Shown here: positions 1 to 64,000 of the stretch, piece after piece | Layout: every line of letters starts with the position of its first letter | How positions within the stretch are numbered: the stretch's first letter is position 1 | Assembly (NCBI GenBank): GCA_963663385.2 | Contig: CAXXXD010000001.1 | Coordinates: forward strand, 320,001 to 384,000 | Origin: Oceanispirochaeta sp. | GTDB lineage: Bacteria > Spirochaetota > Spirochaetia > DSM-2461 | Direction of reading: 5' to 3' | DNA: 64,000 nt | Translations under genes and position numbers: made by a program | Notes under the pieces: model-generated | The model's input: the letters and a program-made list of their open reading frames with translations, nothing else | What the model was told of the DNA's origin: nothing | Database searches by the model: none

Positions 1-1444
1 TTTCATGATAGACGAGGAGACAGACAGCAATGAAACCGCCCGTTTGAAATACCGCTACCTGGACCTCCGGTCTCAGGGTATGCAGAACAGGATTATTCTC
101 CGTAACAAGGTAACCTACGCCTTGAGAGAGTACCTGCAGAAGAATGATTTTCTTGAAATTGAAACCCCCACTCTTATAAAGTCCACCCCGGAAGGAGCCA
201 GAGATTTCCTGGTTCCCTCCAGACTGCATGCGGGCAGGTTTTTTGCCCTCCCCCAGTCTCCCCAGCTCTATAAGCAGCTGCTGATGGTTTCGGGGTTTGA
301 CAAATATTTCCAGGTAGCCCGCTGTTACAGGGACGAGGATGCCAGAGGGGATCGTCAGCTTGAATTCACCCAGATCGATATGGAGATGAGTTTTGTCTCC
401 CGTGATGATATTTTCAAAATTACCGAAGGCATGATGGGGCATATTTTCAAGGAGTCACTGGGGATTGACCTTCCTGTGGAGTTTGAACGCCTCACCTACG
501 ATGATGCCATGAACTTCTATGGAAGCGACAAACCGGACCTTCGTTTCGGTATGGCCTTTAAGGATTTTGCACCTTTCGTGCCGGCCAGCAGCTTTAGTGT
601 ATTCAAATCCGTTCTGGAAGAAGGTGGAGCTGTTAAGGCTCTGGTTGTACCCGGTGCGGCGGCAGACTACTCCAGAAAGAAAATCAGCGACCTGGAAGAA
701 ACTGCCAAAACCTATGGGGCAAAAGGCCTGGCCTGGATGAAGGTGACAGCCGACGGGCTGGACGGCGGCGTTTCAAAATTCTATGCCGATCAGGCGGAAG
801 CCATCTGCAGCGGACTGGAAGCAAAAGAGGGGGACCTTATCCTTCTGATGGGAGCCTCCTGGAAAGTAGCCTGCAACTCCCTGGGGGCCGTTCGATCCAG
901 ACTGGGTAAAGATCTCAGTCTGATCGACGAGAGTCAGTTCAAGTTTGCCTGGATCATTGACTTCCCTCTTTTTGAATGGAATGAGGAGGAACAGGCCTGG
1001 GAACCGGCTCACCACATGTTTTCCATGCCCCAGGAACAGTTCCTGGAAACCATGGAGTCCGATCCGGGCCCCGTCAAGGGAGACCTGTACGACCTTGTTC
1101 TGAACGGCTATGAACTGGCCAGCGGTTCCATCAGGGTTCACGATCCTGAACTGCAGCAGAGGATATTCAATGTTGTAGGCTTCCCCAAAGAAGTTGCGGA
1201 AGAACGGTTCGGCTTTCTTTTGGAATCTTTCCGCTACGGTGCGCCTCCTCACGGAGGAATTGCAGCCGGGCTGGACAGGCTTGTTATGATTATGGCCGGC
1301 AAGGAGTCCATTAAAGAGGTTATTCCCTTTCCGAAGAACAACGCCGGTATGTCCCCCATGGATGAAAGCCCCGCCACCGTTGATGAGGATCAGCTGAAAG
1401 ATCTTCACCTGGATATTGTCCTACCGGAAGAAAAAAGCGAATAA
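1..1444 (+). CDS. aspS: Aspartate--tRNA ligase, 5' part outside the window
   Basis: RLKYRYLDLR, motif 2 CYRDED...EFTQIDMEMSF, GAD insert, motif 3 GAPPHGGIAAGLDRL; the N-terminal anticodon-binding domain lies before base 1. Confidence 0.96.
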   Translation, partial: FMIDEETDSNETARLKYRYLDLRSQGMQNRIILRNKVTYALREYLQKNDFLEIETPTLIKSTPEGARDFLVPSRLHAGRFFALPQSPQLYKQLLMVSGFDKYFQVARCYRDEDARGDRQLEFTQIDMEMSFVSRDDIFKITEGMMGHIFKESLGIDLPVEFERLTYDDAMNFYGSDKPDLRFGMAFKDFAPFVPASSFSVFKSVLEEGGAVKALVVPGAAADYSRKKISDLEETAKTYGAKGLAWMKVTADGLDGGVSKFYADQAEAICSGLEAKEGDLILLMGASWKVACNSLGAVRSRLGKDLSLIDESQFKFAWIIDFPLFEWNEEEQAWEPAHHMFSMPQEQFLETMESDPGPVKGDLYDLVLNGYELASGSIRVHDPELQQRIFNVVGFPKEVAEERFGFLLESFRYGAPPHGGIAAGLDRLVMIMAGKESIKEVIPFPKNNAGMSPMDESPATVDEDQLKDLHLDIVLPEEKSE

Positions 1445-1445
1445 G

Positions 1446-1483
1446 CCCTCTTCCCCGCCCCTTCTCCCAGGGGGAGAAGGGAG
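1446..1483. repeat. REP-like C-rich/G-rich hairpin element
   Basis: CCCTTCTCCC(1459-68)-AGG-GGGAGAAGGG(1472-81) perfect 10-bp stem preceded by CCCTCTTCCCCG. Confidence 0.4.
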
Positions 1484-1495
1484 GAATCAAGACAT

Positions 1496-1528
1496 AAAAA
1501 ACCGCCGATGTAATATTGGCGGTTTTTT
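1496..1528. terminator. Bidirectional intrinsic terminator between convergent genes
   Basis: AAAAAACCGCCGAT-GTAAT-ATTGGCGGTTTTTT. Confidence 0.75.
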
Positions 1529-1609
1529 AGATCAAATAGCAGATCCAGGTTTCATCATTCAAGTCTTTACAGATGGATTATATTTAGATCCCCGAGCGGA
1601 GTCGAGGGG

Positions 1610-2938
1610 CTAAATCGTCAAATCGTTTTTTTCATCCTCATCGTTCAATGTCTTAACAATAAACTCGTTTGTGCGCTGCAGACGGTTGGCCAGCAGACGA
1701 CTGATAAAGAGCCCGTACTGGGGAAACCTTTTAAGAACCTGAATGAAGGATTTGCGGGGTATCCGAATCAGCTTTCCAGGAGTTTCAGCAATGACAGAGG
1801 CACTTCTGTTTTTGTTGAGAAGAAAAGCCATCTCCCCCATAAAGACATCCTCCGGGGTAATATGACCCACAACCTTCCCGTGGTGTACAACCTTGTAATT
1901 TCCGCTGGAAATATAGAATATGGAATCACCCGGATCACCGGCGCGGACCACAACATCCCCCGGCCGGATGGCAAGCATTTCCTCTCCCGAAAATCCGGCA
2001 GGTGTCAAACGCTCATGCAGTTTCCGGTTTTTCATTATCATGGAAACCTGAGTTCCCTTCTTGTTGAAGAAAATCCGGTCTGCCACAATCCTGGAAAGGA
2101 GAATGCCTCTCCCGCTGAGAGAGTCGGAAGTGGCCTTCTGCAGACTTTTTTTAAACTGGTCCACATCAAAACCTTCCCCCTCGTCACTTATAATAAACCG
2201 GGACTCCTCTTCTGTAAGATCCCATTCCAGAAGTACTTTTTTTCTTGCAACTTCCGGGTCCTGGTTTCTATCGGATATCATCTGAATCAGGCTGGAGCCT
2301 GTGGCAAGCCCCTCGTCCCTGACCTCTCTGCTGATTCCGCAGTTTCCATGTTCTATGGCATTTAAAACCAATTCGGAAAGGGCCATCTGGAGTTTGAAAC
2401 GTTCTTCGTCTGTAATCCGGCCGGAGCGGACCATATTGATGGCGAGTAATCCGGCATAGACGGAAGCAACGGCATAATCCGAATTACTGATGGAAAAAGC
2501 TCCGGAAAATTTATTCAGAATACTGTCTGCCAGCTCGTTTTGATAAATCAGCTGCCTGTTGGCGTAGACAATAGAGAGGATTTTGCTGAAGTGCGTCCTG
2601 ATCTGGGAATAGTCCAGCAGTGCCAGAAGGTTAAGGTGCCTGTACTGATCCAGCAGCCTGGATTCTTCATGCCGTCCCAGGTCATATACACCGATCAGTC
2701 CGGAACTGTGCAGCCAGGAGTCTTCCAGAATCTTCTCCTTGAGATGAGTCAGGTCCAGCTTTTTATCCGACAGGTGAACAATGGTCAGATCCGGAAGTTC
2801 GAAATTCAGCAGATCCAGAGCCTCCGATACATTGTCGGTAAAACGCAAATGGAAATCTCCGGGGAATTCATTTTGAATAACCCGTTCGATTCCCTGATTG
2901 ATGATGGAATCACTGCATATTGTTGCTATCGTATTCAT
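1610..2938 (-). CDS. Signalling protein: receiver-like domain + RsbW-type HATPase_c + cyclic-nucleotide-binding domain
   Basis: LSELVLNAIEHGN (N box), ISDEGEGFD (G1), SGRGILL (G2); C-terminal GDPGDSIFYISSG...FMGEMAFL...RSASVIA cNMP signature. Confidence 0.8.
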   Translation of the reverse strand: MNTIATICSDSIINQGIERVIQNEFPGDFHLRFTDNVSEALDLLNFELPDLTIVHLSDKKLDLTHLKEKILEDSWLHSSGLIGVYDLGRHEESRLLDQYRHLNLLALLDYSQIRTHFSKILSIVYANRQLIYQNELADSILNKFSGAFSISNSDYAVASVYAGLLAINMVRSGRITDEERFKLQMALSELVLNAIEHGNCGISREVRDEGLATGSSLIQMISDRNQDPEVARKKVLLEWDLTEEESRFIISDEGEGFDVDQFKKSLQKATSDSLSGRGILLSRIVADRIFFNKKGTQVSMIMKNRKLHERLTPAGFSGEEMLAIRPGDVVVRAGDPGDSIFYISSGNYKVVHHGKVVGHITPEDVFMGEMAFLLNKNRSASVIAETPGKLIRIPRKSFIQVLKRFPQYGLFISRLLANRLQRTNEFIVKTLNDEDEKNDLTI

Positions 2939-3025
2939 ATAATCCTGACTCTTCTATCTCCGGCTGAAAGTTAATAATTAATATTAATTGATTTCTGATA
3001 GGAAAGCCAGCACCTTTTTATTTTA

Positions 3026-3057
3026 TTGACTAATCTGTGAATATTTTCACAGATTAG
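3026..3057 (+). promoter_or_regulatory. Rex-type operator overlapping a putative -35 box
   Basis: Perfect inverted repeat CTAATCTGTGAA-TATT-TTCACAGATTAG (3030-3057) containing TGTGAA-N4-TTCACA; TTGACT at 3026-3031. Confidence 0.75.
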
Positions 3058-3095
3058 AGTTGTGCTTTTTCAACCCTTGCATTAAAGTCTCAAAC

Positions 3096-3728
3096 ATGAG
3101 GTCAGACAAGCTTTCAAAAGTGTCCCGGATGAGGATGCTTCGACTCTATTTATACCTGAACAGTCTTGAACCGGAATGGCTGGATATAAAAATGACCTCT
3201 GAAGAACTGGCAAAAGAGATGAACAGTACTGCCGTATCAGTCAGAAAGGATTTGAATTCCATTGGCTGCCGGGCCGAGGGCTGGGGCTATCCTCTGGGAA
3301 GCCTGACCAGACAGCTCAGGATAAAGCTGCTGCCTGATTCAGTTGTAAAGGCGGGATTATGCGGTCTGGAACCCTGGGGCACAATTCTTTTGAACAACAG
3401 CAATCTCCTGCCGGGGATTGAGATTGTGGCCGGTTTTGACAGCAGCATGAACAGGCTGGAACGGACAAGTGCGAAAGTGCCTCTTTTTCCGGCATATGAG
3501 ATAACCGAAATATTTGGAAGGGAGAAAATTCTGTTCGGGATTATCTCCTCAGGCGGAGAAAATGCTCAGAAGATCGCCGACAGGATGATAAAGGGCGGCA
3601 CCCTGGCCATATTGAATATGACCCCCTGCCCCATACGGGTACCGGAAGATGTTTTCACCTATCAGGCAGATTTTCAAAGCGGGATACTGAAGCTCCTCTC
3701 ACTTATGAGCGGAACTTTTAACACATAA
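3096..3728 (+). CDS. Rex-family redox-sensing repressor-like protein (divergent)
   Basis: RLYLY...TSEELA...SVRKDLNSIG...GWGY winged helix; IVAGFD, AQKIADRMIKGG..AILN Rossmann-like domain; ATG 3096 preferred over TTG 3060. Confidence 0.75.
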   Translation: MRSDKLSKVSRMRMLRLYLYLNSLEPEWLDIKMTSEELAKEMNSTAVSVRKDLNSIGCRAEGWGYPLGSLTRQLRIKLLPDSVVKAGLCGLEPWGTILLNNSNLLPGIEIVAGFDSSMNRLERTSAKVPLFPAYEITEIFGREKILFGIISSGGENAQKIADRMIKGGTLAILNMTPCPIRVPEDVFTYQADFQSGILKLLSLMSGTFNT

Positions 3729-3754
3729 AAAAATAGGAATATCAGGAGTTCACA

Positions 3755-4927
3755 ATGTTTGCCATTCAGACTTTAAACAAAATTTCGTCCAAAGGACTGG
3801 ATCGACTGCCGCGGGAACAGTTTGAGACAGCCACCGAACTGACTCACCCGGATGCGATTCTTGTCAGGAGCTACAAGATCCAGCAAGAAGAGATCAAGGA
3901 AACCGTAAAAGCCATAGGCAGAGCCGGAGCAGGTGTCAACAATATCCCCGTGGAATACTGTACAGAGAAGGGAATTGTTGTTTTCAATACCCCCGGAGCT
4001 AATGCCAACAGCGTAAAGGAACTTGTTCTGACAGGCCTGTTCATCTCATCCCGAAACATCAATGCAGGAATCAATTGGGTTCAAAGTCTCAAAAAGGACG
4101 ACGAAGTTCCCAGGCTTGTGGAAAAGGAGAAATCCAGGTTTGCCGGTCCCGAAGTACAGGGGAAAAAACTGGGTGTTATCGGACTCGGGGCCATTGGTGT
4201 ACTGGTCTCCAACGCAGCCCTCAGCCTTGGAATGGAAGTTACCGGTTATGACCCTTTTATCTCCATCAATGCAGCCTGGGGACTCTCCCCGGATGTAAAG
4301 AAAGCGAATTCCCTGGATCAGCTAATTGCCAATTCCGATTACATCAGCCTCCATATTCCCCTGACAGATAAAACCAGAGGAATTATCGATCAGAGTCAGT
4401 TCGATATTATGCAGAAAGGAACCCGTCTGATGAACTTTGCCAGGGGAGGCCTGGTTAATAACGAGAGCTTGAAAAAAGCCATTGAAGATGGAAAAATCAG
4501 CTATTACGTAACCGACTTTCCTGATGGAGACCTCCTGGGTAATCCCAATATCATAACCATCCCCCATCTGGGAGCCTCTTCTCCCGAGGCAGAGGAAAAC
4601 TGCGCCGTAATGGCTGCAAACCAGATACGGGCATTTCTTGAGACGGGAAATATAACCAACTCTGTTAACTTCCCCAAATGCGTTATGGACTATGAGGGAG
4701 GTCACCGCATCCTCATTGCCAATAAAAATATCCCCAACATGGTTGGTCAGATCTCTACAACCCTGGCAGACAGCGGATTGAACATTCAGGAGATGATGAA
4801 TAAACACCAGGATGATATTGCCTACAACATAATCGATGTATCAGGGGAACCCGATGCGGCTCTGATTCAGAAACTGAAAGAGATTGAAGGCGTTGTTATG
4901 GTAAGGCACATTACTCCGGAAGAGTAA
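3755..4927 (+). CDS. serA: D-3-phosphoglycerate dehydrogenase with C-terminal ACT-like domain
   Basis: RAGAGVNNI, NTPGANA, GVIGLGAIG, NFARG, PHLGAS. Confidence 0.85.
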   Translation: MFAIQTLNKISSKGLDRLPREQFETATELTHPDAILVRSYKIQQEEIKETVKAIGRAGAGVNNIPVEYCTEKGIVVFNTPGANANSVKELVLTGLFISSRNINAGINWVQSLKKDDEVPRLVEKEKSRFAGPEVQGKKLGVIGLGAIGVLVSNAALSLGMEVTGYDPFISINAAWGLSPDVKKANSLDQLIANSDYISLHIPLTDKTRGIIDQSQFDIMQKGTRLMNFARGGLVNNESLKKAIEDGKISYYVTDFPDGDLLGNPNIITIPHLGASSPEAEENCAVMAANQIRAFLETGNITNSVNFPKCVMDYEGGHRILIANKNIPNMVGQISTTLADSGLNIQEMMNKHQDDIAYNIIDVSGEPDAALIQKLKEIEGVVMVRHITPEE

Positions 4928-4932
4928 TATCC

Positions 4933-5631
4933 TTAGTTGGCGGGATAATTTTTTAAATCATCCAGAAGATACAGGATCCGGACAAATGAACTGTATTGTC
5001 CGGATCCAATAACGATCCGGGGGGGGTGACTGAGAGTAAGAACCCCTCTCACTTCCCGGGGTCTGTTGTAGTGAAACTTCCGCAAATCTTCCCGGAGGGC
5101 CTGTTTTACAGCCTGAACCATGGCCTCAGTTCTACCGCCCTCTCCATAGATATCAGCCTGTCCCCGGCCTCCTGCAGCCCGATAACAGGTATTTGCATAC
5201 CGGGACAAACGCCTCTTCTGATACTCATCCGGCCAATAGGTAAAATGGATTCTGATATTTTCAAAATCTCCCGTCACGCTTTCCACATGCAGGGCGGGAT
5301 CTCCCCGGGAAATTGTGGCGAGGGGTTCCAGGTTGAACTGATCCTCCACCTCCAGATGATCTGCTCCGGGAACATAGAAGAAACTGAAACCGTAAATCAT
5401 TCCGGAAAATATCCACCGGGCTTCCTCCAGGAGAACTTCAACAGCCAGGTCCTGGACTTTCTGAAGATCATCGGGAGGAGAACCTATTCCATCTCCGGGC
5501 TTCATCAGGGAAAAGCCGAAAAGAGAGAGGTCTTCGCTTAATTCAATGGAAAGATAGGGATCCTGAGCAGACAGCGGAAAACCTATCAGCCAGAGAACAC
5601 TGAGCGCTGCAATTACCCGCCGGTTCATCAC
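4933..5631 (-). CDS. Hypothetical exported protein
   Basis: 232-aa ORF with signal-peptide-like N-terminus, co-oriented with neighbours. Confidence 0.65.
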   Translation of the reverse strand: MMNRRVIAALSVLWLIGFPLSAQDPYLSIELSEDLSLFGFSLMKPGDGIGSPPDDLQKVQDLAVEVLLEEARWIFSGMIYGFSFFYVPGADHLEVEDQFNLEPLATISRGDPALHVESVTGDFENIRIHFTYWPDEYQKRRLSRYANTCYRAAGGRGQADIYGEGGRTEAMVQAVKQALREDLRKFHYNRPREVRGVLTLSHPPRIVIGSGQYSSFVRILYLLDDLKNYPAN

Positions 5632-5634
5632 TTC

Positions 5635-6291
5635 TCAGTTCCAGGGATTTCCCCGGGAGTCTTTAAATACAGTGACAGGATCCATTCCCAGCCTGATAAT
5701 GAAATAAAGATACCCGAACAGGAGACCGGCCAGATGAGTCATATGAGCAACACCGCCCTGCAGACCGAATACCATGGAAAAAATTTCAATTGCCGCATAG
5801 AGGGTTACCATAACAGGTGTTCTCATGGGGAGAATTCCAAACAGATAAACCCTTGAGTGAGGGAAAAACACGGCAAAAGCGAGCAGAATGGCAAACAGCC
5901 CCCCCGAGGCTCCCATAAGAAAGACCATATAAGCTCCGGTCAGCAGGTAGACGACCAGAGAAAACAGACCGGATAAGATGCCTGTCAGAAAGTAGTACAC
6001 GAGGAATTCAGTTGAGCCCATCCGCTCTTCCAGCTGGGGTCCGAAAAAGAACAGCCCCAGCATATTAAAAAGGATATGATTCATCCCTCCATGAACAAAC
6101 ATGTATGTCAGAGGGGTCCAGTAAAAATGTCTTTGAATAAAGAGGACCGGGTTTAAAGCCAGATAGGCCCGTATCTGAGGAAAGAGATAGGTTAAAAAAT
6201 AAACGGCAAGATTAACACCGATTAAAATAAGAGAATAATTTGAAAAATGATAGGGAAAGCTTTTTCGTATCCCTTTTCCGTATTGCTGCAT
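5635..6291 (-). CDS. Rhomboid-family intramembrane serine protease
   Basis: HILFNM, GASG catalytic Ser, AHMTHLAG catalytic His, several TM helices. Confidence 0.92.
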   Translation of the reverse strand: MQQYGKGIRKSFPYHFSNYSLILIGVNLAVYFLTYLFPQIRAYLALNPVLFIQRHFYWTPLTYMFVHGGMNHILFNMLGLFFFGPQLEERMGSTEFLVYYFLTGILSGLFSLVVYLLTGAYMVFLMGASGGLFAILLAFAVFFPHSRVYLFGILPMRTPVMVTLYAAIEIFSMVFGLQGGVAHMTHLAGLLFGYLYFIIRLGMDPVTVFKDSRGNPWN

Positions 6292-6350
6292 GATTATAAG
6301 GTAACCCTGCCCCGGAGAAAGATCAATCTTTTCTCCCGATTTATCTCATC

Positions 6351-7937
6351 TTATTGCAGAGAGAACAATCTGAAACGGGTCTCACCCATCTCGTCAATGA
6401 CAAGAGAGTTATCCGCAGACAGGTATAAACTGCCCTGAGCCGATGAAAAATCGTATTCCACAACAGTAAAGATTTTTGATCTGTTTACAAACTCGCTGTA
6501 GTCAATCCGGATGGAGGGAACATCCCTGTTTCCTTCCCTCTGATCCAGAGAGATCAGAGCAATCAGGATACGCCCCCGGTCCCGTATAATCCACCAGGCA
6601 TAGCTGTCATCGGCAACAACTTTCAGAAGCCGCCCTTTTCTGAAAACATCCCTATAACGGGTATATACATCCTCAATTCTGTTCTGAACCTGCCGGAACA
6701 CCCTGTCTTCCAGGAATTCACTGTCAATCAGCAGGGGACGACGGTATCGCCCCAGTCCGCTGAACCGGGTCAGGAAATAGGTCCTCAGGGCATCAGAACG
6801 TTTATGCTGCTTACTGCTGATGGAAACAGTCCGGGAGTAAGGGATTTTCTTCCCTTCATTCATTTCAAAAAGGTCTCCCAGGGTATGGAACCAGGTATGA
6901 AAACTCTCCTCATCCATATCCTCTTCCTGCACTTCTGCGCAGCTGAAGAGGTTTGTCATCTCCTGAAAATCTTTTTCATAGGCCAGCAGGGGATGGTCCA
7001 CAATCCATCCGGTATATTTCCGCAGCCTCCCTTTTCCCGGATTCTGAACCAGTGTGACGGTTTTACGGGCTTCCTCAGGGGTCATGCCTTCGGGCAGGGA
7101 GAGGTAGATAAAGTCCATTGAATAACGATTCTGCAGATTCAGGAAAATATCGGCAAAATACTCCCTTCCGTCCCCGTTATCAAAATTGAAACAGACCGTA
7201 TCCTCCTCATTGAGAATAGACACAGGAGTTAGAGAGGCATCATATACTTTTTGCCTTATAGCCGTGTAGTCGTAATGCCCTTTTTCTATATAATCCGAAG
7301 CGGTAATGGCCCGCACTTCATCAACCGCATCGTTCTGCAGTTCCGGAGCTCTTCCGAATTTTTTCCATTTGAAGAACTCGGGCTTTCTATAGATAACAGC
7401 TGAATCGGGAGCGATCAGAGGAGAGAGGAAGTAACCTGTTTTCAAACCGATAAGGTGGGCAGCCGCCAGAAATAGGCGGAACTGATCTTCCAGGGAGATC
7501 CCCAGGGAATTCAGAAGAGGATCCGACAGCTCAGGGTCCAGCATGGAATGGCTGACCGGATAGAGAGGGAAGTCCTCCTGGATGCGTGTTACAGGAAACA
7601 GAACAATCGCATCGGTTCTGAGAAAAGGGAGAGAAGCGAGGGCCTTGAAAAAACTCCCGGCGTCCCTGACCTGACAGAACTGGAAATCGCTGGAACTCAT
7701 CCACCTGGCGTCCCGCCGCCGGCAGACCGGACTGGATGTGGAACGGAGAAGCGAGAGCCGCCTGTAGAAATCTACCAGAGTACCGGGTGAGAGAGCTTTT
7801 TCATCTTCTTTTCGGGTATCCAGGTATCCCCTGTGAGTATATTCACGGAATAAACGGAGCCCTGCCGCCGTGTCGCTTTCTGAAGCAGAAAAAGCCAGAG
7901 ATAAACGCTGCCATAAAACCTTACCTGATGCTGCCAT
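6351..7937 (-). CDS. Alpha-amylase (GH13)-fold-like protein, apparently degenerate
   Basis: DAIVLFPV...LDPELSDP...EDQFRLFLAAAHLIGLK resembles the GH13 N-terminal barrel; no recognisable nucleophile motif. Confidence 0.5.
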   Translation of the reverse strand: MAASGKVLWQRLSLAFSASESDTAAGLRLFREYTHRGYLDTRKEDEKALSPGTLVDFYRRLSLLRSTSSPVCRRRDARWMSSSDFQFCQVRDAGSFFKALASLPFLRTDAIVLFPVTRIQEDFPLYPVSHSMLDPELSDPLLNSLGISLEDQFRLFLAAAHLIGLKTGYFLSPLIAPDSAVIYRKPEFFKWKKFGRAPELQNDAVDEVRAITASDYIEKGHYDYTAIRQKVYDASLTPVSILNEEDTVCFNFDNGDGREYFADIFLNLQNRYSMDFIYLSLPEGMTPEEARKTVTLVQNPGKGRLRKYTGWIVDHPLLAYEKDFQEMTNLFSCAEVQEEDMDEESFHTWFHTLGDLFEMNEGKKIPYSRTVSISSKQHKRSDALRTYFLTRFSGLGRYRRPLLIDSEFLEDRVFRQVQNRIEDVYTRYRDVFRKGRLLKVVADDSYAWWIIRDRGRILIALISLDQREGNRDVPSIRIDYSEFVNRSKIFTVVEYDFSSAQGSLYLSADNSLVIDEMGETRFRLFSLQ

Positions 7938-7972
7938 ACACTATTATACCATAACTGATCGAAAATTTGCGA

Positions 7973-9022
7973 TTAGAGCATTTTCCTTATAAATTCCTCT
8001 ACCAGGTCTATCTGAAGGTTCCGTGCCGGTCCCGGATAAAACATCTCCTGAAGATCTTTCACAGCCCCGTCCATCATCTGCCGCGCCTTTTCTCCGGCCT
8101 GTTTGATGCTGCCGGCTTCCTCCAGAACGGCAATTGCCTCCTCCACGGCATTCTGTCCCTTCTCCATACCCAGGCGATTCGCTTTTTCAAAAAGTTCAAC
8201 CAGGCGGGGAATATCCGTATTCCCCGAGTTGTAATACATTATGACAGGGAGGCTTTTCTTCCCCTCCACAATATCATCGCCCCTGTGCTTGCCGGGGTTT
8301 CCGGTTGTCAGGTTCTTTACATCATCCAGGATCTGAAATCCCACGCCTATCCGTTCCCAGATATCTCCGGCGGCATCAGCCTCCGGAACAGATCCGCCGG
8401 CCATAAGAATCCCCGCCTGAGCGGCGAACCGGGCCAGGGCACCTGTTTTAAAGCGGCACATCTGCAGATATACGTCTATGGAGGGAACCTCCTTATGGTT
8501 GTTATGCCACTGAATATCCAGCCCCTGTCCAAAGTGCAGGCGCCTGAGATTTTCACAATAGGAGTCCAGAATTTCAAAGCGGGTTTCCGCCGGTTTCCGC
8601 AGGTTCCTGACCAGTCCGGTAGCATTGAAATACATCAGGTTCCCCGCATTAATGGACAGATCCTCTCCATACATCAGATGAACTGAAGGCTTTCCCCTCC
8701 GCTCAACCGAATCGTCCTCAATATCATCAATAATCAGGGAACCGTTATGGGCCAATTCCACCAGGGGAGAGAGAGGATAGACTTCTTCCGGATTCCCCCC
8801 GAACGCTTCATTGGTCAGAACCATAACCAGGGGACGCCAGCGTTTTCCGCCCCGTTTAAGCAGTTCCACCCCAGGGGCATGAAAGGTATTGATCATGCCA
8901 ACAGGGACATCGGCCTCTTTAGTTTTAGTCATCCCGTCCATCCAGCTCTCATCTGCAGATTCAGGCATTACACCATACAGAGCCCCTTCAATTTTCCCCA
9001 ATCTATCTTTATACTGATCCAT
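7973..9022 (-). CDS. Polyprenyl diphosphate synthase
   Basis: GGKRWRP, DDIED..RRG (FARM), KT, FQILDD, DDIVEGK. Confidence 0.93.
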   Translation of the reverse strand: MDQYKDRLGKIEGALYGVMPESADESWMDGMTKTKEADVPVGMINTFHAPGVELLKRGGKRWRPLVMVLTNEAFGGNPEEVYPLSPLVELAHNGSLIIDDIEDDSVERRGKPSVHLMYGEDLSINAGNLMYFNATGLVRNLRKPAETRFEILDSYCENLRRLHFGQGLDIQWHNNHKEVPSIDVYLQMCRFKTGALARFAAQAGILMAGGSVPEADAAGDIWERIGVGFQILDDVKNLTTGNPGKHRGDDIVEGKKSLPVIMYYNSGNTDIPRLVELFEKANRLGMEKGQNAVEEAIAVLEEAGSIKQAGEKARQMMDGAVKDLQEMFYPGPARNLQIDLVEEFIRKML

Positions 9023-9072
9023 ATTATTATCCTTTCTTTTTCAAGGGTTATTATAGACAAGGAGAAACCATT

Positions 9073-9669
9073 ATGTCCAATCGCAGCCGTCCCGACTTCT
9101 ATACACAGAAAGCTAAAAAAGAGGGATATATGGCCCGTTCCGTCTATAAACTGGAGGAGATACAGAATAAAACCAGGCTTATAAAACCAGGGGATACGGT
9201 TCTGGATGTAGGGGCTTCTCCCGGCAGCTGGACCCAGTATGTCCTTCGACTGTTAAAGGGAAAAGGCAAGGTTGTCGGGGCCGATCTAAAACCCCTGGGA
9301 AACTTCAAGGCAAAGGGAGACCTCTCCTTCATACAGGGGGATGTCTTCTCGGAAGATATTACGGAGCAGCTGAAAGCCCATGGTCCCTTTGATGTGATAA
9401 TAAGCGATGCGGCCCCCTCCACTTCCGGCAACAGACTGATGGATACCAGACGGTCCTACGATCTTGTAGAGAGGATTTTCGAGTTTTCCCTTAAATGGCT
9501 CAAACCGGGAGGGAACTTTACGGTCAAGGTGTTTCAGGGCGGTGACGAACAGGAGATTTTCGACCGAATGAAGGAAGAATTCGATCAGGTGAAACGGCTG
9601 AAGCCCAAGGCTGTGAGGAAGGAGTCCTTTGAGACATATTTTATCGGGCTGGGACGGAAAGGGGAGTAA
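9073..9669 (+). CDS. rlmE: 23S rRNA Um2552 methyltransferase RlmE/FtsJ
   Basis: AKKEGYMARSVYKLEEI, LDVGASPGSW, SDAAP, KVFQG, KPKAVRKESFE. Confidence 0.92.
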   Translation: MSNRSRPDFYTQKAKKEGYMARSVYKLEEIQNKTRLIKPGDTVLDVGASPGSWTQYVLRLLKGKGKVVGADLKPLGNFKAKGDLSFIQGDVFSEDITEQLKAHGPFDVIISDAAPSTSGNRLMDTRRSYDLVERIFEFSLKWLKPGGNFTVKVFQGGDEQEIFDRMKEEFDQVKRLKPKAVRKESFETYFIGLGRKGE

Positions 9670-9730
9670 GTTCCCTCCTTTTATGATCAGCAGGGATGGA
9701 TTAATTCAACTGAACGCATCTTCGGAGATT

Positions 9731-10750
9731 TTATTCATCTCTTTTCTCTATCAATTTCTCAATCTCCCTATCAAAATCGGAGATGTAGTTTCTGTCCTGA
9801 ATGACTCGATACTTATCATATTCCGCTTCCGCTTTGATTTTTGCCTCCAGAGCCGAGACTCTTCCCTTATCAAGTAAAATGGGATAGTCCGATAGTTCCA
9901 GAAATCGGTCAAGGAACACAACCCAGTCTTTCATATTCATGACAATGCCCCGTCTGGCTCGATTTTCCGCCAAATCAAGATAGGCGGAAACAATTCTTTC
10001 CAGCTCTTTTAAATGCTCTGCTTCCAGGTAATTTTTTGCAACAGTCACATCGGATTTGAGGATTTTGCCGTCAGGAGCTTGTTTCCACGTCTTCAAGCCC
10101 ATATAAATTTTTGTAGCATCCGCTTCGGAATATATGATTTCGGCCGCTGTTTTCCCTTGTATAGCCCAGTGAAGTTTATTTTGTGTTGTGGCAAAAAACT
10201 CTTTTGTCACTTCAGCATTTTTATCATAATCGGCGGATAGAGCGTAGATATCGGTAATTTTCTGATAGAACCTTCTTTCGCTCAGGCGGATTTCCCTGAT
10301 GCGTTCCAAAAGCTCATCGAAGTAGTCCTGCCCGAAATGCTGCACAGATTTAAGCCTTTCATCGTCCATGGCAAAGCCTTTGATGATGTATTCGTGAAGA
10401 ACGTCGGTCGCCCACTTTCTGAACTCGGTGGCTCTTTGTGAGTTTACACGGTACCCAACGGCTGTAATGGCTCTTAAGTTATAGTATTTCGAACTGTATT
10501 GTTTCCCATCTTCGGCAGTATGTCGGAAATCCCGACATACTGAACGTTCCTTCAGCTCACCCGATTTAAAGATATTGCTCAGATGTTCTGTGATGGTACT
10601 CCGACCTTTTTCGAATAGTTCTGCTATTTTCTTTTGCGTCAGCCAGAGGGTTTCTTCGTAAAAGAAGACATCAATATTTACTTTACCGGTTTTAGTTTGG
10701 AATATTACGTAGTTATTTAGTGGTTGTAGGTCGTTGCTGCTCTTTTTCAT
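9731..10750 (-). CDS. RhuM-family (virulence protein-like) DNA-binding protein
   Basis: ETLWLTQKKIAELF, YYNLRAITAVGYRVNSQRATEFRKWAT, KGFAMDDERLK, IREIRLSERRFYQKITDIYA. Confidence 0.9.
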   Translation of the reverse strand: MKKSSNDLQPLNNYVIFQTKTGKVNIDVFFYEETLWLTQKKIAELFEKGRSTITEHLSNIFKSGELKERSVCRDFRHTAEDGKQYSSKYYNLRAITAVGYRVNSQRATEFRKWATDVLHEYIIKGFAMDDERLKSVQHFGQDYFDELLERIREIRLSERRFYQKITDIYALSADYDKNAEVTKEFFATTQNKLHWAIQGKTAAEIIYSEADATKIYMGLKTWKQAPDGKILKSDVTVAKNYLEAEHLKELERIVSAYLDLAENRARRGIVMNMKDWVVFLDRFLELSDYPILLDKGRVSALEAKIKAEAEYDKYRVIQDRNYISDFDREIEKLIEKRDE

Positions 10751-11142
10751 TATGAAACCTCTGTTATGGCATGGACGCCGGGCATCTTGAAGCGTGATAC
10801 CATTTTATCATAGAGGGCAATTTTGTTGAATAAATCCGTGCTTGTATCTGAACAACTATATATCTTCAGATGAACGGCTGAAACCAAAGGTGGTACGGAA
10901 AGGGTCTTCTGAGAGCTGTTGTACCGGGCTGGACCGTAAAAGCAACAGAAAATCCCTGTTTTTTCCTGTTTCTACGCTCTTACCTAACTTAAGTTAGGTG
11001 GGCATATGACAAAAAACATTAGGAAAGCCCTACTTTCTGTAATATAATGAACATTACTTTTATCGAATTTAAATAGTCTTCTGATACAAATCAGACTCTC
11101 TATCAATTCTTTAAACTCCAGATTAATTACAGGAAGCTTGCT

Positions 11143-12090
11143 TTGAGCCAGACAGACAGGGTGTTTGACATCTATAACAGACTGCGTGACGGAAGACCTT
11201 TCACAGTAAAGGAATTCACAGAAAAATATGAGGTTTCCAACAGGACTGTTAAACGGGATATTGAATTTGTCCGGGACAGGCTGGCCATTGATATCCAGTG
11301 CTCAAACGGCTCCCATCCCCTATATACAATAACAGAAGACGACCGGTGTGCTCTAAACAGGCGACAGGCTGACCAGAGCTTGCTGCTTTTTGCTCTGTTA
11401 GACAGCTTCAGTCGGAATCATTTCCTTTTTCCCATGGACTATAAACAACTCAGGGATTCTTTAAATCTCCCCCTCTCAAATCAGTTCCTTAATCTGGCGG
11501 AACATATCACTTATGAAATGTCAGAAGAGAAGTCCATTAAGCTGGATTTGTTCCATAGTCTAATGGCCTCTATTCAAGACAAAAAACAGATCTCTATCGG
11601 ATATTCGGATTTGAAAGGAGAAATCACGCGTCGCAGAGTTGAGCCATGTCACTTACGGAACAGTGACGGGCAGTGGTATCTGCTGGCCTGGTGCCATTTG
11701 CGAGGAGATTTGCGGATTTTTCATGTGTCCCGGATTTCCGGTTGGAGTGCATTAGAGAGGCCTTTTACTATGTCTGTTACGCAGGGAGAGATTTGCCGTG
11801 TTCTGGATAACAGTTTCGGTATTATGTCGGATAAGAATGGGTGTGTGACGCCTGTTACGGTTTTGTTTTCCGGGAAGGCTGTGAAGCTGGTGGAAGGGAA
11901 ACGGTGGCATGAGGAGCAGATAGTAGAAGTTGTTCCGGAGGGACTGAAAGTTTCTTTTCCTGTGGAGTCTTTTGAAGAGGTTTTACGGATTGTGCTTTCT
12001 TATCATTCGGAGGCTGAGGTTTTGGAGCCCAGGGAGTTTCGAGAGATTTGGCTGGGGAAGATTCGGGAGATGGGTGAAAGATTTTTGTAG
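11143..12090 (+). CDS. WYL-domain transcriptional regulator (HTH-WYL-WCX)
   Basis: EKYEVSNRTVKRDIEFVRD HTH; RRVEPCHL....WYLLAWCHLRGDLRIFHVSRI; C-terminal EVLEP. Confidence 0.93.
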   Translation: MSQTDRVFDIYNRLRDGRPFTVKEFTEKYEVSNRTVKRDIEFVRDRLAIDIQCSNGSHPLYTITEDDRCALNRRQADQSLLLFALLDSFSRNHFLFPMDYKQLRDSLNLPLSNQFLNLAEHITYEMSEEKSIKLDLFHSLMASIQDKKQISIGYSDLKGEITRRRVEPCHLRNSDGQWYLLAWCHLRGDLRIFHVSRISGWSALERPFTMSVTQGEICRVLDNSFGIMSDKNGCVTPVTVLFSGKAVKLVEGKRWHEEQIVEVVPEGLKVSFPVESFEEVLRIVLSYHSEAEVLEPREFREIWLGKIREMGERFL

Positions 12091-12123
12091 GGACAGTCTG
12101 TGTCCCTGGGGGTGGTGTAGGAT
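12089..12123 (+). promoter_or_regulatory. Candidate WYL operator and -10 box upstream of cas3
   Basis: AGGGACA-GTCTG-TGTCCCT inverted repeat (12089-12107) followed by TAGGAT (12118-23). Confidence 0.55.
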
Positions 12124-12171
12124 GGTTCCAGAATACAGGAGTATCCTGGAAAATTATTTACTGGAGGAGTT

Positions 12172-14418
12172 TTGAAAAATTACATCGCGCATGTTCGACA
12201 AGATACAAACAGAAATTGGGTTATCCATTCTCTGGATGAACATTTGACAGGTGTTCAAAAATTGGCTGATCAATACGCGTCAAGTTTTTCCAGTTCAGAT
12301 TGGACCTCTGCAGCTTCGCTCCTTCATGACCTTGGAAAAAGCTCTGATACTTTTCAAAAATATATAGATTCGAAAAGTGGGTATAACAGTTTTGAAGCAC
12401 ATATTGAAGATAAACCTGGAAAAGTTATCCATTCCACACATGGTGCTGTTTGGGCGTATCGAAACTGGGGCGAGCAGATAGGGAAAGTCATAGCTTATCT
12501 CATTTCTGGGCATCATGGAGGGCTACCTGATTGGAATCATGAGATTAGTATTGGAGGCAATCTTGAGTACCGTCTGAAAGAAGATGAAATAAATAAACTA
12601 CCCCAATTGCCTGATGAAATTGTGGAGAATATTGCCAATAGAGTTAAAATGCCGAATTCAATCCCAGAGTTTATTAATTCTGATGAATACGAACATATTC
12701 ATCTTTGGATTCGAATGCTCTATTCCTGCTTGGTAGATGCTGATTTTCTTGATACAGAGCGGTTTATGGATCAAGAAAAGTTTGAGAGTCGACGGCAGCA
12801 TAGTTCTATCAGAGTTTTAAAAGGACTTTTTGATGCACACATGGATTCTCTTTTAAAAAGGTCATCTGATACTAAAGTAAATCATATTCGCTCTTCTATA
12901 TTGACACAGTGTAGAGAACAAGCTGGTAAAGAGCCGGGAATCTTTTCTCTAACTGTTCCTACAGGAGGCGGAAAAACTCTCTCGTCTATGGCTTTTGCAC
13001 TGGAACATGCCATCAAGTATGGTAAAGAAAAAATCATCATGGTTATTCCCTATACCAGTATTATTGAACAGACTTCAAAAATCTATAAAGAGATCTTTCG
13101 GGAAGAAAATGTAATAGAACATCATAGCTCTCTTGATCCTGATAAAGAATCGTTTCAAAGTCGCTTAGCGACAGAAAACTGGGACGCACCCATTATTGTT
13201 ACAACAAGCGTTCAATTCTTTGAATCTCTCTTTGCTGCTAAACCTTCAAAATGTAGAAAACTTCATAATATTGTAAATAGTGTTGTGATAATCGATGAAG
13301 TTCAAATGTTACCTACGGATTTTTTAAAACCTATTCTTGAGAGTATTAACGGATTGACAAAGTACTTCAACGTTTCAATGGTTTTTTGCACTGCAACTCA
13401 GCCCGCCATCACATCAAAAATATTCCAGAAAGGCAATGGTGACTACTATGCCATTCTTGAAAAGGAGAGATGTCGTGAAATCATGGTTTCTCCCTCTCCT
13501 GAGGAATTAACAGAACAGCTTCAACGGGTGAAAGTCGAACAGATTGGGAGGTTTACAGAATGGGAATCATTAGCTGAAGAGCTGATGAAATATCCAAAGG
13601 CTTTATGTGTCGTAAATACCCGGAATGATTGTCGGGAACTTTTTTTAAAAATGCCGGAAGGAACCATTCATCTCTCCGCAAATATGTGTGGTGAGCATCG
13701 AAGCGATTGTATAGAAGAAATCAAAGAGATGTTGAAATCTGATAATCCCATATGTGTTGTGAGTACTCAATTAGTAGAGGCGGGGGTGGATTTTGACTTT
13801 CCAGTAGTATTTCGTGCTATGGCTGGCTTTGATTCTATTGCTCAGGCAGCGGGACGGTGTAATAGAGAAGGTCTTTTACAGGAGAATGGTAAGGTTTTTG
13901 TTTTTGAACCGCCTAAACCGGCTCCAGTTGGATTGCTCCGAAAAGGAGAGCAGGCTGGAAAGGGAATTCTTTCCAAGGAACCAGAGGGGTGTCGAAATTT
14001 ATTGCCTCATACATTTAAAAAATATTTTGAACTCTATTTCGAAAGCTTAATAAGTTTTGATAAACAAAAGATCGAAACTCTGTTGGTAAAGAATTCATCA
14101 GACTTCAACTTCCAGTTTCGTACTGCGGCCAGTAAATTCAACCTCATAGATAACCAACGTCAGATTTCTGTTGTTGTATGGTATAAAAAAGATAAAGAGA
14201 AAATTCAGACTTTAATTGATGAATTACGATTCTCCGGCCCAAACCGAACGCTGATGCGTAAACTTCAGCGGTACATTGTCTCTATTCCTGAAAACATTTT
14301 CTTTGAAGTAAAAGGTTCATTTGAAGAAGTAGGAGGAATCTGGTGTCAGGATGCGGATTCTCTTTATGATAATTGTCTGGGTTTTGTCGGATATAGTGGG
14401 GAACTTCCCATTTTATAG
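12172..14418 (+). CDS. cas3: CRISPR-associated HD nuclease/helicase Cas3
   Basis: HSLDEHL, LLHDLGK, GHHGGL, DADFLDT, VPTGGGKT, IIDEVQ, QAAGRCNREG. Confidence 0.96.
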   Translation: MKNYIAHVRQDTNRNWVIHSLDEHLTGVQKLADQYASSFSSSDWTSAASLLHDLGKSSDTFQKYIDSKSGYNSFEAHIEDKPGKVIHSTHGAVWAYRNWGEQIGKVIAYLISGHHGGLPDWNHEISIGGNLEYRLKEDEINKLPQLPDEIVENIANRVKMPNSIPEFINSDEYEHIHLWIRMLYSCLVDADFLDTERFMDQEKFESRRQHSSIRVLKGLFDAHMDSLLKRSSDTKVNHIRSSILTQCREQAGKEPGIFSLTVPTGGGKTLSSMAFALEHAIKYGKEKIIMVIPYTSIIEQTSKIYKEIFREENVIEHHSSLDPDKESFQSRLATENWDAPIIVTTSVQFFESLFAAKPSKCRKLHNIVNSVVIIDEVQMLPTDFLKPILESINGLTKYFNVSMVFCTATQPAITSKIFQKGNGDYYAILEKERCREIMVSPSPEELTEQLQRVKVEQIGRFTEWESLAEELMKYPKALCVVNTRNDCRELFLKMPEGTIHLSANMCGEHRSDCIEEIKEMLKSDNPICVVSTQLVEAGVDFDFPVVFRAMAGFDSIAQAAGRCNREGLLQENGKVFVFEPPKPAPVGLLRKGEQAGKGILSKEPEGCRNLLPHTFKKYFELYFESLISFDKQKIETLLVKNSSDFNFQFRTAASKFNLIDNQRQISVVVWYKKDKEKIQTLIDELRFSGPNRTLMRKLQRYIVSIPENIFFEVKGSFEEVGGIWCQDADSLYDNCLGFVGYSGELPIL

Positions 14419-14442
14419 CATTATATAATCAAGGAGGCACAG

Positions 14443-15192
14443 TTGAGCGGTAAAGAAAAAACATTCTGCCTTGAAGTATGGGGAGATTATGCTTGTTTCA
14501 CCCGTCCGGAGATGAAAGTAGAACGAGTCAGTTATGATGTCATAACCCCTTCGGCAGCAAGAGCGATTTTTGAAGCCATTTTCTGGAAGCCCGCAATAAA
14601 GTGGCATATTCGGACTATTGAAATTCTTGCTCCCATTAAAAACATTTCCATCAGGCGGAATGAGGTTGGTTCTATAGCTGGAACAGGCAGGAAATCAGAA
14701 ATATTTATTGAAGATAACCGCTTACAGCGTGCGGGCCTTCTATTACGGGACGTTCGCTATCGAATTCATGCATGGTTGGAGTATCTTCCTGTAAATGAAC
14801 GTAAAGGGAACTTCAAATCTGTTCCTGAATTTTTGTGGGATAAAGAGGAAATTCAAGAGATTCGTGCATCCGTAAAAGCTTATGAGAAAAAGAAGGATGA
14901 AAATCCCGGAAAATATCTAGCTATGTTTGAAAGACGGGCCAGGAAAGGACAGTGTTTTAATCAACCTTATCTTGGTTGTCGGGAATTTTCTGCCAGTTTT
15001 GAATTGGTAGAGAATACTTCGGTTTATCATGATTACTTTTCACCAATTTCAAATACTCGTGATCTTGGGTTTATGCTCTATGATCTTGACTTTTCAAATC
15101 CAGAGGATATTCGGCCTGCTTTCTTTCGGGCGCAGATGAATAATGGAAAGATTGTTGTTCCTGATTGGAATAGCGAAGAGGTGCGCAAATGA
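14443..15192 (+). CDS. cas5: Type I-C Cas5
   Basis: GDYACFTRPEMKVERVSYDVITPSAARAIFEAIFWKP, QPYLGCREF. Confidence 0.96.
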   Translation: MSGKEKTFCLEVWGDYACFTRPEMKVERVSYDVITPSAARAIFEAIFWKPAIKWHIRTIEILAPIKNISIRRNEVGSIAGTGRKSEIFIEDNRLQRAGLLLRDVRYRIHAWLEYLPVNERKGNFKSVPEFLWDKEEIQEIRASVKAYEKKKDENPGKYLAMFERRARKGQCFNQPYLGCREFSASFELVENTSVYHDYFSPISNTRDLGFMLYDLDFSNPEDIRPAFFRAQMNNGKIVVPDWNSEEVRK

Positions 15193-17147
15193 TATTACAG
15201 GCACTCTACGAGTATTATGAACGGAAATCGAAGTTAGGGGATATTGCACCTATTGGCTGGATAAAAAGAGAAATTGGATATCTCATTGAAATTAACATGA
15301 ATGGTGAAGTTGAAGAAGTAACATCACTAATTGAATATGATGAAAAAACAAAGAAATTTCTTGGTAAGCCAGTAATTGTTCCTTGTATAGGTAAGCAGGC
15401 TTTAAAACACACTAATAGTGGTGTAGACGCAAATTTCCTTTGGGATAATGCAGCATTTGTTTTAGGACGATATCCAGAAGATAGTGATAATAAGACAATC
15501 ATGAAAAAAAAGAGTAGCAGAGATAGTTTTTATAATTTAATCAAACACTTCAATAAAGAAATAACAATAAAAGAAGTTTCTGCAGTCCTCAGCTTTCTTG
15601 AAAAACTTCAAAATGAAGACACTAACTATGAAACAACGGAAAGTATCATTGAGAAATTAACAAGAAATGAAATATCAACTCTAGATGAAGAAATTGTTAA
15701 AGTTAAGGATAAAATTACAAAACTCAATAAAGAGGATAATACACCGAATGAAGAATTGCTTACTTGTAAAGAACGTGAAAGGATTTTGACGAAAGAACTC
15801 TCTTCAAAGAAGAAAATTTATGCAGGATTCTTAAATGGAGAGAGTAATCCAGCTATTACTTTTCGGATCTATGGACAACCCAAAATAATCTTTGAACTTC
15901 CAGAAGTAAAAGAGGCATATACTGAGTATTTCTTAGCTGATGATAAGGACTCTCCAAGGCAGAGATGTCTTATTACTGGTAAATCAGAAATTATTGAACC
16001 AAAGCATCTTGTAATTAAAGGAGTATATGGCGGGCAATCATCAGGTGGTGCCATTGTATCATTTAATAAAGAATCATTTTGCTCTTACGGCAAAATAGGT
16101 AAACTAAGTGGATATAATGCACCTGTTGGTCAAAAAGCTGCAAATGGCTATACACAAGCACTTAATCATCTCCTTAGTAGCGAGAATAGGGTTTCTATTG
16201 CAGATACTTCAATTGTATTTTGGGCAGAGAAGAAGTCATTTCTTGAGAAGACATTTCCACTTTTACTAGTTAAACCTAAAGATGATCCTGATAAAGGAAC
16301 ACTCTCTGTAAAGCAACTATATGAAAGTATTAATTCTGGTAAGTTTAGTATTGAAGATAGTAATCGCTTCTTTATTCTTGGTCTTGCCCCAAACGCAGCT
16401 CGGATCGCTATTCGTTACAGGATGACTGGAACAGTAGCAGAATTTGCAATGCATATCAAACAGCATTTTAATGATTTTGAGATAGTTCGAGATAAAGATG
16501 CTCCTGATTTTTTTGCTTTAAGTTCTATATTAACTCATGCAGCATTGAAATATAAACTGGAAAATCTTGCACCTAATCTGGCGGGGCAGGTGACAGAGGC
16601 TGTTCTCAATGGAACCCAATATCCCCAGACACTTTTTCATGCAACTATCCGAAGAGTTAGGGCAGAACAGCACATTACCGGAACACGTGCTGCAATCATA
16701 AAAGCCTGTATAAACAGATTCAATCGATTTCATTATAAAACTGAGGAGGAAATAACAGTGTCTCTTGACAAAACAAACAGGAATCCCGCGTATTTGCTTG
16801 GAAGACTATTTGCTGTACTTGAAAAAGTTCAGTATAAAGCCCTGAAAATTGAAACCATCCGGGAACGGTACTACGGAGCATTTTCAAGTACTCCGGTTAC
16901 GGTATACCCACAGTTAATGAAACTGAAAAATCATCATTTGGCAAAATTGGAAACAGGTAAAGGATTTTATGAAAACCTTATTGGAGAGATTGTTGACGGG
17001 CTTGATGGCAGTGGTCTCATTCCTCGTCAATTTTCCCTTGATGAACAGGGACGATTCGCAGTCGGTTACTATCATCAACGTCAGGACTTGAAATTTAAAG
17101 GAAACGAAGACAATACAGAAAAAACTGAGGAGAACAATTATGAGTAA
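15189..17147 (+). CDS. cas8c: Type I-C large subunit Cas8c/Csd1
   Basis: MILQALYEYY, NFLWDN, CLITG, IVSFN, LGLAPNAARI, YLLGRLFAVLE, GYYHQ. Confidence 0.94.
   Translation: MILQALYEYYERKSKLGDIAPIGWIKREIGYLIEINMNGEVEEVTSLIEYDEKTKKFLGKPVIVPCIGKQALKHTNSGVDANFLWDNAAFVLGRYPEDSDNKTIMKKKSSRDSFYNLIKHFNKEITIKEVSAVLSFLEKLQNEDTNYETTESIIEKLTRNEISTLDEEIVKVKDKITKLNKEDNTPNEELLTCKERERILTKELSSKKKIYAGFLNGESNPAITFRIYGQPKIIFELPEVKEAYTEYFLADDKDSPRQRCLITGKSEIIEPKHLVIKGVYGGQSSGGAIVSFNKESFCSYGKIGKLSGYNAPVGQKAANGYTQALNHLLSSENRVSIADTSIVFWAEKKSFLEKTFPLLLVKPKDDPDKGTLSVKQLYESINSGKFSIEDSNRFFILGLAPNAARIAIRYRMTGTVAEFAMHIKQHFNDFEIVRDKDAPDFFALSSILTHAALKYKLENLAPNLAGQVTEAVLNGTQYPQTLFHATIRRVRAEQHITGTRAAIIKACINRFNRFHYKTEEEITVSLDKTNRNPAYLLGRLFAVLEKVQYKALKIETIRERYYGAFSSTPVTVYPQLMKLKNHHLAKLETGKGFYENLIGEIVDGLDGSGLIPRQFSLDEQGRFAVGYYHQRQDLKFKGNEDNTEKTEENNYE
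16758..17147 (+). CDS. cas11: Internally translated small subunit Cas11c, in frame within cas8c, 129 aa
   Basis: GAGGAGG (16743-49) upstream of an in-frame GTG giving MSLDKTNRNPAYLLGRLFAVLE, as in known I-C Cas11. Confidence 0.8.
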   Translation: MSLDKTNRNPAYLLGRLFAVLEKVQYKALKIETIRERYYGAFSSTPVTVYPQLMKLKNHHLAKLETGKGFYENLIGEIVDGLDGSGLIPRQFSLDEQGRFAVGYYHQRQDLKFKGNEDNTEKTEENNYE

Positions 17148-18075
17148 TGCAATCAGAAACCGCTACGATTTTATCCTATTCTTTGATGTGCAGGATGGGA
17201 ATCCCAACGGAGATCCTGACGCGGGGAACTTACCTCGAATTGATGCTGAGACTGGTAAAGGGCTTGTAACAGATGTTTGTTTAAAAAGAAAAATACGAAA
17301 CTATGTACAATTTGAGAAAAAACATCAGCGTCCTTATGACATCTTTGTGAAAGAGTCGGGTATTACTCAGGAAATAACAGTTCTTAATAAGATTATTCGA
17401 GAAGGGTATGAAGAATTAGGTATTGATTTAACTGCTGCTCCAGAAAATGCTGAGGATGGAAAGAAAAGAGAGACTTCTGGTAAAGCTCAAGGAAAAGAAG
17501 TGAGGAAAGGAAGAGAATTTATGTGTTCAAACTTCTTTGATGTGAGAACGTTTGGAGCCGTTATGAGTACTGGGGCAAATGCTGGACAAGTAAGAGGACC
17601 TGTTCAAATGACATTTGCTCGTTCCATTGATCCGATTGTCTCCCTTGAACACTCAATAACAGTTGTTGCTGCCAGATCAGAAGAAAAGAAACCTGAGAGT
17701 CAGATTGGTATTCAAGGTAGAAAATATACTGTTCCATACGGACTATATAGATCTCATGGTTTTATTTCTGCTAATTTTGCGGAACAAACTTCTTTTAATG
17801 AAGATGATCTTAAACTCTTCTGGGATGCTTTATATGGAATGTTTCAGGATGATCATTCTGCTGCACGTGGATTGATGTCCGTTCGCAAAATAATTATTTT
17901 TAAGCATGAATCAGCTTTGGGAAATACTCCTGCACATAAGCTCTTTGAGATGGTTCCAGATCCAAAGCTAAAAGATAAAACCAAACCGCCAAGAGCATTC
18001 AGTGATTATCAGGATATTTCTATTCCTTCAGAGACTGAAATCCCATCAGGAGTATCAATGTCGATAATTGAGTAG
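17140..18075 (+). CDS. cas7: Type I-C Cas7/Csd2
   Basis: NPNGDPDAGNLPRID, TDVCLKRKIRNY, FFDVRTFGAV, GQVRGPVQ, DHSAARG. Confidence 0.96.
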   Translation: MSNAIRNRYDFILFFDVQDGNPNGDPDAGNLPRIDAETGKGLVTDVCLKRKIRNYVQFEKKHQRPYDIFVKESGITQEITVLNKIIREGYEELGIDLTAAPENAEDGKKRETSGKAQGKEVRKGREFMCSNFFDVRTFGAVMSTGANAGQVRGPVQMTFARSIDPIVSLEHSITVVAARSEEKKPESQIGIQGRKYTVPYGLYRSHGFISANFAEQTSFNEDDLKLFWDALYGMFQDDHSAARGLMSVRKIIIFKHESALGNTPAHKLFEMVPDPKLKDKTKPPRAFSDYQDISIPSETEIPSGVSMSIIE

Positions 18076-18078
18076 ACT

Positions 18079-18735
18079 GTGCACACCCAAGACACCCTAC
18101 TCCCCCTGTCCGCTCTACAGCACCTCCTTTTCTGCGAGCGGCAGTGCGCCCTCATCCATATAGAACAAGTCTGGGCGGATAATTTTTTCACCTCAGCGGG
18201 AGAACTATTCCATAACAGGGTTGATCAAATATCCCGGAAAAAAAGAGGAGATAAAATTCAGGAATTCGGACTCCCTATAAGATCATTAAAATACGGACTT
18301 ATAGGGAAAGCCGATTCTGTAGAATTTTACAGAAACAAACAGGGAAAGTTAAACGCCATAATACCGGTTGAGTATAAAAGAGGAAAAAAGAAAAAGGAAG
18401 ATTGGGATAGAATACAGCTCTGTGCTCAGGCACTTTGCCTTGAAGAAATGCTTAATTTCACAATAGAGAAAGGATTTCTTTTTTACGGGAAAGACAGAAG
18501 ACGGGAAGAAGTAAAACTCAATACGGAATTACGTGAAAAAACAGCCTCTCTTTGTATAAAACTCCATGCATTAATACAATCGGGAAAAACGCCCAAAGCC
18601 GTTATTTCTTCTAAATGCAAATCCTGCTCACTCGAACCATTTTGTAAGCCGAAATCTGCCGGCCGGGGAAAATCCGTAAATCGCTACATCTCACAAATGA
18701 TCAAAGAGGAGGTCTCGGATGAAGAAACATCATAA
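18079..18735 (+). CDS. cas4: Cas4 exonuclease
   Basis: LQHLLFCERQCAL, GKADSVE, PVEYKRG, QLCAQALCLEEM, CKSCSLEPFC Fe-S cysteines. Confidence 0.95.
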   Translation: MHTQDTLLPLSALQHLLFCERQCALIHIEQVWADNFFTSAGELFHNRVDQISRKKRGDKIQEFGLPIRSLKYGLIGKADSVEFYRNKQGKLNAIIPVEYKRGKKKKEDWDRIQLCAQALCLEEMLNFTIEKGFLFYGKDRRREEVKLNTELREKTASLCIKLHALIQSGKTPKAVISSKCKSCSLEPFCKPKSAGRGKSVNRYISQMIKEEVSDEETS

Positions 18736-19750
18736 TACTCTGTATGTGACGACACAGGGCAGCTATCTCCATAAAGAACGAGAGACTATAGCCGTAAAAG
18801 TCGATGGAAAACATAAAGCAAAACTCCCTATCCATAACATCGAAAGTATCGTCTGTTTCGGGAATGTAACATGTAGTCCTTACCTTCTTGGCCACTGCTC
18901 TGAAAATGATGTATCTATAAGTTTTCTTACAAAATATGGCCGTTTTCTCGGTCGAGTCAGCGGGCCTGTCAGCGGAAATGTTCTTCTTCGTCGGGAACAG
19001 TACAGATGGGCTGACGATGATGAAAAAAGCTGTGAAGTATCACGGTACATCCTTTCCGGAAAGATCATTAATAGCCGAAACGTCTTGAAACGCTTTTTAC
19101 GGGATAATAAGAATTACAGTGAATCCGGATCAATCAAGAGAACCATAGAATCAATTCAGGAAAATTATGAGTTAATGAATAAAACTATGACATTGGAGAG
19201 CTTACGCGGGATTGAAGGACTGGTCGCCAATACCTATTTTAGCGTTTTCAACCATATGATATTACAGAATAAATTGGATTTTACCTTTAATAGCCGTAAC
19301 CGCCGCCCTCCACTGGATAGAATAAATGCACTATTATCCTTTATATACGTCCTTATTATGCATGATATACGATCAGCCCTGGAAACCGTCGGATTAGACC
19401 CGGCTGTAGGGTTTCTCCATCGGGATAGACCGGGACGTTATGGGTTAGCCCTGGATTTGATGGAGGAGTTCCGCTCTTTTATTGCCGATCGATTGGTACT
19501 GTCGCTTGTCAATCTAAGAAAAATCAATTCTTCCCATTTCAGAGTTACTGATTCTGAAGCCGTTTTACTTAATGATGATGGGAAAAAGATAGTACTCACG
19601 GCTTATCAAGAAAAGAAGAGTGAAGAAATTTACCATCCCTTTATTGAAGAAAGATGTAAGTATGGTCGTCTTTTCCATATTCAGGCCACATTGTTGGCTC
19701 GTTGGCTTCGGGGTGATATAAATGGCTATCCTCCGTTTATCTGGAAGTAA
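18719..19750 (+). CDS. cas1: Type I-C Cas1
   Basis: NTLYVTTQGSYL, GNVLLRREQY, LRGIEG, RRPPLDRINALLSF, GFLHRDRPGR, LDLMEEFR. Confidence 0.97.
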   Translation: MKKHHNTLYVTTQGSYLHKERETIAVKVDGKHKAKLPIHNIESIVCFGNVTCSPYLLGHCSENDVSISFLTKYGRFLGRVSGPVSGNVLLRREQYRWADDDEKSCEVSRYILSGKIINSRNVLKRFLRDNKNYSESGSIKRTIESIQENYELMNKTMTLESLRGIEGLVANTYFSVFNHMILQNKLDFTFNSRNRRPPLDRINALLSFIYVLIMHDIRSALETVGLDPAVGFLHRDRPGRYGLALDLMEEFRSFIADRLVLSLVNLRKINSSHFRVTDSEAVLLNDDGKKIVLTAYQEKKSEEIYHPFIEERCKYGRLFHIQATLLARWLRGDINGYPPFIWK

Positions 19751-19758
19751 GGTCTTTT

Positions 19759-20052
19759 ATGAAGATTGTTATAAGCTATGATGTCCGAACCGATAGCCCC
19801 GGTGGAAAAAAACGCCTGCGTAGAATTGCTAAACTTTTGGAAAGTTACGGCCAGAGGGTTCAGTTCTCAGTTTTTGAATGTGAAGTTGATGGCGGTCAGT
19901 GGGTAAAACTGAAAAAGAAAATTCTTGATGAAATCAAAAAGGAAGACGATAGTTTGAGAATCTATAAACTCGGGAATAATTGGGAAAACAGAATCGAGCA
20001 AATCGGGATAAAAAAGCATTTTGAAATGACAAAAGACACGCTTATTTTATGA
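19759..20052 (+). CDS. cas2: Cas2
   Basis: ISYDV, RLRRIAK, GQRVQFSVFEC, DSLRIY. Confidence 0.96.
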   Translation: MKIVISYDVRTDSPGGKKRLRRIAKLLESYGQRVQFSVFECEVDGGQWVKLKKKILDEIKKEDDSLRIYKLGNNWENRIEQIGIKKHFEMTKDTLIL

Positions 20053-20215
20053 TTGTGCGAACCATTAGCTTACAGTTATCATTACTATTGAGTTAATTAT
20101 ATACACAATAAACAGTTACACGAATTTAAAAAGATACGTTGATATAAAAACTAGAGAAGGGTTCTTGCAAATAGAACATTATCTTCTTACAATACAGATA
20201 ATTATAAAAAGTACA
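20053..20215 (+). promoter_or_regulatory. CRISPR leader
   Basis: AT-rich non-coding 163 bp between cas2 and the first repeat; the degenerate repeat is at the opposite end. Confidence 0.8.
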
Positions 20216-23200
20216 GTCGCTCCCCTCGCGGGAGCGTGGATTGAAACATTTCTTTCAGGGTTTCCCTGTTTATGATTTTGAGTCGCTCCCCTCGCGGGAG
20301 CGTGGATTGAAACAACAGGAATAAAGACGCCGACGCAGCGTATAAACGTCGCTCCCCTCGCGGGAGCGTGGATTGAAACTTATTCTATTCCCATCTGCCG
20401 GATAAAAGTAAAGTCGTCGCTCCCCTCGCGGGAGCGTGGATTGAAACTGTGCCATCAAATCTACAACGCTCTGCAACGTCTCGTCGCTCCCCTCGCGGGA
20501 GCGTGGATTGAAACCCAGAAAGAGCAACAGAGGCTTATAGGGAAGCAAAGTCGCTCCCCTCGCGGGAGCGTGGATTGAAACCCGGAAAAACTACAGAGAC
20601 GCCTTGAACACGATTAGTCGCTCCCCTCGCGGGAGCGTGGATTGAAACAAACAACAATAAGGCTCGTGACGTGGACGCTGTAGTCGCTCCCCTCGCGGGA
20701 GCGTGGATTGAAACTGTATAAGAACTGATCGGTGCGTTTCGATTAGTTCGGTCGCTCCCCTCGCGGGAGCGTGGATTGAAACATAAGAGAACGAGTTAGG
20801 AATAGCGATCCTAATTGGTCGCTCCCCTCGCGGGAGCGTGGATTGAAACCCGTCAGGCCGATACTGTTATTGACCGTGGCCTAGTCGCTCCCCTCGCGGG
20901 AGCGTGGATTGAAACCGATTAGGTCGTCTGTGATCCAGTCAGGATATATGGTCGCTCCCCTCGCGGGAGCGTGGATTGAAACATCATTCCCACTCCCCAA
21001 ACACCGTACATCTCCGGTCGCTCCCCTCGCGGGAGCGTGGATTGAAACCTCGTCCATCATCTTCCTGATTTCATCCATAGGCTGTCGCTCCCCTCGCGGG
21101 AGCGTGGATTGAAACTTCAGACGGTGGGTAACAGGAACAGTCCTCCCGTCGTCGCTCCCCTCGCGGGAGCGTGGATTGAAACAAAAACATTGCCACGCAA
21201 TTCTGTCAATGTGCCGTGTCGCTCCCCTCGCGGGAGCGTGGATTGAAACTGATAAACCACGCCGGGGTTCGCCCCGGTTTTTTGTCGCTCCCCTCGCGGG
21301 AGCGTGGATTGAAACTTGTACTGGAAGGGAAAATCAAAGATATTGATAAGGTCGCTCCCCTCGCGGGAGCGTGGATTGAAACTCTGACTGGATTATCAAA
21401 TAAATACAAATCATGGAGTCGCTCCCCTCGCGGGAGCGTGGATTGAAACTTTTCAGTCCACCTCTCCGCCACAATGGATCACTGGTCGCTCCCCTCGCGG
21501 GAGCGTGGATTGAAACCTTGGAAGTTGGACGGATGCAGTGGCCTGTTATGTCGCTCCCCTCGCGGGAGCGTGGATTGAAACTTTTAGTCCTCGGATGGCG
21601 TCTATCATCGGGTCAAGGTCGCTCCCCTCGCGGGAGCGTGGATTGAAACTCTACCCTCTAGGTCTATTGGCACCGGGATATTGTCGTCGCTCCCCTCGCG
21701 GGAGCGTGGATTGAAACAGAACAGCCTATACAGGCACCAGCACAGCAGACAGGTCGCTCCCCTCGCGGGAGCGTGGATTGAAACTGGGAAGAGCACAGTC
21801 GCAAGAAGGATAAAAAAGGTCGCTCCCCTCGCGGGAGCGTGGATTGAAACTGGATTGACGACCGTGTGGAAGCCGTCCGGGTATACGTCGCTCCCCTCGC
21901 GGGAGCGTGGATTGAAACCTGCAAACGGAACAGCCGCAAGTGTCAATGTCACGTCGCTCCCCTCGCGGGAGCGTGGATTGAAACATTTCTTCGGCTGTTA
22001 GCATTTTATAGTAATCTGTCAGTCGCTCCCCTCGCGGGAGCGTGGATTGAAACTTTCTGAAGCTGTGCGTCCGTCAGGTCGGTGATTTTGTCGCTCCCCT
22101 CGCGGGAGCGTGGATTGAAACCCGTCAATTGACGTATTCGGATATCCCGTCGTATGTCGCTCCCCTCGCGGGAGCGTGGATTGAAACCCTGCCAATCACG
22201 AATTGTTCTTTCAAAAATAGAGTCGCTCCCCTCGCGGGAGCGTGGATTGAAACCCGAGAGGATGATATAGTCCGGCGTGCAGGATAATGTCGCTCCCCTC
22301 GCGGGAGCGTGGATTGAAACCATGAGTATATCGACGAACGCCGTGTATTCAGTGTGTCGCTCCCCTCGCGGGAGCGTGGATTGAAACCAGAATGGCGAAT
22401 GGCGAGCAACCGCAAAACCAAAGTCGCTCCCCTCGCGGGAGCGTGGATTGAAACGGATTCAATCCAGACATCAAGTCTTCCCCTGCCTTTGGTCGCTCCC
22501 CTCGCGGGAGCGTGGATTGAAACTTCGTAGAGATACTTGATAGCAAAATAGATACCTAGTCGCTCCCCTCGCGGGAGCGTGGATTGAAACATTTAATAGC
22601 TCTGTTACTTTTCTGCCAAATGCAGTCGCTCCCCTCGCGGGAGCGTGGATTGAAACTATAGCAATAACACGATTAGGAAACTAATAATGTCAGTCGCTCC
22701 CCTCGCGGGAGCGTGGATTGAAACAAATATGTCAAATAATATTTTTTACAGCATGCTTTGTCGCTCCCCTCGCGGGAGCGTGGATTGAAACTTCATATTG
22801 TGGCAAGTCTTCATTGTGAATTTGATGTCGCTCCCCTCGCGGGAGCGTGGATTGAAACCTTATTATTTTCGTAAAGTTCCATACTCCTAAAACTGTCGCT
22901 CCCCTCGCGGGAGCGTGGATTGAAACAGTCATACTGTTTATCCTTTATATTTGATCTAATATGTCGCTCCCCTCGCGGGAGCGTGGATTGAAACTGATAC
23001 AGTGAAGGATATTACGAGCATACTCCAACGTCGCTCCCCTCGCGGGAGCGTGGATTGAAACTGAGCTTGCAGCTGTTCCAGTCTCACTTAATACCTGAGT
23101 CGCTCCCCTCGCGGGAGCGTGGATTGAAACTGATTATACTTATCTGATATATCATAATAAAAATTAAGTCGCTCCCCTCGCGGGAGCGTGGATTGAAACT

Positions 23201-25004
23201 CTGTTCTCTCCATAAATAAATCCTTTAGTATCTAGTCGCTCCCCTCGCGGGAGCGTGGATTGAAACTGATTATACTTATCTGATATATCATAATAAAAAT
23301 GTCGCTCCCCTCGCGGGAGCGTGGATTGAAACATAATGGGAAGCATACCAAAAACAGGGACAATGTGTCGCTCCCCTCGCGGGAGCGTGGATTGAAACAA
23401 TGGTAGAACTGCTGTCCTGTAAACAGCGTATCGGGTCGCTCCCCTCGCGGGAGCGTGGATTGAAACAACGTCTTCTGACGCCATTTTGTTCCTGGCCGAT
23501 ATGTCGCTCCCCTCGCGGGAGCGTGGATTGAAACTTCGTCACCCGGGAGGGGAAAGAATACCAATTTATGTCGCTCCCCTCGCGGGAGCGTGGATTGAAA
23601 CTTCTTCCTCCTTATACCATGAGATGCGCCACTCAAAGTCGCTCCCCTCGCGGGAGCGTGGATTGAAACTTAAAGATAAATGCGCAGGAGAGAGGATCTT
23701 TAAGGTCGCTCCCCTCGCGGGAGCGTGGATTGAAACCCGTTAACATCCCTGAACCAATCATCTACAGGAAGTCGCTCCCCTCGCGGGAGCGTGGATTGAA
23801 ACAATGCATCATTCATATCGTATTCTCTATTTAGTTTGTCGCTCCCCTCGCGGGAGCGTGGATTGAAACAAAGAAGGCGACCTAATCCAGCACAAAGATA
23901 CTGGTCGCTCCCCTCGCGGGAGCGTGGATTGAAACTGTTTCATAAATCATGGATGCTCAACGTTCAGGAGTCGCTCCCCTCGCGGGAGCGTGGATTGAAA
24001 CAAAAAACCGGGGCGTTCTGACCGTGAGGGAAGATTTGTCGCTCCCCTCGCGGGAGCGTGGATTGAAACACTATAAGAACATGCAGTTTATGTGGGCGTT
24101 GGAAAGTCGCTCCCCTCGCGGGAGCGTGGATTGAAACATAATGACTGTTTGGTCTTTATCTCTGTTTATCATCGTCGCTCCCCTCGCGGGAGCGTGGATT
24201 GAAACAAGTACAACATCACTCGATTCTTGATTGTCGATATGTCGCTCCCCTCGCGGGAGCGTGGATTGAAACATTTAATGGCCGGAACAGATTTCAGGAA
24301 TACCGAGGTCGCTCCCCTCGCGGGAGCGTGGATTGAAACAGGAAACCACTCCGACGGTAGCCTTTGAAAAAACTGTCGCTCCCCTCGCGGGAGCGTGGAT
24401 TGAAACATGCTATCAATCGTCTTGATGCCTTCGGAAAATCGTCGCTCCCCTCGCGGGAGCGTGGATTGAAACGAACCGTACGGGACACCAACAGTTCGTC
24501 AACGAGGTCGCTCCCCTCGCGGGAGCGTGGATTGAAACTTAGAGCATATGAAAGATCTAAAGAACTTCTTAATGTCGCTCCCCTCGCGGGAGCGTGGATT
24601 GAAACTCTGATTACAAATCAGGGAGAAGCGAGTTTTTTGGTCGCTCCCCTCGCGGGAGCGTGGATTGAAACATACATCCTCTTGGTGTTATGAGCCTTAC
24701 TTGCAAGTCGCTCCCCTCGCGGGAGCGTGGATTGAAACATTAAAGTAACTACAGGCATTACTGACTATAAGGGGTCGCTCCCCTCGCGGGAGCGTGGATT
24801 GAAACAATCCAGAAATCCCGGATCTGCTGGAATGCGCCATGTCGCTCCCCTCGCGGGAGCGTGGATTGAAACCTAATATTTATGTCATGCTGGACGACTG
24901 AAATTCGTCGCTCCCCTCGCGGGAGCGTGGATTGAAACATACCCGCCCTCATACAGGATTGATTCATCGTCTGTCGCTCCCCACGCGGGAGCGTGGATTT
25001 AACC
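20216..25004 (+). CRISPR. Type I-C CRISPR array, 72 repeats / 71 spacers (manual count)
   Basis: 32-bp repeat GTCGCTCCCCTCGCGGGAGCGTGGATTGAAAC with 33-37-bp spacers; terminal repeat 24973-25004 degenerate (GTCGCTCCCCACGCGGGAGCGTGGATTTAACC). Confidence 0.99.
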
Positions 25005-25129
25005 CACAACGGGTGATCCTCCAGCACTATAATATGGGATTTATATATTATTCGAAATCAACATGCTTCAGTCAATAACAACTATAAATAACCAGTTTTC
25101 TGAAGTTTCCGAATGACTTAATACAACAA

Positions 25130-25179
25130 TTGACTTGCAGTAACATCCGGAATACAATTGTACTTTAAGTTGTACAATT
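25130..25179 (+). promoter_or_regulatory. Sigma70 promoter and autoregulatory operator of the TA operon
   Basis: TTGACT(25130-35)-17 bp-TACAAT(25153-58); TGTACT(25159) and TGTACA(25171) 12 bp apart inside AATTGTAC-N8-GTACAATT. Confidence 0.8.
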
Positions 25180-25191
25180 AAGAGGTTCTTT

Positions 25192-25446
25192 ATGAGAACA
25201 GTAAGCTTTTCTGAAGCAAGAAGCCATTTTAAGAGCGTATGTGATGATGTAGCACATGATGTAGAAGAAACAGTAATTACCAGAAGGAATGCTGATGACC
25301 TCGTATTGATGTCCCTGGAGCAATATAATGCCCTTCAGGAAAGAGCCTACCTTACCAGAAATCCGATAGATGCCAAAATCCTGATGGATGCCATAGAAGA
25401 ACTGGAAGCCGGACGGGGACAGGAACACAACTTAATTGAACCGTAG
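25192..25446 (+). CDS. yefM: Phd/YefM antitoxin
   Basis: MRTVSFSEARSHF, VITRR, VLMSLEQYNALQERAYL. Confidence 0.92.
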   Translation: MRTVSFSEARSHFKSVCDDVAHDVEETVITRRNADDLVLMSLEQYNALQERAYLTRNPIDAKILMDAIEELEAGRGQEHNLIEP

Positions 25447-25702
25447 GATTGTATGGGCCGGCAGCGCCTGGGAGGATTACCTCTACTGGCAGAAAAAAGA
25501 TAAAAAAATATTGGCAAAGATAAACAGTTTAATCAAAGAAACAGCTCGAGAAATCAGCACGCCTAAAGGAACAGGAAAGGCCGAAATCCTGAAAAACTGG
25601 CCGGAATACCGTTCCAAAAGAATCACTCATGAACATCGGCTCGTTTATAAACTGACAGAAACCGATCTCCTTATTGCCAAATGCAGAGAACATTACATAT
25701 AA
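25436..25702 (+). CDS. yoeB: Txe/YoeB-family toxin
   Basis: AWEDYLYWQKKDKK, GTGKAEILK, SKRITHEHRLVY, CREHY; overlaps the antitoxin stop. Confidence 0.92.
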   Translation: MNRRIVWAGSAWEDYLYWQKKDKKILAKINSLIKETAREISTPKGTGKAEILKNWPEYRSKRITHEHRLVYKLTETDLLIAKCREHYI

Positions 25703-25803
25703 TAACCCGATAATAATTAAAACAGTTTTTTTGTTTCAGTCTCGACGTTGTGACTTTCATATAAATTTTTTCATATAAATTTATAGAAAAAGCGGAAAGC
25801 ACA

Positions 25804-26784
25804 CTACGCGCTTTTCGAAAACCCCTTGATAATCCGGGTCAGATAGAGCTGAAAAGCAATAACCTGCAGCTCTTTTTTAAGCTCCCTCAGACTCCTGTCC
25901 AGAGCTTCCCCGTGCTGCTGGACCAGTTCCAGTTCCTCCAGGGTATACTTCCTGAGCCCTTCGCTGGTAATCCTCTGATTTTTCTTACCCCGTACATCAT
26001 AGGTCTGAAAGGCGGTCTGCAGGGTTTCCCCTTCGGAAACAGCCGTTTTAACACGCAGCAGACGGCGGACCTGTCTGAGGAACCCGCTGATCAGATAGAC
26101 CGGATCAACCTCCCCGGAAAGGGTGATTTTGGAAAAAACCTCCAGAGACGAGTTCAGGTCCTTCAGCAGGATCTTTTCGAAGAGAGTAAAAACATTCTCG
26201 TCCTTGCTGTGGTAGACAAAGTTGTCGATATCCTCTTCGGTGATAACATCGCCGATATTGAAGTAAAAGGAGAGCCTGCCGCAGGCCACCTTGAGATCAT
26301 TCGTGTTGTTCTCGACCATCTCCAGCAGCATATCCACCGCATCGGGCTGAATCTTCATCCCCTGATCGGAAAAGAACTTGAATATCCAGCTTTTTTTCTG
26401 ATTGTCAAACATCTCCCAGAAGATCTTTTTCTGGGCAGCCGGCACTATTTTATCAACCCGTTTATCGATTGAAACCGAATCGCTTACCAGTATAAGGGTG
26501 ACATCCTCGGGCATCTTTTTGCAGAACTGATTCAGCTGTTTGATCTCCTGGACCTTTTTCAGTTCTTCCACATTGTTTATCACCGCGATTTTATGGGACG
26601 AAAAGAGCGACCCGTTTCGGAGAATGGAAATAACCTGGCTCATTTCGGAATCAAAGGGATAGAATTTGTGGGATTCCGGTTCTTCTCCCAGCTTTTTTTT
26701 CAGAGACTGGCGGATATTTTTTATAAACTGATCTTTCTGACCCTTCTCGGGCCCCAGCAGGAGAAAAAGTTGTTTATCAGCCAT
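25804..26784 (-). CDS. holA: DNA polymerase III delta subunit
   Basis: LFLLLGPE, SLFSSHKI, ITEEDI...ENVFTLFE; 326 aa. Confidence 0.85.
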   Translation of the reverse strand: MADKQLFLLLGPEKGQKDQFIKNIRQSLKKKLGEEPESHKFYPFDSEMSQVISILRNGSLFSSHKIAVINNVEELKKVQEIKQLNQFCKKMPEDVTLILVSDSVSIDKRVDKIVPAAQKKIFWEMFDNQKKSWIFKFFSDQGMKIQPDAVDMLLEMVENNTNDLKVACGRLSFYFNIGDVITEEDIDNFVYHSKDENVFTLFEKILLKDLNSSLEVFSKITLSGEVDPVYLISGFLRQVRRLLRVKTAVSEGETLQTAFQTYDVRGKKNQRITSEGLRKYTLEELELVQQHGEALDRSLRELKKELQVIAFQLYLTRIIKGFSKSA

Positions 26785-27379
26785 ATTGCCTGATGATTGT
26801 TATTAGTTTTCCCAGAATTCTGGCATCCTGAGTGAATATGGAAGGGTACGCGCTGTTTTCCGCCTGCAGACGTATCCTGTTTTTTTCCTTGAAGAAGCGT
26901 TTAAGTGTTACAGCATCATCCACCATAGCAACCACAATCTCCCCGTTTTCTGCAACCGGCTGCTGAACAAAAACAGCCAGGTCCCCGTCAAAAATACCGG
27001 CACCGATCATACTCTCCCCTTCTACCCTCAGAGCAAAGAGGTTTCCTTTCCGCAGGACATCCATAGGAAGGGAGACAGCACCGTCGTAGTTCTCTTCCGC
27101 AAACAGAGGAAGACCTGCCGCAACATTACCCAGAATAGGGATTTTACGGGTTTCATCCGCAACATCCTCATCCGGAACAAGGGTTATGGCTCTGGATTTG
27201 TTATGACTGATGGCAATAACCTGTTTTTTTTCCAGCGCCTTTACGTGATCGTAAGCGCCTTTAACGGAAATTCCGAAATAGCGGCCAATCTCCCGTATAG
27301 CCGGAGGATACTGATTATCCTGAATATAATCACGGATAAACTGGAGAATTTCATTCTGCCTTTTTGTCAGGGTCTTCAT
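26777..27379 (-). CDS. lexA: LexA repressor
   Basis: LTKRQNEIL...YPPAIREI HTH; GNVAAGLP Ala-Gly cleavage site; GESM Ser; VTLKRF Lys. Confidence 0.93.
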   Translation of the reverse strand: MKTLTKRQNEILQFIRDYIQDNQYPPAIREIGRYFGISVKGAYDHVKALEKKQVIAISHNKSRAITLVPDEDVADETRKIPILGNVAAGLPLFAEENYDGAVSLPMDVLRKGNLFALRVEGESMIGAGIFDGDLAVFVQQPVAENGEIVVAMVDDAVTLKRFFKEKNRIRLQAENSAYPSIFTQDARILGKLITIIRQYG

Positions 27380-28737
27380 TTCTTGATTTCCAATCCGAAC
27401 TTTTTTATCTTGCTATGCAGGTTACTGGGATAGATGCCTAGGTCCTGAGCAGTCCGGGCTATATTATACCCGTTTGACTCAAGCCGATCCTTCAGAATCT
27501 CCCTTTCAAACAGTTCTTTTCCTTCGTTCAATTTCATCTTTCCGAATTTTTCCAGCAGAGGAGACTTCCGGACGACTTTCTTCTCGCCCAGGTACTTCTG
27601 AACCGTCTCAAGAGAGATTTCCTCTCCATCTGACATAATATTAATTCTTTCAATGAAATTTTTCAATTCCCTGATGTTCCCGGGCCAGCTGTAATTCAGC
27701 ATTTCTTCCAGTCCTTCGGGAGAGATATTCTTAACCGGTCCATCCTTTGGCTTAAAATGGGACATGAAGTACTCGACCAGCAGAGGGATATCCCCGATTC
27801 TTTCCTTCAGGGACGGGACATTGATAGGAACGACATTCAGACGGAAATAGAGGTCCTCCCTGAACCTTCCGGCTTCAATCTCCCGTAAAATATCCTTATT
27901 GGTAGCCGTAACAATACGGACATCCACCGTAATGGATTCGATGCCGCCAATCCGGTCAAATGTCAGCTCCTGAATGGCACGCAGGACCTTGGCCTGGGCG
28001 GCCAGCGACATATCCGCCACCTCATCCAGAAACAGGGTTCCTCCGTCTGCCAGTTCAAACTTACCCTTTTTTGCTCCAACCGCGCCTGTAAAAGCGCCCT
28101 TCTCATGGCCGAACAACTCGCTCTCTATCAGATTTTCCGGTATGGCAGCACAATTGATCTCTACAAAGGGACCGTTGCGTCTGCTGCTGTTGTTATGGAT
28201 GGCACGGGCCACCAGCTCCTTCCCTGTTCCGTTTTCTCCCAGAATAAGAACTCTGGCATCTGAAGAGGCGCTCTGGTTGATTATATCCCGAATCCTGCGG
28301 ATTCCCGCGCTCTCCCCGATCATCCTGTCTTCTACAACAGCGCTGTTTTTAAGAGATCGGTTTTCCTTCCGCAATTTCTCCAGCTCCAGGGCATTGCGGG
28401 TCAGGGTAAGAACTTTAGTTATATCCAGAGGCTTTTCCAGAAAGTCAAAAGCTCCGATTTTAATGGCTTTAACAGCCAGATCGACATTGGCGTGGCCGGA
28501 GATAAGAATAACCGAAACAACCGGGTAATCCTCTTTAATATGCTTAAGAACATCCACACCGCCCATGTGAGGCAGCCAGACATCCAGGAAAACCAGGTCC
28601 ACCACTTCGGTCTTCATTAGATGAAGTCCTTCGATCCCGTCTTTAGCTTCCAGAACTTCATAGCCTTCATCCTCCAGAATATCCTTCAGGACTTCCCGGA
28701 TAGAGGCTTCATCATCAATTATCAGAATTCGTTCCAT
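27376..28737 (-). CDS. Sigma54-dependent response regulator (NtrX/NtrC family)
   Basis: Receiver domain, GENGTGKE, ESELFGHEKGAFTGA, FREDLYFRL, WPGNIREL, Fis-type HTH. Confidence 0.93.
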   Translation of the reverse strand: MERILIIDDEASIREVLKDILEDEGYEVLEAKDGIEGLHLMKTEVVDLVFLDVWLPHMGGVDVLKHIKEDYPVVSVILISGHANVDLAVKAIKIGAFDFLEKPLDITKVLTLTRNALELEKLRKENRSLKNSAVVEDRMIGESAGIRRIRDIINQSASSDARVLILGENGTGKELVARAIHNNSSRRNGPFVEINCAAIPENLIESELFGHEKGAFTGAVGAKKGKFELADGGTLFLDEVADMSLAAQAKVLRAIQELTFDRIGGIESITVDVRIVTATNKDILREIEAGRFREDLYFRLNVVPINVPSLKERIGDIPLLVEYFMSHFKPKDGPVKNISPEGLEEMLNYSWPGNIRELKNFIERINIMSDGEEISLETVQKYLGEKKVVRKSPLLEKFGKMKLNEGKELFEREILKDRLESNGYNIARTAQDLGIYPSNLHSKIKKFGLEIKK

Positions 28738-30538
28738 TTAGTTCCTCAAAAGGCAGATCAATAAAAAAAGTGGTACCCTCTCCGACAGAAGACTCTACCC
28801 AGATTCTTCCCTTATGGTCAAAGACTATCCGTTCTACAATAGAAAGCCCCAGTCCGGTACCTTTTTCCCGGGTTGTATAGTAGGGATTGAAGATCTTTTC
28901 CTGATCCTCCTGAGCTATCCCCGGACCCGAGTCGCTTACCTGTATTCTACAGTAAACGGAATACCCCTTCTTCACAAGATCCGTACGGATGATTATTACT
29001 CCGTTTCCATCCATCGCCAGTACCGCGTTGGTTATCAGATTGTTGAATACCTGATGAAACTGGGCCTTGTCAAAACGGACCATCAGATCCGGCGGAACGG
29101 ATTCTGTCATAATGGAAAGATGGGGGTAGGAAACTTCATAGACTTCTGTCAGTTCCCTGAGGAATTCCAGAAAATTCCGTGATTCAAGAGCCGGCGGCCG
29201 CTGTCTGGCAAATTCCCTGAATTCAATCAGCAGGCTATTCAGGTTATCCACTTCCAGCAGAATCCGGTTCATGGATTTTTTAATCATTTCCCGGGGGAGT
29301 TCCTCTTCATCAACCTTTGTGAGGATACGCTGGGAATAAAGACGGATGGGGGTCAGGGGATTTCGGATTTCATGCGCGAGCCTCTGGGCAATCTCCTGCC
29401 ACGCCGAGACTTTTTCAGTCTGCAGGATTTCCCGTCTTGTAACATCAAGCTCTTTCATCATTGTATTAAAAGAGTCCGATAAAAAAGCAAAATCATCGTT
29501 ATCCCTTGTAAGAAAGCGGAAAGAGTAATCTCCCTCAATAACCCTCCGGGTTGCTTCTTCCAGACGGATAAAGGGTTTGATGAACCTCTGGCTGATTATA
29601 AGGGCAATAATAAAACCGAGAAAAAGCATAGGCCCCAGAAAGATGGAGTAGAACATAAACAGTCCAACCTTAAAGAGCCTTCTATAAGATGTGTACTGAC
29701 GGAATTTTTCTATCATCTGTGTCAGATTTCTGGCGTTTCTATCAAATGCTCTGGGGATAATCCGATAGATAACGACCCGGTAGGGCCTCCCCCGCAGCTG
29801 TATTTCTTTTAAATACCCGAGGATACTGAAATCCAACCCCGTTCTTTTGGGAATCAATCCCGGAGAAAGAGCAAGGAGATCTTTTCTGGAATAACTCAGC
29901 CGGGGATCTCCAAACAGAAGCACCTCCTCACCCGAGACAATCTGAATGCCGTCAATCCGGGGGTACTGTATTTTCAGTTCTTCCCAGACGGATTCCGGAT
30001 CTTTACCAATCCTGGACAGGGTAAGAGCAAAATAGGGACTACCCCCTATATCTTCCAGCTGCTTGTTCAGATCGAAATAATACTCCAGTGCGATATCCAG
30101 CCCGCTGTTCAGAGCAATTCCCACATCATCACCAAACCATTTATCAAAAACCATGTCGATAAAACGCAGGGAAAGCAGTGTCTGGGGGAGAGAAACAAGG
30201 ATTACAATTAATAGAATAATTATAATTATTTTAAAACGGAATCGATAGCTGCTGTGACGATCCTTCATTCTCATCCGGAGAAAATAGATACTATAGCCGA
30301 CAGCAATGAGAATCATAATCGGGATAATCATAAACAGAGCCATCAGGGTTCTGTTGTCACCCACACTTTCAGGATCCATTCCGCTGAGTATGCTGTTGGA
30401 AAACAGCAGCGTCAGAATGATAATAATCAGATAAAGGAGAACAACTGTTATAATACTGCCCTGGAGTATTTCCCGGATTCTGGTTTTATTCACGTTTGCT
30501 TCCGTTATGGAGTTCAATCCATTCAAACCTTTTAACAT
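28715..30538 (-). CDS. NtrY-like membrane sensor histidine kinase
   Basis: TM segments, HAMP, AWQEIAQRLAHEIRNPLTPIRL, DSGPGI, GTGLGL. Confidence 0.9.
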   Translation of the reverse strand: MLKGLNGLNSITEANVNKTRIREILQGSIITVVLLYLIIIILTLLFSNSILSGMDPESVGDNRTLMALFMIIPIMILIAVGYSIYFLRMRMKDRHSSYRFRFKIIIIILLIVILVSLPQTLLSLRFIDMVFDKWFGDDVGIALNSGLDIALEYYFDLNKQLEDIGGSPYFALTLSRIGKDPESVWEELKIQYPRIDGIQIVSGEEVLLFGDPRLSYSRKDLLALSPGLIPKRTGLDFSILGYLKEIQLRGRPYRVVIYRIIPRAFDRNARNLTQMIEKFRQYTSYRRLFKVGLFMFYSIFLGPMLFLGFIIALIISQRFIKPFIRLEEATRRVIEGDYSFRFLTRDNDDFAFLSDSFNTMMKELDVTRREILQTEKVSAWQEIAQRLAHEIRNPLTPIRLYSQRILTKVDEEELPREMIKKSMNRILLEVDNLNSLLIEFREFARQRPPALESRNFLEFLRELTEVYEVSYPHLSIMTESVPPDLMVRFDKAQFHQVFNNLITNAVLAMDGNGVIIIRTDLVKKGYSVYCRIQVSDSGPGIAQEDQEKIFNPYYTTREKGTGLGLSIVERIVFDHKGRIWVESSVGEGTTFFIDLPFEELNGTNSDN

Positions 30539-31067
30539 AACGACCGGGAATAAGGTACAGGATGTTAAGAGGAGCTATGAACTTTTTATACACCACTTCC
30601 ATCCGGTAGTGTATTTCTACAGACACATCGCCCGAAACAAGTTTATCAAGAGGAGCATTTTCCATGGTGGAAAAACTCCTATAGAAATTACTCCATTCCC
30701 GGTAGACACCAGCTTCCCGTCCGTTAAGCAGCAGAATGAAATCTCTGGTAATCAAGTCCTGATAACCGGTTTTGGTAATATTAATCTCCCGGGTCTGGGG
30801 CAGTTCCAGATTCCGGTCGAAATGACGAACCTTAATCCGGAATTTCAGATTAATTTCAGACTTGTTACCCTGGGTAATATTGCTTCTTAGCAGGGATTCG
30901 TTTAAGGATGAGTGTTGGATGGTTACAAATAACTGTCCATTCTGATCAACAAAAGACGAACTGTAATCTCCTGCGTCATCAGAATAGGCATGAATAACAA
31001 AAAAAAACAGGAGAAAGGAGAACACTAATCCTGTACAGGAACAACTACTCCTCAAATCTGCTTTCAA
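30486..31067 (-). CDS. Hypothetical exported protein (DUF4390-like context upstream of ntrY)
   Basis: Signal-peptide-like N-terminus; overlaps both neighbours in the operon; start uncertain. Confidence 0.55.
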   Translation of the reverse strand: MKADLRSSCSCTGLVFSFLLFFFVIHAYSDDAGDYSSSFVDQNGQLFVTIQHSSLNESLLRSNITQGNKSEINLKFRIKVRHFDRNLELPQTREINITKTGYQDLITRDFILLLNGREAGVYREWSNFYRSFSTMENAPLDKLVSGDVSVEIHYRMEVVYKKFIAPLNILYLIPGRYVKRFEWIELHNGSKRE

Positions 31068-31308
31068 ACAGTTCGATCAGGGCATTTACAGCATCCGTTT
31101 CATCCGGACCTTCAGCTGTAATAACCAGATCTGTTCCATAGGCGGCACCCATTGTAAGAAGTCCCATAATGGATTTGGCATTAATCTGTTCTGAATCTTT
31201 TTCAATAAAAATACTGGATTCAAACTGCCCGGCAGCCTGTACAATTAATGCAGCGGGCCTTGCATGCAACCCGGCCCTGTTTTGAACTTTTGTATCTTTT
31301 CGGATCAT
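31045..31308 (-). CDS. ptsH: Phosphocarrier protein HPr
   Basis: GLHARPA (His15), NAKSIMGLL (Ser46). Confidence 0.95.
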   Translation of the reverse strand: MIRKDTKVQNRAGLHARPAALIVQAAGQFESSIFIEKDSEQINAKSIMGLLTMGAAYGTDLVITAEGPDETDAVNALIELFESRFEE

Positions 31309-31311
31309 ATT

Positions 31312-32301
31312 TTATTCCTGTTTATTTGTATAATTATCCTGATACATATTTCTGGCGTTTTCACTTTCCAGCCACTGTATCAGGTTTTTATTAAATTCTT
31401 TGGCCGAAAAATGCCCTTTCTTCTTTAAGCGTTCATTCAAAGCGGCCGTTTCGATTATTATAGGAATATTCCGTCCCGGTTTCACGGGTATATTGAAAGT
31501 CGGAATTTTCACACCTAAAATATCTGTCGTTTCATCTGCCGTTCCCAATCTGTCATAGTTTTTGTTAACATCCCACTCTTCCAGATTGATTACCAGCTGA
31601 ACCTGTTTTTTATCCCGGATTCCCCTTACACCGAATATCTGGGAAATATTGATTATTCCCAGTCCGCGGATTTCCATATGATGCCCCAGGATGCGGCTGT
31701 CGCTGAAACCCATTATTATTTTACCACTGAAACACTTCATCAGTACAGAATCATCTGCCACAAGCCTGTGACCCCTCTCAATCAGTTCCAGGGCTGTTTC
31801 GCTCTTTCCGACGCCGCTCTCACCCTTAATAAGAACCCCAATACCATATACCTCTACCAGAACGCCGTGAACGGATTTCTGCGGGGCGAATATATCTCCC
31901 AGAGTACGAATAATCCTTATGGAAAATTCGTAGGACTGAAGGGACGTTTGAAGAATGGGGACCCTGGCAGCCTCCGCTTTTTCCAGAAACCAGTCAGAGG
32001 GTTCCAGACTGTTACAGAAAACACAGAAAGGAATATCATAGGTAAAGATTTTATCTACCGATGAATAATCCCCCCTGGCTTCAAGCTCTTTCAGGTACTC
32101 ATATTCCGCTCCGCCGAAGACCTGAATCCGATTGGGAGTAAAGGTTTTAAAAAAACCCGTCAGAGCCAAACCGGGCCGGTTGAGCTCTATATTATCAATA
32201 TTGTGTACCAGACCCTTCCTGCCTGCCAGGCATTTGACTTTCAGGGCATTATAATCCTGCAAGTCCAAATCAAGAAGATCCAATACTGTAAATTTCCCCA
32301 T
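31312..32301 (-). CDS. hprK: HPr(Ser) kinase/phosphorylase
   Basis: RPGLALTGF, HGVLVEVYG, GESGVGKSE, LVADD, MEIRGLGII, PVKPGRN. Confidence 0.96.
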   Translation of the reverse strand: MGKFTVLDLLDLDLQDYNALKVKCLAGRKGLVHNIDNIELNRPGLALTGFFKTFTPNRIQVFGGAEYEYLKELEARGDYSSVDKIFTYDIPFCVFCNSLEPSDWFLEKAEAARVPILQTSLQSYEFSIRIIRTLGDIFAPQKSVHGVLVEVYGIGVLIKGESGVGKSETALELIERGHRLVADDSVLMKCFSGKIIMGFSDSRILGHHMEIRGLGIINISQIFGVRGIRDKKQVQLVINLEEWDVNKNYDRLGTADETTDILGVKIPTFNIPVKPGRNIPIIIETAALNERLKKKGHFSAKEFNKNLIQWLESENARNMYQDNYTNKQE

Positions 32302-32397
32302 TAATAATCCCCTGAGGTTCCGAACGACCCCGGCTTATTGATTTTACATAAAAAAAAACAATCTCGCTACCTTTTTATTCAGCATTTTGCGATAAAA

Positions 32398-32431
32398 GAA
32401 AACAGGCTGCCCCCTTTCAGGAGCAGCCTGT
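32398..32431 (-). terminator. Intrinsic terminator downstream of hpf
   Basis: ACAGGCTGC...GCAGCCTGT stem with adjacent A-run on + (U-run on -). Confidence 0.6.
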
Positions 32432-32457
32432 ATAAAATCAGTTAGACTATTCTCACC

Positions 32458-32751
32458 TTAATGAGTCTGTATTTTTTCTTTTTCTCTGGTTGATTTAATC
32501 TCAATCTTATCAAAACAAAGATCAATGGCTTTGTACAAATCCCGGTCCTCTACCTTCACATGGCTATTCTGACCCCAGCGGAAATGAACATCACTCGACA
32601 CGATATAGTAACCCTTCATTTCCCGGGATAAAGTCAGATGCAGGTCCACAATCAACTCTTCTACATGTTTCAATCGGCGGAGTTTTTTATCGATATACTC
32701 CTTGGTTTTTTCAGTTACATCGTAATGAACGCCTTTGAGATCTACAGTCAT
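32458..32751 (-). CDS. hpf: Ribosome hibernation factor HPF/RaiA
   Basis: 97 aa directly after rpoN; KEYIDKKL, DLYKAID. Confidence 0.85.
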   Translation of the reverse strand: MTVDLKGVHYDVTEKTKEYIDKKLRRLKHVEELIVDLHLTLSREMKGYYIVSSDVHFRWGQNSHVKVEDRDLYKAIDLCFDKIEIKSTREKEKIQTH

Positions 32752-32768
32752 AGAAGCCTCCTATAAAT

Positions 32769-34139
32769 TTACCGCCTGAAAGAAGAATGGATGTCCAGTT
32801 CTTTTCTGTACTTAGCCACCGTCCTCCGGGCGATATTAATCCCCCGTTTACTTAGAAGATCAGAAATCTTCTGATCGGATAATTTTTTTCCATCTGTATT
32901 TTCCGCAAGGATTTCTTTAATTACCTCTTTTACGCCTTCCTTTGAAAATCTGGACCCGCTGGATCCTGCTCCTGAAATGGAATTAGTGAAGAAATACTTC
33001 AACTCATATATACCCCATTCGGTTTGAACGTATTTATTTGTGGTAATTCGTGATACCGTCGCTTCATGAACGCCGATTTCCCCGGCTACATCTTTCAATG
33101 TCAGGGGATTCAGGTATTTTGGTCCTTTCCTGAAAAAATCCCTCTGGAATTCCAGAATAGCCGTAGCCGTCTTAAGCAGAGTCTGATTCCTCTGATTGAT
33201 ACTATTGATAAACCAGCGGGCATCTCTGACTCGTCCATTCACAAATTGCTTCACTTTCTTGTCGTCAGCAACGCTACCCCCGTCCTGTATTTCTTCAAAA
33301 AAAGGATTAATCCTCATTACCGGAATTTCTTCATCATTCAGAATAATGACGAATTCGCCTTCCTTCTTCCTGATAATCAAATCCGGAATAACATAATTAT
33401 ATGAAGCATCAGAATAATCTCCCCCCGGATAAGGATTGAGGGATTGCAGGAAATTCAGCATTTCCTCCCAGTCATCCCGGGTAATTTTCATCTGCCTTAT
33501 AATTTCATTATATTTCCCTTTCTCCAGCAATTCCATAAAATCTGTCAGTAATCGATCAATTTCCTCCGGCATATCATCCCTTAAATGAGATTGAACCAGC
33601 AGGGATTCCCGATGATCTACCACGCAGACGCCGATGGGATCAAACTCCTGGATGATATGAATCATATGTTCAAGGATATCCCTATCGTCCTGCTTTACAA
33701 GGGTTTCCGGATTTTCAAGATGGAACCCGTTGCTGTCCAGATTACGAATAAGAAGTTCTCCTATCTCCATTTCCTTTTCTGAAAGAACAGTAACGTGAAG
33801 CTGCCATAGAAGATGATCCTGAAGCGACTCTTTTCTATAGACAGCCCCTTCCAGAAACTTCCGCTTTGTATCTTCTCCACTTTCGGCCGTCCTCTGATAG
33901 CCGGGATCCGAAGTATTTTCGAAGGGATCGAAATCTTCATTCTTCCTAATTGGAATATCATCCAGAGAGAGTGTTTTATTGTCTTCTACCAGTTCGAGAG
34001 CAGGATTTTTTTCAACTTCTTCAGAGATTTTTAACTGAAGGTCCTGTATAGGTAGTGCCATCAGCTGTATGGATTGATACAGCTGAGGACTCATCTTTAG
34101 CCTTTGTTCCTGCGTCAGAACCGGTCTTTGTACCTGCAA
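32769..34139 (-). CDS. rpoN: RNA polymerase sigma-54 factor
   Basis: PQLYQSIQLM region I, PLTLKDVA..IGVHEATVSR, RpoN box ARRTVAKYR. Confidence 0.97.
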   Translation of the reverse strand: MQVQRPVLTQEQRLKMSPQLYQSIQLMALPIQDLQLKISEEVEKNPALELVEDNKTLSLDDIPIRKNEDFDPFENTSDPGYQRTAESGEDTKRKFLEGAVYRKESLQDHLLWQLHVTVLSEKEMEIGELLIRNLDSNGFHLENPETLVKQDDRDILEHMIHIIQEFDPIGVCVVDHRESLLVQSHLRDDMPEEIDRLLTDFMELLEKGKYNEIIRQMKITRDDWEEMLNFLQSLNPYPGGDYSDASYNYVIPDLIIRKKEGEFVIILNDEEIPVMRINPFFEEIQDGGSVADDKKVKQFVNGRVRDARWFINSINQRNQTLLKTATAILEFQRDFFRKGPKYLNPLTLKDVAGEIGVHEATVSRITTNKYVQTEWGIYELKYFFTNSISGAGSSGSRFSKEGVKEVIKEILAENTDGKKLSDQKISDLLSKRGINIARRTVAKYRKELDIHSSFRR

Positions 34140-34199
34140 AGTTTCCTCCTGACACTTAAAATTGTATCATCTTTCCAAGAATAAGCAATACTGACAATA

Positions 34200-34931
34200 T
34201 TACATTGAAAACCCGTGACCCAGATAGATTGTCCGGGCCAGTTCGCTTTTTAACAGCTCTTCTTTCGAACCGCTGACAATAATTTCACCAAGGTTTGTAA
34301 TATAGGATCTATGGGTAATTTCAAAGGTATCCCTGACATTATGGTCCGTAATCAGAATGCCGATGCCCCGTTCCGACAAGTGTTCAATAATCTTTTTGAT
34401 CTCGTAAACAGCAATGGGATCAATCCCGGCAAACGGTTCGTCCAGAAGCAGAAAACGGGGATCCGTAGCCAGAGCACGGGCTATCTCCGTACGGCGCCGT
34501 TCGCCTCCTGACAGCGTAAAGGCTCTCTGCTTTCGCACCTTCTGCACTCCCAGATCCTCAATAAGATGTTCCATCTTATCAAGCTTTTCCTGCTTATGCA
34601 TACTTTTTCTTGTTTCCAGGATAGCCCAGATATTTTCTTCCACTGTCAGTTTTCTGAAAACGGACGGTTCCTGGGGCAGATAGGAAATTCCCAGTCTGGA
34701 GCGCTGAAACATCGGTTCATGGGTAATCTCTTTTTCATCCAGCAGGATCCTGCCGGCCGTGGCCTTGATAAATCCGGCAATCATGTAAAAACAGGTAGTT
34801 TTTCCCGCCCCGTTCGGACCGAGAAGCCCTACGATTTCCCCCTGTTCCATGGAGAAACTCATTGTTTTAACGGCTGTCTTTTTTCCGTAGACTTTTTTTA
34901 CACCATCAACGGTCAGTCGGGTTTTACTCAT
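34200..34931 (-). CDS. lptB: LPS export ABC ATPase
   Basis: GPNGAGKTT, YLPQEPSVFRKL, LSGGERRRTEIAR, LLDEPFAGIDP, TDHNVR. Confidence 0.93.
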   Translation of the reverse strand: MSKTRLTVDGVKKVYGKKTAVKTMSFSMEQGEIVGLLGPNGAGKTTCFYMIAGFIKATAGRILLDEKEITHEPMFQRSRLGISYLPQEPSVFRKLTVEENIWAILETRKSMHKQEKLDKMEHLIEDLGVQKVRKQRAFTLSGGERRRTEIARALATDPRFLLLDEPFAGIDPIAVYEIKKIIEHLSERGIGILITDHNVRDTFEITHRSYITNLGEIIVSGSKEELLKSELARTIYLGHGFSM

Positions 34932-35619
34932 CTGTCATAACTCCCGTGTTTTCTGAACTGTCCTCTCCGTTCTCTTCAGGAGCATTTTTCTCTTTAGACT
35001 CATCAGTGTCCTCTTCTTCAGAAAGAAGGGAGCCCTGAACCTCGCCCTCCATTTTAATCTCATCAGTATCCAGATTGACAGTTATTCTGGACGCACGAAA
35101 TACATCATCATTCCGGTACACCACAGGCAGGCCGGTCAGTTCCAGCAGATTCTCATCTCTGTAATAAACGGCGAATTCACTCCGGCAGGCCAGATCCTCC
35201 TTCAATATACGCACTCCGATCTGAAGGATAATCATTTTTTCCTCTTCCCGGTTCTCCATAAAGCCGCATTTAATGATCAGCTCATTTTTACGGTCCTCCA
35301 TTATACTTGAGGCATTGATGCGTATAATTTTATTATCATTATCATAATGAAATACGGGCGCCGTAAGAAGAAAATCGTTTTCAAGATCCTCAACCGCTAC
35401 ATTCCCTTCGCAGATAAAGTAGTTGAAGTCTTTGCCGATAAGCTTTACCTTATCCGCCGCTATGACTTTACTCTCGGAGGAGATAAGGACATCCCCTTCC
35501 AATAGGGTAATCTCTTTGCCCTCAGCCATCACCGAACTCAGATAATTGCTGGAAAAAGAGTAGTTTTCTGCCGCTATAAAAACCGGCAGAAACAATAGAA
35601 TAAGAATACTTTTATTCAT
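34924..35619 (-). CDS. LptA/OstA-like periplasmic protein
   Basis: Beta-jellyroll-like repeats, position between lptC and lptB; ATG 35619 preferred. Confidence 0.7.
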   Translation of the reverse strand: MNKSILILLFLPVFIAAENYSFSSNYLSSVMAEGKEITLLEGDVLISSESKVIAADKVKLIGKDFNYFICEGNVAVEDLENDFLLTAPVFHYDNDNKIIRINASSIMEDRKNELIIKCGFMENREEEKMIILQIGVRILKEDLACRSEFAVYYRDENLLELTGLPVVYRNDDVFRASRITVNLDTDEIKMEGEVQGSLLSEEEDTDESKEKNAPEENGEDSSENTGVMTDE

Positions 35620-36160
35620 GATCAGATCCTGATTCGATATTGCCTTCAACCCGGCTGGAAAAGCCTATGGTCTCAGTATAAAAATCTGCAGAAAACCCGG
35701 CACCCTTAAGAACAGTTCCACCATCCAGGGAGATGATTACAAGTCCGTCAATGGAACTGCTTAACTCACGGGTTTCGTCTTTCCAATCCAGATTCTCTGC
35801 TTCGATGGAAGCTTCATTCCGGATGGAACGTCCGGAGATTCCGCCTTTAATAGAAGCATCATTATTATCATTTATCAGAATATAATCTGCCACTCCATCG
35901 GTTATGATCTCGCGGTTTTCATCAAATTCAAGGAACTGTACCGAATAGAGTTCTGTTTCTTCTTTTTCACTCCAGAGATAGGCTTCCTGTGCTGTAAAGG
36001 AAGCTTTCGGATTCCCGTTTTTAACCTGAATCTGTTCTACATTGAATAAAACAGAAGAGGGAACAGATTCGGAAAGTTCATCACGAACGGATGTATCATA
36101 CTCTAACTGGCAGGAGGCAATAATTATCAATGAGACAAGAAAAAAAACGGGTTTCTTCAT
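35612..36160 (-). CDS. LptC-like lipoprotein
   Basis: Lipobox-like IIASC, beta-rich sequence, lptCAB synteny. Confidence 0.7.
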   Translation of the reverse strand: MKKPVFFLVSLIIIASCQLEYDTSVRDELSESVPSSVLFNVEQIQVKNGNPKASFTAQEAYLWSEKEETELYSVQFLEFDENREIITDGVADYILINDNNDASIKGGISGRSIRNEASIEAENLDWKDETRELSSSIDGLVIISLDGGTVLKGAGFSADFYTETIGFSSRVEGNIESGSDHE

Positions 36161-36332
36161 TCTCCGGAAATTATCTTTTTATCTTAGACCTATGTCAATT
36201 GATGAAAACAAAATAATTAATAATCAATCCGGTCATATCGGGAGACCCGGGAAGGGATTTTTTTCAATAGTATTGACAGCTCGGTTTAGGTAGAATTAGA
36301 CTCATTAAAAGGCAAAGGACGGTAATTATAGA

Positions 36333-37154
36333 ATGTCAGACTTTCTGAATGAGTCGGATTTCCAGAAAATCAGAGATCTAATATACAACGAGAGCGGAAT
36401 CCATTTCTCTGATTCCAACAGAACCATACTGGAAAGTCGTTTGAAAGAGAGATTGAAATTACTGGATTTGTCCAGCATTGGAGAATATTACAAACTGCTG
36501 ACCGGTGATGACGGGGAGATGAAGGATTTTCTTGATTCGGTTACCACCAATTTGACCCGTTTTTTCAGAAATCAGGCTCACTACGATACTTTTATTAATT
36601 ATGTCATTCCCGATCTGATACAAAGAAAACGGGAACTGGGACAAAAGAAAGTAACCATCTGGAGCGCCGGCTGTTCTACCGGTGAAGAGCCCTATACAAA
36701 TGCCATGGTTCTGAAAGAGAACCTTCCACCGGATTTTAAAATAGAAATTGTAGCCTCCGATCTGAGTTTAAAGTCCCTGATGAAAGCCAAGGAGGGATTT
36801 TATCTCAACAACCGCGTCAGTGGGATTGAAGATAAGTACCTTAATAAGTATTTTATAAAAAAAGAAAATGGTTATCAGGTTAAACCTGAAATAGTAGATC
36901 TGATCCGTTTCGATTATCATAACCTGAAGTTCGGTGCTGCCCACAGGAATCTGGACGTCGTATTCTGCAGAAATGTCCTTATTTATTTTGATGAGGCTGC
37001 TCAGAAAAACGTAATTGATAATTTCTGGAATTCCATGTCTTCACACTCCTATCTTTTTATAGGTCATTCGGAATCCCTTTTTGGAATGGATACACAATTC
37101 AAGTTTATAAAAACGGATTGGGCATGCATCTATGGAAAAATATTAGATAAATAA
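36333..37154 (+). CDS. cheR: Chemotaxis methyltransferase CheR
   Basis: TTNLTRFFR, IWSAGCSTGEEPY, VFCRNVLIYF, IGHSES. Confidence 0.95.
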   Translation: MSDFLNESDFQKIRDLIYNESGIHFSDSNRTILESRLKERLKLLDLSSIGEYYKLLTGDDGEMKDFLDSVTTNLTRFFRNQAHYDTFINYVIPDLIQRKRELGQKKVTIWSAGCSTGEEPYTNAMVLKENLPPDFKIEIVASDLSLKSLMKAKEGFYLNNRVSGIEDKYLNKYFIKKENGYQVKPEIVDLIRFDYHNLKFGAAHRNLDVVFCRNVLIYFDEAAQKNVIDNFWNSMSSHSYLFIGHSESLFGMDTQFKFIKTDWACIYGKILDK

Positions 37155-37166
37155 AAAGAGGCCCCT

Positions 37167-38306
37167 GTGTCAGATAATAAAATATCAGTAATGGTCATAG
37201 ATGACTCCGCTTTAATGAGAAATTTAATCTCCCGCTTGATCGAACGGGATTCCAACCTGGAGGTAGTCGGAACAGCCATGAACGGCCGTTTCGGTCTGAC
37301 TAAACTCCCCCGCCTGAATCCGGATGTTATTGTTCTGGACCTGGAAATGCCGGAAATGAACGGGATCGAATTCCTGAAAGAACTGCAGAACCAGAATATT
37401 AAAATTCCTGTTGTCATTCTCTCATCCATAGCCACGAAGGGTGCCAGAATAACCATGGAAGCCCTGGCCCTGGGAGCCTCAGACTTCATAACAAAACCCA
37501 GGGGGGGAGAGTCGGATGAGCTGAACAATATCGGTAACCAGCTGGTGCAATTATTAACTGTATATGGAAACAACTATCGTAAGAAGAAAGGCAGTACCCC
37601 AATTTCTCCAATAAATACAACAAACAACAGGGACGATTATGAGGAAAAGCCCATCACAGCCTCTGCCAGAATGAATAATCAAAGCATACAGAACCCGGAA
37701 TGGGAAAAAATCACACCCCGGAGAGGACCGGTTAAAACAGAGATTATCGCAATAGGGATCTCAACAGGGGGGCCGAATGCTCTGCGGAAAGTTTTTGCCA
37801 TGCTGGATCCGAACCTGCAGCTTCCGATTGTTGTGGTACAGCATATGCCCGCAGGGTTCACAAAGGAATTTGCCGCCAGTCTGGACAGGATTTGTCCACT
37901 GGAGGTTAAGGAAGCGGAAGAGGGAGACATTGTAAAACCCGGCAGAATTCTGATTGCCCCGGGAGATGCTCATATCGAGATAGAGAAAAAAACTCTGGCA
38001 TCCGTAATTCATTTGAATAATCAGGAACTGGTTAACGGTCATATGCCTTCGGCGGGTGTTCTTTTTAATTCAATAGCCAGAAGCTATGGAAACAGCGCCA
38101 TGGCAGTAATAATGACAGGGATGGGAAAAGACGGAGCCCGGGAGATTGGAGAGATTTACAGGGAGGGCGGTATAACCATCGCCCAGGATCAGCAATCCTG
38201 TATTGTATATGGAATGCCCCGGGTTGCTGTAGAGCACAATTACATTCAGCATATCGTCCCGCTGGACGATATGGCTGAAAAAATCAGTTCTCTTCTGGTC
38301 TGTTAA
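37167..38306 (+). CDS. cheB: Chemotaxis response regulator methylesterase CheB
   Basis: Receiver domain + GISTGGP, VQHMP, MTGMGKDGA, YGMP. Confidence 0.96.
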   Translation: MSDNKISVMVIDDSALMRNLISRLIERDSNLEVVGTAMNGRFGLTKLPRLNPDVIVLDLEMPEMNGIEFLKELQNQNIKIPVVILSSIATKGARITMEALALGASDFITKPRGGESDELNNIGNQLVQLLTVYGNNYRKKKGSTPISPINTTNNRDDYEEKPITASARMNNQSIQNPEWEKITPRRGPVKTEIIAIGISTGGPNALRKVFAMLDPNLQLPIVVVQHMPAGFTKEFAASLDRICPLEVKEAEEGDIVKPGRILIAPGDAHIEIEKKTLASVIHLNNQELVNGHMPSAGVLFNSIARSYGNSAMAVIMTGMGKDGAREIGEIYREGGITIAQDQQSCIVYGMPRVAVEHNYIQHIVPLDDMAEKISSLLVC

Positions 38307-38774
38307 TCAGCCGCAGCCCTTACATGACTGACAGGCGCTGTTGCAGCTTTTCCATTTCCGGATTTCAGCTTTGCTGAGAATTCGTTCAATACTCGGCATC
38401 TCTCCCGGGCCGCGGAATTTCCGAATTAACGCATTGACGAGGAAGCCTCCTGCCAGTCCAATCGTTCCCATAAGATAGAGAAGCACTTCTTCCTGTATGA
38501 CTTTGGCTGCAACTGTATACACCAGCAGAAAACAGAGCAGGGGAAAGATAAACATCATAAACGCTGCTTTCATGGCGCCTGCCGGATTAACCAGGATTTC
38601 TACCATATCCCCTTCCTGTACGTTCAGGACATGAGCATTTGATGCGGGAAAAGGTTTCTCCTTAACGCCCCAGAAAGAGCGAGAGGTCCGGGACTTCTCT
38701 GAACCGGGATTCGGGTATATTACATAAACCGCACCGTCCTCTTCGAGATGGTGCACTTTAACCGGCTGTTTCAT
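38307..38774 (-). CDS. RseC/MucC-like membrane protein with C-terminal Cys cluster
   Basis: GDMVEI...AAFMMFIFPLL two-TM pattern; C-terminal CNSACQSCKGCG. Confidence 0.6.
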   Translation of the reverse strand: MKQPVKVHHLEEDGAVYVIYPNPGSEKSRTSRSFWGVKEKPFPASNAHVLNVQEGDMVEILVNPAGAMKAAFMMFIFPLLCFLLVYTVAAKVIQEEVLLYLMGTIGLAGGFLVNALIRKFRGPGEMPSIERILSKAEIRKWKSCNSACQSCKGCG

Positions 38775-39564
38775 CGGGTACCTCCAGACAGGGTATTCGC
38801 AGGCTCTCTATTGACACTGCTTTTCCTGAGTCATCCAGATCAATCAGAACACCCTGAAGCTCCAACTGATCCCATGTATCCTGAGATCTTTCCGGGATTT
38901 GCGTCATAAATTTCCTGAGCTCCAGCTCAGGCTCCAGACCTCCGATGGAATGGAGACTCCCGGTTCGGCCGGAATCCGTTATGATTGCGGTCCCTTTGGG
39001 CATGAGACCGCAATCAGCCGTTATGGCTTTTGTTCCGGAACCGACAACGGCACTGACCTTTCCATCTATCAAATGAAAAAGAGTCTGTTTTTCCGCTGTG
39101 GTCGTTGCGTGAAAATTCACGATAATATGATCGGTCTGCTCACGAACCTTTTTTACAATCTCGGGAAGATAGGAAAAAGGGTTGGAAAGGTGCACACGGT
39201 AATAACCGGACTGACCCAGAATATTGATTACACCTACCCGCTGATCTCCAACATTGAATACCCCCCAGCCTCTTCCGGGACTTCCGGGCGGGTAGTTTGC
39301 CGGACGCAGTAAAAATGATGCTTTTGTAATAAATCCGACCATATCTTTTTTATAGAAGACACATTCTCCGGATGTAATAACATCCAGTCCCAGCTTCTTC
39401 AGATAAAGGGCGTGATTTTTACCTATACCGAAACCGCCGGTAACACCGTTTCCATTGGCAATAACAAAATCAACCCCCTTTTCCTTTCGGATTTTCGGGA
39501 GCATTTTTTTAACAGTAAAGACACCTGCCTTACTGACAATCTCAGCAATAAAGAGAATTTTCAT
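38758..39564 (-). CDS. YmdB/TIGR00282-like metallophosphoesterase with substituted metal ligands
   Basis: MKILF..., LLRPANYP, INILG, AEKQ, ITDSGRTG, LQGV scaffold. Confidence 0.8.
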   Translation of the reverse strand: MKILFIAEIVSKAGVFTVKKMLPKIRKEKGVDFVIANGNGVTGGFGIGKNHALYLKKLGLDVITSGECVFYKKDMVGFITKASFLLRPANYPPGSPGRGWGVFNVGDQRVGVINILGQSGYYRVHLSNPFSYLPEIVKKVREQTDHIIVNFHATTTAEKQTLFHLIDGKVSAVVGSGTKAITADCGLMPKGTAIITDSGRTGSLHSIGGLEPELELRKFMTQIPERSQDTWDQLELQGVLIDLDDSGKAVSIESLRIPCLEVPDETAG

Positions 39565-39581
39565 TACCCTAAAATACTAAA

Positions 39582-39658
39582 ATAACTCATAAGAAACAAT
39601 CATCCGAATCCGCAAACCCAATTGTTTTGATGTATTATCCGGCAATATTGCTGAAATA
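39582..39658 (+). repeat. Left copy of a diverged ~75-bp direct repeat
   Basis: AATCATCCGAA (39598-608) and ATCCGGCAATATTG (39637-50) recur at 52209-19 and 52249-62. Confidence 0.7.
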
Positions 39659-39729
39659 TAACTGAAGTTCCTTCATAAATTGAGCTCCGGAATGTTCAGT
39701 AAAAAAGGAGGCTGCGATTCCCTGAAGTC

Positions 39730-40635
39730 TCAGTCTTTCATGATGTCATCGACGAGACCCATGAACCGCCTGCCGTATTCCACATAATTCTCGTATTTCA
39801 CCTGTTCGGAAGAGCGACTGTCGTCATCGTGATAGACCAGAGCCATATGGGGTTCTATGGAGAATCCTCCGTCGTATCCTCTTTTAAGCAGATCGTCAAC
39901 AATCTCCCGTACGCTGCCCTCTCCCTCTCCGGGGAAAGTCCATTCCGAATCATTGAATATTTTATCGGGCCTGAGTCCCACAAACCGGCCGTCTTTGATA
40001 TGGACATAGGCGACAAACTCCCGTACATTGCAGTAGAAATCCCAGGCATTCTGCATGCGGTTGCCCCTTTCTTTACCGTAGTCAACGGAGTTGACCGGAT
40101 TGCCCGTATCGAAAAGCAGCTTGAACCGGGGAGATTTCACATTATCCAGAAGCCTGAGCGTATGCTCCGGGGACATACCTCCGTAGTTGGCGCAGTTCTC
40201 GTGCATGTAGTCCACGCCGGCGTCCTCGCAGATCCTGACAATCCTGTTCATCTTGCCGAATAAGTTTTTCTCCAGCTCATCCGTATAGAGCGACGCGTCC
40301 CTCAAGCGGGTAAAACTCATCCCCCGTATCATGGTACAACCCAGCCGTTCCATCCGGGGCAGAGCCCTTTTCAGATCGTCGATGCTTTTCGCGAAGTCCT
40401 CTTCAGATCGCGGGTCACGGCTCCAGTTGGCAACGGTACTGCCGAAACAGTTGATAGAAATACCGCTGTCCTCCAGTTTGCCGGCAGCTTCATCGAAAGC
40501 AGCGTCACTCAGATCATGAATATTGACGCCGTCGATATTTCTCGACTCGATACAGTTCCAGCCCAGCTCCTTCGTTGCCCTGATCTGGGCATCAATTCCT
40601 TTTCCCGCCTCATCGGCAAATCCCGTGTAGTACAT
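39730..40635 (-). CDS. Sugar phosphate isomerase/epimerase (xylose-isomerase-like TIM barrel)
   Basis: GFADE, HEN, FDTGN, YVHIKD, GEGEG, GYDGGFSIEPH. Confidence 0.88.
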   Translation of the reverse strand: MYYTGFADEAGKGIDAQIRATKELGWNCIESRNIDGVNIHDLSDAAFDEAAGKLEDSGISINCFGSTVANWSRDPRSEEDFAKSIDDLKRALPRMERLGCTMIRGMSFTRLRDASLYTDELEKNLFGKMNRIVRICEDAGVDYMHENCANYGGMSPEHTLRLLDNVKSPRFKLLFDTGNPVNSVDYGKERGNRMQNAWDFYCNVREFVAYVHIKDGRFVGLRPDKIFNDSEWTFPGEGEGSVREIVDDLLKRGYDGGFSIEPHMALVYHDDDSRSSEQVKYENYVEYGRRFMGLVDDIMKD

Positions 40636-40661
40636 TATTTAACTCCCGTATGTCCTTTCAT

Positions 40662-41825
40662 TCAAAAGGAGCGGCTGAAATTTTCTTCCGCCGTTTTTTC
40701 AACTTTTTTTCTGAATACCGACTTTGCAATCAGCTCCTCCAGCTTTGCCTCGAAGGCCTCTTCATCCACAGGGATTTCCACCATTTTTCCCTCAAAGCTG
40801 GAGAGCATAATGGCATTGTCCATGGCGATGGAGCCGATGCCCTCTGCAGCAGGCGCTATAAGCTCGGCTCTTCCGGCGATGGCGTCGCAGAAATTCTCAA
40901 GGATGATCCGATGCTCTCCCCCTCCGGCGTCAAAGGGTATATCAACGGTCCAGCACTCGGGCTTTTCAAAACCCTTTTCAGCGTTTTTAAGATGATTGAG
41001 AAGCGATTCCCTGTTCCGGAGAAAGGTCAGTCTGTCTCCTTCCCAGATCAGCCGACCCTGCTCTCCCGCAATTTCCAGACGGTTCGTCCCGGGAGCCTCT
41101 CCGGTCGATGTAATGAAATGCCCCACCATACCGTTATCGTATTCAAAGTAGGCCGTTACTTCGTCTTCCACTTCGATGTCATGGTATTTCCCCAGCGAGG
41201 CGAAGCCTCTGACTCGGTCGGGACAGCCGGCGAACCACTGAAACATATCGAGCTGATGGGGACACTGGTTCATGAGAACCCCGCCCCCCTCACCGGCCCA
41301 GGTGGCCCTCCAGCCTCCCGAATTATAGTAGGACTGAGTGCGGTACCAGTCGGTAATAATCCAGGTCATCCGGATCAGTTTCCCCAGTTCCCCCGCATCG
41401 ATCAGTTCCTTGATTTTCCGGGCGGCCCCCCGGGTCCTCTGCTGGAACATGGCGGAGAAAACCAGGCCGGGGGTCTCTTTCCGGGCGGCCTCCCAGGCGG
41501 AAATCATCTTCCGGATATCCTTCACATGGACGCCGACCGGTTTCTCTGTCAGAACGTGGATCCCTCTGGCAAAGGCCTCTACAGCGATGGTCGTGTGGGC
41601 GTAGTGGGGGGTGGCGATGACGATGCCGTCAATCCCGCCGGCGCCGAACAGATCTTCGGTCGAGTTATATCCCCTGCAGCCGTATAAGGCGGCAGCGGCG
41701 TCGGTCTTTTCCGCAGCAATATCGCAGACAGCAGCCAGCTCGGCGGTATCCATAGAAGTGATATCCCGGCAATGGCAGGTTCCCATATTTCCCAGGCCGA
41801 TAACGGCCAGTCTGATTTTATCCAT
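40662..41825 (-). CDS. Gfo/Idh/MocA oxidoreductase
   Basis: GLGNMG, IATPH, EKP, GGGVLMNQCPHQLD. Confidence 0.92.
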   Translation of the reverse strand: MDKIRLAVIGLGNMGTCHCRDITSMDTAELAAVCDIAAEKTDAAAALYGCRGYNSTEDLFGAGGIDGIVIATPHYAHTTIAVEAFARGIHVLTEKPVGVHVKDIRKMISAWEAARKETPGLVFSAMFQQRTRGAARKIKELIDAGELGKLIRMTWIITDWYRTQSYYNSGGWRATWAGEGGGVLMNQCPHQLDMFQWFAGCPDRVRGFASLGKYHDIEVEDEVTAYFEYDNGMVGHFITSTGEAPGTNRLEIAGEQGRLIWEGDRLTFLRNRESLLNHLKNAEKGFEKPECWTVDIPFDAGGGEHRIILENFCDAIAGRAELIAPAAEGIGSIAMDNAIMLSSFEGKMVEIPVDEEAFEAKLEELIAKSVFRKKVEKTAEENFSRSF

Positions 41826-41884
41826 TTATCTCTCCTATAAAAAGTCAATCATAAGCCTATTAACAAGCTTACAATTGAACCGGA

Positions 41885-42997
41885 TTACCCAGTTTTTACG
41901 GCATTGAATGCAGCCGCCTGCATCTTCAAGTACTTATCATCCGGAACCATCTTCAACGGATCAAAGGGTTCACGGGTTTTCAATATGGAGTACACTACCG
42001 TACTCATCTTTCTTGCAGAGGCGATAATACTCGTGCCGCTGCCCTTGTTCTTCTTCATCGCTCTGTACTTCGTCATGATACGGTAATTGCCAGTCGTTTT
42101 CCGAGTTCTAACCATTCCCATAACACACTGAACAAATGCCGTTCTCAGTTCTACAGCCCCTCTCTTTGTTATATGCCCATGATGAATCGTCTCATTGGAG
42201 TTCTGCACCCATGGTACAAGACCGGCATAAGCCGAATACTTCTTGGCACTGGCGTACCGCTTGATATCATCCGTATAGGCCCTAATAGTCGATGCCGTTA
42301 TCAATCCGACTCCCGGGATCGTCTGCAATAACTGTACATCCTCATCTTCCTTTACAAGTTCCAGCAGGACTTTCTCTAACTGCTTGACCTGGTTCGAAAC
42401 CTGATCTATCGTAGAAAGCAGCGGTTCTATCGCTTTGGCAGCGCTTCCGAAACTCCTATGGTCCACGAGACCGATGAGGATGCGCTGCCTTTCTTTTTTA
42501 CTCTGCAGCGCAGCTCTTTTTGTTTCAATTCCATACCCTAGAAGCAGTCCGTGAACCTGATTCTTCAAAGATACGACTGATTTAACAAGGATAGTTCTGG
42601 ATTTAAGAACTCTACGGATATCCTCACTCTCCTGAGAACAAAGCTGTGATTCGGGAAGCATATCTTTTTCCAAGAACTCTGCTAGAGTTCTGGCATCATG
42701 CTTATCCGTCTTTTTCACTGATTCATTTACAACTTTGAATTTCAGTGTATTCACAACCACCACCTCAATCCCTGCTAGCAATAGCTTGTTACGGAAGAAC
42801 CGGGCATTTCCTGTTGATTCCACTGCAGCCCTAACATCAAGGCCCTCTTCTGTATAGGACACTGCTTTCTCAAGAAATGCTCTGTAACCGTCCTCAGAGG
42901 TCGGATACATTCCTGATTCACAAATGCTTCTATCATCACTCAGGAAACAGACTGTTAACTGGGATTTGTGCAGATCCACTCCGATACTCATCTTCAT
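41885..42997 (-). CDS. IS110 DEDD transposase/recombinase
   Basis: GVDLHK, AVEST, KTDKHDA (RuvC-like DEDD), TIPGVG, AYAGLVP..QNS, ARK; ATG 42997 with TAGGAG RBS. Confidence 0.93.
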   Translation of the reverse strand: MKMSIGVDLHKSQLTVCFLSDDRSICESGMYPTSEDGYRAFLEKAVSYTEEGLDVRAAVESTGNARFFRNKLLLAGIEVVVVNTLKFKVVNESVKKTDKHDARTLAEFLEKDMLPESQLCSQESEDIRRVLKSRTILVKSVVSLKNQVHGLLLGYGIETKRAALQSKKERQRILIGLVDHRSFGSAAKAIEPLLSTIDQVSNQVKQLEKVLLELVKEDEDVQLLQTIPGVGLITASTIRAYTDDIKRYASAKKYSAYAGLVPWVQNSNETIHHGHITKRGAVELRTAFVQCVMGMVRTRKTTGNYRIMTKYRAMKKNKGSGTSIIASARKMSTVVYSILKTREPFDPLKMVPDDKYLKMQAAAFNAVKTG

Positions 42998-43011
42998 ACC
43001 TTCGCTCCTAT

Positions 43012-43172
43012 TGCCTAAAACAGCGCCTGTACGGTGAATTGATTCCATTCTCCTATCCGGTCTCGAAGACCATTGAATGTTTCGGTCACGGCTCTTCATT
43101 CTCCTGTACGGTCTCGGAGACCAGTAAAAATGGCGAACAGTAACCTGGCTGTTCTAAACGATGTTTAGAACA
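43012..43172 (-). ncRNA. Putative bridge/seek-type guide RNA in the IS110 non-coding end
   Basis: Hairpin TGTTCTAAAC-N3-GTTTAGAACA (43150-72), then two internal loops closed by GGTCT-NNN-AGACC whose strands match target and donor; ends approximate. Confidence 0.75.
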
Positions 43173-43177
43173 TTGTA

Positions 43178-44314
43178 TCAATCCACAAGCCTATGAAGAC
43201 TTTTTATCATTCCTCCTGTATATTCCAGTATTCGCGGTTCCACCCATGTTTCGAGAGGAATGGCAATCGGGCAGTTTTGAAAATGAGACTGGTAGAGAGC
43301 CAGTACGGTTTCCGTTGTCTCAGCCAGATCCGCCAGGCTCACGACAGGCTCATAGATCTCTCCCTTTTCCCTCATTTCCATAGCGGTTAAAATATCTCTG
43401 TAGTTCTCTCTGTGAAGCGCCCCGTAACAGGATTTTCCCGGGGCTTCAGACGTTCCGTTATCTGTAAAGGGTTCCAGCCTTTCAGTCAGTTCGGGATCTG
43501 TGCAGCTGAATCCACTGCTCCCGGTCAGAGTCAGAATCCCCCGGTCAAACCGCAGGGTCAGCCGCGGATCCCACGGAGTAGTAAGGTCATTCTCGAAATG
43601 CAGACTTATCTTCTGCGATTTCACAATGTCCCGGGGATAGCAAAGTTCTCCCGATCCTTTATCTTCCACTTCGATGGATGCGATTTTCTCTCTGTACAAG
43701 CGGTATTCCGCCGATTCCGGCCGGCCGATCAGATAGTGAAGGAGGTCCAGTGTATGAATCCCCTGATTGATGAGAGTCCCGCCCCCCTCCTCAAGCCATG
43801 TTCCCCTCCAGGAATCGCTTTCATAATAGGCGGGAGGTCTGGTACACAGGAATGTGATATCTCCCCCCAGAGTCTGTCCCAGAGTATTTTCCCGGATAAG
43901 ATTTCTCACTTCTCCGATCAGAGGGGAGAAGCGGTGCTGAAAGATCCCGAAAGAAAAGATTCCCCGTTCTTCCGCATTCAAGGCGGCAGTTTTCATACGG
44001 GCAAGCTGCTCCAGCGAGACAGCAAGGGGTTTTTCGCATATAACATGTTTGCCCGCTTCCAGGGCGTCAACCAGCGCCTGTTCATGAAGGTGGTGAGGAA
44101 GACAGAGCGCCACGGCCTGAATATCGGCAGAACACAGCATTTCCTTCCAGTCACTGTAAAGCCGACAGTTCCGACGGGAATCTAGTTTTGACAGTTTTTC
44201 CGGGTCTGTATCGCACAATGCCGACAACAAGGCCCGACCGTCATTCTCTATAGCCCAGGCATGGCTTTCCGCAATACTGCCGCATCCGATAATACCGATC
44301 TTCAGTTTCTTCAT
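43178..44314 (-). CDS. Gfo/Idh/MocA oxidoreductase; last 11 residues encoded by the IS end
   Basis: IGIIGCGSIA, CEKP, GGGTLINQGIHTLD; ATG 44314 preferred. Confidence 0.88.
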   Translation of the reverse strand: MKKLKIGIIGCGSIAESHAWAIENDGRALLSALCDTDPEKLSKLDSRRNCRLYSDWKEMLCSADIQAVALCLPHHLHEQALVDALEAGKHVICEKPLAVSLEQLARMKTAALNAEERGIFSFGIFQHRFSPLIGEVRNLIRENTLGQTLGGDITFLCTRPPAYYESDSWRGTWLEEGGGTLINQGIHTLDLLHYLIGRPESAEYRLYREKIASIEVEDKGSGELCYPRDIVKSQKISLHFENDLTTPWDPRLTLRFDRGILTLTGSSGFSCTDPELTERLEPFTDNGTSEAPGKSCYGALHRENYRDILTAMEMREKGEIYEPVVSLADLAETTETVLALYQSHFQNCPIAIPLETWVEPRILEYTGGMIKSLHRLVD

Positions 44315-44409
44315 ATCCCTACCATAATTCCGGTTCCAGCATTTATGAATGACTGTATTCTGAAGAAACATGGACTTTTTCTGACTATTTACTATAATCT
44401 AGGAGTATT

Positions 44410-45237
44410 ATGAGAGACAGAGAACCTTTTTTTAAAACCATTCCCTACCGAAACAGCATTCTCGATATAGATACGGATCCCTATCCCCAGGTTCAGGGGG
44501 CCGAGTGGTCCATTGAGAACAGGACCATGAACGATTACGACCTTTTCATCTGCCAAGAGGGGAGCGCCCGCTTTGCCATCGGATCAGCGACCTATGACCT
44601 CAGGCCCGGAATGGCACTTCTGGTTCCGCCGAACCAGCTGATCAACGCTCGTCGAACCAGCGACAAGCCTTTGAAGATGATCGCCCAGCACTTTATGCTC
44701 TACCTCTTCAACAGAACGGATTTTTTCAGCCTTATACAATACTGCCCCTGTGTTTCTCTGCCTAACTGGAATTTTCTCTCCTCAATCTGTCTGGAGATCT
44801 GGAAAATCAGATCGTCCGCAGGCGAAAAATGGACTCCTTACGATACAAGCTCCCTTTTCAGGATTCTTCTGGACGCCTATATAGACGAAGCATACGAAGG
44901 AGAGGATTTCCGGGAGGAACGGAAGAGTTCCCTGGTTCTCAGGATGATCGGAGCGATCGAACAGGATTACAGGAATCCTCTGCTGCTGGAAAAGCTCATG
45001 GACCGTTCGGCCTTCGGTTACAGCCATACGGCCAACACCTTCAAAGAGTATACGGGTCTCTCACTGAAGGCTTACATAATAGAAAGACGAATCGGCGCAG
45101 CAAAAGAGGCGCTTCTGAAGGGGGGCAGCGTACGGGAGAGCGCGGAAGCCGCGGGATACGAAGATGAGTTCTATTTTTCGCGCATCTTCAAAAAATACAC
45201 GGGAACCTCTCCCCGGGATTTCAGAAAGAGGATCTAA
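44410..45237 (+). CDS. AraC-family regulator, divergent from the oxidoreductase operon
   Basis: Cupin-like N-terminus; C-terminal AGYEDEFYFSRIFKKYTGTSPRDFR. Confidence 0.92.
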   Translation: MRDREPFFKTIPYRNSILDIDTDPYPQVQGAEWSIENRTMNDYDLFICQEGSARFAIGSATYDLRPGMALLVPPNQLINARRTSDKPLKMIAQHFMLYLFNRTDFFSLIQYCPCVSLPNWNFLSSICLEIWKIRSSAGEKWTPYDTSSLFRILLDAYIDEAYEGEDFREERKSSLVLRMIGAIEQDYRNPLLLEKLMDRSAFGYSHTANTFKEYTGLSLKAYIIERRIGAAKEALLKGGSVRESAEAAGYEDEFYFSRIFKKYTGTSPRDFRKRI

Positions 45238-45702
45238 CACTGTCGAAAGGGATTCTCCTGTTCTGTCGGTTGAACCGCCTGACCATCAGGTTAAACTCCT
45301 TCCGAGACTCTGATTACACAGACTTCTCAGAAAGTACGATAGCCGAAGTAAATAGACAGCATTATTTTAATTGTCATAAAAATACTACAAATGTCAGAAA
45401 TTAATAATTGATAAACTATAAAATCGAAAACGATAATGATTAATAAAGTAATCCATTTGCATATTACGACTTTTTCCACTTCATAAGAAACTTGTGATAC
45501 CGGAGATACCGACAGAAGTGATTTCTGTTAACCTTATATAGAGAGAAATATCTGCTTATTCAATAATTAGGTTATAATCAGAATTTCATCGAAGGAGTGC
45601 TTCTGTGGTATTATACATCACACGACAACGTGATAGGAGAAATATTCCTGCCAGGCTGACTTTTGAATCTAAAGATGTTTATGTGTCTCCAGCAGATTTT
45701 AT

Positions 45703-48075
45703 ATGGTACTCTTTTCTCCCATGAAGATTTTCAGCCGTCAATCCAGGAGTAACAGGAACTACCCCTATTATTACAAAATCCTTTTCAGCATACTGCTCTT
45801 ATCATTGATCCCTTCTACGATAATGACACTCTATTATTCGCAGAGTTCTCTGTCTCTCATTCGGGAGAAGGCAAAAGAAACAAACCTGCTATATCTCAGA
45901 CTGATGAGTAACTCTCTGGAAATCGTCATTGAAAACATACTTGATTTTTCCAATTTACTAGCCATAGACAATGTTTTCAGTGATTATGTACGGATCGCCG
46001 ATAAAAAATACTTTGAACAATTCAGCGAAGTATCCCAATACTATTCCGAACAGGATTTCAAAAGGTTTTATGAATACCTGAACATTCGTGGTGAGATATA
46101 CGATACATTGGAAACCATGACTTTATCCAATGAGTTTATTGATTCCATATACTTTCTGGATTCATCCAGAGATATGGTCTTTCGAAACGGAAGGTTACCC
46201 GAACCATTTAAATCCTTTCCCGACAAAGCCTGGAAAAGAGTCCTTGACAATAATGAACTGCTCCCCCATATCATGTCGATTCGCAGAGTGGAAGGGGAAG
46301 ATAAAAACAGCAAAAACATTATTTCCATCATTTCCGAAAATATAGAAGAGGAGATCCCCTTTATTATTAACCTTGATGCGGAAGTCCTCTACCGGGCTAT
46401 TATCAGCAGCGTCGACTGGGATCCCGATAATATCTTTTTTATCCTTTCGAAATCCGGAGAACCACTCCTCTATTCATCAAAGGATCGTCATGTTATCAGT
46501 AAGATTTCCATTCTTTCCGAAAATAAATATCTTACCGATTCTGATTTTCTGACCATCGGAAACAGACAGTATATGATCAACAGTCTCAAGATAGAGCCTC
46601 TGGGATGGACTGTTTATTCCGCATCTGATGTTGATAAATTCAAGAAGGCCGTACACCCGCTTCGAGTAAAAGTATTCGCGTTAGCAATGCTCTTTTTTCC
46701 TTTATCATTGCTTCTTGCCTACTATCTGGGACAGAAATTGTACCGTCCTATAAGAAAACTCTCCGGTTACGTGCAGGCATATTATACAGATCCGGAGACA
46801 GAGGAAACAACGGATCATGGGGATTTAAGTATAATATGGCGATCGCTTAAAACATCCAGACAAAGAGAGATGAAGCTTGAAGAGAAGTTCAGGGAAAGCC
46901 TTCCATCCTATCGCAATGATTTTTTAAAACGATTACTGCTTGATCACAATTATCATATTGATGAAATCCTTGAGCGATTAAAGTATATCTCTTCACCTCT
47001 TAAGGCAGAAAATCTGGCCATTATAATAATCCGACCCGATGATTCCCATAACAGTTCATTGTCAATTTCGGAAAAAATGGTTTTCGGTCTGAAGATCGAG
47101 CAGATTGTTTCAGAAGATTTTTTTACCGCTTTTCCCGGAGAGTTCCTATCCATGTCTTCATCTGAATACTGTGTAATCTTCAATTCTCCTCAAACCGGTT
47201 TAAATTCTGTAGTTTCTGAAATTGATGCCCTGATGGATTCTCTGAAAAATCGATTATCTATGGAGTTTACTTTCGGAATCGGTTCTCCGGCAAGAAGCAT
47301 ATTTGACCTGAATATGACCTATACCGAGGCCTTGGATGCCATCAGACTCAGATCTATAGCCGATACAGGCCATGCTATCTTTTATGAAGACATGAAAATC
47401 GGCGATATTCAATCTAACGTATATGATCCGACAAACAAAACGTCCCTATTGAAAGATAGCATTAAAATGGGAAATATCGACGAATCCGTACGTGTTATAA
47501 ATGAAATCGATAGTGATTTACGACTATTAAAAGATTCCCTGAGCTTCAGGAAAGCAAAACAGATATACATAACGATTCTGAATGAACTCTTATATACTCT
47601 GAATGATCTGGGGTTGGAATCAGAAAGTGTATTGAATAGCACAAGTCCTTTTGAAGAACTGTTTGCCCTTAGTACGATAAAGGATATTAATACCTGGATG
47701 ATTGAGCTGGTTACAGATCTGGCAACACAGATAGGGAATCTTTCCAGAGAGAAAAAAAACAGAAAAATTGAAGCGGTACTCTCGGTTGTAGAAAATGAAT
47801 GCGGTCAGGATATCAATTTGAATATAATTGCAGACAGGATTAATTTAAACCCGTCATATGTAAGCCGATTGTTCAAGGAGCATATGAACAAGTCCTTTAT
47901 TGATTATCTGACTGATGTAAGAATGGATAAAGCTATGGTCCTCTTGAAGGAAACAGACTTGAAAATCAGTGAGATCGGTACAGAAGTCGGTTATTTCAAC
48001 AGCAATTATTTTATTCGGATATTCAAAAAGAAAACGGGCCGAACACCCGGAGAGTATAGGCAGCTGTTTCAATAG
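45703..48075 (+). CDS. Membrane-anchored AraC-family regulator (YesS/YtdP-like)
   Basis: Two TM helices flanking a sensor domain; C-terminal LNPSYVSRLFK...VGYFNSNYFIRIFKK. Confidence 0.88.
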   Translation: MVLFSPMKIFSRQSRSNRNYPYYYKILFSILLLSLIPSTIMTLYYSQSSLSLIREKAKETNLLYLRLMSNSLEIVIENILDFSNLLAIDNVFSDYVRIADKKYFEQFSEVSQYYSEQDFKRFYEYLNIRGEIYDTLETMTLSNEFIDSIYFLDSSRDMVFRNGRLPEPFKSFPDKAWKRVLDNNELLPHIMSIRRVEGEDKNSKNIISIISENIEEEIPFIINLDAEVLYRAIISSVDWDPDNIFFILSKSGEPLLYSSKDRHVISKISILSENKYLTDSDFLTIGNRQYMINSLKIEPLGWTVYSASDVDKFKKAVHPLRVKVFALAMLFFPLSLLLAYYLGQKLYRPIRKLSGYVQAYYTDPETEETTDHGDLSIIWRSLKTSRQREMKLEEKFRESLPSYRNDFLKRLLLDHNYHIDEILERLKYISSPLKAENLAIIIIRPDDSHNSSLSISEKMVFGLKIEQIVSEDFFTAFPGEFLSMSSSEYCVIFNSPQTGLNSVVSEIDALMDSLKNRLSMEFTFGIGSPARSIFDLNMTYTEALDAIRLRSIADTGHAIFYEDMKIGDIQSNVYDPTNKTSLLKDSIKMGNIDESVRVINEIDSDLRLLKDSLSFRKAKQIYITILNELLYTLNDLGLESESVLNSTSPFEELFALSTIKDINTWMIELVTDLATQIGNLSREKKNRKIEAVLSVVENECGQDINLNIIADRINLNPSYVSRLFKEHMNKSFIDYLTDVRMDKAMVLLKETDLKISEIGTEVGYFNSNYFIRIFKKKTGRTPGEYRQLFQ

Positions 48076-48204
48076 CACTATTCCCGGAATAATAGAACTT
48101 TTTCAACTTTAAGAAACTGTATCTGAAAAGTCAAATTATCATCAGATACCAAATCTCCCCGGAGGTGTAATGTGATTTATCAAACATTTTCAAAAGGAGA
48201 AAAA

Positions 48205-49734
48205 ATGAAAAGAGTACTGATTCTATTCACAGCCTTTCTGCTTTCAACCAATGTCTACTCTTCCGGTTCTCAGGAGACCGGAGAGGAACAAGTCACACCA
48301 AAAATCGTTATCTACAATAATAACGGTGTTATCAGCGGTGCAGGCGGAGAGACCGCCAGCTCTCCGGAAATTCTGGAAAAAATGAAAGCCTGGGTTCTCA
48401 CGGAAACCGGTATAGAGGTAGAAGTTATCGCTCCTGTTGTGGGACAGGAATCACAGAAACTGAACCTGCTCCTCGCCTCCGGAGCGCAGGTTGATGCATT
48501 CTGGGGTAACTGGCCGGATTTTGCCTCAAGGAACATGATTCTTCCATTGAACGATTTATTAAAGGATCACGGTTCAGCCATTCTGGGAGCATGGCCAGAA
48601 GAGTCTTTTAATGCCATGTCCGACCCCAAGGGGACATTGTGGGGGATTCCCAGATCGACACCCTTTATGGGAAATCCTCTTTTTGTGCGAGCCGACTGGG
48701 CTGAAAAATTTGGAATGGGCATTCCGGAAACAATAGAAGAACTGGATGCTTATTTTGCTGCTGTCAAGAAAAATGAACCAAACGCAATTCCTCTTCTGGC
48801 GGAAATGAAAGGGAAACATGGTTCCAGTGGTATATTCCAGACATTCCTTGGCGCCTTTACTGAGTATGGAGCCAGTAACTGGCTGGATAACGATGGGAAG
48901 ATTAAACCTCAGGAATTACAACCGGGATATAGGGAATTCATAGTAAAAATGAATGAGTGGTACAAAGCCGGATATATTTATCCGGAATTTGCCTCTCTAA
49001 ACCGTAATATTATCAGGGATTTGATCAAATCCGGTAAAGTTGCAGCCAATGCCACATGGTACTCCAATGTAACGGTACCCTACGCAACAACTGAAGCTAA
49101 TAACCCGGGAATCGATATGCAATTCCCCGAAGGCGGTCTTGTCGGACCTTCCGGAAAAGCGGAAACAATTAAACCCGCCGGAGTTGAAGGCATGCTTATT
49201 TCCGCAAGATGCGAGAATCCGGAAGCGGTTATTCAAGTAATGGATTTTTTCTATTCTGATCCTGCCAATCATCAGGTTGCTTACATGGGCCCCGAAAACG
49301 GATTGTGGAAATGGACTGATAAAGAGAATCTTCAGTTTGAAATTCTTAAAGAAAGAACAGGATACCTTGGAGATTATGCCTTTGCAATGGGACTTCCCAT
49401 GGAACGTGCCGTATCAACAGACAGCCCCCAGATGGCAAAACACTTTGGATACCTTGGAGTGGGAACTGTCGGATCGGGAATCACTCCTGACGGACTGGAT
49501 TACTCAAGAGGCAAAATGCCTGTTGATGCGGGAGTTGTATACGACCCCCAGATCATAGAAAAAGAGATCCCCGGTTATACCGATCTGCAGCGAATGAGAG
49601 AGGAAGAAGTCATCAAATTCATTATGGGCGCAAGACCTATCGGAGAATGGGACTCTTTTATCGACGAGCTGTATTCCATCGGATTGAATGACTGGATTGA
49701 TGCTCATACAGAAATGTACAAATCTCAGAAATAA
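48205..49734 (+). CDS. Carbohydrate ABC transporter solute-binding protein (LplA-like)
   Basis: AAGGAG RBS, MKRVL...SSGSQE signal, KLNLLLASG, VRADW, KFIMG. Confidence 0.88.
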   Translation: MKRVLILFTAFLLSTNVYSSGSQETGEEQVTPKIVIYNNNGVISGAGGETASSPEILEKMKAWVLTETGIEVEVIAPVVGQESQKLNLLLASGAQVDAFWGNWPDFASRNMILPLNDLLKDHGSAILGAWPEESFNAMSDPKGTLWGIPRSTPFMGNPLFVRADWAEKFGMGIPETIEELDAYFAAVKKNEPNAIPLLAEMKGKHGSSGIFQTFLGAFTEYGASNWLDNDGKIKPQELQPGYREFIVKMNEWYKAGYIYPEFASLNRNIIRDLIKSGKVAANATWYSNVTVPYATTEANNPGIDMQFPEGGLVGPSGKAETIKPAGVEGMLISARCENPEAVIQVMDFFYSDPANHQVAYMGPENGLWKWTDKENLQFEILKERTGYLGDYAFAMGLPMERAVSTDSPQMAKHFGYLGVGTVGSGITPDGLDYSRGKMPVDAGVVYDPQIIEKEIPGYTDLQRMREEEVIKFIMGARPIGEWDSFIDELYSIGLNDWIDAHTEMYKSQK

Positions 49735-49800
49735 TATTTAGAACTATATTCTATTATCTGCTGTCCCGGATTCCCGGGGCAGCTCTTTCCTGGAGTAAAA

Positions 49801-50751
49801 ATGTCCACAATCGCAGGGAAAAAAACCCCTAAATTTTTATACCTCTTACAGAAAACTCGCAAAGACAGGTTCCTTTATCTGCTTATGCTGCCCGGGCTGC
49901 TGTATTTTCTGTTTTTTCGCTATCTCCCTCTGATGGGAACTCTGGTTGCATTCAAAGATGTCGCCCCTTTTGACAGTGCGGCTACCATCATTACCTCGAA
50001 ATGGGTGGGGTTGAAACACTTTAAAGCCTTCATTTCTTCTCACTATTTCTGGAATATTATGAAGAATACTTTCGCTCTTGCCGGATTGAGAATGATATTT
50101 GAATTCTTCTGCCCCGTTATTCTGGCACTGCTGATTAATGAAGTTCGGAATAAATATCTGAAAAAAACCATTCAGACCATATCTTATATGCCTTATTTTA
50201 TCTCCAACATTGTTCTGGCTGGAATTGTTTTTCAGCTGTTAACGATGAACAATGGAATTATCCCAGCTCTCGTCGAGAGCCTGGGGGGTAACTCGATCTA
50301 TTATCTGGGAGATTCCCGTTACTTCAGAACAGTTCTTGTTTCGGCTATAGTCTGGCGAAATATCGGCTGGGGTACCATTGTTTATCTGGCGGCCTTGTCC
50401 GGTATTGATCCCCAGCTCTATGAAGCTGCCAGAATTGACGGGGCCAACCGGTTTAAACAGACTCTCTACATAACTCTTCCCGGAATCTCATTTGCCATTG
50501 CCATCATGTTCATTCTCAGAATCAGCGTCATTCTCAATCAGGGGTGGGAGGAAACCCTTCTTCTCTATAATCCCGGTGTGTACAGCGTGGCGGATATCAT
50601 TGATACCTATGTCTGGAGGATGGGACTGGAACAGATGCGGTATTCCTTTGCGACAGCCGTTGGATTTTTTAAATCGATTCTGGCTTTGCTTCTTGTCGTC
50701 ATTTCCAATGCAACCGCCAGAAAATGCGGTCAGCAAAGCATGTATAAATAA
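49801..50751 (+). CDS. Carbohydrate ABC permease (LplB-like)
   Basis: WVGLKHF, YLAALSGIDPQLYEAARIDGA EAA loop. Confidence 0.92.
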   Translation: MSTIAGKKTPKFLYLLQKTRKDRFLYLLMLPGLLYFLFFRYLPLMGTLVAFKDVAPFDSAATIITSKWVGLKHFKAFISSHYFWNIMKNTFALAGLRMIFEFFCPVILALLINEVRNKYLKKTIQTISYMPYFISNIVLAGIVFQLLTMNNGIIPALVESLGGNSIYYLGDSRYFRTVLVSAIVWRNIGWGTIVYLAALSGIDPQLYEAARIDGANRFKQTLYITLPGISFAIAIMFILRISVILNQGWEETLLLYNPGVYSVADIIDTYVWRMGLEQMRYSFATAVGFFKSILALLLVVISNATARKCGQQSMYK

Positions 50752-50760
50752 GGATGAAAC

Positions 50761-51642
50761 ATGACTGAAAATTTCGAATCAAAAGGAGAAAAGGCATTTC
50801 GCTTTGCCAATGCCGTATTTCTCCTTATTATTACAGCATTCTTTTTATTGCCCTTTCTGATTACTCTGGCCGGATCTTTTATATCGGAGAGTGAATTCCT
50901 CAAGCGGGATGGGTTAATTCTGATTCCCAAGAACCCTGATATTTCCGCCTATCAAATGCTTCTGACCGAAGGAAGCGCTGTCTTTACAGCCTTTAGAATA
51001 ACCCTCTTCAGAACTATTATCGGAGGGTTCTTTCAGATAATGACAACGGCGGCCCTGGCGTATGGATTATCAAAAAGAAACCTGACGGGGAGGAAATTCC
51101 TGATTTCAGCTCTTATGATCTGTCTGGTTTTTCCGGTTCAGATTATCCCCCAGTACCTTGTTGTAAAAAACTTCGGCCTCATTGATTCTGTATGGTCTCT
51201 GGTTTTTCCCTGGCTGATCAATACACAATATGTTTTTATCATGATGGCTTTCTTCCAGCAGATTCCCGAGTCCCTGGAAGAAGCTGCGGTTATAGACGGA
51301 TGCAGCCATCTGACAATATTCATTAAGATTATACTGCCCCTCAGTCTGGCCTCGATTGCAACAATTGGCCTCTTCTACGCGGTCTGGCAGTGGAACTCCT
51401 GGTATGATGCGGCTATGTTTATCAATGATTCGGAAAAATTTCCCGTACAGAATTTACTGAGGACAATACTGGTTTCGTCAACGATGGATTCCGTACTGAC
51501 GGAAAACAATACCAATCCGCCCCCCTCTGAGAGCATCAAGGGGGCAATCATTGTTATTACCTCTCTCCCCATACTCTGTGTGTACCCTTTTGTCCAGAAA
51601 TACTTTGTCAAAGGGTTTATGGTCGGTTCGGTAAAGGGATAG
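50761..51642 (+). CDS. Carbohydrate ABC permease (LplC-like)
   Basis: IPESLEEAAVIDG, WNSW, YPFVQKYFVKG..GSVKG. Confidence 0.92.
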   Translation: MTENFESKGEKAFRFANAVFLLIITAFFLLPFLITLAGSFISESEFLKRDGLILIPKNPDISAYQMLLTEGSAVFTAFRITLFRTIIGGFFQIMTTAALAYGLSKRNLTGRKFLISALMICLVFPVQIIPQYLVVKNFGLIDSVWSLVFPWLINTQYVFIMMAFFQQIPESLEEAAVIDGCSHLTIFIKIILPLSLASIATIGLFYAVWQWNSWYDAAMFINDSEKFPVQNLLRTILVSSTMDSVLTENNTNPPPSESIKGAIIVITSLPILCVYPFVQKYFVKGFMVGSVKG

Positions 51643-51655
51643 ATATAATTATTAT

Positions 51656-51681
51656 GACGATCTTTTCGGAGATCGTTTTTT
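51656..51681 (+). terminator. Intrinsic terminator
   Basis: GACGATCTT-TTCG-GAGATCGTT followed by a T-run. Confidence 0.65.
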
Positions 51682-51686
51682 AAACA

Positions 51687-52133
51687 TCATTCAATCCGTT
51701 CAAGATAATCCAGAAGCTCCTCCTGGGAGTCCAACACTTTATCCATAGGAGAACTGAGCATGGGATTCAACCTGGAATCAAGGAATGAAGCCCGCATGTC
51801 AGAATGCAGTCCTATTATATGAATGTTCTTCTCCTTCAGGAATTTATACGTATAGGCCATACCGAGAGCGACACTGGCGCCCTCATCGGGAACCCGCCCA
51901 TCCAGAACAAACAGAAAAATATCCGTTTTAAAAATTCTGTCCCTGTCCATCAGGAAGATTTTTCTGTTTTTATCACTGATGTCCTGATTTTTCTGCAAGG
52001 GAGAATCCTCGATGATTCCATCCCTTTGAGGAAGAAAAACCTCATATCCGAGGGCTTCAATTTTTTGTGCCAGTTTTGCATTGAAGTTTCTTTCAGATTC
52101 ACTGAATAGAGGGGCTGCGAAGTATAGTTTCAT
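51687..52133 (-). CDS. Nucleoside 2-deoxyribosyltransferase-family protein
   Basis: MKLYFAAPLFS, EVFLPQ, D..GRVPDEG...LGMAY, NPML; ATG 52133 with AAGGAG RBS. Confidence 0.8.
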   Translation of the reverse strand: MKLYFAAPLFSESERNFNAKLAQKIEALGYEVFLPQRDGIIEDSPLQKNQDISDKNRKIFLMDRDRIFKTDIFLFVLDGRVPDEGASVALGMAYTYKFLKEKNIHIIGLHSDMRASFLDSRLNPMLSSPMDKVLDSQEELLDYLERIE

Positions 52134-52193
52134 GAAAACTCCTTTGGAACTACCGCTTTCCATCCTGTGTTTTTTTCTCATCTCTCTTATTAG

Positions 52194-52270
52194 ATAATTC
52201 TTAAGAGAAATCATCCGAACCCACAGTTCTGAATTATTCTAACTTATAATCCGGCAATATTGACAAAATA
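52194..52270 (+). repeat. Right copy of the diverged direct repeat, includes the tRNA -35 box
   Basis: Same two exact blocks as 39582-39658 at nearly identical spacing (40 vs 39 bp). Confidence 0.7.
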
Positions 52271-52288
52271 AAAAGGGCTACCTATACT
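52260..52288 (+). promoter_or_regulatory. Sigma70 promoter of tRNA-Leu
   Basis: TTGACA(52260-65)-17 bp-TATACT(52283-88). Confidence 0.85.
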
Positions 52289-52300
52289 AAGTCCACGTCT

Positions 52301-52384
52301 GCCTGGATGGTGAAATTGGTAGACACGCTAGTTTCAGGGACTAGTGCTCGCAAGGGCGTGGAGGTTCGAGTCCTCTTCCAGGCA
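52301..52384 (+). tRNA. tRNA-Leu (anticodon CAG), CCA not encoded
   Basis: GCCTGGA/TCCAGGC acceptor stem, CTAGT-TTCAGGG-ACTAG anticodon arm, long variable arm, GGTTCGAGTCC T arm. Confidence 0.95.
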
Positions 52385-52385
52385 T

Positions 52386-52425
52386 AAAAAGACCCGGTTA
52401 CCGAAAGGTGACCGGGTCTTTTTTT
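52386..52425. terminator. Bidirectional intrinsic terminator
   Basis: AAAAAGACCCGGTTACC-GAAA-GGTGACCGGGTCTTTTTTT. Confidence 0.88.
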
Positions 52426-52457
52426 GTTTCAATGATAAAGGTCTCGATTGATTATCA

Positions 52458-54488
52458 TCAAACCTCCAAAACCAGGCACATAGTCGTTTTAGCCGGAAAT
52501 CCTCCGTTCACCCTGTAGGAGTTCTTCCCCAGCCCTTCCAGCAGGAGGGACTCGGCCTCGCCGTTTATTCTGGAAATACGGGATGCTTTCTCTGTATGAA
52601 ACGGCAGACTCAAATCAACGGATTCATAATCGTCGGAGCCGAAGTTGGACAGCAGCATAATCTGTCTGCCTCCCCGGTCAAAGTGGTTAACTGTAGTATA
52701 AGGCAGGTTTTTAACCATTACCGGAAACCGGTCCATTGATTCCAGAAGCAGGGATTGGAGAATCTCCTGCCTAACCGGATGAAGGAATGATAGATAGTCT
52801 TCCCGGAATCTCCCGAAGGGGAAAATTATAAGGTTATTATACCTGACGACTCCCTGACCGACAGGCTCTCCCTGGGGGGAGTGAAGCTTCGTTAAAGCCT
52901 TGACATCCGTATTATAGGTAATATCCAGCCAGTCTCCGGACTCAAGAGTCTCCGACAGACCCTGAACGGACATCCGTGCCTCGGGTAATCCGTGATAAAC
53001 CTGTCCATTACAGACCTGTTCAAAGCTATGGTATCCCGAATTCAGGCAGTGCCATTCGATGGATTCAATGGGCAGCAGATGCCCCAGATCCATATCAATA
53101 AGGGTTGCAACAGCCTCGCCATCCAGCATTGCACGGTTGCTCTCAAGGAGGAAACGAACCTGCTGCTCAGTGAGATTACGGAAATACTGACCGCTGACAG
53201 CAATTGTTACACCGGTGATGGAGGGATCGGTACAGTAACAGTTGGCGATGCCGAAAGCTGATAAGTATTCGGCCCAGAAGGTTTCCCGGGGACGAAGCGC
53301 ATCGGGGGACTGGCCGCCGGAGGTTTTGAGGGTGTAGGATGACCGGGGATCGACCATAACCCTGACACCCTCTTCGTCACATCGCGCCAACTCCAGACGG
53401 TTAACACCGTCGAGATAGGGGCGGATTCGCTTAAGGTATGTCTCGTTTTTCTGCTCAAAAGCGATTCCGTTCCCGATCATATCGGAGATATTGATGCTGA
53501 TCCCTTCGCTGCACAGAGCCAGAGATGCCTCAATCTGGAAGGAAGCGAAACGGTGGGATTTGGAAAATGTCGTATGGGGAAAGTTATCCAGCTCCGGCCA
53601 TAGCTCGGTCTGACCGGGAAGGAAGGCGGCGGTGAGGCGGGAGTATCGCTGAAACTCCAGACAGTATTGCGACCCGGCGACCTCCCGGTACGCGGGCAGA
53701 TGGGGGCGGTTCAAATATCGGTGAGTCCCGGACAGGTTTGACAGAACCCGATCCCAATCCCGGCCTTCAACGCAGTGGGCCTGGGGAGCGCTGCTCATAA
53801 GGCCGATCCGGCTTTCCGGAGCAACAGAACGCACCGCATGGCCGATTTTCCGGCCGAAATCAGCCATTGTACAGCCCATCACATCGAGCCAGATCTTGCG
53901 GGAGGGATGGACCTCGCCGGGCTGCAGCATTTCCCGGATAAAGTCCTCTCTGGTTAAATCCCGTCCCGCCTCTTTGGAGAAAAGGTTCATATGTTTGTCG
54001 CAGAAGCACCCGCCCCATTCCAGGGGAGCATGATTATGGAGGCGGAAATCATCCTCCACCCAGATGGTATCGAATCCCATTTCGGCGTAACGGGCATAGA
54101 TTTTAGTCAGGTAGTCGGTAAAGTTTTCACACAGGGGACAGGCCACCGCATCCGCATCCCGGCCCTTATAGTCCCGCATGGTTGTAAAGGCCTGACCGGG
54201 TTTGAGCTTTCTTCCCCGATCGGTATGCAGGGTGGTTGTCCATGGATTCAATGAGAAGGAAATCCCCTCCCCCTTCAGCCGCTCCCTGAAGGATGCCAGC
54301 ATTTTCAGCCATGGTTCGGTCTCTTCAAACGTCAGATGCCCCTGATTCACCTCTTCCATGTTCATATGAAACTGAATATCGTTTATTCCTGCCTCCCGGC
54401 AGAATGCTAAAACTTCTTCAAACTTTTCCTGGCTGCGAAAGCCAGGACAGACACCTATCCGCAGACTGTAAACAAATTTTTTCATCAA
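52458..54488 (-). CDS. Uncharacterised glycoside-hydrolase-like protein
   Basis: 676 aa at the end of a sugar ABC operon; TIM-barrel-like N-half with WVEDDFRLHNH, ACPLC and GCFCDKH. Confidence 0.55.
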   Translation of the reverse strand: MMKKFVYSLRIGVCPGFRSQEKFEEVLAFCREAGINDIQFHMNMEEVNQGHLTFEETEPWLKMLASFRERLKGEGISFSLNPWTTTLHTDRGRKLKPGQAFTTMRDYKGRDADAVACPLCENFTDYLTKIYARYAEMGFDTIWVEDDFRLHNHAPLEWGGCFCDKHMNLFSKEAGRDLTREDFIREMLQPGEVHPSRKIWLDVMGCTMADFGRKIGHAVRSVAPESRIGLMSSAPQAHCVEGRDWDRVLSNLSGTHRYLNRPHLPAYREVAGSQYCLEFQRYSRLTAAFLPGQTELWPELDNFPHTTFSKSHRFASFQIEASLALCSEGISINISDMIGNGIAFEQKNETYLKRIRPYLDGVNRLELARCDEEGVRVMVDPRSSYTLKTSGGQSPDALRPRETFWAEYLSAFGIANCYCTDPSITGVTIAVSGQYFRNLTEQQVRFLLESNRAMLDGEAVATLIDMDLGHLLPIESIEWHCLNSGYHSFEQVCNGQVYHGLPEARMSVQGLSETLESGDWLDITYNTDVKALTKLHSPQGEPVGQGVVRYNNLIIFPFGRFREDYLSFLHPVRQEILQSLLLESMDRFPVMVKNLPYTTVNHFDRGGRQIMLLSNFGSDDYESVDLSLPFHTEKASRISRINGEAESLLLEGLGKNSYRVNGGFPAKTTMCLVLEV

Positions 54489-55334
54489 TTACCCCTTTAT
54501 TCCGCCCAGAGTGATTCCCGAAGTCAGTTTCTTCTGAACAAAGCCGTAGAAGATCATCGTCGGAAGCATTACAATCACAAGACCCGCAAACATAGCCCCC
54601 CAGTCGGTGGCATATTTCTGAATCTCCATCAGGTTTTTCAGCCCGACCGACAAGGTTCTTTTGCCCGGAGTGGTTAACAGAGTCAACGCCAGCATGTACT
54701 CATTCCAGAAAGTCATAAACCCGAAGAGGCTGACAGTAACCAGCCCGGGCCGCGCCATGGGAACGATGATTCTGTAGAGAATCAACATATGACCGCAGCC
54801 GTCGATACTGGCCGCATCTTCATAATCTTTTGGAATACCCTTCATAAACCCGGAGAGTAAGTAGACATTGAAGGGTATGGCCGTAGCGGCATAAACGAGG
54901 CAGAGCATGAGCCTGTTGTCCAGGGTGTTCAGGTTCTTCATCAGTATGAACAGGGGAACCACAATGTAGTTGGCATTGATGAACAGCCCCGCCAGGATCA
55001 GGAGATTGATCACTCTGGAACCGAAAAAGCGTTGCCGCCCCAGAGCATAAGAGGCGGGTATCACCAGAAAGAGCAGAATCGCCAGTGAAAGCAGGGTCAC
55101 TCCGATGGAGTTAATGAAGTACAGTCCCATATGGGCCTTCTGAACCGCATTGATGTAGTTCACAAACTGGGGTTCCGCCGGGAGAATCCAGGGGGACTGA
55201 AGGAATTCCGCACTTGTCTTGAAGGATGTGACGATGGCCCAGAGAATTGGCCCCGCCACCACAGTACTGATTACCAGCATAACAACTCGCAGCAGGTTCT
55301 CTTTGAATATGCGATTCAATTTTCCTGTATTCAT
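54489..55334 (-). CDS. Carbohydrate ABC permease
   Basis: IPKDYEDAASIDG, FWNEY, GGIKG. Confidence 0.92.
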   Translation of the reverse strand: MNTGKLNRIFKENLLRVVMLVISTVVAGPILWAIVTSFKTSAEFLQSPWILPAEPQFVNYINAVQKAHMGLYFINSIGVTLLSLAILLFLVIPASYALGRQRFFGSRVINLLILAGLFINANYIVVPLFILMKNLNTLDNRLMLCLVYAATAIPFNVYLLSGFMKGIPKDYEDAASIDGCGHMLILYRIIVPMARPGLVTVSLFGFMTFWNEYMLALTLLTTPGKRTLSVGLKNLMEIQKYATDWGAMFAGLVIVMLPTMIFYGFVQKKLTSGITLGGIKG

Positions 55335-55335
55335 A

Positions 55336-56253
55336 TCAGTTCTCCTTTTTACCGGTCAGAATGTTGACAATAACAGCCAGTACCAGGGAGAAGAGAAAAA
55401 TAAAGACAGCCACAGCCATGGAGTACCCGAAGTTTGCATTGGTAAATGCCTGCCGGTACATGTAGGAGAGAAGCACCTCACTGCTGTAGTTCTGGCTTGT
55501 ATTGGTCATTACGCTGACCACCAGAAAACTCGTAGACAGGGTGGAGGCGATGAAAAAGACAAGGGTTACCCGGATGATCTCCCATGTCAGGGGAACCGTA
55601 ATGGCAAAGAACTGTCTGAGCTTTGAGGCTCCGGCTATATCGGCTGCCTCGTAGACATCCTTTGGAATAGTATCCATCCCGGCAATATACATAACCATGT
55701 AGTAACCGAAAGCCTGCCAGATCATGGCCGCCGCAATGGCCCATAGCACAGTTTCGGACTCGCCCAGCCAGGCCCGGCACCAGGAATCCAGCCCCGCAGC
55801 CTTAAGCAGATTATTCAGAATACCCGTATTGGGGGCAAAGATATTCTTGAAGAGGGTGCCGATTACAACAAATGACAGCACATTGGGAAAAAAGAAAAGG
55901 GTTCTGTATAAACTTCGCTCCTTCAGTTTCGTCTTGCTCAATGTATAGGCAAGAAAGAGCGCCAGAACCATTGTGATACCGGTTACGACCACCATGAGAA
56001 AAATGGTATTGCGAAAGGCCAGCCAGAAAACCTGATCCTCCATCAGCCTCACAAAGTTCTCAATCCCTGCAAATCGTTTATGGGGAGACAGACCGCTCCA
56101 GTGGAATACGGAATTTCCAAAAACATTAAGGGTCGGGTATATCATAAAGATGAGATACAGAATCAGGGAGGGCAGAATGCAGTAGGCCAGGAATCCCCGG
56201 CGGCGCCACTCACCCCGGGTCCGGGTGTTGAATAGACTATTCAGAGTTTTCAC
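55336..56253 (-). CDS. Carbohydrate ABC permease
   Basis: FAGIENF, IPKDVYEAADIAGA, FGYSMA. Confidence 0.92.
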   Translation of the reverse strand: MKTLNSLFNTRTRGEWRRRGFLAYCILPSLILYLIFMIYPTLNVFGNSVFHWSGLSPHKRFAGIENFVRLMEDQVFWLAFRNTIFLMVVVTGITMVLALFLAYTLSKTKLKERSLYRTLFFFPNVLSFVVIGTLFKNIFAPNTGILNNLLKAAGLDSWCRAWLGESETVLWAIAAAMIWQAFGYYMVMYIAGMDTIPKDVYEAADIAGASKLRQFFAITVPLTWEIIRVTLVFFIASTLSTSFLVVSVMTNTSQNYSSEVLLSYMYRQAFTNANFGYSMAVAVFIFLFSLVLAVIVNILTGKKEN

Positions 56254-56323
56254 GATAATACAACCTTTGGGATATGAAAGGGACAGGATGAAAGATCCCT
56301 GCCCCTTTTAAGATAGGATAGGT

Positions 56324-57637
56324 TTATTTGACCAGGTGATCCTTAACCTGGGCACTCACTTCTTCGGTGTGGGCTATCCATTGTTCAACAGAGATTCTGC
56401 CGGACATAATGCCGCCGAGCTGATTGAAGAACTCATCCCGGGGAACCAGTGACGTATCAACAACCACGCCGAAGGGCTGTCCCAGCAGAGGCTGATACCC
56501 CTTGGTGAAGATCTGATAGGATTCGTAAGTAGCCGGAGAGACAGAGTTTTTCAGATACTCTACAGCACCTTTAATCGGGGGAACCCCTTTGGCCAGTTCG
56601 GCATTGAGCTTGATCGCCTCATCGGTGTACTGAAAGGCCAGGAATTTTTTAGCCATGTCTATGTTTTTAGCCGCCGCAGGGATGTAGATCTCTTCCAGAG
56701 AGGAGTATACGTACTTGTCATCCCGGGCATTCATAACAGGGGGAGCACAGAATCCGAATTCAAATCCATCTTCCCGGGGGGCGTCAGCCATTTCCCCTTC
56801 CACCCAGGCGCCGTTGGGATGAAGCAGGGCGTTACCCAACAGCCACTGGCTCTGGGCCTGCGTGTGGTCCAGGGCAACGGTGCCTTCCATCAGGTAACCA
56901 TCTGTCCCTATGCGGGCGATATTTTCCAGGACCTTCTGAATGTCATCATTTGTCCAGGCACCGGCTTCATAATCGGCACAGGCGGTAAAGCCGGCGGGTC
57001 CGGTGGCAGCAGCGATGGCAGGATAAATCAGACTCTCGTTATAGGAAGGATAGATCCCCTGATAAGTGTAGAGAGAACGGCCCAGCTGTATGGCTTTTTC
57101 TCCGAGGAGAAAAAAGTCATCCCAGGTTACAGGAGGTGTCAGATTATTCTCATCGAAGAAGTTCCTGTTGTACCAGAGTCCCATGGCTGAGTAGTACATG
57201 GGAGCCAGATAAACCCGACCGTCTCCATAAGGCTGGCAGGCAGGGTTATTGATGAATCCGGGGAGGAACCGGTCACTGATGGATTCGATAACATCACTGA
57301 TATCCGTTAAGGCCCGGTCTTTGATCAGAGCCTGGGCGACACCGGAACTGTTGCTGGTTGCCATGTAGATAAAATCCGGGGGATTGCCCGCCAGGATGTT
57401 GGGTCGGATAATATCTCCGATTTCAGGATTGGCGGTGACATTAACGGTTACACCGGGATTTGCCTTTTCGAAAGCCTCCGCAACGGCATCCCAATAGGCC
57501 CGTCCATAGCCCCCTTCAAATACAGCGATTTCCAGAACCGTCCCTTCGGACTGTCCGTCCCGCTCTTCCTGGGTTCCGCCGGCGAACAGCATGGAGGCTG
57601 CCATGACGAAGGACAACAACAAGGTTAATCTTTTCAT
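56324..57637 (-). CDS. Carbohydrate ABC solute-binding protein
   Basis: MKRL...FAGGTQE signal, FEGGYG, GNPPD, PVTWDDF, NGAWVEGEM. Confidence 0.9.
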   Translation of the reverse strand: MKRLTLLLSFVMAASMLFAGGTQEERDGQSEGTVLEIAVFEGGYGRAYWDAVAEAFEKANPGVTVNVTANPEIGDIIRPNILAGNPPDFIYMATSNSSGVAQALIKDRALTDISDVIESISDRFLPGFINNPACQPYGDGRVYLAPMYYSAMGLWYNRNFFDENNLTPPVTWDDFFLLGEKAIQLGRSLYTYQGIYPSYNESLIYPAIAAATGPAGFTACADYEAGAWTNDDIQKVLENIARIGTDGYLMEGTVALDHTQAQSQWLLGNALLHPNGAWVEGEMADAPREDGFEFGFCAPPVMNARDDKYVYSSLEEIYIPAAAKNIDMAKKFLAFQYTDEAIKLNAELAKGVPPIKGAVEYLKNSVSPATYESYQIFTKGYQPLLGQPFGVVVDTSLVPRDEFFNQLGGIMSGRISVEQWIAHTEEVSAQVKDHLVK

Positions 57638-57898
57638 TTCTACTTTTCTCCTTTTTTTGTTTCCGTTGCACGGATTACCAGTATTATCCGGGCCATCCTG
57701 TTATTTGAAAATCAACAAATCGAAGGAATCCCTTCACATTTTCGGCAATTAATGCTCCTGCTTACACTATTCATCCTATTTCTTATCCTATCCTGTCCAG
57801 AGGGAAATTATTACCCGGGAATGGTGATTATACCCCTTGCGCCGCCCGATGAAGGATGTATACTGACGGGTATTATTCCGTTTTTCCTGCAGGGACAG

Positions 57899-59671
57899 AT
57901 GATGAAACCGAAGATTCGCCGCTATATCCGCAGAATACCCATCTCAAAAAGAGTTGTGCTCCTGGTATTTCTGGGCAGTATCGTTCCTATTATCCTGGCT
58001 AATCTATTTGCCTATTCCCAATCCCGCTCTGCCGTTGTGAATACCGCTATGGAATACAACGTGCAAATGATGGATCTGATCAGACAGAACCTGAGGCTGA
58101 GCTGCGATAAAGGTCGGAATCTGGTGGATGAGATACTGGTGGATCCCATAATCAAAACAGCTTTAAGAGAGTTCAAATCCCTTGAGGACAGTGACAAAAA
58201 TGTGATGATCCGGAACATCGCCAAAGGGATCAAACAAAATGTAAATATGCTGGAATATGTCCAGGACATCCGGTTGATGACACCGGACAACACCCAGATC
58301 TATACCTTTTCCCATCGTTATACCCGGCAGGAAATCCTGGATGCCAATTTTAATATGATTCGAAACAGCAATGAGAATGAACTCTGGCAGATTTCCAACA
58401 GAAAGGGGCGTCCGGTTATTAACCTATCCCGCAAAATCATCCATCTGGGTACACTGGAAGCTCAGGGATATCTGCTGCTGACCATCGATATGACCCTGAT
58501 CAATAATCCCAAATTCAGATTCACCGGATATGATCGATTGAAGTTGATGCTGATAGACTCTTACGGCAACACCTATCATTTCGGAGAAGAGGAGGAACCG
58601 GGAATCAGTCAGGATGTGATCGACACACTCACATCAATGGAACAGAACAGTAATATCGCCAGATTCACCGGAGACAGGGAGAACTTTATAACCTCATTCC
58701 GGGATCCCGAACTGGACTGGACGGTTGTCTCTTATATTCCCTACGCGGAGTTGAATTTTTCCACCAAACACATTCTGTGGACGACGATCCTGATGGCCGC
58801 CCTTCTTCTGGCAATCTGCCTGGGAATCTCCCATATAATCATTCGCAGCATCACATTTCCGCTGAATGCCCTGGTCAACTCGGTAAACAGGGCGTCCACA
58901 GTGAAATTCGAAACCCCCCTTGTGGATGAAGCGAATGATGAACTGGGATATATGGCCAAGGCCTATAATGAGGTTGTTCTGGAGGTGAAAGACCTGATCA
59001 GCCAGGTTGAAGGTGAGCAGAAGGCCAAGCGAAAGGCTGAGGTAAAAATGCTACAGGCTCAAATTAATCCCCACTTTCTGTTCAACACCCTGGACAGCCT
59101 CAGGTTTGCCGCTGCCATGAGCAATGCCCATTCGGTAAGCAACGGATTATCCGCTCTATCCCATCTTCTCAGAAACTCCATTGTCAGCAGTGAACCGATA
59201 ATCTCACTGGATCAGGAAATAAAAAACATACGAGATTACCTGACCATTCAAACCATCCGATACGGGAACTGCATCGACTTTACTGTTGACAGGGATAGAC
59301 AGTCAGGCAATGCCAGGATCATGAAACTCCTGCTGCAGCCGATTGTTGAAAATTCCATAATTCATGGTTTGAAAAACGATGATGAAAGTGAAATAGAAAT
59401 CAGACTTTCTGCAGAAGTAAAGGAAGGAATGACCTGTATCACCATAACCGATGACGGGATAGGGTTTGATCCCCTGGAGAAAATTGACAGTGTGACGAAT
59501 CGGTTCAAGTCGAGTAAATTATCGGGGATCGGTCTGGAAAATGTGAAGGAGCGGCTGAAGCTGCAGTACGGGTCATCCCAAAGCTTCACCTTAGAGAGCA
59601 GCCCGGGCGGAGGCACCACAGTACGAATAGCCTATACCTGGGAGTTGGCAGAAGGAGCGGATAGTGTATAA
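57899..59671 (+). CDS. YesM/LytS-type sensor histidine kinase
   Basis: TM-sensor-TM-HAMP, LQAQINPHFLFNTL, LQPIVENSIIHG, DDGIG, GIGLENV; ATG 57899 preferred. Confidence 0.92.
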   Translation: MMKPKIRRYIRRIPISKRVVLLVFLGSIVPIILANLFAYSQSRSAVVNTAMEYNVQMMDLIRQNLRLSCDKGRNLVDEILVDPIIKTALREFKSLEDSDKNVMIRNIAKGIKQNVNMLEYVQDIRLMTPDNTQIYTFSHRYTRQEILDANFNMIRNSNENELWQISNRKGRPVINLSRKIIHLGTLEAQGYLLLTIDMTLINNPKFRFTGYDRLKLMLIDSYGNTYHFGEEEEPGISQDVIDTLTSMEQNSNIARFTGDRENFITSFRDPELDWTVVSYIPYAELNFSTKHILWTTILMAALLLAICLGISHIIIRSITFPLNALVNSVNRASTVKFETPLVDEANDELGYMAKAYNEVVLEVKDLISQVEGEQKAKRKAEVKMLQAQINPHFLFNTLDSLRFAAAMSNAHSVSNGLSALSHLLRNSIVSSEPIISLDQEIKNIRDYLTIQTIRYGNCIDFTVDRDRQSGNARIMKLLLQPIVENSIIHGLKNDDESEIEIRLSAEVKEGMTCITITDDGIGFDPLEKIDSVTNRFKSSKLSGIGLENVKERLKLQYGSSQSFTLESSPGGGTTVRIAYTWELAEGADSV

Positions 59672-61184
59672 AGCGGTCATAGTGGATGACGAGAAGATTG
59701 TCAGGGTAGCCCTGAAAACAATGCTGGACTGGGATAAGGCCGGTTTTGAAATCTGTCAGTCCGTAGGCAGCGCCGAAGCCGCCTTGAAGGCGATCCACCG
59801 ATTCAGTCCCGATCTTGTAATCACCGATATTGTGATGCCCGATATGGACGGACTGGACCTTATCCGTTCCGCCCGAAACGCCGGATTTGCCGGTGATTTT
59901 ATAATCCTGACAAATTATCAGAATTTCGATTATGCCATTGAAGCCCTGCACAACGAAGTTCTGGATTATATAATCAAAACCGACATCTCCCCCGAAATCA
60001 TAGGAAAAGCTGTCCGGAAAGCCGGGGAAAAGATCGGCAGCCGGCGAAAATCCGCTCACAGCGAAGAAGGAGAAACCGTATCAGATGATGATACCGATCG
60101 GATCAGGAGACACCTGCTTAATCCGGAAAAGCCTTTTATTTTTTCAGCCCCCTGTCATGCTCTGTTCATCTTCCTGCCTTCCAGTCTTGAATCCTCTCCG
60201 CCGGAAATCTCCCCGGGACTCCTTCAGAACGTTACAGGTGAAGCCGTTAAGGATCTCCATGATCGTCTGATATCCCTCACCCCGGATACTCTGCTCATCC
60301 CCCTTTCGATAGACTTCGCTGCAAAAATATCGGAATCAGGAAACAAAATACTCCCCCGCATTCAAAACCTTGTCCAACTGTACATGAACAGCGAATGCGG
60401 TTTTGTACTGACATCCTCTCTGGGCAGCACCTCTGATCTGGATAGAGCTTTAAACCGGTGCCGGGTCTCCGCCCGCGCGGTATTATACGATGGGTTCTCA
60501 ACCCTGCTGCGGGAAGAACACGCAACCCGGTTTTCTTCGGGAGATCTCAAGGGAAAGAAAATCTATGCGGATCTTACCCATCTGATTAATGAGTATCAGT
60601 ACGATAGTGCAAAGAATCTGATTCGGGAACTGGCTGATCACTGCCGGAATATGAGAATTGATCCGGGGATTGTCTCAAACCTTTTCCAGGCCCTTCTCCG
60701 GCTTCTCCATATGGATTATATGGTCTGGTTTCCCCGGGAGGAGCCGGAACAAAGAACTCTCCATAAACTCTCTACTCTGGAGCAGTACAACCACGCTCTG
60801 GAGGCCATGGTTGATGCCATCGGAAAAAACAGGATTGATTTTTCAGAAACCGCCTGCCGCAGAGAGGTCTTACACATCGACAACCATATCAAAGAAAATA
60901 TTGAACAGAAAGTCACCTTGTCCGATCTGAGTAAAAGTGTGAACATGTCGGAAAACTATATCAGCCGCCTTTTTAAGGTCGAGACAGGTATCAACATAAT
61001 CCAGTACATAAACCTGATCAAACTGGAGAAGGCCAAGGAACTTCTGCTTATCAAGGACAATTCGATTAAAGAGGTGGCCTACAAGGTCGGATACGATACG
61101 CCCTCCTACTTCAATCGACTATTCAACAAGCTTTACGGTATCAATCCTACCGATTACATCCAGATGATAGAACAGCTGAGTTGA
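59664..61184 (+). CDS. YesN-type response regulator (receiver + AraC HTH)
   Basis: IVDDE, ITDIVMP; C-terminal NYISRLFK...VGYDTPSYFNRLF. Confidence 0.92.
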   Translation: MYKAVIVDDEKIVRVALKTMLDWDKAGFEICQSVGSAEAALKAIHRFSPDLVITDIVMPDMDGLDLIRSARNAGFAGDFIILTNYQNFDYAIEALHNEVLDYIIKTDISPEIIGKAVRKAGEKIGSRRKSAHSEEGETVSDDDTDRIRRHLLNPEKPFIFSAPCHALFIFLPSSLESSPPEISPGLLQNVTGEAVKDLHDRLISLTPDTLLIPLSIDFAAKISESGNKILPRIQNLVQLYMNSECGFVLTSSLGSTSDLDRALNRCRVSARAVLYDGFSTLLREEHATRFSSGDLKGKKIYADLTHLINEYQYDSAKNLIRELADHCRNMRIDPGIVSNLFQALLRLLHMDYMVWFPREEPEQRTLHKLSTLEQYNHALEAMVDAIGKNRIDFSETACRREVLHIDNHIKENIEQKVTLSDLSKSVNMSENYISRLFKVETGINIIQYINLIKLEKAKELLLIKDNSIKEVAYKVGYDTPSYFNRLFNKLYGINPTDYIQMIEQLS

Positions 61185-61261
61185 ATAGTTCAAGAACTGG
61201 ATAGTATCGTCTATTTCCTCCTGAAAAATAAGGTCCTACAATGCCCCCAGGAGGAAGAGCC

Positions 61262-63484
61262 ATGCAACCGAGATCTCTGTGTAATCTGAATTTTAACCAC
61301 CCGATTCAAACCTGGGACGAGGCAATACCCCTGGGGAACGGTCTAATGGGAGCATTGATCTGGGGAAACGGAAACCCGCTGAAATTCAGTCTGGACAGGG
61401 TGGATCTATGGGACAGGACCCGTCACCCCAACCTTGACCATCCCGATTACAATTTCAGTCATCTTATATCCCTTGTAAAAGATGGAGATACTGAAGAGAT
61501 CGACCGTTTTTTTGAAGCCCCCTACCTTTCTCCGACACCTACAAAGCTGCCGGCGGGGCGTCTTGAATTTAATTTCGGAAACCAGCTTGAAACCAGCAGC
61601 TCACTGGACCTTGCCGCAGCGGAGGCTAAGATTAAACTTTCTGATGGTATTCGGACAATCTGCCTATATTCATTTTGCCATGCCATCACCGGTACTGGAT
61701 TCATAAAAATCACAGGGCTTCCCGGGGATTCAGAATTGGACTACGCCATTAGGAACCCTCAGTTCAACTTCTCCTCGGAGAAGAAGAGCGATAACATCGA
61801 AGTGGATTCTGTCGTTACTTCGGGCCTTGATGTCCTGACCTATCCGGCTCCTGTTATCTGTGATTCCGGAGAGTTTCGATACTACATTCAGGAGATAGAC
61901 CAGGCATTCCGTTATGGTATTTTCACAAAGTATTTACGAACGGAAAAAGACGTCCTCCTTGCCTACCGCATAGTCAGCTCCAATGACGGTGATAATCTGG
62001 TAAAACTGGCGGAGGAATACCTGGATGCCGCCCTTGAAGAAGGGTATGAGGATGCCTTTGAATCCCACAGAAACTGGTGGCAGACCTTCTGGAACAAAAG
62101 CGGACTGCGCATCCCCGATCCCCTGTTTGAAAAGAACTGGTATTTATCCCAGTATTTTTTGGGTTCGGCATCGCGTAAAGGGCAATATCCCATGCCTCTC
62201 CAGGGAGTATGGACCGCCGATGATGACAAACTCCCCCCCTGGAAAGGGGATTATCACCACGACCTGAACACACAGCTTGCCTACTCCTGCTACCTTAAGG
62301 CCAATCACAGGGAAGAGGGGGAAAGCTTCCTTGATTTCCTCTGGAACCTTCAGCCTGAGGCCCGGGAATTTGCCAGACGGTTTTACGGGGCGGAAAAAGG
62401 GGCCAGCCTCCCCACAATGATGACCATCGACGGAGAGGACCTGTCAGGCTGGGTTATGTATGCCTACTCTCTGACCAGCCAGATCTGGCTCAGCCAGCTC
62501 TTCGAGCGGCATGCGCTTATGACAGGAGATGAATGGTTCCTGCGGGAGCGGGCCTATCCGTATATGAAAGAAACCGCCGATTTTATCCTCTCTGTGGTGA
62601 AGGAAAAGGACGGCCTGTATTTTCTCCCCGTTTCTGCCTCACCGGAGGTGCATGACAACACTCTGAAAGCCTGGTTCACCCCGAACACAAACTACGACCT
62701 GGCCCTGATGCACTGGCTTTTCAGGCATCTGTCCTTCCATGCCCGGACTGTCGCCCGGGAGGATACAGCTCAATGGCAGAGAGTCCTGGAAAAAATGCCG
62801 CCCCTGGCTGTAAACGAAAAGGGCGTGTTGAAACTCAGTCCCGATGAAGATCTGAAAGAATCCCACCGGCATTTTTCTCACCTCATGGCGATTCATCCCC
62901 TGCGACTGCTGAACTATCATAATGAGGACAGTAGAAAAATCATCGACGCTTCAATTTCCGACCTTGAACGATTAGGTTCCGGATTATGGGTCGGATTCTC
63001 CTTTGTCTGGATGTCCCAGTTATACGCTATTTCCGGAAATGGCGAAGGGGCCGCCTTTCAGCTGGAACAGTTCTGGCGTCACACCTGTTCTGGAAACGGT
63101 TTCCATCTCAACGGCGACTTTCGAAATACGGGGATCACAACCTGGCACTACCGGCCCTTCACTCTTGAAGCAAACCTGTTTGCTGCGGATGCCCTGCAGG
63201 AGATGATGCTGTACAGCGAAAATGGAGAAATGGAACTGTTCCCGGCTCTGCCTGAACGATTCAGAAAGGAGATCTCATTCGATGGGTTTCTGGCGGAACA
63301 GGGCCTAATCGTTGGAGCGGAAATGGAAAACGGGGTTGTGACGGCTCTCTCTTTAAGGTTATCGCGGCCAATGATCATAAAGATTCGAAAATGGGAGACG
63401 TTAAAACACCTGAAAAATTCTATTCCCGGTACATTGATCGAAGAGCACACAGACTGGGCCTTATTTGAGCTGTATGCTCCATGA
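61262..63484 (+). CDS. GH95-like glycoside hydrolase
   Basis: WDEAIPLGNGLMGA, LQGVW, W.GDYH, SASPE, SHRHFSHL, LFPALP; AGGAGG RBS before ATG 61262. Confidence 0.75.
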   Translation: MQPRSLCNLNFNHPIQTWDEAIPLGNGLMGALIWGNGNPLKFSLDRVDLWDRTRHPNLDHPDYNFSHLISLVKDGDTEEIDRFFEAPYLSPTPTKLPAGRLEFNFGNQLETSSSLDLAAAEAKIKLSDGIRTICLYSFCHAITGTGFIKITGLPGDSELDYAIRNPQFNFSSEKKSDNIEVDSVVTSGLDVLTYPAPVICDSGEFRYYIQEIDQAFRYGIFTKYLRTEKDVLLAYRIVSSNDGDNLVKLAEEYLDAALEEGYEDAFESHRNWWQTFWNKSGLRIPDPLFEKNWYLSQYFLGSASRKGQYPMPLQGVWTADDDKLPPWKGDYHHDLNTQLAYSCYLKANHREEGESFLDFLWNLQPEAREFARRFYGAEKGASLPTMMTIDGEDLSGWVMYAYSLTSQIWLSQLFERHALMTGDEWFLRERAYPYMKETADFILSVVKEKDGLYFLPVSASPEVHDNTLKAWFTPNTNYDLALMHWLFRHLSFHARTVAREDTAQWQRVLEKMPPLAVNEKGVLKLSPDEDLKESHRHFSHLMAIHPLRLLNYHNEDSRKIIDASISDLERLGSGLWVGFSFVWMSQLYAISGNGEGAAFQLEQFWRHTCSGNGFHLNGDFRNTGITTWHYRPFTLEANLFAADALQEMMLYSENGEMELFPALPERFRKEISFDGFLAEQGLIVGAEMENGVVTALSLRLSRPMIIKIRKWETLKHLKNSIPGTLIEEHTDWALFELYAP

Positions 63485-63607
63485 TTTACGAAATGAGCAC
63501 CGGGGATACGGATGAAAGGAGAAAGACTGATCGGAAGCCGGTTCTGGAACCCTCCCCCAGAAGCGTATAACATCAGCAGATTGATAAAATGTCCGTCGTA
63601 TATCAAT

Positions 63608-64000
63608 TTACAGGGAAAAGAGCTGCCGGCCTTTGGCCGTCAGGCCAATAGCCTTTTTCTCATCATCGGTCATTCCTTTCTTCTCTGACAGGAGTTCCGG
63701 ATTTTCTACATACTTCTTCAGCAGTTTGATTGTTTTACCTGCATAAAGACCATCGATGATCCGATCGTCATAAGCAAACTGGATTCTCATCCTCTTTCTG
63801 GTCCGCATCCTATCATCTTCATCAATGATTTTTTCTTTATGAACAATTCCGAGTGCAACAAATATACCGTTGGTTCCCATATCAAAAAGATGATGGAGAG
63901 GGCTGTCCAGCTGGACAGAACCCAGATTGGCCAGAAAAACGGATGAATAGAACGGAAAAACCCTGAGCATTGACGCAGTAACCAGGTTATGATTATCCAG
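63608..64000 (-). CDS. 2-oxoacid dehydrogenase acyltransferase catalytic-domain-like protein, 5' part outside the window
   Basis: FLANLGSV, FVALG, YDDRIIDG, YVENPELL. Confidence 0.65.
   Translation of the reverse strand: MDNHNLVTASMLRVFPFYSSVFLANLGSVQLDSPLHHLFDMGTNGIFVALGIVHKEKIIDEDDRMRTRKRMRIQFAYDDRIIDGLYAGKTIKLLKKYVENPELLSEKKGMTDDEKKAIGLTAKGRQLFSL

Follow-up and report, generated by a model that had tools for sequence, protein, structure and literature searches.

An IS110-family element of Oceanispirochaeta sp. whose bridge RNA may read the Shine-Dalgarno sequence and the start codon as its DNA target

An IS110-family element separates two oxidoreductase genes on the reverse strand of the window analysed here (64,000 nucleotides of Oceanispirochaeta sp., contig CAXXXD010000001.1). 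The question that this locus raises is why the word AGGAG, a Shine-Dalgarno (SD) sequence, stands at both ends of the insertion: at 43217-43213 (- strand), just left of the element, and at 41836-41832, as the last five bases of the element. A sequence-only reading of the window had pointed to this pair of words, and had proposed that excision restores a coupled junction between the oxidoreductases and that the upstream gene gained an element-coded tail and stop. We confirmed these points. When the element was removed in silico, the ORF of the upstream GFO/IDH/MocA oxidoreductase ended as ...PRILEYTGEING*, with the stop 14 nt past the junction, and this restored end overlapped the ATG of the downstream oxidoreductase (41825-41823). 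With the element in place, the same ORF terminates inside it as ...GGMIKSLHRLVD*. A 10-codon mini-ORF begins at ATG 43210 (-), within the left end of the element. Table 1 collects the features of the locus.

Table 1. Features of the element, its encoded RNA and its insertion site (positions in the window)
Feature	Position	Strand	Evidence or remark
Left target flank, 8 nt with the host SD at its end	43213..43220	-	AGGAG 43217-43213; identical to the 3' target guide
Tail and stop that the element gives to the upstream oxidoreductase ORF (43178-44371)	43178..43212	-	ORF reading
IS110-family element	41832..43212	-	1381 bp, counting the shared AGGAG once; same end words in all copies
TG and -10-like hexamer of the left end	43201..43209	-	Hexamer 43206-43201
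Left arm of the sub-terminal inverted repeat, 10 bp	43198..43207	-	100% complementary to 41837-41846
5' stem-loop of the bridge RNA	43150..43172	-	10-nt inverted repeat; folds; arms of relatives differ yet stay complementary
5' strand of the target-loop closing stem	43134..43145	-	Partner 43084-43100; RNAalifold compensatory changes
Target loop 5' guide, 11 nt, CAU (anti-ATG) and U-run	43123..43133	-	CAT in 24/25 guide types; ATG-aligned covariation
Hairpin between the target guides	43109..43122	-	Compensatory changes in its pairs (4 and 6)
Target loop 3' guide, 8 nt, AGGAG after three variable bases	43101..43108	-	Left-flank sense; covaries at -8 to -6
Donor loop 5' guide, reverse complement of the element's first 5 nt	43075..43079	-	Perfect in 24/28 element types
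Hairpin between the donor guides	43058..43071	-	Pairs with 11 and 10 compensatory changes
Donor loop 3' guide	43050..43057	-	Last 7 nt = last 7 nt of the element
Transposase (bridge recombinase) gene	41885..42997	-	370 aa; Pfam and NCBIfam; IS621 8wt6 E 9e-16
Right-end hairpin followed by a U-run (41844-41838), terminator-like	41845..41878	-	z -3.65; 3' arm overlaps TTGACT 41848-41843
AGGAG of the right end, SD now before the downstream gene	41832..41836	-	48/49 related loci and 17/17 copies in the bacterial family
Right target flank: spacer of 6 nt, then the downstream oxidoreductase start	41817..41831	-	ORF 40662-41825
Unoccupied look-alike, SD, 5-nt spacer and ATG of a 520-aa ORF	48195..48207	+	2 + 2 mismatches to the guides

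At the family level, the transposase presented both an N-terminal DEDD RuvC-like domain (DEDD_Tnp_IS110, PF01548, E 8.7e-21) and a C-terminal Tnp domain (Transposase_20, PF02371, E 4.6e-19), the combination that defines the IS110 family. The NCBIfam model NF033542, 'IS110 family RNA-guided transposase', scored 228 bits against a cut-off of 140. In the alignment to IS621 (8wt6), the E of ESTG and the two D of KTDKHDA were aligned, the first D lay outside the aligned stretch, and a serine in the Tnp domain was aligned with a serine of IS621. The genome carries ten copies of the element (99.6-100% identity, each 1381 bp), and all ten have AGGAG at both junctions, a short core common to donor and target. 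The repeat search found no classical terminal inverted repeats, and the sole end repeat was sub-terminal, of 10 bp. The non-coding left end measures 215 nt, and ~52 nt follow the transposase stop codon. The ORFs antisense to the transposase within the element are 60, 52, and 88 aa long.

The left end encodes, on the same strand as the transposase, a bridge RNA with a target loop and a donor loop. Both loops are laid out as guide, hairpin and guide; they are paralogous 32-nt direct repeats, 84% alike, and each holds AGGAG followed by the same few bases. An RNA alignment of 24 sequences displayed 26 consensus pairs, 10 of them with compensatory changes, and the G-U pairs in the consensus fold fit the sense strand only. 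A long-range stem closes the donor loop, and the 5' stem-loop and the target loop lie within it too. The sequence-only reading had suggested that guide segments of the element spell SD-spacer-ATG, and we located them at 43133-43123 and 43108-43101: the 3' target guide repeats the 8 nt just left of the element, and the 5' guide, once reverse-complemented, gives an A-rich stretch and an ATG. Inspection by eye of the bases after each 3' guide did not place IS621-like handshake guides among them. A scan of 41500-43600 against Rfam 15 to E 1 retrieved only a chance-level LPR69 match, outside the element.

The ten copies in this genome all lie between a GGAG-type SD (xAGGAG) and, 6-8 nt downstream of it, the ATG of an ORF of 98-689 aa, and all are in sense orientation to that downstream gene. 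For the background, we counted start codons within 4-10 nt after the left motif that open an ORF of at least 80 aa: 9.7-11.1% of the unoccupied sites with the same left motif in this genome presented this context. By our own arithmetic from a background of ~10%, ten of ten would occur by chance with a probability of ~1e-10. From their first residues, the genes downstream of the ten copies look accessory to us.

When comparing both flanks with the guides, the left flank was far better conserved than the right one across copies, and matched the 3' guide at 8/8 positions in six copies, at 7/8 in three, and at 6/8 in one. The right-hand match was loose, with 3-6 mismatches of 9 to the 5' guide in this genome (3, 3, 3, 4, 5, and 6 at the six occupied perfect-left sites). 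The 349 unoccupied perfect-left sites peaked at 7 right mismatches and differed from the occupied ones (Mann-Whitney p 1.6e-4), as did the 34 of them that are SD-like (p 0.002). No site in the genome had fewer than 3 mismatches to the 17 guide-implied positions; ten sites had at most 3 of 17, and three of these are occupied. The site at 48195-48207, which had been singled out as resembling an unoccupied target, is a real gene start but an ordinary weak match, one of 114 unoccupied sites in the genome with at most 4 guide mismatches.

Sister genomes obey the same rule in 7/7 copies (one in G005 and six in G020). Among 76 relative loci from genome contigs, both element ends were recovered in 49, and the pooled set comprised 66 insertions and 25 guide types from several phyla. 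In this set, 64/66 left flanks end in GGAG, and 52/66 sites present a start codon and an ORF 3-11 nt past the junction; seven flanks were too short and seven sites fail. Among the failing ones, L019, L049, L055, and L081 show an ATG after 4-6 nt, but their flank or ORF is short; in L061 the ATG comes after 14 nt, and L082 and L087 lack one. The orientation was sense in every site judged, relatives included, and a 33%-identical element from Lentisphaeria has the same flank pattern. Targeting of translation-initiation regions in sense, the central claim of the sequence-only reading, was therefore seen in 10/10 copies here, 7/7 in sister genomes, and 52/59 usable sites of the relatives; that reading had also asked whether other copies sit at sites unrelated to RBS or ATG, and these counts answer it in the negative.

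That the guides match their flanks, another of its claims, found support in covariation across the 25 guide types, with the target as well as with the donor. In permutation tests, whose p-values overstate independence because the element types are related, the left guide matched flank positions -8 to -6 at 2.08 of 3 bases, compared to 1.21 when permuted (0/20000 permutations reached 2.08); the match of the donor 5' guide to the element start was likewise reached by 0/20000 permutations, with compensatory variants in five types; and the right guide, aligned on the ATG, covaried with the 5 nt before the start codon (p ~0.001). It tracked the ATG within each spacer class (p 0.0008 without a shift for spacer 5; p 0.005 with a shift of 1 for spacer 6). 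Aligned on the junction, the right guide gave no significant match (p 0.07-0.09), and for that reason we abandoned the idea that this guide pairs without a gap from the core onwards. For the donor 3' guide no covariation is possible, since both the guide and the element end are invariant (donor end, 27/28 types). Spacer lengths in the 52 sites were 3 nt (1), 5 nt (10), 6 nt (30), 7 nt (7), 8 nt (3), and 9 nt (1). The modal spacer is thus 6 nt (30/52), compared to the 5 nt implied by the guide, a difference that calls for some slack or an unpaired base.

The empty allele was another check proposed at the outset. It was not found in the same species (genus genomes, four public runs, and a metagenome scan), whereas orthologous sites in sister species were uninterrupted for 2/10 copies: their flanking genes are adjacent and the SD-spacer-ATG is intact (7/7 and 2/2 loci). 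For the locus in the window, the left flank (788 nt) had no DNA match in 10 genomes of the genus, and orthologues of the downstream gene were present in 3/10 genus genomes, with a different upstream neighbour. The four public runs, compared with 41400-43700, gave no contig bridging the site and no joints; run X10 contained the same right junction and run X7 the element at other sites seen in G000. Scanning metagenomes with the upstream protein retrieved one irrelevant locus, with 33% identity.

We consider, with a probability of roughly 85%, that this IS110-family element uses a bridge RNA to recognise a translation-initiation region as DNA, and that it lands between the SD and the start codon with both signals kept. 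The 3' target guide carries the SD and the three preceding bases, and the 5' guide is complementary to an A-rich spacer and the ATG. On the donor side, the 3' guide corresponds to the last 7 nt of the element, also ending in AGGAG, and the 5' guide is complementary to its first 5 nt. Recombination would take place inside the AGGAG common to donor and target, so the element would land between SD and start codon, in the sense of the gene. The crossover is probably at the last two bases of AGGAG, judging from IS621, whose CT core it would match on the opposite strand. The host SD remains on the left, the AGGAG of the element replaces it before the spacer and the ATG, and the ORF stays unbroken. 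Read-through from host promoters, which the sequence-only reading also proposed together with near-neutral sites, may occur, and the rebuilt SD may be of some benefit. The site bias could be strengthened by selection against insertions in genes.

The right end bears on the rebuilding of the interrupted RBS, which had also been claimed. At the sequence level this stands: AGGAG was present at every right junction but that of L048, whose right end is ...GGGG. Just ahead of the rebuilt SD, 7 nt before the junction, lies a conserved hairpin with a U-run. It is at the same place, with different sequences, in most of the 26 right ends of relatives that we folded, and this terminator-like structure argues against the neutrality of the insertion. 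The TTGACT of the right end and the -10-like hexamer of the left end, both conserved in relatives, are separated by a 17-nt spacer on the circle junction, where, by analogy with IS621, they may form a promoter. Scanning the integrated copy detected no sigma-70-like promoter on the sense strand within the left end.

The same data can be read in other ways. The RNA could read only the left 6-8 nt, with the link to the start codon arising from selective loss of in-gene insertions at the same motif. The better conserved left flank and the lack of a significant junction-anchored match for the right guide are in line with it, and the near-identical copies would be the survivors of a recent burst. 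However, the 5' guide keeps CAT in nearly all types and covaries with the bases before the ATG, occupied sites fit it better than SD-like unoccupied sites with a perfect left match, and every judged site is in sense; we find this explanation improbable. Even more so is chance, by which the guides of one arbitrary start-like target would happen to resemble SD and ATG. Only the shortness of the motifs speaks for it, whereas guide types with different variable bases keep xAGGAG and, in all but one, CAT, and L082, which lost both, sits at a non-start site. We regard it as very improbable.

A further reading, unlikely rather than improbable, accepts start targeting but takes the rebuilt SD for a by-product and no adaptation. 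The paired loops of this clade would need AGGAG as a fixed, extended core, which would put it at both junctions, and the downstream gene may still be silenced. The likeness of the two loops, with AGGAG and the same following bases in each, and the invariant donor end would fit, as would the conserved hairpin and U-run ahead of the junction and the accessory look of the downstream genes. Nevertheless, a 2-nt shared core suffices for IS621 (PMC11208160, PMC11208158), and the IS110 family in general thus does not require an identity of 5 nt. Moreover, 7/10 copies are preceded by a same-strand ORF whose end overlaps the junction or lies at most 121 nt from it, and loss of the next cistron there would be expected to cost.

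We also compared the element with known systems. Durrant et al. 2024 (PMC11208160) and Hiraizumi et al. 2024 (PMC11208158) describe IS621/IS110 bridge-RNA elements with a DEDD/Tnp recombinase and a long left end encoding an RNA with two loops; IS621 has a 2-nt shared core (CT), and its donor and target otherwise differ. The element resembles IS621 in its target and donor loops, with two guides each reading opposite strands, in a core common to donor and target and present at both junctions, and in carrying a -35 at its right end and a -10 at its left, which would come together on the circle. The guide order, however, is reversed in both loops: in IS621 a stem is followed by the left guide, a stem-loop and the right guide, whereas here complementarity to the right side belongs to the 5' guide and identity to the left side to the 3' guide. 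The donor loop lies in a long-range nested stem (loops in series in IS621), the sub-terminal inverted repeat is of 10 bp (2-3 bp in IS621-type, IS110-group elements), the donor-target identity is of 5 nt (2-nt core in IS621), and the natural target is a start region (a REP-type repeat in IS621). The RNA-transposase cassette would in effect be reversed relative to the target polarity and, read so, the core would again be CT. The element may work like IS621 without the RNA layout of IS621. Like the IS1111 group as presented in PMC11208160, with its sub-terminal inverted repeats of 7-17 bp, it has a long sub-terminal inverted repeat and places the donor-binding bases in a multi-loop instead of a simple internal one. 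In contrast, the RNA of IS1111 elements comes from a long right end and their left end is short, whereas here the RNA lies in the long left end and the right end is short.

Start-region targeting by an IS110-family element is already known from IS900 of Mycobacterium avium subsp. paratuberculosis, and here it occurs in the opposite orientation. According to PMC8141618, the IS900 target motif is CATGNNNNNNTCTCCTT, which as written is the reverse complement of SD-N6-ATG. As in our case, IS900 inserts in the gap of ~6 nt that separates an SD-like sequence from a start codon, does so in one orientation, and rarely enters coding sequence. The hed ORF of IS900, antisense to its transposase, is said there to use the host RBS, and the IS900 transposase would accordingly be antisense to the host gene. 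Here, the transposase is sense to the host gene and no antisense ORF exceeds 88 aa. The hosts are spirochaetes and other phyla, compared to actinobacteria for IS900. In a literature search that reached few subscription journals, no paper connected IS900 with a bridge RNA, or IS110 bridge RNAs with the SD or the start codon as targets.

More broadly, we tentatively propose, at somewhat less than even odds, that a deep IS110 clade, in MAGs labelled from at least six phyla, reads the bacterial start signal as a DNA target in two parts, with the 3' guide for the SD and a near-invariant CAU in the 5' guide for the start codon. The two halves would have a few bases of slack between them, pairing would track the ATG and not the crossover, and the guide order and nested fold would mirror IS621. 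With its spare SD, such an element could settle in leaders and operon junctions of nearly all hosts. In genome annotation, a copy from this clade would mark a true start codon. For bridge-recombinase engineering, the element bears on the reversed guide order, the nested donor loop, and the variable gap next to the core. The bridge-RNA mechanism would supply a sequence-level reason for the old observation of IS900 at start signals, and this habit would belong to a wide clade, with transposases down to 33% identity, rather than being a mycobacterial oddity. A target that stands before nearly every gene in nearly every bacterium, and is left intact, would explain movement across phyla and multiplication without ORF breakage.

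At the level of target choice, the sequence-only reading held that the element is guided to Shine-Dalgarno (SD) sites and rebuilds the ribosome-binding site that it interrupts. From the comparison of copies, guides and flanks, we consider the finding real and this reading right in its core, an apparently RNA-programmed choice of start regions in which the SD is re-supplied. Its description of the site was also right in all details checked. AGGAG lies directly left of the element (in transposase sense) and again forms its last five bases. When the element was deleted by script, the upstream ORF ended in YTGEING, with its stop 14 nt past the junction and overlapping the downstream ATG; with the element present, this ORF extends 35 nt into it and ends in GMIKSLHRLVD. 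The orthologue of the downstream gene in a related genome (G004) has its own xCAGGAG, 5 nt and ATG.

The 370-aa protein scored 228 bits against the NCBIfam model "IS110 family RNA-guided transposase" (cut-off 140), and the solved IS621 transposase was a match (E 9e-16). The element is flanked by two GFO/IDH/MocA oxidoreductase genes, both in the same orientation. The surrounding cluster, which also holds an isomerase-like ORF and a putative regulator, looks like an accessory sugar-use operon.

The genome carries 10 copies with 99.6-100% identity. Every copy has (A/C)AGGAG on its left and, on its right, a 6-8-nt A/T-rich spacer followed by an ATG that opens an ORF of 98-689 aa in transposase orientation. 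As background, a start codon with an ORF of at least 80 aa follows only 7.7-11.1% of the unoccupied sites in the host genome with the same left motif (the same 5- to 8-nt sequence). Many of the sites are operon-internal, since at 7/10 a same-strand ORF ends within 121 nt upstream of the junction or overlaps it.

The 3' target guide matched the left 8-mer perfectly in six copies, with one mismatch in three and two in the last. For the six perfect copies, the right flank differed from the 5' guide complement at 3, 3, 3, 4, 5, and 6 of 9 positions, versus a peak at 7 among 349 unoccupied perfect-left sites (p 1.6e-4) and a range of 4 to 9 among the 34 of these that were SD-like (p 0.002). Scoring the host genome retrieved no site with fewer than 3 mismatches to the 17 guide-implied positions; ten sites had 3/17, and three of them were occupied. 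The guide reads like an idealised start region rather than a single locus.

Relatives in the public collection from the host's bacterial family bear the Spirochaetia label. Two genomes of this family carry elements with 75 and 71% DNA identity to ours, in 1 and 6 copies, and the site is xAGGAG, 5-6 nt, ATG every time. Scanning one genome per species yielded 76 loci, whose transposases are 79-32% identical; the MAGs they come from bear the labels Spirochaetia, Desulfobacterales, Gracilibacteria, WWE3, Dehalococcoidales, Dysgonamonadaceae, Leptospira, and Lentisphaeria; such labels can be wrong, since binning may misplace contigs. In 49 of these loci, both end motifs could be located, giving 66 sites and 25 guide types together with the 17 family copies. 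The left flank ends in GGAG in 64/66 sites, and a start codon with an ORF lies 3-11 nt past the junction in 52/66, with spacers of 3 (one site), 5 (10), 6 (30), 7 (7), 8 (3), and 9 nt (1). Targeting of start regions was borne out in 10/10 host copies, 7/7 copies of the two family genomes, and 52/66 pooled sites, which include these 17.

Of the other pooled sites, seven have a flank truncated by a contig end, and seven lack such a start codon and ORF. Four of the latter have an ATG 4-6 nt on, but the flank or ORF is too short; at locus L061, the ATG comes 14 nt on, behind a long stretch of purines, and no ATG was found in the right flanks of L082 and L087. Only in L082, from the Leptospira-labelled MAG, have AGGAG and CAT both disappeared from the guides. 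This relative is not flanked by a start region, and GG is absent from its left flank as it is from its guide; it may have been reprogrammed towards a different target. In the Lentisphaeria element (33% identical), the ends differ and the habit is shared: GGAG ends 8/9 left flanks, and ATG plus ORF lies within 2-9 nt in 8/11 right flanks. In one Spirochaetia MAG with 15 copies (L032-L045, L050), most left flanks fit the donor right end one base better than the target guide, and have a T-run in common with the element's right end. Local start regions may simply look this way, or the donor guide may contribute to target selection.

Regarding the guide RNA, the 215 nt ahead of the transposase gene contain two 32-nt paralogous units, first the target loop and then the donor loop, 84% alike and each arranged as guide-hairpin-guide. 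An alignment of 24 left ends gave a consensus fold of 26 pairs –10 with compensatory changes– that includes both hairpins, the closing stem of the first loop, and a long-range stem closing the second loop around everything else, so that both the 5' stem-loop and the entire target loop are enclosed. G-U pairs are frequent and compatible only with the transposase strand.

Features of the element and its surroundings, in window coordinates
Feature	Position	Strand	Remarks
IS110-family element, 1381 bp	41832-43212	minus	10 near-identical copies in genome
Transposase gene, 370 aa	42997-41885	minus	both Pfam domains of IS110 transposases
AGGAG, left flank	43217-43213	minus	
AGGAG, right end	41836-41832	minus	
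Target loop 5' guide	43133-43123	minus	reverse complement of A-rich spacer, ATG and one more base
Target loop 3' guide	43108-43101	minus	same sequence as the 8-nt left flank
Donor loop 5' guide	43079-43075	minus	reverse complement of the element's first 5 nt
Donor loop 3' guide	43057-43050	minus	last 7 nt equal the element's last 7 nt
Long-range stem	43182-43186 with 43034-43038	minus	closes the donor loop; alignment columns 37-41 with 197-201; both sides changed in up to 10 sequences
15-pair hairpin, then U-run	41838-41878	minus	ends 7 nt before right junction
Sub-terminal direct repeat, 14 nt	41850-41863 and 43184-43197		one copy near each end, 86% alike; inside the 10-bp inverted repeat
Third loop-hairpin copy, then the 7 nt of the donor 3' guide	42451-42480	minus	within transposase coding sequence
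Surrounding cluster	38758-45237		holds element and both oxidoreductases
TIM-barrel sugar isomerase-like ORF	39730-40635		judged from look of translation
Divergent AraC-type regulator	44410-45237		judged from look of translation

The third hairpin copy within the gene recurs at the corresponding position in 5 of the 25 related types examined (L046, L048, L051, L053, L081), and may reflect coding constraint or be a pseudo-site. In L060, part of the terminal 20-odd bases recurs within the right end (last 65 nt of the element), resembling a footprint or a nested partial insertion.

The guides covary with flanks and ends. At the three variable positions before AGGAG, guides matched their own flank at 2.08 of 3, versus 1.21 when shuffled among types, and none of 20000 shuffles attained the observed value. 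The donor 5' guide is the reverse complement of the element's first 5 nt in 24/28 types, with compensatory variants in five (again 0/20000). The right-hand target guide presented no significant covariation when aligned on the junction (p 0.07-0.09), versus p about 0.001 when aligned on the ATG. Since the significant register moves with spacer length –unshifted at 5-nt sites (p 0.0008), shifted by one at 6-nt sites (p 0.005)– its pairing would follow the start codon, with slack beside the crossover. Numbers are small and types related, so we hold this with moderate confidence.

No same-species empty allele was found in 10 genomes of the genus, four public runs, or a metagenome scan with the upstream protein. 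For two other copies, sister species have the flanking genes side by side with SD-spacer-ATG uninterrupted (7/7 and 2/2 loci), resembling the empty site implied in the window.

As described in two IS621 papers (PMC11208160; PMC11208158), each IS621 loop runs stem, left guide, stem-loop, right guide; the left guide pairs with the bottom and the right guide with the top strand. Guide order is reversed in both loops of our element. On the opposite strand, the arrangement is the canonical one, and the shared bases open with CT, which forms the core in IS621 and related elements; thus, the cassette of RNA and transposase is inverted with respect to recombination polarity. The nested fold, with the donor loop around the target loop, also differs from IS621, whose loops lie in series. 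The sub-terminal inverted repeat of 10 bp and the multi-loop donor site recall the IS1111 group as described by Durrant et al. (PMC11208160), and the long RNA-bearing left end recalls the IS110 group.

Start-region targeting has already been reported for IS900, also of the IS110 family, and the present clade is a variant thereof, not a new kind. In a 1997 paper by Doran et al., IS900 reportedly targets translation-initiation signals. Its target motif, CATGNNNNNNTCTCCTT (PMC8141618), is the reverse complement of SD-N6-ATG. The IS900 transposase appears to run opposite to the host gene, whose signals would serve the hed ORF, whereas the present clade inserts in the sense direction and lacks a long antisense ORF. 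Our literature search, with most subscription journals outside its scope, found no paper linking start-region targeting to bridge RNAs, and the bridge- and seek-RNA publications consulted make no mention of targets of this kind.

For the neighbouring genes, the proposed rebuilding of the SD held: the element's right terminus provides AGGAG, at the native distance from the ATG, in 17/17 family copies and 48/49 other loci. On the left, an element ATG stands 2 nt past the host SD and opens a short ORF whose length varies; this ATG is missing in 3/28 types, and we take the mini-ORF to be incidental. At the circle junction, the right-end TTGACT would be placed 17 nt from a left-end TG and -10-like hexamer, a putative promoter; one forms at the circle junction of IS621 (PMC11208160). 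The right-end hairpin overlaps this -35-like TTGACT and, with its U-run, looks like an intrinsic terminator; among the right ends of 26 relatives that were folded, most have a hairpin at the same place, with different sequences. The near-neutral insertion proposed in the sequence-only reading is therefore unproven: were the hairpin to act as a terminator, the downstream gene would keep its SD yet lose its promoter.

Follow-up and report, generated by a model that had tools for sequence, protein, structure and literature searches.

The minus strand of the window (the whole 64-kb stretch of DNA analysed) carries a 1381-bp insertion sequence of the IS110 family, made of a recombinase gene, a left end of 215 nt upstream of it (43212-42998) and a right end of 53 nt (41884-41832). 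The same genome holds 10 copies of this element, with 99-100% identity and differing flanks. To set the element bounds, one AGGAG was assigned to the right end and the AGGAG at 43217-43213 was given to the target. In the reads, the element formed a collapsed repeat unitig of 1386 bp (41832-43217) in three DNA runs and of 1389 bp (41831-43219) in the fourth (X6). Neither an empty site nor a circle junction was found among the contig joints of these four runs (41500-43560), and a search for an empty site in 10 other genomes of the genus gave no match to the 688-nt left-flank DNA. A 143-bp element devoid of transposase (G146) gave a BLAST match to itself only. The positions of all the features discussed below are collected in Table 1.

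Table 1. Coordinates in the window of the element, its arms, its repeats and the predicted RNA features, in the reading direction of the minus strand
Feature	Position	Strand	Sequence	Basis or remark
Left target arm, host Shine-Dalgarno region including the shared AGGAG	43213..43220	(-)	TACAGGAG	6/10 own copies
IS110-family insertion sequence, 1381 bp	41832..43212	(-)		Own-genome copies and aligned junctions
Left end = right donor arm	43203..43212	(-)	GAATGATAAA	First 5 nt complementary to G3 in 29/32 orthologues
Left subterminal inverted repeat	43198..43207	(-)	ATAAAAAGTC	10/10 complementary to 41837-41846
P1, 5' strand, pairs with 43043-43034	43177..43186	(-)	GUGGAUUGAU	Helix 1: 4/6 pairs changed on both sides
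5' stem-loop, 10 bp perfect, 3-nt loop	43150..43172	(-)		Fold and inverted-repeat search
Target-binding loop outer stem, 5' strand, pairs with 43094-43084	43135..43145	(-)	GGUUACUGUUC	Helix 3: 95% of cells paired, 3 pairs changed on both sides
G1 segment	43136-43122	(-)	TCG-CCATTTTTAC-TG	
G1 N10, right-target guide	43124..43133	(-)	CCAUUUUUAC	nCAU in 31/32 orthologues
Inner hairpin 1, between G1 and G2	43110..43122	(-)	DNA GGTCTCCGAGACC, RNA GGUCUccgAGACC	Helices 4-5 covarying
G2 segment	43111-43097	(-)	CCG-TACAGGAGAA-TG	
G2 N10, left-target guide	43099..43108	(-)	UACAGGAGAA	Left-flank sense, pairs with bottom strand
Target-binding loop outer stem, 3' strand	43084..43094	(-)	GAGCCGUGACC	Fold and covariation
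G3 segment	43085-43071	(-)	CCG-AAACATTCAA-TG	
G3 N10, right-donor guide	43073..43082	(-)	AAACAUUCAA	CAUUC complementary to the element's first 5 nt
Inner hairpin 2, between G3 and G4	43059..43071	(-)	DNA GGTCTTCGAGACC, RNA GGUCUucgAGACC	Helix 6: 96.4% paired, 3 pairs changed on both sides
G4 segment	43060-43046	(-)	CCG-GATAGGAGAA-TG	
G4 N10, left-donor guide	43048..43057	(-)	GAUAGGAGAA	AUAGGAG = the element's last 7 nt
P1, 3' strand, closes the donor-binding loop into a multi-helix junction	43034..43043	(-)	AUCAAUUCAC	Fold and covariation
Segment able to pair with the 3' strand of the 5' stem-loop (alternative or pseudoknot helix)	43013..43024	(-)	GCUGUUUUAGGC	Pair-energy permutation
Transposase (recombinase) gene, 370 aa from ATG at 42997	41885..42997	(-)		Pfam and NCBIfam
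Right subterminal inverted repeat, after -35-like TTGACT at 41848-41843	41837..41846	(-)	GACUUUUUAU	Inverted-repeat search
Right end = left donor arm	41832..41839	(-)	TATAGGAG	Junctions, G4 match
Right target arm, including the ATG (41825-41823) of the GFO/IDH/MocA oxidoreductase gene 40662-41825	41822..41831	(-)	AGATAAATGG	

The transposase searches used 41885-42994 as the query, starting one codon past the ATG at 42997. Its product matched the Pfam domains DEDD_Tnp_IS110 (PF01548, 8.6e-21) and Transposase_20 (PF02371, 4.6e-19), the NCBIfam model NF033542 'IS110 family RNA-guided transposase' (228 bits for a cut-off of 140) and, in the PDB, the IS621 and ISCro4 transposases (E about 1e-15). 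Using phmmer, it was aligned with IS4321, considered here alongside the IS1111-family seekRNAs, over most of its length (70.1 bits, residues 56-337) and with IS621 over the C-terminal 150 residues only (61.3 bits, residues 200-348), IS4321 and IS621 giving 49.7 bits against each other. At least 1740 proteins were related to it at E <= 1e-20, the named ones coming from Spirochaetia, Desulfobacterales, Treponema and other groups. No element name emerged from this search, as 120 relatives among the matches listed bear generic names only. The matches on plasmids were also generic, except for one 'IS110-like element ISMno14 family transposase' (H53).

Upstream of this gene, four (C/T)CG-N10-TG segments (G1 to G4) lie on the minus strand between 43136 and 43046, with starts 25, 26 and 25 nt apart. 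G1/G2 and G3/G4 are each bridged by GGTCT-NNN-AGACC, and the inverted-repeat search found the perfect 10-bp hairpin with its 3-nt loop at 43172-43150. These features had been described in a sequence-only reading of the locus, which took the segments for a 25-nt-periodic array of guide units. The segments and their spacing were recovered, but not an array of four equal units: the repeat unit is 51 nt long and is present twice, once as a target-binding loop with G1 and G2 and once as a donor-binding loop with G3 and G4. The 39-nt unit CG-N10-TGGTCT-N3-AGACCG-N10-TG had two matches in the 64-kb window and none in any of 100 shuffles, a repeat search returned a 32-nt direct repeat (84% identical, 51-nt spacing), and exactly two units were present in 28/28 aligned orthologues. 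In 32 orthologues (four segments each, n = 128), the segments were preceded by CG in 118 cases, TG in 9 and GT in 1, never by CCA, and followed by TG in 120 cases and TA in 8.

A search of Rfam 15 gave no meaningful match between 41500 and 43600 (best E 0.6, for an unrelated family). The minimum free energy of the stretch was -68.8 kcal/mol (z = -3.9), and none of 200 shuffles folded as well. In the consensus fold, an 11-bp stem closes the target-binding loop, and a long-range stem the donor-binding loop. Covariation was scored on a MAFFT alignment of 28 orthologues, in which the columns of the 5' stem-loop are out of register and therefore outside the scoring. The consensus fold had 91.3% of its cells paired in these 28 orthologues, vs. 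27-44% when the partners were slid. Both sides had changed in 15 of the 32 pairs, and the covariation score (0.321 vs. 0.181 in shuffles) was reached by 0/500 shuffles.

An alternative helix (43159-43148 with 43024-43013) gave -15.55 kcal/mol with its own pairs vs. -8.38 kcal/mol with swapped ones, its own value being reached by 0/300 permutations. This conserved helix is in competition with the 5' stem-loop, and it crosses P1; it may couple the folding of the guide RNA to the translation of the recombinase. Moreover, G1 is paired with G2 in the single-sequence fold, so that the loops would be open only if protein or DNA keeps them so.

We then compared the segments with the insertion sites and with the ends of the element. 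The assignment read from the sequence (G1 right-target, G2 left-target, G3 right-donor and G4 left-donor guide) was borne out by the 10 own copies and about 30 orthologues. Covariation of the N10 segments with the insertion sites had been set beforehand as a refutation test; it was run on about 30 orthologues, and the segments covary. For the left target arm, the match of G2 to the flank TACAGGAG of the window copy is indeed 8/8. Over 54 sites from 29 orthologues, G2 matched the left flank at 8/8 positions in 14 sites, 7/8 in 31 and 6/8 in 9. At the four variable positions, the match was 0.773 vs. 0.496 with swapped guides, and 0/5000 swaps reached the observed value. In the own genome, 6/10 copies have TACAGGAG as their left flank, and the other four deviate at 1-3 of the first three positions.

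For the right target arm, the reverse complement of G1 matches the flank AGATAAATGG of the window copy at 7/10 positions, the downstream gene's ATG being among them. The 2-nt difference in register between G1 and G3 within the N10 windows, already seen in the sequence, is real: when G1 was placed at the G3-like register (offset -2), its match was poorer (0.342 vs. 0.475 at offset 0). With G1 anchored on the ATG, the match was 0.463, vs. 0.392 when the guides were swapped (reached by 6/5000) and 0.379 when its own positions were shuffled (0/5000). The guide-specific signal comes only from the 2 nt before the ATG (0.59 vs. 0.28 at -1 and 0.62 vs. 0.44 at -2), with little or none at spacer positions -6 to -3 and at position +4. 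The pairing of the right-target guide is weak. Because the spacing of the ATG is variable (index 4-8 after AGGAG), the survival of insertions that keep the host gene translated could contribute to the pattern. Among the 355 TACAGGAG sites of the own genome, 6 are occupied. An ATG lies 7-9 nt (0-based index 6-8) after AGGAG at 6/6 occupied sites vs. 22/349 free sites (Fisher p = 1.4e-7). The right flanks of the six occupied sites match G1 at 7, 7, 6, 2, 6 and 5 of 10 positions, and a match of at least 6 was found in only 7/349 free sites.

The donor guides follow the ends of the element. In the window copy, the matches first read for them were obtained again: G4 matches the right end TATAGGAG at 7/8, and G3 matches the opposite strand of the junction right arm at 6/8, its reverse complement holding GAATG, i.e. 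the first 5 nt of the element. Across orthologues, G3 agreed with the element's first 5 nt in 29/32, through four covarying variants (GAATG, GTATG, GCATG and GCACG), and G4 with its last 7 nt in 27/28, including three with ATGGGAG on both sides. AGGAG is present at both junctions, and only its last 2-3 nt are always common to target and donor. Since the left flanks TTATGGAG (L046) and TTTTAGAG (L100) are unlike the right-end AGGAG, it is not a target duplication.

In this family, the insertion point falls between the Shine-Dalgarno sequence of a host gene and its ATG; the element is in sense orientation and adds a Shine-Dalgarno sequence of its own. Of the 60 right junctions, 54 are followed by an ORF that starts 5-10 nt after AGGAG and spans 60 codons or more (or is open to the locus end), and the 10 right junctions of the own genome all precede such an ORF. 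The right end TATAGGAG would thereby supply the host gene with a replacement Shine-Dalgarno sequence at the original spacing. At the other end, an ATG (43210-43208) opens a mini-ORF of 10 codons that ends at 43178 and would now be driven by the host Shine-Dalgarno sequence. The insertion site of IS900 also lies between a ribosome-binding site and a start codon. For this IS110-family element of M. avium subsp. paratuberculosis, translation initiation signals are given as the target in the title of Doran et al. (1997), as cited in PMC8141618, and a passage of the latter says that the host signals serve the ORF hed, on the strand opposite to the transposase. Translation initiation signals as a target are common to IS900 and the present element; in contrast, the transposase is here in the sense of the host gene and there is no long antisense ORF.

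The subterminal inverted repeats match at 10/10 positions, 5 nt from either end of the element, and their complementarity is 8-10/10 in 24/28 orthologues. An extended -10-like motif, TGATAAAAA (43209-43201), overlaps the left repeat and is present in the left ends of 27/32 orthologues, and the -35-like TTGACT upstream of the right repeat is kept in 24/28. Read by eye, TTGACT and TG-n-TAAAAA, separated by 17 nt across the circle junction, probably make up a promoter there. A promoter scan of the minus strand detected none in the left end, and the junction promoter is also absent from the consensus-scan listing.

From these sequence data, the minus-strand stretch 43195-43030 (approximate, predicted ends) is very probably the bridge RNA (seekRNA) gene of the IS110-family element. 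That it encodes the guide RNA of an IS110-family recombinase, as initially proposed, is upheld by the protein profiles, the covarying fold and the guides that track flanks and ends. The bridge RNA mechanism was described in 2024. The RNA would here fold into the long-range stem P1, the 5' stem-loop, a loop that binds the target and another that binds the donor, the latter in a junction closed by P1. Each loop would present two guides of roughly 10 nt around a short hairpin, each guide being bracketed by (C/U)CG and UG. G1 (CAU and the next 2 nt) would pair with the top strand at the NN-ATG of the start codon, 6 (5-8) nt downstream. The donor loop would address the two ends of the element, which would adjoin in the excised circle. 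By analogy with IS621, a recombinase tetramer bound to both loops would exchange strands at a shared core located at the 3' end of AGGAG, probably AG (CT on the other strand), and the insertion between Shine-Dalgarno and ATG, in the orientation of the host gene, would occur without target duplication. Read-through from the host promoter could then supply bridge RNA and transposase.

Two types of layout are set apart in the relevant passages of the primary papers. The IS110 group has a long left end and short (2-3-bp) subterminal repeats; the IS1111 group has a long right end, long (7-17 bp) subterminal repeats and a donor loop frequently located in a multi-loop. IS1111 seekRNAs present the top-strand complement first, an order that is reversed in the IS110-type ISEc21 (PMC11187229). 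The combinations described in these passages are a left end whose first guide is the bottom-strand one and a right end whose first guide is the top-strand one (PMC11208160, PMC11187229 and a third primary paper). As far as the sequence tells, the layout found here is unlike both groups as these descriptions define them. It is mixed: the position of the RNA, upstream of the gene, is that of the IS110 group, but the guide order, the 10-bp repeats and the donor-loop junction are IS1111-like.

Judged against the corresponding passages on IS621 (Durrant et al. 2024, PMC11208160; Hiraizumi et al. 2024, PMC11208158), the element shares a recombinase with DEDD and Tnp domains, an RNA encoded in the long left end upstream of the gene, the order 5' stem-loop, target-binding loop and donor-binding loop, and, in each loop, two guides (one per DNA strand) around an inner stem-loop. 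The apparent absence of target duplication and a promoter probably rebuilt at the circle junction are also common to both. However, the guide order is reversed, with the top-strand (right-arm) guide 5' and the bottom-strand (left-arm) guide 3': G2 and G4, on the 3' side, carry the left-arm sense, against the order rule stated for the IS110 group in a passage of PMC11208160. The subterminal repeats are also longer (10 bp vs. 2-3 bp), a long-range stem closes the multi-helix junction in which the donor loop sits, the protein similarity is low (61 bits), and the 5'-side guides leave the core uncovered. Handshake guides were not recognised: in the table of orthologues, read by eye, the bases after AGGAG in G2 and G4 (AA, AT, AC, AG) show neither a match to nor covariation with the opening bases of the element or the right flank, and position 9 of G2 is A in 32/32 orthologues, whereas the element invariably starts with G.

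The likeness to the IS1111 seekRNAs (ISEc11, ISPa11, ISKpn4 and ISPst6, in the passages of Siddiquee et al. 2024, PMC11187229) consists in the top-strand complement placed 5' of the bottom-strand match, the long subterminal inverted repeats and the donor-binding bases in a multi-loop, as a passage of Durrant et al. says of many IS1111 members. The arrangement of the ends differs, the RNA being upstream in the longer left end here and the reverse applying to the IS1111 members described there.

We tentatively suggest, as a possible rather than a probable reading, that the family, which is widespread, forms a third layout class of IS110-type recombinases. In such a class, the block of RNA and recombinase would be inverted with respect to the recombination site relative to IS621, and this would go with sense entry into translation initiation regions, a Shine-Dalgarno swap, host read-through and a helix that possibly switches. 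If this reading is true, the sense orientation of entry would follow from the inversion of the gene block. It is also quite conceivable, if not probable, that a bridge RNA of this layout is already within the published surveys and that its mix of IS110 and IS1111 traits has no novelty or meaning. However, the passages of the primary papers give only the two combinations of end and guide order mentioned above, and a full-text literature search found no paper joining an IS110 bridge RNA with Shine-Dalgarno or start-codon targeting.

The architecture had also been called reminiscent of TIGR. The resemblance stands, but not as an array, and such a likeness has already been published for bridge RNAs generally: bridge RNAs and TIGR share box C/D-flanked tandem spacers, according to a passage of Faure et al. 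2025 (PMC12045711). A TIGR-like array in the full sense, with four (or two) independent units processed into small RNAs that guide a Tas-like nuclease, would account for these shared spacers, for the (C/U)CG...UG brackets around each N10 in nearly all orthologues, for the 84% identity of the two units over 32 nt and for a weak match of the protein to the NCBIfam model TIGR_Tas_endo (NF052498, 29 bits). It is very unlikely here, as this match is far under the cut-off of 100, against 228 bits for the IS110 transposase model, and as the two units have fixed and differing jobs, the first covarying with the flanks and the second with the element's own ends, and are enclosed together by a single covarying stem, P1. 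In the same passages of PMC12045711, TIGR arrays mostly have 5-15 units, and the tigRNAs are about 36 nt long, with spacers of 8-12 nt between box C (CCA) and box D (UG); the orthologues all have exactly two units (28/28), and their 5' bracket is CG, not CCA. With the TIGR-Tas systems described there, the element shares two short spacers per unit that address opposite DNA strands, short conserved motifs flanking each spacer, with UG after it, and a Nop-like RNA-binding domain. It differs from them by two fixed units of differing role closed by long helices, by the (C/U)CG motif before the spacer and by its effector, a full IS110 recombinase in place of a Tas nuclease or of a Nop protein alone.

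That the stretch is simply a standard 5' leader of the transposase mRNA, or a set of DNA-level transposase-binding repeats whose flank matches reflect a protein-read target preference, is very improbable: it does lie directly upstream of the transposase gene, and the conserved alternative helix reaches the region beside the transposase Shine-Dalgarno sequence, which suggests some translational control, but the N10 bases change along with the target or the ends across orthologues, which a protein-read site would not predict, the helices covary as RNA, and the RNA-guided mechanism of the family is experimentally established (passages of PMC11208160 and PMC11187229).

With the stretch read as the bridge RNA of an IS110-family recombinase, the known mechanism is unchanged by these findings, and the layout is what differs from the described types. 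For a bridge RNA, the family offers a clean natural case: the four guides can all be read and then compared with many insertion sites. The guide order and the position of the RNA within the element are separable traits, which bears on the divergence of the IS110 and IS1111 groups. Sense-orientation homing to a Shine-Dalgarno sequence plus ATG, together with the replacement of this Shine-Dalgarno sequence, amounts to a natural promoter-trap design. With a compact recombinase of 370 aa and a bridge RNA of about 160 nt whose guides are short and well defined, the element could be a further scaffold for programmable insertion.

The transposase scores 228 bits, against a cut-off of 140, on the NCBIfam model 'IS110 family RNA-guided transposase'. 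With a query starting one codon past the first ATG (41885-42994), we found it in 3 of the 38 genomes of the family, the source genome included, and in 16 of the 401 sampled genomes of the class (E <= 1e-60). It was also present at 76 contig loci, with record titles that name Spirochaetia, Desulfobacterales, Treponema, Lentisphaeria and others. Of the 8000 candidates scored in the protein search, at least 1740 reached E <= 1e-20; the protein relatives among the matches listed bear generic names throughout. The left-end motif was present in 108 of all loci, corresponding to 42 distinct left ends, 33 of them with a transposase sharing 50% or more identity with the query. A deletion derivative (L101) was removed, leaving 32 orthologues, and four near-duplicates (L010, L017, L091 and L043) were further removed for the alignment set of 28. 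The analysis was thus confined to orthologues nearer than the nine other left ends, eight from Lentisphaeria, Victivallales or Clostridia and one at locus L105.

The source genome (4 contigs) contains 10 copies of the element with 99-100% identity. Aligned and read on the transposase strand, their left junctions show xACAGGAG and then GAATGATAAAAAG; their right junctions consist of TTGACTTTTTATAGGAG, an A-rich spacer that varies between copies, and an ATG. The AGGAG was rejected as a target duplication, since the left flanks at two orthologue sites (TTATGGAG and TTTTAGAG) are unlike the right-end AGGAG. In the Logan contigs, the element is collapsed to a repeat unitig of 1386 bp (41832-43217) in three of four runs and of 1389 bp (41831-43219) in the fourth, X6. 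Neither an empty site nor a circle junction was found at the element in the contigs of these four runs, nor an empty site when the left-flank DNA was compared with 10 other genomes of the genus. A 10/10 inverted repeat lies 5 nt in from either end, and 8-10 of its 10 positions are complementary in 24 of 28 orthologues. At 43210-43178 (minus strand), the element's ATG following the host Shine-Dalgarno opens a 10-codon mini-ORF (MIKSLHRLVD) that stops inside the 5' strand of the long-range stem P1; by eye, its first four codons are conserved in orthologues and its length is variable.

Coordinates of the element, its transposase and the parts of its guide RNA
Feature	Position	Strand	Description
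Element	41832-43212	minus	1381 bp, one AGGAG assigned to right end
Transposase ORF	41885-42997	minus	370 aa; both Pfam domains of IS110 transposases
G1 (right target)	43136-43122	minus	TCG-CCATTTTTAC-TG
G2 (left target)	43111-43097	minus	CCG-TACAGGAGAA-TG
G3 (right donor)	43085-43071	minus	CCG-AAACATTCAA-TG
G4 (left donor)	43060-43046	minus	CCG-GATAGGAGAA-TG
Perfect 10-bp hairpin	43172-43150	minus	Inverted-repeat search
P1 long-range stem	43186-43177 with 43043-43034	minus	RNAalifold
11-bp stem closing first loop	43145-43135 with 43094-43084	minus	RNAalifold
Two inner hairpins	between G1/G2 and G3/G4	minus	RNAalifold

The sequence-only reading had proposed a 25-nt-periodic array of four guides. 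The positions it gave for the four segments are exact, but the period is not 25 nt: the units recur 51 nt apart, so the true period is 51 nt, with two N10 segments per unit. In a search for repeats, the two units emerge as a direct repeat of 32 nt (84% identity, 51-nt offset), and the 39-nt unit pattern has two matches in the window and none in 100 shuffles. The linkers are GGTCTCCGAGACC between G1 and G2 and GGTCTTCGAGACC between G3 and G4. Counted over the four segments of 32 orthologues, 118 of the 5' brackets are CG, 9 TG and 1 GT, and 120 of the 3' brackets are TG and 8 TA; the registers of G1 and G3 differ by 2 nt. Moreover, the first bases of G2 and its CG bracket (43103-43112) make up a 10-nt sequence, ACCGTACAGG (minus strand), that recurs at 43026-43035 just past the 3' strand of P1, where orthologues show CCG-nA-nAGG. 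This second copy is a fifth guide-like segment.

The 226-nt left end is predicted to fold at -68.8 kcal/mol (z = -3.9, equalled by none of 200 shuffles). From the 28 aligned sequences, RNAalifold recovers the four elements P1, the first-loop stem and the two inner hairpins, with 12 of 28 pairs compensated. To count covariation, we placed a hand-written 32-pair structure on the same MAFFT alignment of the 28 sequences, which was not fitted to it. In this structure, 91.3% of the cells are paired, vs. 27-44% when partners are slid by 1-3 columns; both sides change in 15 of the 32 pairs, and the covariation score is 0.321 vs. 0.181 shuffled, a value reached by none of 500 shuffles. The inner hairpins are closed by bracket bases, a U supplied by the UG that follows G1 or G3 and a G supplied by the CG that precedes G2 or G4; this U-G pair is present in 27/28 and 28/28 sequences, respectively. 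No separate stem closes the donor loop, which is positioned between the first-loop stem and the P1 3' strand. In 28/28 orthologues, the 5' stem-loop can also pair through its 3' strand (43159-43148) with the segment just 5' of the transposase Shine-Dalgarno (43024-43013, minus strand), giving a further helix of about 7-12 bp (12 in the window copy). Own partners have a mean duplex energy of -15.55 kcal/mol, vs. -8.38 when swapped (0/300 permutations reach). This helix is in competition with the 5' hairpin, crosses P1, and may constitute a switch or pseudoknot coupling RNA folding to transposase translation.

We then examined the insertion sites. The left flank is TACAGGAG in 6 of the 10 copies of the source genome, the other four differing at one to three of the first three positions. 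An ATG lies 7-9 nt past AGGAG (0-based index 6-8) in all ten right flanks and opens ORFs of 98 to >500 codons. Family-wide, 54 of 60 right junctions lead into an ORF that either spans 60 or more codons or runs open to the locus end. Insertion in this family therefore takes place in the gap separating a host gene's Shine-Dalgarno from its start codon, with the element oriented like the gene. Among the 355 TACAGGAG sites of the source genome (ten within element copies included), the ATG is found at this index for 6/6 occupied and 22/349 free sites (Fisher p = 1.4e-7), a bias that may come partly from the survival of insertions leaving the gene translated. Right flanks at the six occupied sites match G1 at 7, 7, 6, 2, 6 and 5 of 10 positions, while 7 of the 349 free sites reach 6/10. 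The window copy is flanked by two GFO/IDH/MocA oxidoreductase genes (40662-41825 and 43178-44371), and the upstream ORF now terminates within the element. The two look like one operon interrupted by the element; as read from the sequence, the upstream ORF would have ended before insertion at a TAA overlapping the downstream gene start.

For G2, 54 sites from 29 orthologues were retained, after dropping 8 sites with an element-end-like flank and leaving out those with fewer than 8 flank bases. G2 matches the left flank at 8/8 positions at 14 sites, 7/8 at 31 and 6/8 at 9; over the four variable positions the match amounts to 0.773 and drops to 0.496 if orthologues exchange guides (0/5000 swaps reach 0.773). 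On the donor side, the reverse complement of G3 is identical at its positions 3-7 to the element's initial 5 nt in 29 of 32 orthologues, three mismatching, and the two change jointly (GAATG 20, GTATG 4, GCACG 3, GCATG 2). G4 is identical at positions 2-8 to the element's final 7 nt in 27 of 28 orthologues, three of which carry ATGGGAG in both places. In G1, nCAU is conserved in 31 of 32 orthologues, and the best offset is 0, with CAU opposite the ATG at 7-9 after AGGAG (0.475 vs. 0.432; 16/1000 permutations reach). When the test was anchored on this ATG and the spacer and +4 base were scored (58 sites, 24 orthologues), the own guide reached 0.463, vs. 0.392 swapped (6/5000 reach) and 0.379 with its own positions shuffled (0/5000). 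In these sites, the guide-specific signal lies at -1 (0.59 vs. 0.28) and -2 (0.62 vs. 0.44), with little or none at -6 to -3 and +4. From G1 and G3, each right-arm guide thus reads about 5 nt, of the form NN-ATG. The N10 segments of G1-G4 track insertion sites and ends in up to 32 orthologues; fold, complementarities and covariation all support a guide RNA of an IS110-family recombinase, as the sequence-only reading proposed.

The fold, the four complementarities with their covariation, the insertion-site pattern and the end repeats are observed here. By analogy with work on IS621, the element would excise as a circle whose abutted ends would form the donor site. By the same analogy, the circle junction is probably a promoter (TTGACT, 17 nt, TG-n-TAAAAA); TTGACT is present in 24/28 orthologues and TGATAAAAA in 27/32. 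The RNA would bind a recombinase tetramer, with strand exchange at the end of AGGAG.

In published descriptions, bridge RNAs bind target and donor through two internal loops; the IS110 group has a long left end, a short right end and 2-3-bp subterminal repeats, and the IS1111 group reversed end lengths, 7-17-bp repeats and donor bases often in a multi-loop (Durrant et al. 2024, PMC11208160). The loop order described is stem, left guide, stem-loop, right guide and 2-nt handshake guides, with a CT core (Hiraizumi et al. 2024, PMC11208158), and the guide order of the IS110-type ISEc21 is reported as reversed relative to IS1111 seekRNAs (Siddiquee et al. 2024, PMC11187229). Compared with these groups as published, our element resembles IS110 in carrying the RNA in a 215-nt left end, with a right end of 53 nt, and IS1111 in that the top-strand guides G1 and G3 precede, in its 10-bp subterminal inverted repeat and in a donor loop within a multi-helix junction. 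The layout therefore mixes traits of both, and may already be catalogued in the supplements of published surveys. We infer that the guides are ordered as in an IS621-type complex seated on the other strand, on which AG becomes CT; the gene block would then be inverted with respect to the recombination site. In phmmer comparisons, the transposase scores 70.1 bits with IS4321 (residues 56-337) and 61.3 with IS621 (residues 200-348), vs. 49.7 between IS4321 and IS621; by these bits alone, it appears slightly closer to IS4321. A bridge RNA of known kind, acting by the bridge RNA/seekRNA mechanism, is well supported.

The TIGR-reminiscent architecture suggested earlier holds for the conserved brackets, a likeness to bridge RNAs already stated by Faure et al. 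(2025, PMC12045711), but the locus is not a TIGR system. Exactly two units, never more, occur in 28/28 orthologues, their roles are fixed and distinct, and both lie inside one stem; moreover, the protein is a full recombinase, with 29 bits on TIGR_Tas_endo (cut-off 100).

Nor is the target type new, as the title of Doran et al. 1997, cited in PMC8141618, gives translation initiation signals as the target of IS900 (IS110 family). The hed ORF of IS900 is described there on the strand opposite the transposase, without a ribosome-binding site or start codon of its own. Our element has the opposite orientation to IS900, and the ORF reading of the window shows no long antisense ORF in it. The transposase initiation region (AATAGGAG, 7 nt, ATG; 43005-43009 and 42995-42997) resembles a target or donor left arm, so the element could in principle be a target of itself or relatives. 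At two loci (L045 1142-1284, L061 ~1144-1284), a transposase-less element of ~143 bp (start GAATGATAAAA, end ACTTTTTATAGGAG) lies immediately 5' of a full copy; as it has the same end motifs, the full copy apparently inserted into the Shine-Dalgarno it supplied. A BLAST search for its relatives matched the query copy alone. At two places on contig C4 of the source genome, ~50-bp palindromic insertions starting xCATGATAAAAGGG lie immediately 3' of CAGGAG and a short distance 5' of an ATG; they may represent remnants, or else miniature elements that share a similar target.

IS621 excision is reported to be supported by read-through from flanking genes (PMC13626964), and sense insertion into a 5' leader would provide comparable read-through here. 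The right end contains an AT-rich hairpin followed by CTTTTTAT (41845-41878, minus strand), which scored as terminator-like (15 pairs, 3 of them G-C), its T run belonging to the subterminal repeat. If this hairpin is a terminator, read-through into the host gene would be limited. At each insertion, TATAGGAG of the element stays behind as the new Shine-Dalgarno of the host gene.
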